Assembly (NCBI RefSeq): GCF_001194135.2
Contig: NC_068984.1
Location: 47,226,571-47,281,468, forward strand
From: Octopus bimaculoides
Lineage: Eukaryota
DNA: 54,898 bases
Reading direction: 5' to 3'
The position numbers and the translations under genes are program-made. Shown piece by piece: positions 1 through 54,898 of the stretch (the stretch's first letter is position 1; every line of letters begins with the position of its first letter). A model generated the notes under the pieces. The model had not been told where the DNA came from, did no database searches, and saw only the letters and a list, made by a program, of their open reading frames with translations.

Positions 1-234
1 GGAATGGAAAGGTAAAACTTTTTCACAGAAAATTATAGATAAGAAGTTTTAAAAATTTACTTTTGTCTGTCTGAAGAGAGAATACTGTAGTGTTCTTGGA
101 ATAAAGAGGACGTTTACATTTTCGAATACTCAGGGGAGAGGAAATGATAGGTATTCACAGAAGGTGTAGATATTAAAGGTTTTAAAGGTGATTGTTCGAA
201 AGCTGTAGATATGTAAGTTCCTTAACTTATATTG

Positions 235-556
235 AAGGAAATTCAAAACACTCATACGAAGCTGTAGATATTCCAGTCTTTTAGAGTTATTTTTCAGTTA
301 TCCTGCTGGGTTGTATTAATGTTTCTGTGTCTTCAGCTGCTGACAAGTCAAAGTAGCGAAGAACACGTCCAGCCGCTGTCCCGTCTAGACGCCTAATAGA
401 TTAGGCCTAATAGATTAGGCGTGCGGACGTATTCTTCGCTGCTCTGACCTGTCAGCAGCTGAAGACAGAAACACTAATACAGCCCAGCAGGACAACTGGA
501 AAGTAACTCTAAAAGACTGGAATATCTAGTTTCGTGTGAGTATTTTGAATTTCCCT
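235..556. repeat. Fold-back (MITE-like) element with ~135-bp inverted arms and a palindromic core
   Basis: Arm 235-370 (aaggaaattcaaaacactcatacgaa...gaagaacacgtcc) is the imperfect reverse complement of 425-556 (ggacgtattcttcgc...tattttgaatttccct). The core 389-422 is a tandem near-palindrome. Confidence 0.9.
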
Positions 557-626
557 CCGTCCTGTCTTTGTCCTTATATGTCTTTAATTGATATTAGCCC
601 TTGTGGCCAATAAAACGAATTAAATA

Positions 627-834
627 TTATTATTATTATTGAGTGACAGAGCAGTGCATGCCATCAGAGTAACCCCGGGTTAAAATATACGAAGCCCAGT
701 ATACCTATCATGACTACCCGTCTGATAAGGGTACACCAGGCACATGCATCACAACCACATGTGTGTGGCATGGTGATCTCATATCAAGATAAACAGCACA
801 TGACTTTGCAGGTGGGACCCAGTTATAATTTTCT
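627..834 (-). mobile_element. SINE-like repeat family D, partial copy with (AAT)n tail
   Basis: Closely matches 8938-9135 (shared tgactacccgtctgataagggtacaccaggcacatgcatcacaa) and abuts a (TAT)n tract. Confidence 0.8.
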
Positions 835-877
835 ATCATCATCATCATCATTGTTATTATTTTTTTATTTTTTTATT

Positions 878-1120
878 ATTATTACTCCCGCCTTAGCGAA
901 GGCGGAGGTATTGTTTCCAGTCATATTTGCTGGTTTGTTTGTCCATGGACGAGATATCTCAAGAACCGCTGGATGGGTTCGGATGAAACTTTCAGGGATG
1001 TTTGGCCTCGTACTTTTTTACTTAATTTTTGAGTACGGTGGGGTTCATTTTTAGTATTCTCGTTTGTGAGGGCAGTCAAGTTTATTTCAGATATTCTCAT
1101 TTCTAAAATCATCTCTAGCT
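878..1120 (+). mobile_element. Non-autonomous Helentron-type (HINE/DINE-1-like) element, partial
   Basis: Starts ttattactcccgcc. Hairpin ccgcctt-agcg-aaggcgg at 888-905, then gtttgtttgtcc and gagatatctcaagaacc...atgaaactt, which is the DINE-1/HINE block order. Confidence 0.6.
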
Positions 1121-1477
1121 AACCGTTGAAAGGAAGTTAGGGATTACGGAGGTTTACACTCTCTGAGTGCTCTCATTATTATTGTTGTTGTTGTTTCTAA
1201 TTTTAGTGAATCAGAAACTTTCATTGGGAACTGAAAGAATGAATGGCTAAGTTGGCTTCGATTTAATTTAAATTCAGAATGCTAAGAGCCTGAGCCTGAA
1301 TAAATACACCAAGCTATTTTGTATGACACTAACAAGTTAACTAATCCATTGGTGCACGTTTTTATCGGTGAAAAAATATTACAGAAACCAGTTACAGAAC
1401 TGAAAAGGACTAAATTAAAACTTAAATGAATGAAGCTTGACAGTATACATTGTATACAATTGCAAGATATTCATATA

Positions 1478-1746
1478 TCTTTTACTCTTTTACTTGTTTC
1501 AGTCATTTGACTATGGCCATGCTGGAGCACCGCCTTTAGTCGAGCAAATTGACCCCAGGACTTATTCTTTGTAAGCCTAGTACTTATGCTATCGGTCTCT
1601 TTTTGCCGAACCACTAAGTTACGGGGACGTAAACACACCAGCATCGGTTGTCAAACGACGGTGGGGGNNNNNNNNNNNNNNNNNNNNNNNNNNNNNNNNN
1701 NNNNNNNNNNNNNNNNNNNNNNNNNNNNNNNNNNNNNNNNNNNNNN

Positions 1747-1779
<33 letters not shown>

Positions 1780-1939
1780 TATGACGGGCTTCTTTCAGTT
1801 TCCGACTACCAAATCCACTCACAAGGCTTTGGTCGGCCCGAGGCTATAGTAGAAGACACTTGCCAAAGGTGTCACGCAGTGGGACTGAACCCGGAACCAT
1901 GTGGCTGGTAAGCAAGCTACTTACCACACAGCCACTCCT
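1478..1939 (-). mobile_element. tRNA-derived SINE family A (octopus OK/OR-type) with internal microsatellite
   Basis: Minus-strand head aggagtggctgtgtggtaagtagcttgc...ggttcagtcccac (A/B-box-like) and CORE-like caccttTggcaagtgtcttc. Internal (TA)n plus gap; second copy at 44566-45138. Confidence 0.9.
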
Positions 1940-2970
1940 TATATGATTATATAATAGATTAATTATTTAAACAATAGTTTGGTAAAATATAGTATATGCT
2001 TCTTTTTTTAAAGTCCCACCTTTGAAAGCACATTCTAATATTTCTACTGAACGATACACAGTATCCTTCAACATGCTGAAAGACAAATTAGAAAGATTTT
2101 GTATACCCATATTTGAAAAGAACATATGTATAACGGGGAATATAGCTGAATATATAAGAATAATTGAAATTGAACAGCATTTTATCTAAGATACTCTCGA
2201 AACTGTTTCACACTGTGGAATAGGCCAGGAATCGACAGCATGGAAAATGTTAGTCTGCTGCTTGTTATTCGAGATTCTTCATACCCAGTTAATGTCTACC
2301 TTCTACTTGTATTACTCTTTCCTGGTAGGATAACTCTGTTCCCAAAGGAAAGATTACTGTACTACAAGTCTAATCACCAGTCCATATTTTTTCTGTCTGT
2401 AATTTATTAATTAATCTTCTGACTATTAAGCAGTAAGATTAATGTATATGTAATATGTTTCAAAAAATGTCCCTGTACAGGAGCAAGAGTCTATATCTTG
2501 GGGTTTGAGGTACAATTATCCGACTCTGTGTTAAGAACATGCAAAAAAGAATGTGGTGTGTGCCCGAAATGATTACAAGAAAAGTATTTGATTTGTTCAC
2601 ATGTGACTGCTTTCCTCAAACTACAAGATGTGTAGAATTTGATGACATCTTGATAAGGTTACTTTTAAAATAGCAATTGATAAGGTTGCTTTTAAAATAG
2701 CAATTAAGAAGAGGTATACAGTTCTTCCGTTATCCACTAACATTACATTTATAAGCTCGTCTTACACGAATAGTGAAGGTGACATTCCAAAGCGATAGCA
2801 CATCTGCACTTCATTTCACTCAATGATATCTCCCTTTGGGATAGCTAATAAAACAAAACAATTTGAAGACGTAGAAGACTAAGCGCACTCACAGCGTCCT
2901 TTTCATGGCATACCTAAATTAGATATTGCAATTTCTTTTTAATTTATGACTAAATAATAATAATAATCAT

Positions 2971-3180
2971 TTGTACTAAAGGCACAAGGCCTGACATTTG
3001 GGGGAGGGGACGAATCAATTACATCAACACCAGTGTTTCACTGGCACTTAATTTATTAACCCCGAAATGATGAAAAGTAAAGTCGACTTCGGTGGAATTT
3101 GAACTCAGAACGTAGCAACGGGCGAAATACTGCTAAGCATTTGGTCCAGCGTGTTAACAAGTTTGCCAGATCACTGCTTT
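2971..3180 (-). mobile_element. tRNA-derived SINE family B
   Basis: Reverse complement of the family body gttctgagttcaaattccrccgaggtcgactttgcctttcatcc...aattaagtaccagt. Confidence 0.85.
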
Positions 3181-3362
3181 AATGACAACAACAACAACAA
3201 CAAGAGCGCAACGAGTTAGAGATTGACACTATTGAATTGAACAATATTTCAATAGATTGTCTCCCTCGAGTTCAAAATTTACAGTGAAAAAAAAGAATTA
3301 AAAATCCCAGATACGGGAATTAAAAATATGAACACGAATATGCTGCTTTCCATGAATACAAA

Positions 3363-4004
3363 ACTAGCAGAGAAACCCGGCCTTGCTCGGGATTAAAATA
3401 GTTTATTATTGTTTTACTTGTTTCGGTATTATAGCCCGATTTAATTCGGGTCTACGTGGGCCACATTTCAAAAGTTGAGGAATGTTTCCCTAGAGATCCC
3501 GCCTTTCAATTGAGCAAACTCAAAGTTGCCATGCAAACGCACCAGCACTTTTAACATAGGTGTGCATATTTTCAGCTCAATCCGACCACATATGTACACT
3601 GCTTTCTCTCTATAGATACAGACAGATGTACAAAGAGAGAGAGGCGATGGGAGAAAGAGCGACAGAGAGACGGCGAAGATGGAGTGGGAAAAAGAGTGAA
3701 AGCTGTCAAACGTTGTTATAGAGAGAAAGTGGAGGGAAGGGAGGAAAGAGAGAGATCGAGGGTGATATACGAAAGACAGAAATGACAAACACTTGTCAAT
3801 GTCTGGGTTTTGTTGCCCTAATGACAACAGCTTTTGAGATGGAGATTTCTAATCTAGTTCAGTCGCTTCCTCGCCTCATTTTACATGTCTCTGTAACTTT
3901 TCACCGCAATCCGAGCTCGCCTACTGCCATTGAACTCTGCATAACCACTAAATGAGACACGCAAACATACAACTTTCGGCCATTTCACTTTTGTATAAAG
4001 AGAT
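3363..4004 (+). mobile_element. Non-autonomous Helitron/Helentron-type element
   Basis: 5' actagcagagaaacccggccttgctcggg (subterminal hairpin cccg/cggg), internal gtgtgcatattttcagctcaatccg followed by gacaga-type microsatellite, 3' cacttttgtataaagagat. Confidence 0.55.
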
Positions 4005-4674
4005 AATATCATCAGCTTTTGCTTTTTCATAACTAGTAACCAAGAAAAGACAGAGAATGAAAGAAAATAGAAAACAGGAAAGAGATCACTTGGGATTTTG
4101 TGTAAACGTGATGAAATTCGTCAGTCATTTTATTAATTCTTCCAAAGCATGACGTTAGCAATTCACATATAGCATATATTTGTCCTGATGTGTTTTGGGA
4201 TTGAAAGTACAGTTGAGTCAGAATATTTTTTGAGAATGTGTACTTTCGGGTGTTCCTCAATATTATAGCCATTTCATGTAAAACATTCGATAAGTTCCGT
4301 AGAACTTCTGCTATTGTGCCTGAAGTTATACCTATGCCCATTGAATCGTTTATTTAATTATCCTGGTGTGCAAACAACATAAATCAAATTGTGTTTGGTG
4401 CATTCCCCTGCGTATAACAAATGGGAATCTTTACAAACCCTACCTACTGTATAAATCATAACATTTCTGTTATGATTTATGATAGAATTGACTTGACTCA
4501 TTCTGTTGTACAAGGAACAGGGCTTACTTCTCATGCGGTTGTTGTTGTGTTGCTGCGTTCAGAAACTCCACTGATTGTTTTCTTGGGGTTAGAGGTAGAG
4601 GTAAATAGCTGTCTTATGTCTGGTTTTTTTTTTTTTTTTGCATATAAAAGCTACAATAGACTAGAGGGAGGTAT

Positions 4675-4860
4675 TTGTTTGAAATGAAGATACCTTTTCT
4701 GAAATATGCTGGTAACAACACTTTGGAAATACCAGTGGAATTTTGGTACCACATAATCACTAAAGGAATCCGATCACAATTTTTTACTTTGGCTACTAAA
4801 ATTATACTGTCATTTGCGATTTCTTTTAATCGTAATTTTCTGCAACCACTTGCATTATAA
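4675..4860 (+). pseudogene. Possible remnant of a hAT transposase C-terminal dimerisation region
   Basis: Translation EIPVEFWYHIITKGIRSQFFTLATKIILSFAIS loosely fits the hAT pattern FW...LA..IL..F.S. The resemblance is weak and motif-level only. Confidence 0.3.
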
Positions 4861-5378
4861 TAACGTGCAAAAGCATTTGCATATCTCTTATGTCGGTACA
4901 AATCCGTTTTATCCTCATAGTAAAATCTGTGATCTAATTCTGTTAGTGCTTATCTGGCACCAAAATTTCGCTGGCATTTCATGTCTCGCATGAAAGTTAG
5001 AAGTATATATCTGATTTGATAACATCACGCCCTTGAGGAATGAATAAAATGACAGAGGATTTTCATCACATTTGCACAAATCTGTTTGACTAAGTGTTCT
5101 GTTTCTTGTTTTCATTTTTGTTTCTTTCTTTCTTTCCCGTTCGTAGCGGTTATGAAAAGCGAAAACTGATGATGTTGTTTTGTTTAAATACCATTTTCCC
5201 GTTCATAAATTTAATGTCTGTATTTCTGCATTTTGTTTTCTTTTGCATTTTACACTTTGAACCCGGGAAGACACACAATCTCTCAAAATATTGTTCGATT
5301 CGTACAATTCATTAACCGTCAATCTTTATTACAAATCGCGTCGCGTTCATAATTGATAAAAATATAAGATAATAATGA

Positions 5379-5462
5379 GAAGAAGAAGAAGAAGAAGAAG
5401 AAGAAGAAGAAGAAGAAGAAGAAGAAGAAGAAGAAGAAGAAGAAGAAGAAGAAGAAGAAGAA
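5379..5462 (+). repeat. (GAA)~28 pure microsatellite
   Basis: Direct read. Confidence 0.98.
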
Positions 5463-5469
5463 CACTAGT

Positions 5470-6990
5470 AATTGCGCAACCTGATAATCGCTACCTGATA
5501 ATCGATATGACTGACAATGAATAAACAAAATATTGCGAATAACGGTGGTAATGAAACCCACCCCTTGATGGTGACAGTGTTACACCCGCCAGGCTCTGAG
5601 ATACTGGTCCGACTCCAGCCTGTTGTTATCCAGCAAGGAACCAGCACATACAGCAAAGATGGAACAAACAACTCAATGCTGTGTTATTCATTGTTACTAC
5701 TTGAGCAACACAATAGATGAAAATGGTGTTCATGGTAGGAGATACCGACAACGTATGTATGATCAATGGAGAGAAAGAGGATTGTTTCACCTCACGGAAC
5801 AGAGATTATGTGATCAAGCTTGAGCAATACGAAAAAAATTGTTGTTTCACAGAAGTAGCGCCTGAAGCTCTCAAAAGACAGGTATTGGAAAACAGCAACA
5901 GAGGAAACGATGAAAATACAGTTCCTACTGATAAAAGTAGCAGACAGCAGAGGTGTAATCTCTAATAAAACACAGGAAAGGAACAGTGATAGCTTGCTCG
6001 ATGAAAGACATATAGATAGTTTGTAAGAAGACAATAAAACTAATGGTGACATGACAGATGGGCAAAAGACAATCAACGACAAAATGAAGGCATGGCTACA
6101 TGAGAACGATAGCGACATTATTTGCAACCATAAAAAGGTTGAGTGGTGGAAACTGAACTAAGAAACGAAAAATGTGAATGAAATTCTGAAATACATCAGA
6201 ACAAAAAACATCACAGAAACAAACAATTTGATCAAAGCCGCAAGTATTGTCATAGAAAATGTGGGTGCTGATGTCAAGAAAAAGAAATATAATTGGAGTG
6301 ACAAAAGAAAAAATCCATAGTGGAAAAAAAAAGGATCCAGGCGGGGTTAGATATGCTCTCGGGGGACATTTCTCTGTTAGATCGAAGAGAAATGGGGGAT
6401 CTTAAAACCGAGCAAAAATACAGGGCACTGAACAGGAAGTATAATATTGAAAGAAAGGGCCTGAAATTGGTAATGGAGGAACTGAAAGAGCGCCTCGTTG
6501 CAAAGAAAACAAAGATAGTAAGATACGACCAAAGAAGGGAGAGGTTATGAAGCAGATAGAAGAGACTTTACAATACCAGTGATTGCAGGAGCAATTGGAA
6601 TGATCAAAAAAGGAACTGAAAATTATTTAAGAATGATCCCTGGCTTACCATCCATGCAGGAAGTGCAAAAGATTGTCTTAACCAGTATGTCACACGTATT
6701 GAGAGGAGCATTGTCATTGTGAATTTTCTTTCCTTTTTCCCCTTTATTTATTTACTTTTCTACTTTTTATTTTTTTCCTTTTTGTCACTGTCTTCCTATT
6801 TTCTCTATCACATGACTCACTAAATCAACTATCTGGTGTGTTTCTTTTAATGGTCTACCAATGTATACAGTACATCTTTCTGCTCTAGCTGTCAGGATGA
6901 CACTCGGCAAGAAATGGAAACAGAATTGAAAGAAGATGCTAATGAAAATAATGATAATAATAATGATAATGATCATGATGATCATGATAA
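5470..6990 (+). mobile_element. R4/Dong-clade non-LTR retrotransposon, internally deleted (N-terminus joined to extreme C-terminus, 3'UTR and tail)
   Basis: N-terminal motifs CYYLS...RYRQRMYDQWRERGLFHLTEQRLCDQA (within ORF 5623-5823) and LNRKYNIERKGLKLVMEELKERLVAKKTKIVRYDQR (within ORF 6320-6550). C-terminus TIPVIAGAIGMIKKG...QEVQKIVLTSMSHVLRGALSL* (6570-6722). (AAT/GAT)n tail at 6946-6990. Confidence 0.85.
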
Positions 6991-6999
6991 ACACTGCAA

Positions 7000-8560
7000 T
7001 ATGAAACAGGAAAGAATTCTAAATCTAAATCTGAAATCTATCACCGTTGGAAGAGAAATATTCCAAGCATATGCCTATAGTGCGCTCTTTATGCTGGCTA
7101 TAACTGATACGTTGACCCAACATGTTAAATCAGACTGGATGTAATACAAAATATTGTAGATTGGCAATGAAGCATTTCTTGACAACGAATAACCTCAATT
7201 TGCATACTGCAATCGAAAACAACTGAAATTACTGTTAAGAACAACACAGACATTAAGAAGTGGAACTGACATGAAACTTGGTTTAGAAAATTGAAGAGGA
7301 AATAATTAAAAATACTAATATCAGTTCGATAAACTAAAACAGAGACAAGAGAATTAGAACAATGATAGACTATCCAATATTCTGGAATTAATGGTGTAGA
7401 CAGATTGCGACAGATACATTTAAAAGAAAGGGTTACGTAGGTTGGGAAGCTGTTTTGGCTTAACATCTTTATCAGAGTGCCAAAAAAGATATTAGCTGTT
7501 CCAGTAATGTGTTATAGTTAAATACTGTCCACTTGAAATTAAGAGAATTTTAATGAATAGATTAATAAAACATCAGCTAAAACTGACAAAGATTATTCTT
7601 ACCTAGAACACAAAGACATGCGAAATATTTTCGTCTAGAAATCTATAAGATCTCAAAATAAAATTAAAGGGAAACAAATAATAATTACTACGAAACATGG
7701 ACAAATAAACTCATCTATTTTTAGTTTTCAAATTTTCCAACAAATATACAACAGAAGGAGAGATCAGTGTAGCTAAGTTAACGAATCATTATCAAAAACT
7801 GATAAAAACCAAAGTAACAACAAAATTGCAAATTCTCATGCTAAGACGTTATTTTGAAAGCATCTATATGAATCAGAAATGAATACATAAACGTCAACAG
7901 TGGTTGAGAAGTGCAAGCCCGTAAGCTAAGACCAAAAGATACATTTAGCGGTTTAAGACAAAGATGTTCACTCCAATATAAAAATAGTGCAAAAAATAAT
8001 TTAAAAATTTGTGGGAGCTGAGAAGAATCTATCAGTTGCATTATTTCGCACTGTTCTGTCTAAACTAAACTAAAGCATGTGTTTAAATGTCGGAGTTCGA
8101 ACTTTCTTGAACTGGAAAGCAACATGTCCGGAGTTAAAACATTTCAGAGAAAGACACGAGCAAGATAAATATATTCTGGTATATAGCGATTGATATTGAC
8201 CATAGGATTAAGTCAAATCTCCCTCATATTGGTCTCAAATACCATCAGAAAAATAAATGCATCCTAATAGTTATATCAATATCAGCAGTCGGCAATACAG
8301 CATTGAGAAAATAGGAAAAAGTAGAGTATAAAAATTTTCAAGAAGTGATGTATGGAAATAGAACTACTAATAAGTGTCCTTTGAAAGATAAAAAATGGAA
8401 AGAAATATAACAGCAACAAACATTGCGAATATAATACCTACTATATTTTTAGTATAATAGAAAACACATAACCAAAAGAAAATATCGTACATATGCATGA
8501 CATTTAGAGCTGGGCTTCCATGTACAACGAAGGCACTCAAAAAGTATTTTCGGATTCTTC
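7000..8560 (+). mobile_element. R4/Dong-clade element, 5'-truncated and heavily decayed (RT C-half plus REL endonuclease)
   Basis: REIFQAYAYSALFMLA resembles RGIFQGDSLSPLLFxLA; TDMKLGLEN resembles DIxMxFGLxKC; LAVPVMCYS is present. DHRIKSNLPHIGLKYHQKNKCILIVISI (~8190-8290) resembles the REL motif NRPDIV...C.LIDVSIP. Many stops and frameshifts. Confidence 0.75.
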
Positions 8561-8659
8561 TAAAATGAGTGCTTTATCTAACAGTCTGCTGCACTCATAC
8601 ATCCACACATAAACACATACATTCTCTCTACTGCACATACATAGACATTCACAGTCTTT

Positions 8660-8756
8660 CTCACGCACACACATAAGCACTCACTCTCTCTCTCGCTCTT
8701 TCTCTTTCTCTCTCTCTTTCTCTTTCTCTCTCTCTTTCTCTATCTCTCTCTCCTTC

Positions 8757-8789
<33 letters not shown>

Positions 8790-8801
8790 TTNNNNNNNNN
8801 N

Positions 8802-8842
<41 letters not shown>
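8660..8842 (+). repeat. Compound (CT)n/(CA)n microsatellite with a 10-N gap
   Basis: Direct read. Confidence 0.95.
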
Positions 8843-8846
<4 letters not shown>

Positions 8847-8937
8847 CAGTACACCAAATAGTTGATTTCATTGACTTCAGTATTCTAACGATTTTAGCAA
8901 TCCATAAATCTTTAGCACAATATAAGCAACAACATGA

Positions 8938-9262
8938 TTATTATTATTGAGTGAGAGAGCAGCGCATGCCATCAAAGTGACACTGGGGTAAAATATACGA
9001 AGCCCATTATACCCATCATGACTACCCGTCTGATAAGGGTACACCAGGCACATGCATCACAATCATATGTGCGCGACATGGTGATCTCATATCAAGATAA
9101 ACACCGCATGACCTTGCAGGTGGGGCCCAGTTAGAATATTTTTTTCGGGTCGAGTGACCCATCCCGCTCCAAAGGTGCCTGAATAAGGATTGTTTAAGGA
9201 TGTTAAGCAAAACACCCATGTTTCCAAAGGTGAATTATTCAAACCCCAAAGAATTCCTCCCA
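8938..9262 (-). mobile_element. SINE-like repeat family D, longer copy
   Basis: Homologous to 627-834; (TAT)n tail at its left end. Confidence 0.8.
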
Positions 9263-9294
9263 TTATTATTATTTCAAATTTTTGCCATAAGGGC

Positions 9295-9380
9295 AGCTTG
9301 AACACAGAACATAAAGACAAGCGAAATGCCGCTAAGCATTCTGCCTGGCGTGTTGAGGATTCTGCCAGTTCACCCCCTTA
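9295..9380 (-). mobile_element. SINE family B head fragment
   Basis: gaaatgccgctaagcattctgcctggcgtgttgaggattctgccagttcacccccttA is the reverse complement of the family head. Confidence 0.7.
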
Positions 9381-9417
9381 AGAATAATGATGATGTTGAT
9401 GAGTACATGCCATTTTC

Positions 9418-10022
9418 TGAGGGAGTGCAATATTTTAGCACAAAAGGAGTATAAGTGCAGACATGATTGTGTAGACAAAAGAGTGCATTGGGATAATAGC
9501 CGAGGGTGTGGCTTCACAACAACAGAAAGGTAATGTGAGCACGAACCAAAAACTGTAATAGAAAATAATACTTACAAGATTTGACTATTGGAGCAAAAAG
9601 ACCAGATATAATTATAGAGGACAAAATAAACAAACAATGTAGGATCATGGATTTGCAATTTCCTTTAACAGTAGAGTCGATATCAAAGAAATTGAAAAGA
9701 AAAATGAGAAATATCAGAATCCATCCAAAGAACTGAGAAGACCAAAGCCGTAATTATTCCTGTAGTGTATTTGAGAAAACATCCAAAATGCTACCTAAAA
9801 GACTGAAAGAGGTTGGAATTGAAATTTGCATTGACTACCTACAGGACAGTACCAACCTACATTCTGCAAGAATACTAAAGAAGATATTTGAGATTTAGTG
9901 AGACTCATTGTCACCAAATCTCAAGACAAAAGTAACTGATAACTGAATTAGCAAGCACTAACAATCATAATAATAATAACAAGAGCAGCAATAACATTGA
10001 CAATAACAAGCGCAATAATAAT
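9418..10022 (+). mobile_element. R4/Dong-clade element 3' end (zinc knuckle plus REL endonuclease, 3'UTR, (AAT)n tail)
   Basis: ECNILAQKEYKCRHDCVDKRVHWD, HEPKTVIENN, GAKRPDIIIEDKINKQCRIMD, HSARILKKIFEI*, followed by an aat-rich tail at 9961-10022. Confidence 0.85.
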
Positions 10023-10409
10023 AGTTTATGATTTGAGTACAAGGCAAATAATTTTAAAAGGAAGTTTTAGTTAACGCTATCGACCCGATTACTAATTAGG
10101 TACTATATTTTTATTACTACTATTCTAACAATACTTTTAATGATAACAACCACGCACGTAGGGCCAGAAACGGGAACAGTCGACCTGAAATGGTAAAGAC
10201 AGGGACAGGGACACCCACATAGAGATAGGCAGTAGAAGGGAGACTACTTTTACAATTCCTAGTGCAACAGGGCCAGGGACAGTAAATGCTAGACATATTA
10301 CCACGGATTCCTTGTTGATAACTGAAATGTAAACAATAGTAGATCTATGGAAACGGAAAGAGTGGATTATCTAATTCTGGTCTCACTAACATTGTAAAGA
10401 AAAAAAAAA

Positions 10410-10810
10410 ACAATAACTGTGGAAAAAATAAAACTTGTCCCTTAAATGCTAAATGTTCGAGCAAAAATTTAGTATACAGATATAGGTGTACATTAGAAGG
10501 AAATTCGCACTTCTGTATTGGTGCATGTTCAACAAACTTCATGACGTGACTGGAAAATCATTTACTTTCATATAAGGAAAGAGAAAGGATGTATAACGCG
10601 AGCCTGAGTGTGTGCATATGACCCTTAAAGATAGAAACATCAACTTTAGTATAGAATAGGAAAAAGCAAGCATAGCTGAATCATATGTAATTGGAGGAAA
10701 AAGATGCAATTTGTTTATAGAGGAAATATTCCATATTTTCACAGCCAAACACCAGTTGCTTAACAATAAACAAGATCAAGCCATAAAGTGTTTGCACCCA
10801 CATAGAAGGG
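10410..10810 (+). mobile_element. Penelope-like element, decayed GIY-YIG endonuclease region
   Basis: NCGKNKTCPLNAKCSSKNLVYR, FCIGACSTNF, LKDRNINFSIE, AESYVIGGKRCNLFIEE, LLNNKQDQAIKCLH match the PLE C-terminal pattern CNC..CPL.GKC...YIG...KRCNLC..EK...LNKR.E...C.H. Confidence 0.8.
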
Positions 10811-11399
10811 CTTTCAAATACTTCCATGGAAGTGACATATAATTTAGTAACCACTCTGTGAAAAGGAGATGCTTATGTTTACGTGGTAAATGTTAGAATA
10901 ATATCTAGTTTGACTTTCAAATAGCAATCACGATTCTCCATAATTTAAATTATCTAAAAATTCTTACCACATATATAGGATGAAGAATCTGCATATAATC
11001 TGAAACTCGATTTATGCAGAGAAAATTTTGAATTGGACTCATAAATATATTCTTCATACCTCTTGTATTTTATTTCATCTGATTTAATAGCCAACAATTG
11101 AACACAATATCAGATCACAAACACATAGTCCACTTAAGACTAGGGCTGAAAAAATACTCGTTGACCTACTTAAAGGTCAAAGATTCTCATTTAGAGTTAC
11201 ACCTTAGGTTGAGTTCAGATCAAACCATATAATAGTTTTCATGACCATATTAAGTTATTAAATCTCCCCACCTCGCATACTTTCTCTCAAAAACTATTGT
11301 AGTCTGTCAAAATAACGTTGGTCAGACATACATAAACTTTTTTGAATCCGTGAACGGACTTTGAATCAAGCTGCATAGAATGCTAACCAGTAGAAAATG

Positions 11400-23336: not shown

Positions 23337-25140
23337 GACTACGGTGCCCAACTGACCCCAGTCATTTGGGCACCGTCTGTGAGTAAAACATCACCATGAC
23401 GCAATTCACTATGCCAGAAATTTGGAAATGACATGCGTCCGACACCATTACGGTAATGTCGTCCGCATATGCAGACACTGCCCTGCTGAGTCCAGTTTCG
23501 AAAGGGAGGCCTCTTAACTCTTTCAACTTCTGCAGCATTGGTTAGAGAGCCAGCACACACAGAAGAGGTGACAGCAGGCAGCCCTGACAGACCGAACGTG
23601 CGATACTTAACGGTTCCAATATGTAGCCATTTTCTTTGACCACCGAGTAGAGGCTGCTGTGCATTGCAGCAATCCAGCCTCTGAAAATAGGTTCGAAATC
23701 AGCCGCTTTAAGAACGGCTTCCAAGTAGCGGTGGTCTATGCTATAGAAAGCTTTCGGCTGATCTAAATTGATCAGGGCCCCACCAAAACCAGTTTTAGTT
23801 CCAGCTCTCTCTACGGTATATCGCTTAAAGTGGCGGTTGTCGTGGATAGGCCTGTTTGGGATTGTGCACGTTTCTGCCTTCGCGACCAGACTACTAACGA
23901 CAAGTGCCAACCTTTTCGCTGATACATTGACCACACTCTTAAGCCCTGTGTTTAGCAGAGTTACGGGCCAGACATTCACTAGCACGTCCCCCTTGTCAGC
24001 GTCCTGTCTCAGCAGTGTTACCACACCCCGCTAACAGCACTAGGAATTCTCCCGTTCTGTAATTGGTTGTTTTTGTGTTTCTGTGATTTCATGCTATTGT
24101 TGATGGCGTTGCTGTTTTTGAAGCTGCTACTCTTGTTCTTGTTGTTTTTGTTGGAGTCGTTGTGAATTGTTTTGCCGTTGTGGTTTCAGAATATGTTTTT
24201 GTTGATTTCTTGGAGTAGGGCTATGTATTCTCCTCCTCTTTCACCTACCCACTTTTGTCACTGTGATCCATTGATCATTCAGCTCTTCTTTCTCCATGTC
24301 ATTGCATTTGATGCTGGTTTGGGGGGTAAAGAATTCAAGAGAAGCTTGCTTTTCCGTGGCAAATGGTAGTAGACCCCTTCTTTGTCTTGGCTTGGGAGTG
24401 GGTGTGAGCGTGGGTGTGGTTGTGAATGTAGGTCTAGGAGTTTTGAACACTTGTTCATGATTTTGGCAGCAGAAGGAGATTATTTTTTGTTGTTTCAGGG
24501 CAGAAAGCCTTTGAGTTACGGTTACATTTTTGGCATCTTGGCTTTCTACCCTTCACTAACACCGACAGGAGAGTACCATCCGGGGGAACGATTAGATGGA
24601 ATAGCTGTCGATATGATCCTGCTTAGATTGTACTTAGTACTTATACCAAGCCAGTTTTGCTTAGGTATTTTCTTGATCTCCAGTATTGTCACTTCGTTTT
24701 CTTTTAGATCTGCTAGGACGGCCGGCACTAACCAAGTGATGGATATTTCTGGTGGCACATTCAACACCCTAATTTTGACAAGACGTCAGCCGCGGTAGCT
24801 GGTGATTAAGAAGCTGTCATTCTTCAAAGTTGTTGCGGAATGACACCTACCTTCTTCTTCCGTGCCAGATCTTACCTCAATAGTTCCAAACTTCTTTCCT
24901 CGGATGATTTGGATCTTTTGTTCCCCCACGCTCCCGAGGCATTTTTGTATTTCGTTCTCAAGAGCATTTTCCACCTGACGAGACTTGACCCCAGTGCAAC
25001 GGAATATTACTGTGCATCTTAAGATGTTCTCTATCACGTCAGATGGTGAGTTTAAAGTTACTCTTCTACCATTCCTTTTTACAATGTTCCTTACCATTTC
25101 AAAATCTTCATATATTTCATAGTTCTCGCCGCAAACGCAA
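23335..25140 (-). mobile_element. L1/Tx1-clade LINE remnant: decayed ORF1 joined directly to mid-RT, APE domain absent, 3' end truncated
   Basis: RT motifs VVTLLRQ...NVWPVTLLN...GGALINLDQPKAFYSIDHRYL...RSVCQGCLLSPLLCVLAL (23542-24024) and VSAYADDITV (~23450-23475). ORF1 segments at 24786-25097 and 24546-24767, with zinc-knuckle remnant RKPRCQKCNRNSKAFCP (~24495-24545). Confidence 0.92.
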
Positions 25141-25186
25141 AAGAAACGGAGGTGATATTCACGTTTTTATATTTCATTTCTTTCGT

Positions 25187-25285
25187 ATCGTTGTTATTGT
25201 TATTGTTGTTGCTGTTGTTGTCGTCGTCGTCATTGTTGCTGTTGTTGTCACAGCTGCTGCTGTTGCCGTTGTTGTTGGTCCCGTT
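25187..25285 (+). repeat. (GTT/GCT/GTC)n trinucleotide low-complexity tract
   Basis: Direct read; lies immediately 5' of the Tx1-like element on its own strand. Confidence 0.9.
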
Positions 25286-27529
25286 GTCAACACTGAAAGT
25301 TTTGACGTTGCTGAGAGACGAAACATTATTCGCCTCGGTGCGATATCTTTGTTCTCATTTTTGGACAAGGTACACGTTCCTCTGTCGAACATTATGATGG
25401 CTTTTTTGTCAGCCTTTTTAAACAATTAAAGAAAATTGCAAAATATTTGCTTTTGCGAAAGTTTTAAAATTAAAAAGGTATTGATACGTACCCCCTGCAA
25501 AACTGGGTGTTTCTACACAAAAATACGATATATGCAATCCACACAATCTCAGAATTGCAATGGTAACAGGGAAACTTCATAGGTTTACTGAATCTGGCAA
25601 ATGTGATAGACTTTTAGAATACGTATAATCATTTCCACGTTTATATCTCAGGAAAACCTTTGTGAAGCTTGACCGAAATCATAACCAATAAAATAAATAT
25701 CATCCACACCATTAGATGAATTCAAGGAGCAACGCCCTAGTTTTTCACTAGTATGGCTGTTATGCCAAAGTTAGGACAATTAATGTAAAGGACAATGAAC
25801 CAGTACAAAATGCAGAATGTATACTGTGCAGCCCTTTCTTTCATAGCCTTATGATTGGAGTTTAAATAATTTTGGCGCTGCTTAGATAATGCTTTCTTTC
25901 TTCTCTGGACTGATGAAATACGAAACCTTGTTAAGATAGAATCAAGCTTATATTACGCTCTCCTAGAAATGTGCATTAGTGTGGCTTTGTAAGTTATCTG
26001 CATTGGACAATAAAACGATTTCAAGATTTCATTTCTTTACAAATTATTAGATTCGTTTTGTTTTACTCTGCGCAACAGGTATATTGTGTTTTACCTACAT
26101 TTCTCAGTACCCATAGGAAAGTAATTCTTGTAAGATAATTTCAAATGGAAATTGAAACTAGAATATCATCTTTTTCACTCGTAGTTTCTTTTCACTTCAA
26201 AGTATACTCATCTCTCAGAATAATGTAAACGGAGAATAAAGCATTAAAACATCAGATACGATAGAGGCAGCATCAAATTTTATACATCACACAGATTGGT
26301 TGTGTCTCCCTACATTTTATGATTAAATTCCATTTGGTTTAGCAGCTCACAAAGTCACTGTATAAATTTTCTGTCTCTTTTTGCCACAATTATAACGATT
26401 ACTGCATCACCGGTTATCCCTCTATGTACCACCATGCAATCTATGTGCCAATTATACAAACCTTCCTGGTCTGACTGTCTCATCACCGTCCCCCTTCTCT
26501 CTCAATCGCCAAATCCCTACATTTGACATTTCCTCTAGAACTTTTTCCCCTAAAACTTTAACCCAAGAACTCCTTCTTTTGAGGGCCTGCAAAGAGTAAT
26601 AACACTAAAACTCAAAAAATGCTCATTAAATGAAATGTCTGTTACGCATTGGAGTCATTATATTCAGTTGTGTAGCTCTCTTGGGATTTTTGTGTCGATT
26701 ATAGAATTTTTTTTTTCTCACGAATCAAATCTGGTTTCTTTCATTAGACTAATGCGAAGATTGGTTAATTAAATCCCATTATATATTTATAGAAGTAGCA
26801 GGAAACAAAATATATTTCGGCTCGATTTCATCTGAGTAAAGAGGACATAGCACTACTTTGCCATTTCAGTTAGTCTACTACGCTTATATAAGAAACCAAT
26901 ATTAAGGTTATTCTAAATGTTACTGTAATGATGCATGGATTTCATTTTACCGTCATAAACTGTTATTCCCAAGTCCATATACCCATACTTTCTCATCTAT
27001 TCAGAGATAATAAATGCCTTTGCTTAATCTGTCTGAGAGATTGTAATATTTTCCTTTTAATGTATAGCATTATATGATAAATTGCAACATTTATGTAGCC
27101 AAATGTGATACATAATTAGTTTGAAGCTTTCCTATATTTAATTTCACCGCGAAGAGTAATATGTTACTCTACGTATCTTGTATTCTAAAGATCACATATT
27201 TCATTTTCTTCTTAACATGTTGTTTATGAGAAATAAAACATATTTTTATGGTATGAGTGTGTGTGTATATATTAGTGTATGCATGTTTGTACGTACGTAT
27301 GTATGCAAGTAGGTACGTATTTATGTCTGTACATATGTATGTACTTTTCATTATTCTCGATTAATTTTGACTAGCCACCTGCTTGGTAGTAAGGTTATGT
27401 TAAACGTTCGCAGGTGTCGTTCAATTACTTCTTCTCGCAGCCCGAGAAAGATTTTCATTCATCCAATCATCCAGTCACCACCACAGACCAGACCAACAGC
27501 CTTCCGACCGTGACATGCACCAGGGTGAG

Positions 27530-27738
27530 AGTATATATTCCTATCCTTAAGGGTATCGTGAAACACCTGGCTGGAGGCCCAACATTCCGAATTCTTTTGT
27601 AGGGCTTAGAAAAATTGAAGCACCACTGCAATACGAGTGTGAATCTGAGCGGGGAATGTGTTTAATAAAATCATAATTAACTTATCCTCCTGTATTTTCC
27701 TTTACACAAAGCCAGGAACTTTTCAGCACCTCATCGTA
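27530..27738 (+). mobile_element. Mariner transposase 3' end and right TIR
   Basis: gggcttagaaaaattgaagcaccactgcaatacgagtgtgaatctgagcggggaatgtgtttaa reads GLEKLKHHCNTSVNLSGECV*, resembling GLEKLEHRWNKCVDLRGEYVE*. It is followed by aaagccaggaacttttcagcacctcatcgTA. Confidence 0.7.
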
Positions 27739-27759
27739 TATTTATGTATGAGTCTTTGT

Positions 27760-27920
27760 GTCTCTGTTTGTCCCCTATCACCACTTGACAACCGGTGTTA
27801 GTGTGTTTACGTCAGCGTAACTCAGCAGTTCAACAAGAGGGGCCAATATAATAGGTACCTGGTTTTAAAAATTAAGTACTGGGGTCAATTCATTCAACTG
27901 AAGATTCTTCTAGGTGATAC
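27760..27920 (+). mobile_element. SINE family A 3' half
   Basis: cacttgacaaccggtgttagtgtgtttacgtc...gtactggggtcaattcattcaact is the reverse complement of the 1480-1660 segment. Confidence 0.75.
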
Positions 27921-27924
27921 CCGG

Positions 27925-28095
27925 GTAAAATGCTTAGCGATATTTCATCCATCTTTACGTTCTACCGAGACCAACTTTGTCTTTCATTCTTTCGGAGGTC
28001 GATGAAATATGTACCAGTAGAGTACTAGGGTTGATATAATCGACCAGCCCTATTAAACCAAAATTTCAGGCCTTGTGCTTGTAGTAGAAAGGATT
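27925..28095 (+). mobile_element. SINE family B, decayed
   Basis: aaatgcttagcgatatttc...ctttgtctttcattctttcggaggtcgatgaaatatgtaccagt...aaaatttcaggccttgtgc. Confidence 0.75.
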
Positions 28096-29686
28096 AATTC
28101 ATTATTGTCTTCCTTTCGCCTCAGATCACTATAAATTTCTTTCCGTTCCCTCTATATCTCAACCCTTCTGACAAATTGTAAATTCTTAATTTATTATGAG
28201 GCTTTTTTGTTATTCTTAAAACACATTATAATACAATTCTCCACCCCTCGCTTATACTCACCCCACCACCTTATTAGTCTGTGCATGTATCGTATTGCGT
28301 ATTCGTTCTTTCTATCCGTCCTCTCTTTTACCTTGCCATTCAGCACTCCTACTTCATCTGATATAGCCATTGCTGCCATTTCATTCTTTTTTAACTGACG
28401 TGGGTCTTGTTATAAATTTGATTAAGCCATCTTCATACTTGCCTTCTTCCCTCCTTGTACCATTCCTACATTACTCGTACCCTTTTCTAACTAACAGTCC
28501 ACACTTTCGTTATATCAGTCCGTTCACATACCCACCTTTAGTTCTTTCATTGCTTCTTTCGCAGTCTCTACAGCTTTTACGTGATAAATTAAACAGTTAA
28601 AATCCCTCTTCCCCGAATCAGTGTTAGGATACTTCTACGTGATCGTTTGAACTGCTAGAAATAGCATCCAATCCTTAAAATTATATCCTGTAATCTAAAA
28701 GTAGAAATCATATATTGGACAAAATAATTATAATATTCAAAAACGATTGAATGGTCACGGGTGGAAAGCTTTTGGTTATATATGTACTCGATTAAGCCTC
28801 ACCAGAGCCTAAAGAACCTATAAAAATGTCTCTAATTAACCAATCAACATGCTAGAAACAACAAAGCCTTCCTAAAAATATTACTCTTATGTCCTATAAA
28901 CGATTGAAAATGCTTGATAGTGTAGTTTTATGTACACAACTTGACGAGATAGTCAGGCCTGGAAAATTATTGAAGCATACGTCTACTCAATCTTGGCTGA
29001 CCTGGAGCAAAACTATTACAATTCAATCTCACTCACTGGAAGATACAGATGTCTGTTATGTTTTCGAGGCAATAAACTAAGTTATCACGAACACCTTCGA
29101 TGTTTCTTGGTCACAAGCCAAGCTCAGAATAGGTTTTCTGTTGAACGACACCTATATTAAACTATTAACCTTTCTTTTTTTTTGATATTGCTGCTAATAA
29201 AACAAATAAGATGGATAGACCAACGCACTAAGTATAGAAAGGAATTTAGCTTTCTCTCGTATATGTTCCGTTGCAATGGTAACAGCAATTTATATTCAAG
29301 GGGTATTGGAAATCAATGAATTCAGGGAACAAAATAGTGTTTAATTAGATTTATAAGCATTGTAAATCCAAGGATCAGTATCAACGAGAAACCAAAGGAA
29401 AAAGAAATTTAAGAAAATACTTTCCTTCCAGCCTATATTTACGAATCAATGCTTAAATTGCTTCAAATTACTATTTTGCCAATAAATTCTCACTGGTATA
29501 TGTGTATGAGAGCATGCGTGTGTTTGTACGTGTTTGTGTGTGTGTCCTTGTATATGCCTTTACACAGACATATATACATATGCGCATATACATACACACA
29601 CACAAACACACAAACACGCACACACACACACATATATATATAGAATATATATACGTACAGACATTATATTAGTTATATAAGTGTGT

Positions 29687-29717
<31 letters not shown>

Positions 29718-29747
29718 CGTGCGTGTGCGTGTGCGTATGTGTGGGGG

Positions 29748-30096
29748 GGAGGCGCAATGGCTCAGTAGTTAGGGCAGCGGACTTGCAGTAGTAGGATCTC
29801 GGTTTCGACTCCCAGACCGGGCGTTGTGAGTGTTTATTGAACGAAAACACCTAAAACTCTACGAGGCTCCGGCAGAGGTGGGTGAACCCTGCTGTACTCT
29901 TTCAGCAAAACTTTTTCACACTCTTTCTTCCTGTTTCTATTGTCACACTCTGTGTCACGCTGAATCTCCTCGAGAACTAAGTTAAGGGTACACGTGTCAG
30001 TGGAGTGCTCAGCCACATGCACGTTAATTTCACGAGTAGCCTGTTTTGTTGATCGGGATCAACTGGAACTCTCGTCGTCGTGAACGAAGGAGTGCC
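29748..30096 (+). mobile_element. tRNA-derived SINE family C, full length
   Basis: Head ggaggcgcaatggctcagtagttagggcagcggac...ggtttcgactcccagacc (A/B boxes). Matches 49676-50057 over its whole length. Confidence 0.92.
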
Positions 30097-30099
30097 GTG

Positions 30100-30143
<44 letters not shown>

Positions 30144-30144
<1 letters not shown>

Positions 30145-30807
30145 AAGATATTATTAATAATAAATAATAGCAACAATAATAATATAAGCGGCCAATAAGC
30201 ATTAAAACTAAGAAGGCTAATTTATAAATTTATAATTAATTATTAATTATAATTGAGGGTACACGAAGTACCAGCTTTGCGAGAAATAACAGTCGAAAAA
30301 TACTCAAATAAGCCACCATTTCACTGAAAATACTACAGGCTGACGAAAATCGAGGGACGAACAAAATTTAACTTACCATTGCGGCTGAAAGTCGCAAATG
30401 AGGATCACGCAAATGAGGATCAGTAGGTCTCGCTGATAGCCAAGGGTTAAATATATGCTCGCTTCGTCATGCCTGTCAAGATCGTTGAAAGATCAGCGCC
30501 AATTTCAAACGATATGAGAGCATAATTATACATAAATAAATAAAGATACTATTATTATTATTATTATTATTAATAATAATAATAATAACAGCCACAATAA
30601 TAATATAAATAGCCAGAAAGCATTAATATTAAATTAGAAATTTATAAATTTACCTTTTTGGCAATAATGCTTGCTGGTACATATTTTGGTCAGCCTGTTG
30701 CATTTTCAGTGAAATGGTGGTTTATTCGAGTATTTTTCGATTCTTATTTCTAGCAACGTTGGTACTTCGTGTACCCTCAATCATAATAAATAATTAATTA
30801 TAAATTT
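30144..30807. repeat. Composite element with 125-bp inverted arms, ~90-bp direct repeats and a piggyBac-like TTAA-CCC end
   Basis: Inverted arms 30226-30350 / 30683-30807; direct repeats 30144-30231 / 30542-30651; ccaaggg|ttaa at 30440-30450; 15-bp tandem cgcaaatgaggatca x2 at 30393-30422. Confidence 0.85.
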
Positions 30808-32719
30808 TTATATATATATACATATACACGTTCATGTGTTTGAGTGTGTGTTATACACACACAAGACTTGATAAAATGGCTGAAAACATAGACACTCTTG
30901 CAGACATGCTCATAAATATGTGTGTTCTCATGTGTGTGCGTGTGTATGTTCACAGATGTGTGTGTATTTTGTTTGAATATGACTGTACGTTTGTGCGTTA
31001 TAAGTTCTGCAAAAATGAAACACTCTAAATTTAAAGCAAGCTACACACTGAAATAAATATATAACAGTCCCTATCTTGTCTGGATGCGTTCCTATTTCTA
31101 GGAGTCAGATTTTCATAAAAATCTAAAGAAACGCTACGCCTCCATCAGCGGAGCTTTAACCTTTAGCACACTGCATTTACTCTAGAACTGTTTCCCCTGC
31201 CGCTACTCTGTTACCATAGGGGAGAAAACGCATATGGTGACATGATGCACCAACAGTGTGTTAAAGGATAAAGAGATTCGTATGAGGACTTTACTGTTGA
31301 TACACACTGTAGTGAGGAAAACAGTATAAGAAAACAGTCGAGACATCCTAACTTACATTTAATTTGCTTAGTCAATTTTTATATATGTCACAATTCACCG
31401 AAATTAACGTTCAAATTACAATATAAAATCACTTTAAAGAAATGGGTAATTATAAGTATAAACGCTTCACAATTATAACATAATTTTATCGGAAACAACT
31501 AGGATAATGTTTATTGTAAGTGGAAGAAAAAAATCATGTTTAGAGCAAAAATATAATGATGAGCAGAAGCAACATAACAGATAAAAATAATTCTGTAGCG
31601 ATTTATTGTAATGAATATGTAATTACAGTTCTTTTTGTTAATGTGTGTTAATTTCATTTAGTGCTTAACTTATCGCATTGTACGAAAGAAATCTTTCCGT
31701 AATTATTGCAAAATATTGATCACCATCATTACTTTATACGCGCGCGCGTATGCACACACGCACACCCACATATATATATGCGCATGTTTATTTGTATATA
31801 TGACAGTATGAGTACGTATCTATGTATTTATACGTATGTACATGTGTGTGCATCTGTGTTTATATATGTGTGTGTTTGTGCATGTGTGTGAATATGTGTG
31901 TGTTTGTGTGTGTTTGTGTGTTTGTGTGTTTGTGTGTGTTTGTGTGTGTGTGTGTGTGCGTGTTCGTGTACATCAAACCACACACTATGTATATGCGCTC
32001 TTTCCAAAGCATTGTGTCATGAACTGAAAATAGAAAAGTTTCTCATAAATGCCTTTCCTGTTGGCATCGATAACATTTTTTCCTCATTTATATTAAAACT
32101 GTCGGCTAACGAGCTGTAACTAAAGCATCATAAAATGAATCATACTGTTTCTATGAAAACTTTAATGCATAGTTCAGTTTCATCTCATTATTCCTGTATT
32201 CTTAATGAACTATTAAAATCCAGTAACTGTTGGAGATCTAAAAATACATAAAGGCAATGAATAAATGAAACTCTGCCTTTCTCGGTGATGTGCACTCAAG
32301 TCTTTAATCACTTGAATTACTTGCTAAATGAATTATCATACAAGTCGCTGAGTTGACTAGTGTTATGTGCACCCTTATGCTAATCCTCAGGTAGAGTCAA
32401 TGTTATGCATTGTGCGATAGGGTTATATCGTTTGAGGCTTACAGATACAATACCGCCGACGGTTTTCCAAACTGTTTCAGTTAACTTATTTGTGCTTACA
32501 GGATACAGTTCAACCCGGAGGGCTATGGTAAATGAAAATAAGTCTAAAGTCTACGCAGTGAGATCGAATCTGGGACTTCATGATCAGAGCCAGCTTTAGG
32601 AGGTGCCGGGTGCAATTGGGAACAATTTTGGTGGGCCCCAGATTCCCAGTCAACTTACACCAAGGTCTATAAAATCATGAAAAATATTAAAATGTCTATT
32701 ATGCCGAACCATGCCGAAC

Positions 32720-32799
32720 CAGACGGGTGCCAAACTTAGCCCCTGGCATGTTGGCCACTGTCAAACCGTCCAACCCATGCCAGTATGGAAAACGTTGAC

Positions 32800-32859
<60 letters not shown>
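32720..32859 (+). mobile_element. SINE 3' end with (GAT)n tail
   Basis: aaaccgtccaacccatgccagtatggaaaacg followed by (gat)n, which is typical of RTE-partnered SINE tails. Confidence 0.7.
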
Positions 32860-33359
32860 NNNNNNNNNNNNNNNNNNNNNNNNNNNNNNNNNNNNNNNNN
32901 NNNNNNNNNNNNNNNNNNNNNNNNNNNNNNNNNNNNNNNNNNNNNNNNNNNNNNNNNNNNNNNNNNNNNNNNNNNNNNNNNNNNNNNNNNNNNNNNNNNN
33001 NNNNNNNNNNNNNNNNNNNNNNNNNNNNNNNNNNNNNNNNNNNNNNNNNNNNNNNNNNNNNNNNNNNNNNNNNNNNNNNNNNNNNNNNNNNNNNNNNNNN
33101 NNNNNNNNNNNNNNNNNNNNNNNNNNNNNNNNNNNNNNNNNNNNNNNNNNNNNNNNNNNNNNNNNNNNNNNNNNNNNNNNNNNNNNNNNNNNNNNNNNNN
33201 NNNNNNNNNNNNNNNNNNNNNNNNNNNNNNNNNNNNNNNNNNNNNNNNNNNNNNNNNNNNNNNNNNNNNNNNNNNNNNNNNNNNNNNNNNNNNNNNNNNN
33301 NNNNNNNNNNNNNNNNNNNNNNNNNNNNNNNNNNNNNNNNNNNNNNNNNNNNNNNNNNN

Positions 33360-33401
<42 letters not shown>

Positions 33402-33689
33402 ATGGATGGATGGGTGGCTGGATAGATGTGTATATAAACAGTCAGACCCATGACGTTAAATGCAAAACAACCCCCGCTAAAACACCTATTTCAACTGCCA
33501 TATCTTAACGAGACTATTATGGAAATCATAAAGAACACCTGAATTTGGGAAATGTCTAGTGTGGTGCCGTTCCTCAATATTTTAACCATAATAAATTCAA
33601 TGCAATTTTGTGTAATTTATCATAGATAATTACTTATGCACAAGGTTACTCGAAGCCAAGCAATACCGAAACAACTGGAAGAAATAATG

Positions 33690-33825
33690 GTTTCAAATTT
33701 TGACACAAGGCCAGCAAGTTCGGAGAAGGTTGGAAGTCGATTACATCGCCACCCCCTCCAACTGATAATTGTTTTATCGACCCCAGAATGGATGATGTGG
33801 CTAAGCATTTTTCCCGATATGCCAA
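33690..33825 (-). mobile_element. SINE family B, decayed
   Basis: aaattttgacacaaggccagcaag...tttatcgaccccagaatggatg...ctaagcattttt. Confidence 0.7.
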
Positions 33826-34549
33826 CCATTCTTCCAATCGCTGCCTTGTAATTGTAAGCAGTATTAACCTTATACTCTGCTTGCATCTTCGCTTCATCCT
33901 TACTTTATATTTTACTCTCCGAAAATGCATACCAGTTCACCCTATAAGCTTTAGGTACCTGGATTTCCTGCACCAGTTGATTAGATTGGATATTTATATA
34001 CGTATTGCAATCTCAAAAAGTGATAAATTAGCCTTCAAATGAGTGACCACTATAGAGTGGTGATTCCCATTACATTTACAGGCGTGTCCAGATTGGTTAG
34101 ATTTAATGGTAGACATCCATCCTGAAAACATTTGCAGATCAATATCTGTTTAAAGCTTCCAGAACAAAAGAGTTATGGTGCTAAACAGGGAAATCGGTAA
34201 GATCTAATTCGGAAAAAAAATATTTGTGGTCCTTTGCCACAAATCCTGACCTGTATAATTCAGAAAAAGACCGAGAACACATTATCTTAATAGTTTGTGA
34301 ATCATTCAAAACATTTCGGAGCCAACAGAATAAACATGTGAGATAATATATACTCCTTTTAAATGTAAAATGAATATTTCAGGACAAACAGGGTAGATTT
34401 TCATTCTGATTTTCAACTTCGTGTCTCAATTTCTCATTAATATGTATAGCTGGGCTTTCTTCTTTCCATTTTCACTTTTTCTTATCCTAAATTTAGTACT
34501 AATCATTGTGTATTTTATTTATTACAGCTTACATATGATCGTAGTTTGG

Positions 34550-34715
34550 CCAAATGCTTAAGAAATTCGCTTTAATCACAAGGTTCTGTGTTCGATCCAT
34601 TCAGCAGCATCTTGGGTAAATGTCATTTTCTATAGCCTCAGGTCGGTCCATGATTTCTGAGTTTGACAGAAACTGTATAGAAGCACGGAAACTGTATAGA
34701 AGCACACTGGATGGA
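34550..34715 (+). mobile_element. SINE family A head remnant
   Basis: ggttctgtgttcgatcc...catcttgggtaaatgtcattttctatagcctcaggtcg...gacagaaactgtatagaagc. Confidence 0.6.
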
Positions 34716-35789
34716 TTGTATCTGTAATTTAAGTGTTCAGCCTTATCACACATTGAAGGACTAATTCCACCTTACCCACTTGTACACTTATTCGGTGATT
34801 TTGGTAGTTTACTTGATTGAATTACTATAATCTTACCGTAGGATCCGTTCACCGAAAGCCATTATTTAAATTATCATTTTTATCTCTACTTTTAATAGTT
34901 CCTGTGCTAAACTTAATTAGAGCGTTTCTTTAATTTTCATTGAGCTAATGGCCATTTAAACGTAGCCGATTACTGTACTTTTAGTTAATTTATTCGTCAA
35001 TTCTTAAACTGCTGCTGCTTACAACGGTCACTTATAAGAATCTACCATCTCTATACTTGATGAGTGCTAAGTCTCTTTTCCATGCACATTTCAGAGCCGG
35101 TAACGGTGTACAGAACATTGATATCCCTTCCTTTTCACTTTCGACTTGGAAATCTTCTCTCGCAAAATTTCTCGTAAATAAACATGAAGTCTAAATAAAA
35201 ATTGTTTCTAAATCACATCTAGTGATGCACAGAGTGGTTTGTTCCACATGATCTGCAAACAAGCTCTAGTATTTCCGCAACGTTTATCATTTTGAAGAGT
35301 TAAACTTGTGTATTTATCACCAGTAAGTGCTTTCAAGACATTTAATTTTTGCAGCAATATCCCAAGAGCTGACACATACAAGAACGAATAGAGGGGACAA
35401 TAGGAGCAAAGAAACCAGAGACAGAGATAAAATATAGTACGTGTAATGCTACATTGTTCTGATAAGCAGACATTTATCCTGACCACTAAGAAAATATTGC
35501 TGTTAAATGAAGCGTTCCCACTTTTGAACTCGTTTTCGATGTTGTATGGACAGCCTCTATACGGTGACAGTTATAGCTGTACTTATGGGACAAATTGCTC
35601 CTTGCGTCACTTATAATGATTTGGAAATATTGATTATTTAGATTTAATATCTATTTATTATAAGAACTATTGGGAGGGCAGACTGCCGACTGTCAAAACG
35701 CTTAAGTTTGATCAAAACCTTACTAAGGCTATTATTTTTTCTACCAGTTAATTTCTAGAAACTTCCAGGGGAACTAGCAGAAACTTTAG

Positions 35790-35965
35790 AGAATAGAAGA
35801 ACCTGCTCGCTTGTATTTGTTTCGGCCCTTTACACTCTAAGTTCAAAAGCTTCTGAGGTCAACTTTATCATTCATTTGTCCAGGGTAGATAAAATAAAGT
35901 ACCAGTCAATAATATAAGTTTACTCTGCTCAAAATATTTGGACTTTTGACTAAACCAGGAATTAT
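35790..35965 (+). mobile_element. SINE family B, decayed
   Basis: ctctaagttcaaaag...gaggtcaactttatcattcat...gataaaataaagtaccagtc. Confidence 0.65.
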
Positions 35966-36659
35966 TGTTGATTTTGTTGATGTTGCTGTTGTTTACTACC
36001 AAAAATGGAAGTGCTTTGTAAGATTCATGAGTTTGTGCTTTGCTATCCTCTTTAGAAGCTTGTTTTATTAATTCGATTGTCCTATCTTCTTTCTTAGTTC
36101 ACTATGACTATAAAGGACTGATTGATTATTTTTACTACTCACCCTCCAGGACAACATTTTAAGACAAAGAAAAAATTTTGAAACATTGAAAAAATGCTGA
36201 AAATATCTTTGACAGTCCGTCGTCTCTGACAGCCAGTCAGCAAAAGAAAAGATGGGAAAAGGTTTTGAAGGCAAGTCGTCTTTGGCAGTCATCTTTTACT
36301 ACACAATTATAAGCGTAGTTATAAATGAAAATAGTAGCAAAAAAAATTAGTAGAAACAACTACAACTACAACAACAACAGCGACAACAACAGTTGCAGCA
36401 GCACGAATAATGACATGTCAAACAAAGAAACTTGCTAAATCACTAGCATAAAAATAAACTGCATTACCTCCACACTTGCAACAATCTAACTGCACAAAAA
36501 AATAAATACCATGACCCCCAATAAAGCAGTTACAGCAGCAGCAACGATGATACTAAGAACGGCAGCAGCAATGAAAACATAACAAATATTATTTCTTTTA
36601 CCATGGTCACTAACATTTTCAAATCTCAATAATCAGTAGACATATATAATTAGAAGAAG

Positions 36660-37520
36660 CGGAGTAACATATGAACAGTCGAGAACAAAGGAAGGCTATG
36701 CGCAGTATATCGCAATACGTCTCAGACTAAACAGAAAGGAAAAGAATTTCTATCGGCAAAAAGATACAGATCAGAGCGTATGCTTCCAGACTAAACTGAA
36801 CTTTGTTTAAGAAACAAGGCAAGACATCGGCTTTGGGGGGATGTGCTTCTCAATTCGGATATATCCGAATTATTTTCACTCAGACAGCCTAGTTCAGAAG
36901 CGCTAAAGCGTCCCTCGAAGAACTGAAAATTCCACACTGTTACCGACTTACCTAGACCAGAGTGTGATTCGAGTATAAATCTCAAACATTCCTCAAGAAC
37001 TAGACTTCTAGAGGAATAGTGGAAGGTAGAAGGAGATAGTGGAAGGTAGAAAGCTTTGATGCTACAACTATGGAAACACTAAACACCGCAAGGCTTTCTT
37101 CCCCAAATAACAAAAGGTAACAACAGAAAGAAGGCCTGCACTACTGATAACGGCACAACATTGCAACAATAGGATAGAACCGAAGCATTAGTGTTTGCAG
37201 CACCATCTACAATACTGGAATCAGTACCTACAGCAACAACACCAGCAGTGGAAACAAGAAAAGACAACAACTAAAGAAACACTGCCCTCAAGGGTAACCA
37301 CATCAACAAGAACATCAGTAACTGAAAGCCCCAAACAAAAAGAACAAAGCAAAAGGATGCTGAACCCATAACATGCCCCTCCCGTCCCACTTGGAACAAC
37401 TCAGACATGTCGTGTGTTGAAGAAGACGGTGATGGGCCGAAACGGCAAACATTCGCTAATGGAAGGAAGGAAAAAGAAACAAAACCACACCAACACAAAA
37501 ACTGGAAGATATGAACAAAT
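36660..37520 (+). mobile_element. L1/Tx1-like ORF1 remnant with no ORF2 detected
   Basis: LLPTYLDQSVIRV*ISNIPQEL (~36945-37010) and zinc knuckle VEGRKL*CYNYGNTKHRKAFFP (37039-37104), followed by a T/P-rich low-complexity tail. The layout matches ORF1 at 24060-25097. Confidence 0.75.
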
Positions 37521-38339
37521 GGCAGAAATGTTTTGAGCAACGTTTTGAGGGAGGACAATAGGAAAGATACATTTGCCCTAGTTTTCAGGGTGACCATGGT
37601 TTTGTGGGACTTCTTCAAGCAGTACCCGAAGTTATCCCGTTTCCAGGAAATAATTTCTTGTTCGAATGTTTTTCTGCTTTGCTTTGTTTTATTTTATTTA
37701 TTTTCTTTTTTTTACATTGTTGATATTTCTTTATGTAACTATTCCATCGCCCTGTACAATGCTCGAACTTTTCGTGAAACCTAAGACGCTAATAAGGAAA
37801 ATATCATCATCATTATCATCATCATCATCATTGTCATTATTATCAGCATCATTTTCGTTGTTGTTGTTGTCATTGTTATTGCTGTTGATGTCGTTGTTGT
37901 TGTAATCATTATTTCTAAGACCATCTGATTTCCTTTATTCTCCTTGGCCATCCCCTCCTTCGACTTTGCACAAATTTCATTGCCATATACTTCTCTTGGA
38001 GATATATTCCTGTATTTCTATTGGGAAACAAGACAAAAGCACGTGTGTATACATATCCGTGTCTATGGAATGATTTCCAAAATTTCTCTGCCGCCTCCTT
38101 CAAAATCATAAAAGACGTTCACTTTACACGCATGAGCACATGCAACGTTGTTATCAAAGGAATCATATACATACATACAGAAAGATATGCGCCTCCACGT
38201 ACATATGCACTCAGACGTACGCTCACGCAAACATACTTGTTGGATAAACCTGGACAGTACGAGAAAATATAAAGTAAACTACAAAAACGGCTCATTATCC
38301 CGACCTTATCGAACAAGTCCCTTTAATGCAAAATCACCA

Positions 38340-38378
<39 letters not shown>

Positions 38379-38555
38379 TACGTAAACTCAATTCCAACAG
38401 GAGTATTAACAGGACGCAAGGAAATTTATCTAAGTCATATATAATCAAGGTGCGCAGATGCGATGTCGTGACGTCTATCTGTTTCCAAATTAGTGCAATC
38501 CGGAAGGGAATAATATACATGTACATACTCAAGCCTTAATATTCAAGCGCACATC

Positions 38556-38678
38556 AGATGGTGATCTGGCAGAATCATTTGTACGCTTTACATTCCGAGT
38601 TCAAATTTCGCCGAGGTCGACTCTGCCTTTCATCTTTTCGGGGTCGATGCAATCGACTAACCTCTTCTCCCAATTTGT
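38556..38678 (+). mobile_element. SINE family B
   Basis: ctggcagaatc...ttccgagttcaaatttcgccgaggtcgactctgcctttcatcttttcggggtcgat. Confidence 0.85.
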
Positions 38679-38765
38679 NNNNNNNNNNNNNNNNNNNNNN
38701 NNNNNNNNNNNNNNNNNNNNNNNNNNNNNNNNNNNNNNNNNNNNNNNNNNNNNNNNNNNNNNNNN

Positions 38766-38814
<49 letters not shown>

Positions 38815-39287
38815 CACTTCATTTTTATATCCAGAGCGCGTATTGATTATTATTGGCATAATGTCCTTCCCAAGACACAGCAAGATGTATAGATAGAGAC
38901 ACACACACACACAGACACACACACAGAAAAATAGAGACAGACAGAGAAAATGTAACGTGCAGGAAAGTTTTCACATGGACTGTAGTTGCCTTTCGTAAGA
39001 TATGAGTTCTTCCACAGCAAAGAGTGTCTTCTCATCCCAGGTGTACCCCTCCAAGTGCTTTTTTATTGCTTTTAAATTTTTTTTCTTTATTAGGTATTTT
39101 TTCCATTTTTATGAAGTCTGCTTCTTCGTTTCGGGCTCTGTTTGGTCCCTATTTCCATAAGTGAATATATTCGTACTGTTTGAGAGAGTTTTTTTGTGTC
39201 GTTTGGTCCTCATTGTTGCTATTGTTGTTGTCGTTCTGGCTGTGGGTGGTCCCCATAGTTTTCGCCTATGGAGACAGAATGAAAGGG

Positions 39288-39834
39288 GGATCTTTTTTAA
39301 AACGGGTGCCACATTTTTCATTAATGTTTTACGTAGTGTTTTTGGTACCGAAAGACTTTCAAACTTCGTATACTTATCTATTTTGTGTTATAGAACAGAA
39401 AAATATTTTTGTATTCGAATTTATTTCATGTAAAAAATTGTGTTATTTCGATAATTTCAACCAATCACTGACGTCCATTCAGCCGATATACATTAAGTGC
39501 CGACTACATAAACAAACGATTCTTCGTTTTATTTGCTTTTTTCATTTTAAATTTGCTTTAACCCTAACCNNNNNNNNNNGTTAGGGTTAGGGTTAATTGT
39601 TTCAGAATCGTTTGTTTATGTAGTCAGCACTTAATGTATATCGGCTGAATGGACGTCAGTGATTGGTTGAAATTACAGAAATACGACAACTTTAACATGG
39701 AATAATTTATGGATTTGTTTTTTTTTTAAGAAGACTAAGAGAAAAAGATGTTTTATATGATACATTCTACCAGTGTTCCAAGTTTCAAAGTGTTTCGTTA
39801 ATGAAAAATGTGGCCCCCGTTTTAAAAAAGATCC
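39288..39834. repeat. Fold-back element with telomere-repeat core
   Basis: Outer inverted repeat 39288-39324 / 39798-39834; inner inverted repeat 39452-39523 / 39604-39675; centre taaccctaacc-N10-gttagggttagggtt. Confidence 0.9.
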
Positions 39835-40119
39835 TGAAAGGGTTTCGAGTCGCATGGTTCGCTCCTGACAATGACGATTGAATAATTTTTTTTTTTTCCA
39901 ACTCATGACTTGTTACTGATGTCATCTTCGGACTGACAACCTATATAATTTATAATTACTGTTGTTGTTTTTATTTTTTTGATGTTGTTTTATATTCTTA
40001 CTTTTAGGCTTTTCGAAGGCGGTATACTTGGGAGAATTGTTAGCAGGCAAGACAAAATGCTTAGTGGAATTTCGTCTGTCTTTACCTTTGATTTCAAATT
40101 TTACAGGAGACGACTTTCC

Positions 40120-40235
40120 CATTCGACCTTTCGAGATCGATAAAATAAGTACCAGTCAAATTATGGAGTCCATGTAATCGACTACCCCCTCCCCTTAAAA
40201 ACTGCTGGCCTTGTGCCAAAATGTGAAACCATCAT
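40120..40235 (+). mobile_element. SINE family B 3' half
   Basis: gactttcccattcgacctttcgagatcgataaaataagtaccagtc...ctggccttgtgccaaaatgtgaaacc. Confidence 0.8.
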
Positions 40236-40416
40236 TTTAGGTTTTTCTGTGCAGAAAGTTCTTAAACACCTTTTACTGATACAGAGTTTCGATATTATTT
40301 CTTTCTTTTTGGCGTGCCCGGAGGACATTTATGGCAGTAATAATCTCGGCTGTAGGTGTAGATTTCTCAGAAAAATAGTTTAGCCTGGTGCATAAACAAT
40401 ATTTCTTCTGTAAAAA

Positions 40417-40625
40417 GGCAGCGAGCTGGCAGAAACGTTAGCACGCCGGGCGAAATGCTTAGCGGTATTTCATGTTTTTACGTTCTGAGTTCAAATTCTG
40501 TCGAGGTCGACTTTGCCTTTCACCCTTTCGGGGTTGATAAATTAAGTAACTATTGCGTACTGGGATCGATCTAATCGACTGGTTCCCTCCCAAAAAGTTT
40601 TGAACCTTGTGCCTGGAGCAGAAAC
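40417..40625 (+). mobile_element. SINE family B, full length
   Basis: aaggcagcgagctggcagaaacgttagcacgccgggcgaaatgcttagcggtattt...ccttgtgcct. Confidence 0.92.
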
Positions 40626-41144
40626 GAATATTTATTCTATAAAAAAAGATTATGGAATTCACTGATACATATCTTGCTGTCTCTTCTTCATCGCGATATG
40701 ATAATCTATATGTATTTTTATACCGACACTCCTACAGCTACTTCAGTCTATTGCCCTTGATAAGTTCTTTTTAATCGACTCCAAGAGAATGGTCGTCAGA
40801 GTTAACTGCAGCGATATTGGAACTCAGAGCGCAGAGCGCCTGAACAAATATCTGACGCTCTAACGACCTATACAGTGTCTATTCGTTAGCATTGCTTATT
40901 AAAATGTACAGGTAAAAAGCGCTTCCGGCAAAAGACACATTGTCAGTTAGAACAAAGGAATGACTACTATGGTAATGTACTGGGAAGCAACGGTACCATG
41001 TCGTATATAATTATGCATCCTCTGTTCGCCCAATAGATATCAGGTGCTTCAACAAACACGAGATTTCATGAAGACTCCTGGAGATCACATTTCTCCTTCC
41101 GGTGATCCTGCGAATGATCAAATCTTCATTGGTTTTTGGCAGAA

Positions 41145-41260
41145 TCGTTACCGCGTCGAAAAAATACCATGCAGAACTTTCTCCAACTCTTTATGCTCTG
41201 GTCTATGATTCCAGGATCGATAAAATATATTACTAGTGTTACTGAAATCTGGTATAGCAC
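41145..41260 (+). mobile_element. SINE family B, decayed
   Basis: tggcagaatcgtta...gatcgataaaatatattactagt. Confidence 0.55.
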
Positions 41261-41586
41261 TTCTTGGAAACGTGTAGCAGTGGAACTATATAGAAAATTA
41301 TTGCTGTCAATATTAGTCCTAAAATGGTAAGGAAATATATGTCTTTGGATTGGTCTGAACACACATTAATTATATCAAAGTGTTTATCTTGTGTAGAGTC
41401 ATTTTTCGACGAATAAGATAAAACTCTATATTATCTGCTGGGACATAAAATAAAAATATATTCTTGTCATTATTTAACCCCACTTCAATTTTGATCCAGT
41501 AGACACATGATAAAAGGCATTCTGAACTCTCCCATTGTGTATCAAGCACTACATAGTGTAATGTATCCTTCATTATTTAAAATGGT

Positions 41587-41740
41587 CTGAGTTCAAATTC
41601 CGCGACTTTGCCTTTCATCCTTTCGAGATTGATTAAATAAGTACCAGTTTCGCACTGGGGTCGATGTAATCGACTTAATCCTTTTGTCTGTCCTTGTTTG
41701 CCCCCTCTATGTTTAGCCCCCTGTGGGCAATAAATGAATA
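41587..41740 (+). mobile_element. SINE family B variant with alternative tail
   Basis: ctgagttcaaattccgcgactttgcctttcatcc...gtcgatgtaatcgacttaatcc...tttagccccctgtgggcaataaa. The same tail type occurs at ~560-625. Confidence 0.8.
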
Positions 41741-42477
41741 ATCTAAAATGGTAACGTGTGATTTTATGGTGGGTTAGCTGCTAATTCATGCACACTGAGC
41801 ATCTCGATAAAAGATCCATCATTGGTGCATGAGGAAAATAATAAGGAAAGCAAGAAGTATCACAAATTTCAGCCAAACACAAAAACCTCTTTTCTCCTAC
41901 TTTGGACTCACCTTTCGTAGACATGAGAAATATTTCGTTACGCTAATTATAAAGGTGCGGCGAAAAGTAAACTGACTTCATTTTACAAAGAATTGCATAG
42001 ATTAAACTTATTAGCTGTTTCTGTATCCCCTTGGCATATATTTATGTTGTATCTGTTATGTATAAAATATATATAATACAAATGATTACTTATATTTGCA
42101 TACATATGTTAGCGGACACGTGCCTGGGTGCATGAGGTGAGGATGTGGTTTATAACCGCTTAAGGGACAACTTTCTTACTTGAATGACATTGGCTAGTTG
42201 GCTGTTTATTAAAGTGCTTACTGGCTTAGAATATTCATGAATTTCAAGAAAGCACCAGCGGCATATTTTAAATATTGAAATAAGACTTTGATGATTACTG
42301 CATGATATTTGCAACTAGTGTCGTGGTTGTCATCGTCGTCGTTGTCATCGTCGTCGTTGTCATCGTCGTCGTCGACGTTGTTTATATTAAGGTTATCTGT
42401 GCTCGATTAGCCCTATGATGAGAGGCATTGCTGCCGTGAGATTTTTGTTTATTTTATTGTAATTTTGTTTCATTTAT

Positions 42478-42942
42478 GGGCGATCCTTCGATGCTACTCC
42501 ATTACAACTTCCGTTCGTTGCGCGCACGCATACTGATTACATGATCGTGTAGTGCGTTTGTTTTTCAATGACTTGAAAATATGAAAAGACAACATTAAAT
42601 AGAAACTCAAACCTTCTCCCCCTCAGATGCATACAGTTCTCAAACTTTAAACACATAAACACACTATACGATTATGTAATCAGTATAGGGAGGAGATATG
42701 CCACTGTGGAGGTGCGCTTCACAACGGAGGAGGAAGCAATAAAGCACTCTACAGAGGCATAAGGACAGAGGATCGGGTGCTCTTGCCTTCGTACTGCGGC
42801 AAACGTGTGGCCAAGGTGCGAGTGAGTAAGGTGCCATCCGAACTGAAACTTTAAACACATAAACGCACTATACGATCATGTAATCAGTATGCGTGCGCGC
42901 AACGACCGGAAGTTGTAATGGACTAGTATCGAAGGATCACCC
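42478..42942. mobile_element. MITE-like element with 82-bp TIRs containing a LINE ORF1 fragment
   Basis: TIRs at 42478-42559 / 42861-42942 (gggcgatccttcgat... / ...atcgaaggatcaccc). The insert 42687-42845 is flanked by 45-bp direct repeats 42642-42686 / 42846-42890. Confidence 0.9.
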
Positions 42943-43074
42943 AATTATGTACTGTCAGACAAAAAGTATGAGACGATGTTATTTAATATCTTTACCTGTT
43001 ACAAAACAGTAGCGTGTGATACGAAGAAGTAGTTGTTACCTCAAGCAGTCGAGTGACCAAGACTCCACTGGGTT

Positions 43075-43635
43075 TTGGCAGCATTGTTAGCACGTCGGTC
43101 GAATACCATGCAATAGTTTCTCTTGCTCTTTAACATTCAGGTTTCAAATCTTGCCGAAGTCAACTTTACCTTTCATTCTTTTGGGATTAGATAAAATAAT
43201 GAACGATCTAAGAACTGGGACCAATGGCATCGACTAGCCTTTTCTACTGTAAAGTGTGGTCGTTCTGCTCAGGAGAGAGAAACCATTGATATTACTAACA
43301 TTATTACTACTAGTAGCAGAAAGGCGGCGAGCTGGCAGAATCGTTAGCATGCTGGGCGAAATGCTTGGTGGTATTTCGTCTGTCTTTACGATTTTTTTTT
43401 TTTAGTTCAAGCACCGCCGAGGTCGACTTTGTTTTTCATCCTTTCGGGGTCGATGAATTAAGTATCAGTTGCGTACTGCGTACGAGAAATCGACTATCCC
43501 ACTCCTCCAAATTTCAAGCTTTGTACCTAGAGTAAAAAGAAGTATTATTGGAAGCAGTTAGGCAGTGAGCTTGCAGAATCGTAACCACGCTAGATAAAAT
43601 GTTGAGCAACATTTCTTCTGTTGTTATGTTCTGAA
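43075..43635 (+). mobile_element. Three consecutive SINE family B copies (43075-43290, 43320-43545, 43560-43635)
   Basis: Heads tggcagcattgttagcacg, aaggcggcgagctggcagaatcg and aggcagtgagcttgcagaatcg; the third runs into a gap. Confidence 0.85.
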
Positions 43636-43954
43636 NNNNNNNNNNNNNNNNNNNNNNNNNNNNNNNNNNNNNNNNNNNNNNNNNNNNNNNNNNNNNNNNN
43701 NNNNNNNNNNNNNNNNNNNNNNNNNNNNNNNNNNNNNNNNNNNNNNNNNNNNNNNNNNNNNNNNNNNNNNNNNNNNNNNNNNNNNNNNNNNNNNNNNNNN
43801 NNNNNNNNNNNNNNNCTGGTTAAGGTCTAGCAACTGACCAGCAAATAAAACACGCTATCTGCGGTATTAAGCAGAATATTTGTTGTAGCCCATCATGTAC
43901 GCCAAGGTAAAACATGTTAACACTTCCAATCAGTTAAGAGCAGGAGCCATGTGA

Positions 43955-44240
43955 GCAACTAAATGGTTTACTGGTTAGGGTGTTGCACTCGCGATCGCGA
44001 GATCATGGTTTCAATTCCTAGACCAGGTGGTACGTTGCGTTCTTGAGCAGAAAACACATCATCTCACGTTACTCCGTGATCACTTCGACACCTGACGTGT
44101 GGTACACCGTGCGCCTGATCAGGCAACTTCGATTTGATGAAGGGCGTGCATTAATGTAAAGCACACACACTTGGTCAGTATGAACAATCTGTGCAGTTCG
44201 TTCGACAAAAGATGAACACTCAAACGTCTTCTTCGACGGG
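43955..44240 (+). mobile_element. tRNA-derived SINE family E
   Basis: Head ctggttagggtgttgcactcgcgatcgcgagatcatggtttcaattcctagacc. A related head lies on the minus strand at ~53645-53745. Confidence 0.7.
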
Positions 44241-44288
44241 AAAGTTCGTCGTCGTCGTTGTCGTTGTTGTTGTTGTTGTTGTTGTTGA

Positions 44289-44430
44289 GGCAGCGAGCTG
44301 GCAGAATCGTTAACATGCCGCGCGAAATGATTAGCGGTATTTCGTCTGCCTCTAAATTCCGAGTTCAAATTCCGCCTAGGCCGACTTTGCCGTTCATCCT
44401 TTCGAGGTCGATAAATTAAGTACCAGTGAA
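44289..44430 (+). mobile_element. SINE family B
   Basis: ggcagcgagctggcagaatcgttaacatgccg...gtcgataaattaagtaccagt, inserted next to (GTT)n. Confidence 0.9.
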
Positions 44431-44565
44431 GCACGTTAAAAATAATTATTTCAATCACACACACACACACACCTGCACAAATATATACATATAGAGACTT
44501 ATTGGAGTAAATAATTATTGCCTGAGTGTATCGAGAATATAAAACATCTGCAGTTGAAAGGTATA

Positions 44566-45138
44566 CTCTTTTACTCTTTTACATTTTTACTTGTTTCAGT
44601 CATTTGACTGCGGCCNNNNNNNNNNNNNNNNNNNNNNNNNNNNNNNNNNNNNNNNNNNNNNNNNNNNNNNNNNNNNNNNNNNNNNNNNNNNNNNNNNNNN
44701 NNNNNNNNNNNNNNNNNNNNNNNNNNNNNNNNNNNNNNNNNNNNNNNNNNNNNNNNNNNNNNNNNNNNNNNNNNNNNNNNNNNNNNNNNNNNNNNNNNNN
44801 NNNNNNNNNNNNNNNNNNNNNNNNNNNNNNNNNNNNNNNNNNNNNNNNNNNNNNNNNNNNNNNNNNNNNNNNNNNNNNNNNNNNNNNNNNNNNNNNNNNN
44901 NNNNNNNNNNNNNNNNNNNNNNNNNNNNNNNNNNNNNNNNNNNATATATATATATATATATACATACATATATACGACGGACTTCTTTCAGAGTCTGTCT
45001 ACCAAATCCACTCACAAGCCTTTGGTCGGCTCGAGGCTATACTAGAAGACACTTGCCCAAGTTGCCACGCGGTAGGACTGAACCCAGAACCATGTGGTTG
45101 GTAAGCAAGCTACTTACCACACAGCGACTCCTGCGCCT
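44566..45138 (-). mobile_element. SINE family A with internal microsatellite and gap
   Basis: Matches 1478-1939 on both sides of the gap. Confidence 0.9.
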
Positions 45139-46340
45139 ATAAATCTATTATAAATTCGGTAATAAAAGAATTATTAAACTCAAAACTTGGTTTTGTACCT
45201 TATTTATATATAAAATACTACAATTAGCCATCATTTTTGACGGCACGGGGTCACCTAATTATTATTATAATTAGCATTATCACCATCATCATCATGGCTT
45301 TGTCAGAGGAAAAATACCAGCACCCCTTCCAGGGTTTCCGTGACTGGGACGAGGAAAAGACCCGTGCCGAATGCTTGCAACACAGCAAACTCTACTAAAG
45401 CTACACACGAACAAGGTGGTAAGTCTTAAACAGAATGATATATTACATTTAGTGTTGTCGGCGGTGGTGGCAATGCTGATGGCAGTTGTGGTTGCAGATG
45501 GGTTGTTGATACTCGTACTGCTACTTGTGTTGTTATTACTGTGCTACTTAACTGTTCCAAACTTTGTCTGAAGTATGATGTTGAATGTTGATGCTGTTGT
45601 AGTTGCTGTGGTATATGAACTGTATTATATTTCTAGCTGGGTTTTATTTTAAGATTTGTTTTTGTACTATCGTTGTTGCTGCTATTTTGGTTGTTGGACT
45701 TGCTGTTGTTGCTGCTGTTGTCTAACTGTTATTGTTACTGTCGAACAATTGTTAATTTTTAAGTCAATATTATCGTTATAATTCTTCTAATTACTACTGT
45801 TGTTTCTTTTGTTATTATTGATTGTGTTCGTTAATTTTTAATTACTGTCTGCAGCGAGTGGCGAGCTTCTGCAAAGTAAGAATTAAACATTCAAAAACAA
45901 GACATCTGGCTAATTGACGAAAATTCACTTACCCACACACTACAACCACCAGTATACAAGTGGGTGGTTTCCTGTTTGTGTCCTTTATACCAGTTCTATA
46001 ATGGCTTCTTCTTTTGTAAATTATCTAGCTATATAACACGTCAGGAAACAAGGTAAACTAATGCCATCCTAATACAATTATTTTTAATCATTTTTGTATT
46101 GTTTCTTTTATCGCAAATATTAGTGAAAAACATTTTCTCTGCTTAACCTTTCGGTGAATCATTGCTCAGTTGCAAAACCCTCCGGAAGTTCTTTACTGGC
46201 TAATTTCGTTATAAGGATCAAGTTGAAGAGCCAGCGAGAAAGCTTTTATCGCAAGGTTCGGCCTGTTTGTAACTGTAACCAAATCTAACTTATGTCTAAC
46301 CCTACCGATCTGAAAACTGAACTACACATAGACTAATGTA

Positions 46341-46373
<33 letters not shown>

Positions 46374-46379
<6 letters not shown>

Positions 46380-46690
46380 TATATGAGTATATGCGTATAT
46401 ATGTACATGTATGTATATACGTTCATCCACATGTACATATAGATACATAACTGGGTACATGACGTGGCAAAAGAACATGGACAAAATGATAAACAAGGTG
46501 CAACAAACAAGCAGGCCACATAGAAACATCCCCTTCATCAGCTGCCACCATTAAAACCCCGGCGTTTCGAAGAATTAAGGCAGTNNNNNNNNNNNNNNNN
46601 NNNNNNNNNNNNNNNNNNNNNNNNNNNNNNNNNNNNNNNNAGAGGGAGAGAGATAGTAGTAGTAACAGTGGGAGGCGAAGGACGAGCAGT

Positions 46691-46722
<32 letters not shown>

Positions 46723-46989
46723 TAGTAGTGACAGGGAGAGGCGAAGAACAGTAGAGGGAAGAATGAGAGGGGGATATAGAGAAAGAGATAGAGAGAGTCG
46801 CGTTAGAAAAATAGTTAATGCGTGCGTTCTGTCGTGATACAAACAATATATGAGTATATGCATATATATGTACATGAATGTATATACGTTCATCCACATG
46901 TACATATAGATACATAACTGGGTACATGACGTGGCAAAAGAACATGGACAAAATGGTAAACAAGGTGCAACAAACAAGCAGGCCACATA
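46374..46989 (+). repeat. ~149-bp direct duplication (46374-46522 / 46841-46989) flanked by gaps
   Basis: Near-identical copies with a few substitutions; either a local duplication or an assembly or haplotype artefact. Confidence 0.85.
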
Positions 46990-49039
46990 NNNNNNNNNNN
47001 NNNNNNNNNNNNNNNNNNNNNNNNNNNNNNNNNNNNNNNNNNNNNNNNNNNNNNNNNNNNNNNNNNNNNNNNNNNNNNNNNNNNNNNNNNNNNNNNNNNN
47101 NNNNNNNNNNNNNNNNNNNNNNNNNNNNNNNNNNNNNNNNNNNNNNNNNNNNNNNNNNNNNNNNNNNNNNNNNNNNNNNNNNNNNNNNNNNNNNNNNNNN
47201 NNNNNNNNNNNNNNNNNNNNNNNNNNNNNNNNNNNNNNNNNNNNNNNNNNNNNNNNNNNNNNNNNNNNNNNNNNNNNNNNNNNNNNNNNNNNNNNNNNNN
47301 NNNNNNNNNNNNNNNNNNNNNNNNNNNNNNNNNNNNNNNNNNNNNNNNNNNNNNNNNNNNNNNNNNNNNNNNNNNNNNNNNNNNNNNNNNNNNNNNNNNN
47401 NNNNNNNNNNNNNNNNNNNNNNNNNNNNNNNNNNNNNNNNNNNNNNNNNNNNNNNNNNNNNNNNNNNNNACTAAATTTACTGACTTCATCATCCACAGAT
47501 AAGATATTAATAAATTTCCATCATCCAACCTTTATGATCGAAAACCGGATGTTCATTCATCTGAACTACTACCTACTTCAAACACCACTGGTGATTAAAA
47601 AAAAAAAGCTAAAAGAAAAACAACACATTATTTTATCATTGGATGTTTTATACAGAGCTAACCAAACTGCTGAATCTCATCTGCTTGTTTTTTTTTTTTA
47701 TACAGACATTGATCTCCAGTGTTCCAAACTGTGTACAAGATGCATGGATCTTAGCAATGCGGAAGACCCAGCAAACTTCATTGGTGCTGCGTCTCCTCAC
47801 TGACGTGCAACAAAACTGCTCAGGGTGTGAATTGAACTCTTCTCTGTGAAAACTATTTTCCTAAGAAAACTTTTGTTTATGACTGCTAACAGCGAGAGAG
47901 AGGTAGTAGTTTAGTGTTAAATTACTTGAACAAACGCATTTATTATGAACTACTAAAGAACACTACGTAAACATTACACAGAAACTACATTCACACACTC
48001 GACAGATACTCACCAAGAGCCATAAGTACAAATATATAACCTACATACTTTTCCAATATACATATGCATACACGCAAGTACTCAGGGAAACAAGTATATA
48101 CACAAATTTGTATCACACGTGCACACAATGACAAACATTGAAAATATATAACCACATCGACACAATACTCCACATACACACATACTCACATATACTTACA
48201 ATGAAGACCACTCTAGAATTCAAATGCATAAAGACCACTAACATTGCACGCACACATTTACACACAATGAGAAACCTCTGTCCCTCCGCACACATGCGTG
48301 CGCACTTATAGAAGCATTCACACTCAATTACACAACACACACACGCACACACAAACGTCAAACAACACGTACATAAGACGTATACAAGACGTATACACAG
48401 ACTCGACGCGCACTACACACACGTAGACAAACACGCACATACACACATATCATACACACAAGCGCGCGCACACATCATGGTTTCTAATTTCGAAACCTAG
48501 GCATAACAATCGATTCTGTTTGAAGAATCTACTTAAATAGTCAGAATTGTATTGGGTGGTAAAAATTGTACATAGGCGATTTTAGTTACTCGTAATTTCC
48601 TTCTTGTGTCACAACCAATGCTTTTCTAATCAATCACATTTGAGACTGACATATATATGTGTGTGTGTGTATAGTCTGAAATAGTAAACATTGATTGGTC
48701 AGCTCAATGAAAGGGCAGTGGAAAACCAGTCGAAAGATGTTTGGTTCGTATCGTGTCGATTGATACGTGTTCTTTTTTTCGTTTCTTTTTTTTTTTTTTT
48801 TTTTCTTAGAGAGCTTAGTCAGAGAGGAATGGCTGATCCTATTACCTTTTTTAGGCCTTACATACACACTTCTCACAAGAGTTCAAAGGCTGGAGGCGAG
48901 GCAAGAAAAGAAGATGAAACCGGAGACCTTATGCGAAAGTTCGTAATATAGTGGATTCCGCTAGAGTTACCAAATAACCTGGTTGTTGCTTGTAAGCAAG
49001 CAGCGATTAAGTCTACTAGTTAAGATTAAGTGCTGTGTC

Positions 49040-49200
49040 TATTAGATGGGTTTCCACACAGGCTGTGTCTACTCGATTTTATTCACAACCTTTATGATAG
49101 CCTGAAGCTATTGTCCAAGATACTTTCCTTGGATATCGCGTAGTGAGATTGCACTTGGAACCACGTGATTGTTAAGAAAATCTTATTACAACATTAACCG
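49040..49200 (-). mobile_element. SINE family A remnant
   Basis: gggtttccacacag...ctattgtccaagatac...ggaaccacgtgattgttaag. Confidence 0.5.
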
Positions 49201-49675
49201 CATTGCTCTGTCAACGTTGATATCCACAACCAAGGCACACTGATTAATCTAGCCAAGATTAAGTTTGATATCGCAAAATGATATAGATCGCTTTACAGCA
49301 AATAACGAATTAAGTGGGGTAGAAAGTATGGGGATATATTGTCAGAAGTTGTAAAGTGCCGGAGTGATTATAAAGGTATTATTCAGTTACCTTCTCTTTA
49401 TAATTTTAAATCACATAAGACATTGCTTCCTCTATACTGTTTCTATGTGCGTGTGCACATACATTGGCAACTGAGACATAAATGAAATTATTGTATGTAC
49501 AAAAGTATCCTAAGCAAGAGCACTCAGTATGTACATATTTTTGTCGCAAGAAAATCAGATATTTACTAAACTTTTGCACCGAATCAGTTATTTACTAAAA
49601 TTTTGAGGGAACAATGCTGTCAGTGTTCATTTTGTCTTATACAATTTTGTCTAATATAAGTTATAGTTTATATAT

Positions 49676-50057
49676 TGTTGTTGGCACTCCGTCGCTTACG
49701 ACGTCGAGGGTTCCAGTTGAACCGATCAACGGAACAGCCTGCTCGTGAAATTAACGTGCAAGTGGCTGAGCGCTCCACAGACACGTGTACCCTTAACGTA
49801 GTTCTCGGGGATATTCAGCGTGACACAGTGTGACAAGGCTGACCCTTTGAATTACAGGTACAACAGAAACAGGAAGAAAGAGTGAGAGAAAGTTGTGGTG
49901 AAAGAGTACAGCAGGTTCACCACGATCCCCTGACGGAGCCTCGTGGAGCTTTATGTGTTTTCGCTCAATAAACACTCACAACGCCCGGTCTGGGAATCGA
50001 AACCGCGATCCTATGACCGCGAGTCCGCTGCCCTAACCACTGGGCCATTGTGCCTCC
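49676..50057 (-). mobile_element. tRNA-derived SINE family C, full length, with (CAA) tail
   Basis: Minus-strand head ggaggcacaatggcccagtggttagggcagcggactcgcgg...ggtttcgattcccagacc. Homologous to 29748-30096. Confidence 0.92.
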
Positions 50058-50439
50058 ACAGTTTATATATAGGTGTGGCTTGATGAGAATAATAGTTCAC
50101 AAACACCAAGTCCCTCAACATCCTAGTTGTAGCTACAACACTACGAACTTCCGCTAGATGATGTTAGCCGTCTTGTAAAAGAAAGAGCACATTTGCTAAC
50201 GTAGTTATTGCAGTCAAACTATTATGTACATATCCGTGCCTGCGTGTATGTGAGACATGAAAAGATAGAATAGAGCCAGGAAAAATGGCACAAGACCAGC
50301 AAGTTTAAAAGAGTGGAGTAGATGCCACCAAATTGCATAAAGTTGTGACTGGCTGATCATACCACAGACACGAGTAAATTTAACCTAATAATCAGATGGA
50401 ATATAAGTATCACAGTGTGTGAATCCTAGACCTTTCAAT

Positions 50440-50610
50440 TACACATATAGTCCAATCAATCGGCTTCCATGCAGTTTCTATCTCGTCACTTTCAATCACA
50501 ACAAGCCTTAGTTGACATGAGGTGGTAAAAATTCTTTCCCCGTGGTAGCTGTACAGTAGTATCGAACCTGGAACTTTGTAATTGAGAAACACACTATTTA
50601 GTCATTCGGA
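50440..50610 (-). mobile_element. SINE family A remnant
   Basis: ggcttccatgcagtttctatct...cacaacaagccttagttgac...atcgaacctggaac. Confidence 0.55.
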
Positions 50611-52509
50611 CATATATATATATATTAAATGAGTATAATTAATTCTGCTGACGATTCTCTGTACCTATATAAAGGCTTTTGCTGTAATTAACTTTTTATT
50701 TATTTATTTATTTATTATATTTTCTTTTTTTATATATATATTCTTTTATTTTGCAGGAGAATAATTTAGCAAAGTTTCATAATAATTGTTTGCGGAAGAG
50801 GACAGTTGTCTGGAAATAACACATTCCATTAAACATTGTAGAATGACAGAAGAATTAGTTTCTCCAAGTGCATACATGCATGCACACAAATATATATGCG
50901 TATATGGGTTTTCTCTCTCATTCTCTCTCTCTCTCTCTCTCTTACACATACACACATACAAACACTTACATACATATATACATGCATACATAGATGCATA
51001 CATAGATGCATACATACATACATGCATACATACACACGCACGCACACACGCATACACACACAGATTGAGCACTAATCACATTCACACAAATATGTTTTTT
51101 TTTTACGTGAGTGAATGTGTATAGTTGGAAATATATGACAAGCCTTAATGTAAAAATGTAATCATCTTTATCACTATCATCGTCACTAACATCACTCTCG
51201 TCATCACCACTAACATCCTCATCGTCTTCATCATCGTCATCATCGTCATCATCATCAACGCTGTGTTTGTCGTAGCCCTTGTCGGTGTTTTTATTAACAT
51301 TATTATCATGTGGAAAGTTAGACAACTAAGTGCTATATAAAACAAATAACTACGCAAACAGTTAGTATTATAAGAGAAAAAATAAATATATCAAAAAACT
51401 CGTACGGGGAATTGTGTCTTGTTCATATTATATTAACTGCAAAGTGGACATATAAGAATGGCTTTTCTCTTGAGAAGTACTGTAGGTAACAGTTATGTGA
51501 TTCTTTTTATTTTACCTGGTATAATTAGTATAGTGCTTGTATGTGAAATTGATATGCACATTCTTGTGTTATTGTTATGGATTATTATGGTCTACAGGGG
51601 CCTAGATTCAAAGGACACGTCTTATATTTATGCGGATATCGGTGATTTTCTGCACGCCTAAATGTTTTCGCTTTGCTGATATATTTATTATTTTATACTT
51701 GTGCTGCCCTTGTGGAAACACAAATTGTAATATTATTTTGTAAAGCACTCACAAATTTTATGAATCATACAGTATGCTTTATATATCGTGCTTGTAATAA
51801 TAAAGCCATTGGTAGTTTTATAACAAGAGCGCATAATCTCCCTCTGACTGGTAGCTCTGGTGAAAAATGTTGTGTGGGGGATACGGTTGAAAACTTTGAG
51901 AGCAGAACTTTTGCTTCTAGAGTACGCCCTCATCGACTTCTGTAAGTTATATATGAAAGAAAAAGGTTGAGGACAGAGAGGGAACTTTTGTCTACCAGTA
52001 AATTTTATGAAAAGTGGTTAGTGTGACAAAATTTACGTAGTTAATTGTGTATACAGGTATCATATAGCTGCTGCAAATTGGTATCAAATACTAGCAAAGC
52101 AAGCTTCTTTACATACATGGAGAAATTCAGGATTCTGTGCATGCTATCCCGAGATACCTTGTATGATTGCCTCCCTCACTTTAAAGATCCAAGTTGGCTT
52201 CCAAGTTTATGAAATCTCTGTAGTGGAGATCTAAGCTAAAAACTCTTAATGCCTGTGGCTACTTCTTTCTCTCCGACTAGTCAAGTAATGTAGACACCTT
52301 AGAGGGTCGCAAATCGATTAAGGGCTGTTTGATTTTTTCGATTTATGGAGTAATAGGCAAAATTGACATGTTTGTATGTTTCCTATCTATGTTTACATAT
52401 ATTATATCATACCTTGATACTGTGTGAACTGGGTTCCCCGTCGACAAGCCGCCGATATTAAATAAAGTATTAACCACTTATAGTGTGCGAATTAGTGGCG
52501 CCAGACCGC

Positions 52510-52644
52510 TTTCTCTTTCTCTCTCTCTCGCTCTGTACACACACACATATACATACATATATATATATATATATACATATACACATATACATACATATAT
52601 ACATATATATATATACATACATACATATACATATATATACATAC

Positions 52645-52691
<47 letters not shown>
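52510..52691 (+). repeat. (CT)n/(TA)n/(TACA)n microsatellite running into a gap
   Basis: Direct read. Confidence 0.95.
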
Positions 52692-53356
52692 NNNNNNNNN
52701 NNNNNNNNNNNNNNNNNNNNNNNNNNNNNNNNNNNNNNNNNNNNNNNNNNNNNNNNNNNNNNNNNNNNNNNNNNNNNNNNNNNNNNNNNNNNNNNNNNNN
52801 NNNNNNNNNNNNNNNNNNNNNNNNNNNNNNNNNNNNNNNNNNNNNNNNNNNNNNNNNNNNNNNNNNNNNNNNNNNNNNNNNNNNNNNNNNNNNNNNNNNN
52901 NNNNNNNNNNNNNNNNNNNNNNNNNNNNNNNNNNNNNNNNNNNNNNNNNNNNNNNNNNNNNNNNNNNNNNNNNNNNNNNNNNNNNNNNNNNNNNNNNNNN
53001 NNNNNNNNNNNNNNNNNNNNNNNNNNNNNNNNNNNNNNNNNNNNNNNNNNNNNNNNNNNNNNNNNNNNNNNNNNNNNNNNNNNNNNNNNNNNNNNNNNNN
53101 NNNNNNNNNNNNNNNNNNNNNNNNNNNNNNNNNNNNNNNNNNNNNNNNNNNNNNNNNNNNNNNNNNNNNNNNNNNNNNNNNNNNNNNNNNNNNNNNNNNN
53201 NNNNNNNNNNNNNNNNNNNNNNNNNNNNNNNNNNNNNNNNNNNNNNNNNNNNNNNNNNNNNNNNNNNNNNNNNNNNNNNNNNNNNNNNNNNNNNNNNNNN
53301 NNNNNNNNNNNNNNNNNNNNNNNNNNNNNNNNNNNNNNNNNNNNNNNNNNNNNNNN

Positions 53357-53390
<34 letters not shown>

Positions 53391-54898
53391 CAGTCTAGCG
53401 GTGGTCTGACCTCGGGCAGTTCCTGTGCCGGTGAAGTTTCTTCACCACTTTCTATACGATCTGGGAGGACCCGTACCTTACCCAACCGGTTTTAAGTAGT
53501 TTATTGGAACTTCGGTTACAATGACCATACTTGGGATTAATATGGTTTCCCGTTGCTTTTTCCAGTGAGATAGGATTTGAACTTAGAATGTAGAGAGCCG
53601 TAAAATATTACTGCTGATGTTCCAATGGTTCTACCACTCTCGCACCAGCAGAGCTACGTGAAATGAAGAACTCAACTCGCCGTCAGGTCCAGGAAACGAA
53701 CCCTCAATCTAACGATCATGAGTGCAGCATCCTGACCACACGCATTCACATTCACAAAAATAAAATTAGAATAAAGTATATTCTATTAAAATTATTGTAA
53801 CAGGAGAAAGGAATGGTAAAGTTAACCGCTGATGAGTTTGAACACTTAGCGTAAAATACGCCGCAACGCATTTGCTCTCACACGCAACCAAATCCTGTAT
53901 CGACTGTGCACGTCATCGCACAATAATAAGTAAAGAAAAAATACCAACACACAATGACATGCTGCCGAAACCTGGTTTTTCAGTGTCACTTGAATTACAA
54001 TCATATATGAAAATAAATGTGAAAATAAAATTGAGTGTGACATATTTAAATTGCTTGAGCCAAAGCAAGTCTCCATACAAACTCACAATGTAGCAAAAAT
54101 AACAACCAAAGCTCTCTCTCAAATCTTGCTCTGCTGTTTTGGAAATAGTTACACATTAGACATTGTGCTGTGCCCAGAAAATATGGAATTGTCATGACTG
54201 GAATGCTTTTTATAGTATGTCTACTAAACTAGTTCGAACCATGAGCTAGGCAACAACAACAATATTTATTACTACCATTATCACCTTCACCATCATAGTC
54301 ACCATCACGAACGGGAGAAGATAGATAAAGAGAAAATTATGGGAAATGTCACAAACTTCGATTGAAATAGCAACTCGTGTCTTTTCGAGCTTTTTTTTTT
54401 TTAATGCTACTAACTAATCAACAACATAAATACAATCTTATATTTCATAATTTTTCTTTATTATACGGAGTATATGATTGATTTAAGTATATCATATACA
54501 TTTACATATTTATATATACACATGAGGTAAGGACGGATCCTCTAAGTGACCGAACAACGTGCTACGACTAACAACCACATCTTGATTAAGTTCTATTCTC
54601 ACCTTAAAAAGGATACACAAGTTCATTAGATAATGTATTCATACCTACTTTATATCTTTCAAAAATGACAATATAGTCATGCATGAACGCTTTTGATCAT
54701 AGGTCTGCTCCATCAAGGTTGATCTGGGGGAAATCAATAACAAGAATTACTGCTTGTTTGCTCATAACTCTCCATAGAATCTGATGGTGACCATCTTCTT
54801 CTTTATGGACAGATAGACATTCACACACGCAAAAAGATATATAAGAAGAAAAAAAAAGAAAACTTTTTTTTTTCATTGGCATTGGGCTAACCATAATT

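What the first reader, a model, noticed from the sequence alone, without database searches (positions are those of the whole stretch)
42478..42942. MITE enclosing a retrotransposon ORF1 fragment between 45-bp direct repeats of its own TIR region
Seen: 82-bp TIRs, and a 159-bp GC-richer insert (42687-42845) flanked by 45-bp direct repeats (2 mismatches) that overlap the right TIR. The insert reads RRYATVEVRFTTEEEAIKHSTEA/(L)RTEDRVLLPSYCGKRVAKVRVSKVPSE with one frameshift. It aligns by eye with KKFGTIEVRSGTEEEGRCHSATTLKNDSFLITSYRG*RLVKIRVLNVPPE of the Tx1-like ORF1. An internal ORF1 piece with no 3' tail and a 45-bp duplication is not ordinary TPRT. Inference: this is templated capture during break or gap repair of a DNA transposon, a possible route for MITE-borne LINE fragments and hairpin-linked anti-LINE small RNAs.
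Basis: partly seen in the sequence, partly recalled or inferred. Interest (0 to 1): 0.7.

Follow-up and report, generated by a model that had tools for sequence, protein, structure and literature searches.

The report
Octopus MITE carrying a LINE ORF1 fragment
A small hairpin-ended DNA transposon relic in an octopus genome has picked up a 156-159-bp piece of a LINE retrotransposon's ORF1 gene, most likely by a copying error during DNA repair or replication. This is a clean example of a known process, not a new one.

Summary
There are 83-nt terminal inverted repeats (94% complementary). A 45-nt direct repeat (2 mismatches; 48 nt with 3) brackets a GC-richer insert of 156-159 bp. The insert reads as 53 codons of a LINE ORF1 with one missing base.

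The ORF1 origin is now solid. The insert is 82% identical in DNA to an ORF1 gene of Octopus bimaculoides, and 26 of the 37 differences fall at third codon positions. Relatives of that ORF1 sit directly upstream of an ORF2 with endonuclease and reverse-transcriptase domains.

A second filled copy exists. UniProt A0A0L8FN65_OCTBM is a gene model that reads through the same MITE interior, both identical junctions and an unbroken insert. So there was one capture, and the filled element was copied afterwards.

The best explanation is templated (filler-DNA) capture by two template switches, with re-entry 45 nt upstream. This is the known gap-filling/FoSTeS route of Pack-TIR elements.

Not supported: the hairpin small-RNA idea, because the insert lies in the loop and not in the stem. 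Not established: the Tx1 clade, the target-site duplication, any empty copy, the exact donor, and whether the second copy is a paralogue or an orthologue.

Verdict: a new member of a known kind, of modest interest.

The parts
42472..42477 (.). Candidate left target-site duplication, ATTTAT
   Evidence: Matches AATTAT at 42943-42948 in 5 of 6 positions. It is the best of all lengths from 2 to 10. Chance is about 2% from random position pairs in the window, and higher in AT-rich DNA. Inconclusive.
42477..42559 (.). Left terminal inverted repeat (83 nt; 82 nt if the T at 42477 belongs to the flank)
   Evidence: 94% complementary to 42861-42943. It forms the stem of the predicted hairpin.
42560..42641 (.). 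AT-rich interior (loop) of the element, not duplicated
   Evidence: 32% GC over 42560-42656. Translated in frame, it forms the N-terminal part of the gene model P0001 in the other copy.
42642..42686 (.). Direct repeat copy 1 (45 nt; 48 nt if 42639-42641 'CTC' is counted)
   Evidence: Its last 30 nt (42657-42686) are a second copy of the inner end of the right TIR, 90% complementary to 42530-42559. It carries a G>A change (AACACACTA against the TIR's AACGCACTA) that the other filled copy shares.
42687..42845 (+). Captured LINE ORF1 fragment: 53 codons in sense on the + strand, with one base missing between 42758 and 42759
   Evidence: 92% aa identity to P0001. 77% aa identity to P0002, a LINE ORF1 of O. 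bimaculoides, E 4.8e-18 against 1.8 billion proteins. 82% nt identity to L001 10214-10341, E 5e-31. Codon-position differences are 7/4/26. The last 3 nt (CTG) could come from either the donor or the host element.
42846..42890 (.). Direct repeat copy 2 (45 nt)
   Evidence: 2 mismatches to 42642-42686. It continues without a break into the rest of the right TIR.
42861..42943 (.). Right terminal inverted repeat (83 nt)
42943..42948 (.). Candidate right target-site duplication, AATTAT
   Evidence: Inconclusive.

Best explanation
A 263-bp non-autonomous TIR element (83-nt arms, about 97-nt loop) in an octopus genome acquired 156-159 bp from the coding region of an active LINE ORF1 in a single templated-insertion event. 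A growing DNA strand copying the element left its template 30 nt into the right TIR (after 42686). It copied about 53 codons of a LINE ORF1 elsewhere, then returned to the element 45 nt upstream of where it had left. This leaves the foreign piece bracketed by a 45-nt duplication of host-element sequence. The setting was either synthesis-dependent repair of a break or excision gap, or a stalled fork at the hairpin-prone repeat (FoSTeS/MMBIR type). The sequence does not distinguish these. The filled element was then copied at least once, by transposition or by another kind of duplication. Both known copies are now decaying relics, and the window copy carries a frameshift. Shown: the anatomy, the ORF1 origin, a single origin for the two filled copies, and the absence of TPRT hallmarks. 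Inferred: template switching as the mechanism, the trigger, and the way the element was copied.
For: The anatomy is confirmed. The whole insert, from its first to its last codon, is homologous to the most conserved block of a large octopus ORF1 family. All 78 non-self hits of P0001 match only its residues about 28-91, best stretches mostly 34-90, and none matches the MITE-coded residues before about 28 (alignment). That family is a genuine LINE ORF1. In O. vulgaris (L003) and O. sinensis (L002) it lies just upstream of an ORF2; the L003 ORF2 has Exo_endo_phos + RVT_1 + zf-RVT domains. Its AlphaFold model (pLDDT above 90 over the core) matches tandem-RRM proteins, and a CCHC knuckle follows. 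Insert against L001 ORF1: 37 differences, 26 of them at third codon positions. So the source was a LINE lineage under coding selection, and little neutral decay has followed. Neither insert end carries a LINE 3' end or an A-run. P0001 encodes MITE interior, then DR1, then the insert, and stops in DR2, with both junctions identical to the window (VISI|GRRY and PSEL|KL*) and the same derived A in DR1. This points to one capture event that was later copied. The window's DR1 'T' (GATTATG) is private to the window, so the two repeats differed by at most 1 of 45 nt in the common ancestor. Short imperfect microhomology is visible at the right junction, 'CT..AA' shared by the MITE (CTCAAAC) and the donor lineage (CTAGAAG). 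This is in the range reported for Pack-TIRs, median 2 bp (PMC8277862). Capture of unrelated 'stuffer' DNA by template switching during SDSA is an established explanation for such elements (PMC3814204, citing Rubin and Levy 1997).
Against: No empty copy of the element was found, so the 263-bp precursor is a reconstruction from this copy's own repeat. The true donor (over 95% identity) was not found; the nearest relative is 82% identical, so junction microhomology cannot be read exactly, and the left junction looks blunt. DNA of the second copy was not retrievable. Its TIRs and flanks are unknown, and it could be the orthologous locus of a sister species rather than a paralogue. The window's species is inferred only from its gap-rich pattern, which resembles the O. 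bimaculoides locus. The TSD is ambiguous. No further copy turned up in about 62 kb of other octopus DNA.
Confidence: 0.6

Rival explanations
1. RNA-templated patch: a break inside the element was repaired with LINE RNA as template, or by capture of a partial LINE cDNA, through the LINE's own reverse transcriptase. This would be endonuclease-independent, internally primed retrotransposition or RT-mediated break repair.
For: The donor is a LINE coding region that was under selection and therefore probably expressed. Intact, tandemly arranged copies of related LINEs exist in octopus genomes. The fragment is short, in sense orientation and intron-free, which is compatible with an RNA origin. From general knowledge, LINE RTs readily switch templates.
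Against: Nothing in the sequence requires RNA: there is no A-tail and no 3'-end bias. A 45-nt duplication of the target is not typical of endonuclease-independent insertions, which usually come with deletions. A DNA-templated switch explains the same anatomy with known precedent (PMC8277862).
Confidence: 0.15
2. Composite element: two copies of the same MITE inserted about 160 bp apart in a LINE ORF1. Deletions removed the inner ends of both, and the outer TIRs then mobilised the pair together with the ORF1 remnant between them.
For: The left part (L-TIR to 42686) and the right part (42843/42846 to R-TIR) can each be read as a truncated copy of the same element. Macrotransposition from the outer ends of neighbouring elements is known in general.
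Against: It needs two insertions, two deletions and a mobilisation, against one event with two switches. The two 'copies' overlap by 45 nt and differed by at most 1 nt in the ancestor of both filled copies, as expected for one template copied twice. The flanks outside the TIRs show no ORF1 similarity.
Confidence: 0.1
3. Selected function: the filled element is kept because it yields anti-LINE small RNAs, or a short ORF1-derived peptide (the 91-aa open frame of P0001) that interferes with LINE particles.
For: One copy keeps an open 91-codon frame from an ATG in the MITE loop to a stop in DR2. The captured block is the most conserved part of ORF1.
Against: The window copy is frameshifted. 53 stop-free codons occur by chance about 8% of the time ((61/64)^53). 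The piece covers the last three elements of RRM1 (beta3-alpha2-beta4) plus the first strand of RRM2, so it is not a folding unit. It lies in the hairpin loop, not the stem, with no inverted partner. It is only 82% identical to the nearest LINE found.
Confidence: 0.04
4. Assembly artefact: the junctions are chimeric joins in a gap-rich short-read assembly.
For: The window has 17 runs of N, so the assembly is fragmentary.
Against: 42200-43200 contains no N; the nearest gap is at 43636. An independent, non-identical copy (about 93% aa identity over 90 residues) has the same two junctions.
Confidence: 0.03

Closest known systems
Pack-TIR elements of animals (Tan et al. 2021, PMC8277862) and the plant Pack-MULE / Pack-TYPE elements they extend
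   Same: A TIR transposon whose interior holds a duplicated piece of a sequence that also exists elsewhere in the genome. Breakpoints lie inside the element rather than at its termini, with short or no microhomology. The proposed origin is gap filling or fork-stalling template switching. Multicopy cases are explained by later transposition.
   Different: Pack-TIRs are defined by capture of non-TE (host gene) sequence, whereas here the captured piece comes from another transposon. In the parts of that paper read here (sections 8-9), a 45-nt duplication of host-element sequence on both sides of the insert is not described as a feature. Here only two copies are known, and no empty element or orthologous empty site could be examined.
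Filler ('stuffer') DNA from abortive gap repair in Ac/Ds, P, Mutator and mariner derivatives (Rubin and Levy 1997, as summarised in PMC3814204)
   Same: An internal rearrangement of a cut-and-paste element in which unrelated genomic DNA is copied in by template switching during synthesis-dependent repair.
   Different: Those products usually combine filler with an internal deletion. Here nothing is lost and 45 nt are gained, which means the strand re-entered upstream of its exit point, or two overlapping nascent ends failed to anneal.
FoSTeS/MMBIR templated insertions (cited in PMC8277862 and PMC3814204)
   Same: An insertion of remote sequence flanked by a duplication of local sequence, at a structure-prone (long inverted repeat) site.
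   Different: That mechanism is inferred mainly from human structural variants. No replication or breakpoint-population data exist here to support it over SDSA.
5'-truncated LINE insertion by target-primed reverse transcription
   Same: LINE-derived DNA flanked by a direct duplication of the target.
   Different: There is no LINE 3' end or tail. The fragment is internal to ORF1, and the duplication (45 nt) is much longer than usual. Tested here and not met.

Membership tests
MITE (miniature non-autonomous TIR DNA transposon) | Terminal inverted repeats at both ends | tested here: met
   83-nt arms, 94% complementary.
MITE (miniature non-autonomous TIR DNA transposon) | Small size and no transposase coding capacity | tested here: met
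   467 bp filled and 263 bp without the insert and one repeat copy. ORFs confined to the element's own sequence (outside the insert) are at most 41 aa.
MITE (miniature non-autonomous TIR DNA transposon) | Target-site duplication of a superfamily-specific length next to the TIRs | tested here: inconclusive
   The best candidate is 6 bp, ATTTAT/AATTAT, matching 5 of 6, with about 2% or more by chance. There is no TA, TTAA, TWA or 8-bp match.
MITE (miniature non-autonomous TIR DNA transposon) | Many copies at unrelated loci sharing the termini | tested here: inconclusive
   One copy in the window. One more is known only through protein model P0001, which covers the interior, DR1, the insert and the start of DR2. 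None in about 62 kb of three octopus genomes or in JGI metagenomes. Whole octopus assemblies could not be searched.
Pack-TIR / transduplicating TIR element | Foreign sequence lying between the TIRs of a recognisable TIR element, with a parental sequence elsewhere in the genome | tested here: met
   The insert is 82% nt identical to a LINE ORF1 on O. bimaculoides chromosome CM046615.1. That ORF1 extends beyond both insert ends. The exact donor was not found.
Pack-TIR / transduplicating TIR element | Captured sequence is non-TE host DNA (definition used in PMC8277862) | tested here: not met
   The captured piece is LINE ORF1. So this element works like a Pack-TIR but falls outside that operational definition.
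Pack-TIR / transduplicating TIR element | Microhomology at breakpoints | tested here: inconclusive
   Right junction: imperfect 'CT..AA'. Left junction: apparently blunt. Judged against an 82%-identical relative, not the true donor.
LINE ORF1 protein with RRM and CCHC domains (source of the insert) | Significant sequence homology to ORF1 proteins | tested here: met
   79 proteins at E <= 1e-3; P0002 at 4.8e-18 and 77% identity. Window ORF1 remnant at E 1.5e-10.
LINE ORF1 protein with RRM and CCHC domains (source of the insert) | Encoded directly upstream of an endonuclease + reverse transcriptase ORF2 on the same strand | tested here: met
   L003 has ORF1 at 9908-11026 and ORF2 at 11753-14734, repeated in tandem; the upstream ORF2 copy (6058-9456) has Exo_endo_phos, RVT_1 and zf-RVT. 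L002 has the same ORF1-then-ORF2 order (its ORF2 pieces were not scanned with Pfam). In the window, an RVT_1 fragment lies downstream of the 24.9-kb ORF1 remnant.
LINE ORF1 protein with RRM and CCHC domains (source of the insert) | RRM fold(s) followed by a CCHC zinc knuckle | tested here: met
   AlphaFold model of P0041: mean pLDDT 76.6, core above 90. Foldseek top hits are tandem-RRM proteins (SFPQ/NONO, IMP3 RRM12, Prp24), E 2.5e-5 to 1e-3. zf-CCHC Pfam hit in P0022. The insert maps to beta3-alpha2-beta4 of RRM1 plus beta1 of RRM2.
Tx1 clade of LINEs | Placement of the reverse transcriptase within the Tx1 clade by phylogeny | not tested
   No reference RT set was available. The architecture (endonuclease + RT + zf-RVT, RRM/CCHC ORF1) excludes the REL-endonuclease clades (R2, R4/Dong, Hero) and fits L1/Tx1, which is reported as active in O. 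vulgaris (PMC13282606). That is compatibility, not a test.
Ordinary TPRT insertion of a LINE | Insert ends with the LINE 3' end or tail at one junction | tested here: not met
   Both ends fall inside ORF1 codons, with no A-run or microsatellite at either junction.
Hairpin-RNA (endo-siRNA) locus directed against a LINE | LINE-derived sequence present in both arms of an inverted repeat, so that the dsRNA carries it | tested here: not met
   The insert is in the loop of the predicted hairpin. No inverted or direct second copy of it occurs in the window.
Hairpin-RNA (endo-siRNA) locus directed against a LINE | Small RNAs mapping to the insert | not testable with these tools
   No read data were available.

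The most novel reading that the evidence does not exclude
A break provoked by the element's own 83-nt hairpin was patched with LINE RNA by the LINE's reverse transcriptase. The resulting chimeric MITE stayed mobile, so MITEs could scatter LINE coding sequence into transcribed regions, where it could feed piRNA or siRNA surveillance of that LINE, or express a truncated ORF1 peptide. This would be a retrotransposon-to-DNA-transposon sequence transfer with a defensive by-product in a cephalopod germline.
Probability: 0.06. Interest if true: 0.6.

Novelty: new member of a known kind. Interest (0 to 1): 0.3.

Why it matters
It is a well-resolved natural example of templated sequence capture inside a TIR transposon in a mollusc. 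Both breakpoints are readable to within a few bases, the 45-nt re-copy fixes the geometry of the two template switches, and there is evidence that the product was propagated.

It shows that the Pack-TIR route also moves pieces of other transposons, which screens restricted to host-gene captures would miss by their own definition.

In practice, it shows that at least one annotated O. bimaculoides 'protein' (A0A0L8FN65) is a read-through of this chimera. It does not reveal a new mechanism, and there is no sign of function.

Tried and rejected
- **More copies or empty copies of the element.** None in the window or in L001-L004, about 62 kb from three octopus species. None in JGI metagenome contigs with an exact 25-mer of the TIR, as expected for non-host data.
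- **Antisense ORF.** A protein search with the 62-aa antisense ORF that spans both junctions found nothing.
- **Six-frame 'bag' query of the reconstructed empty element.** It returned nothing, but it failed its built-in positive control. P0001 should have scored E 4.7e-10, as shown locally, so this negative is uninformative.
- **Published sequence.** A full-text search for TIR k-mers in papers gave no hits. The O. vulgaris repeat paper holds no library in its text supplement.
- **DNA of the P0001 locus.** Not on record. Most O. bimaculoides hits are 2015-annotation UniRef entries without contigs, so harvesting more O. bimaculoides DNA this way was not feasible.
- **Pfam on the ORF1 block.** No family matched; the fold was obtained by modelling instead.
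- **Rfam, tRNA and tandem-repeat scans.** Nothing relevant in or next to the element.
- **Rejected readings.** TPRT insertion (no 3' end or tail). A tandem 45-bp duplication followed by an insertion exactly at its joint (two coincident events). A MITE inserted into a LINE (LINE sequence is inside the TIRs, not outside).

Full report
**1. What is in the sequence**

The region 42477-42943 is a 467-bp element. Its boundaries are inverted repeats of 83 nt (42477-42559 and 42861-42943), 94% complementary with 5 mismatches.

Inside it, a direct repeat brackets a GC-richer segment. The repeat is 48 nt with 3 mismatches as extended by the tool (42639-42686 / 42843-42890). The second repeat copy runs straight into the right arm, so its last 30 nt are the inner end of that arm. 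The first copy is therefore an extra, internal copy of that inner end; one search reports it as a 30-nt inverted match to 42530-42559.

GC content is 55% in the insert, 41% in the rest of the element and 35-40% in the flanks. As single-stranded DNA the element folds into one long hairpin whose stem is the two arms (-124.6 kcal/mol; shuffles -52.1 +/- 4.3; z = -17). The insert lies in the loop. None of this is chance: blastn E-values within the window are 1e-31 for the arms and 2e-15 for the direct repeat. The stretch contains no N; the nearest gap begins at 43636.

**2. The insert is a piece of a LINE ORF1**

Joined, they match the decayed ORF1 at 24899-24744(-) at 45% over 53 residues (E 1.5e-10). 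They also match two further remnants at 36919-37002(+) and 14230-14382(+).

A search of the 5.8-billion-protein index returned one hit, P0001. This is UniRef A0A0L8FN65_OCTBM, Octopus bimaculoides, 91 aa, 92% identical over the whole query.

An exhaustive phmmer search with P0001 against 1.84 billion representatives gave 79 proteins at E <= 1e-3. Every hit other than P0001 itself matches only the insert-encoded part of P0001 (best stretches mostly residues 34-90). None matches the residues before about 28. Those sampled are octopus proteins or unnamed Logan contigs. The best is P0002 (XP_052829386.1, O. bimaculoides), 77% identical, E 4.8e-18.

The locus encoding P0002 (L001, chromosome CM046615.1) aligns to the insert at 82% nucleotide identity over 128 nt (E 5e-31). 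It shows that the window lacks one base after GAGGC, between 42758 and 42759. In L001 the reading frame continues on both sides of the captured block, so the insert is an internal fragment.

Across all 53 codons there are 37 differences, distributed 7/4/26 over codon positions 1/2/3. Most of the divergence therefore arose while both lineages were protein-coding and under selection. The insert has decayed little since capture.

The family is a real LINE ORF1:
- In O. vulgaris (L003) the ORF1 (P0041) lies about 700 nt upstream of an ORF2, in head-to-tail repeated units. A 1132-aa copy of that ORF2 has Exo_endo_phos, RVT_1 and zf-RVT domains.
- O. sinensis (L002) has the same ORF1-then-ORF2 layout.
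- In the window, an RVT_1 fragment follows the 24.9-kb remnant.
- Pfam does not recognise the ORF1 block itself.
- An AlphaFold model of P0041, built on a 25-sequence alignment, is confident over residues 70-290.
- The model's best PDB matches are tandem-RRM proteins (SFPQ/NONO, IMP3 RRM12, Prp24; E 2.5e-5 to 1e-3). A CCHC knuckle follows (Pfam hit in P0022).

The captured 53 residues correspond to P0041 145-197. That is beta3-alpha2-beta4 of the first RRM plus the first strand of the second. This is the most conserved block of the family, but it is not a self-contained domain.

'Tx1-like' was not tested. The architecture excludes the REL-endonuclease clades and fits L1/Tx1, a group reported as recently active in O. 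vulgaris (PMC13282606). No RT phylogeny was made.

**3. A second filled copy with the same junctions**

P0001 is a gene model that reads through another copy of this chimera; it is not a LINE protein. Aligned to the window:
- Residues 2-60 cover 42583-42759 (95% identity): MITE loop, direct-repeat copy 1 and the first half of the insert.
- Residues 61-91 cover 42759-42851 in the next frame (90% identity): the rest of the insert, ending ELKL-stop inside direct-repeat copy 2.

Both junctions (VISI|GRRY and PSEL|KL*) are identical in the two copies. Both copies also carry A where both TIR arms and repeat copy 2 have G (AACACACTA against AACGCACTA). The window's other repeat mismatch (GATTATG) is private to the window.

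So the capture happened once, the two repeats differed by at most one base in the common ancestor, and the filled element was then copied.

The two copies differ at about 6 of 90 residues plus indels. That is too much for alleles, so they are different loci or orthologues in different species. The DNA of the P0001 locus is not retrievable. The window's gap-rich pattern resembles the O. bimaculoides locus and not the O. sinensis one. This favours a paralogue but does not prove it.

**4. How it most likely arose**

The insert has no LINE 3' end, tail or microsatellite at either junction, and both of its ends fall within ORF1 codons. An ordinary target-primed insertion is therefore excluded.

The simplest account of foreign DNA flanked by a 45-nt duplication of the host element is one event with two template switches. 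A nascent strand copying the element left after 42686, copied about 158 nt of ORF1, and re-entered 45 nt upstream of its exit. The equivalent alternative is that two nascent ends, overlapping by 45 nt, were bridged by filler.

This is the abortive gap-repair or filler-DNA route (PMC3814204, citing Rubin and Levy 1997). It is also the gap-filling and FoSTeST routes proposed for animal Pack-TIRs, where breakpoints are internal and microhomology has a median of 2 bp (PMC8277862, sections 8-9).

Against the 82%-identical relative, the right junction shows an imperfect 'CT..AA' overlap between MITE CTCAAAC and donor-lineage CTAGAAG. The left junction looks blunt. The true donor is needed for an exact reading.

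The sequence cannot say whether the trigger was excision, a break within the hairpin-prone element or a stalled fork. It also cannot say whether the template was DNA or LINE RNA. I give 0.6 to DNA-templated switching followed by copying, 0.15 to an RT- or RNA-templated patch, and 0.1 to a composite of two truncated MITEs around a LINE remnant. The composite needs four events plus a mobilisation, and the near-identity of the overlapping 45 nt argues against it. Function and artefact get a few per cent each.

**5. What is not supported**

The proposed link to hairpin-derived anti-LINE small RNAs does not fit the geometry. The dsRNA stem would consist of TIR sequence, the ORF1 piece is in the loop, and no inverted copy of it exists in the window.

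Nothing indicates selection. The window copy is frameshifted, 53 stop-free codons occur by chance about 8% of the time ((61/64)^53), and the fragment is not a folding unit.

Membership in 'MITE' is only partly shown. TIRs, size and lack of coding capacity are met. The TSD is ambiguous (6 bp, 5 of 6, about 2% or more by chance). Copy number is known only as at least 2. No empty copy or autonomous partner was found. One of these negative searches failed its positive control and should be disregarded.

**6. Comparison, novelty, verdict**

The element works like a Pack-TIR or filler-DNA derivative. It differs in two ways. First, the captured sequence is itself a transposon fragment, which places it outside the operational Pack-TIR definition. 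Second, the capture added a 45-nt duplication instead of a deletion.

It is a new member of a known kind: a clean, well-documented case, useful as an example and as a warning for annotation, but not surprising to a transposon specialist. Interest 0.3.

Noticed in passing
protein P0001 (UniRef A0A0L8FN65_OCTBM), aligned to window 42583-42851: This annotated 'uncharacterized protein' of O. bimaculoides is a read-through of MITE loop, direct repeat and LINE ORF1 fragment. It is a gene-model artefact, not a host gene.
   Followed up: yes
window 24744-24899(-), with an RT fragment at about 23300-23700(-); also 36919-37002(+) and 14230-14382(+): Three decayed LINE ORF1 remnants of the same protein family (45%, 46% and 29% aa identity to the insert), full of stops. 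None resembles the insert at the DNA level, so none is the donor. The first is followed by an RVT_1 fragment only about 1.2 kb downstream, which implies an internal deletion or the loss of the endonuclease region.
   Followed up: partly
window 42320-42388: A 15-bp tandem repeat (GTCGTCGTTGTCATC, 3.5 copies at 97%) lies 90 bp upstream of the element. A related GTCGTTGTT array is at 44251-44287.
   Followed up: no
L003 6058-19297 (O. vulgaris OX597840.1): At least three head-to-tail LINE units with apparently intact ORF1 and ORF2. Each ORF1 frame opens with a long lysine (A-rich) run. Tandem arrays like this suggest insertion into the element's own tail, or site specificity.
   Followed up: no
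L001 8477-10657 (O. bimaculoides CM046615.1): The C-terminal half of an ORF1 (NWWG...CCHC region, 8477-9030) lies upstream of an N-terminal half (10001-10400). The order is rearranged, or these are two truncated copies. RefSeq model XP_052829386.1 (P0002) joins the N-terminal half to a short downstream exon.
   Followed up: no
proteins P0076 (MetaClust UPI0006955EDA) and P0012 (A0A0L8I7X9_OCTBM): Gene models that fuse this LINE ORF1 block to apparently unrelated host-looking sequence. In P0076 it is joined to a zinc-metalloprotease-like HExxH region with cysteine-rich repeats; in P0012 it is joined to a long unrelated C-terminal region. These are either annotation chimeras or exonised LINE fragments.
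   Followed up: no
The word-indexed protein search with a 440-aa query made of short peptides joined by X linkers missed P0001, which local phmmer scores at E 4.7e-10. Concatenated queries of this kind appear to defeat candidate selection in that tool.
   Followed up: yes
window, 17 runs of N (10 to 709 nt), for example 43636-43815 and 44616-44943: Gap density and variable gap lengths resemble the O. bimaculoides chromosome-level assembly locus (L001) and not the O. sinensis locus. This is the only evidence for the window's species.
   Followed up: partly
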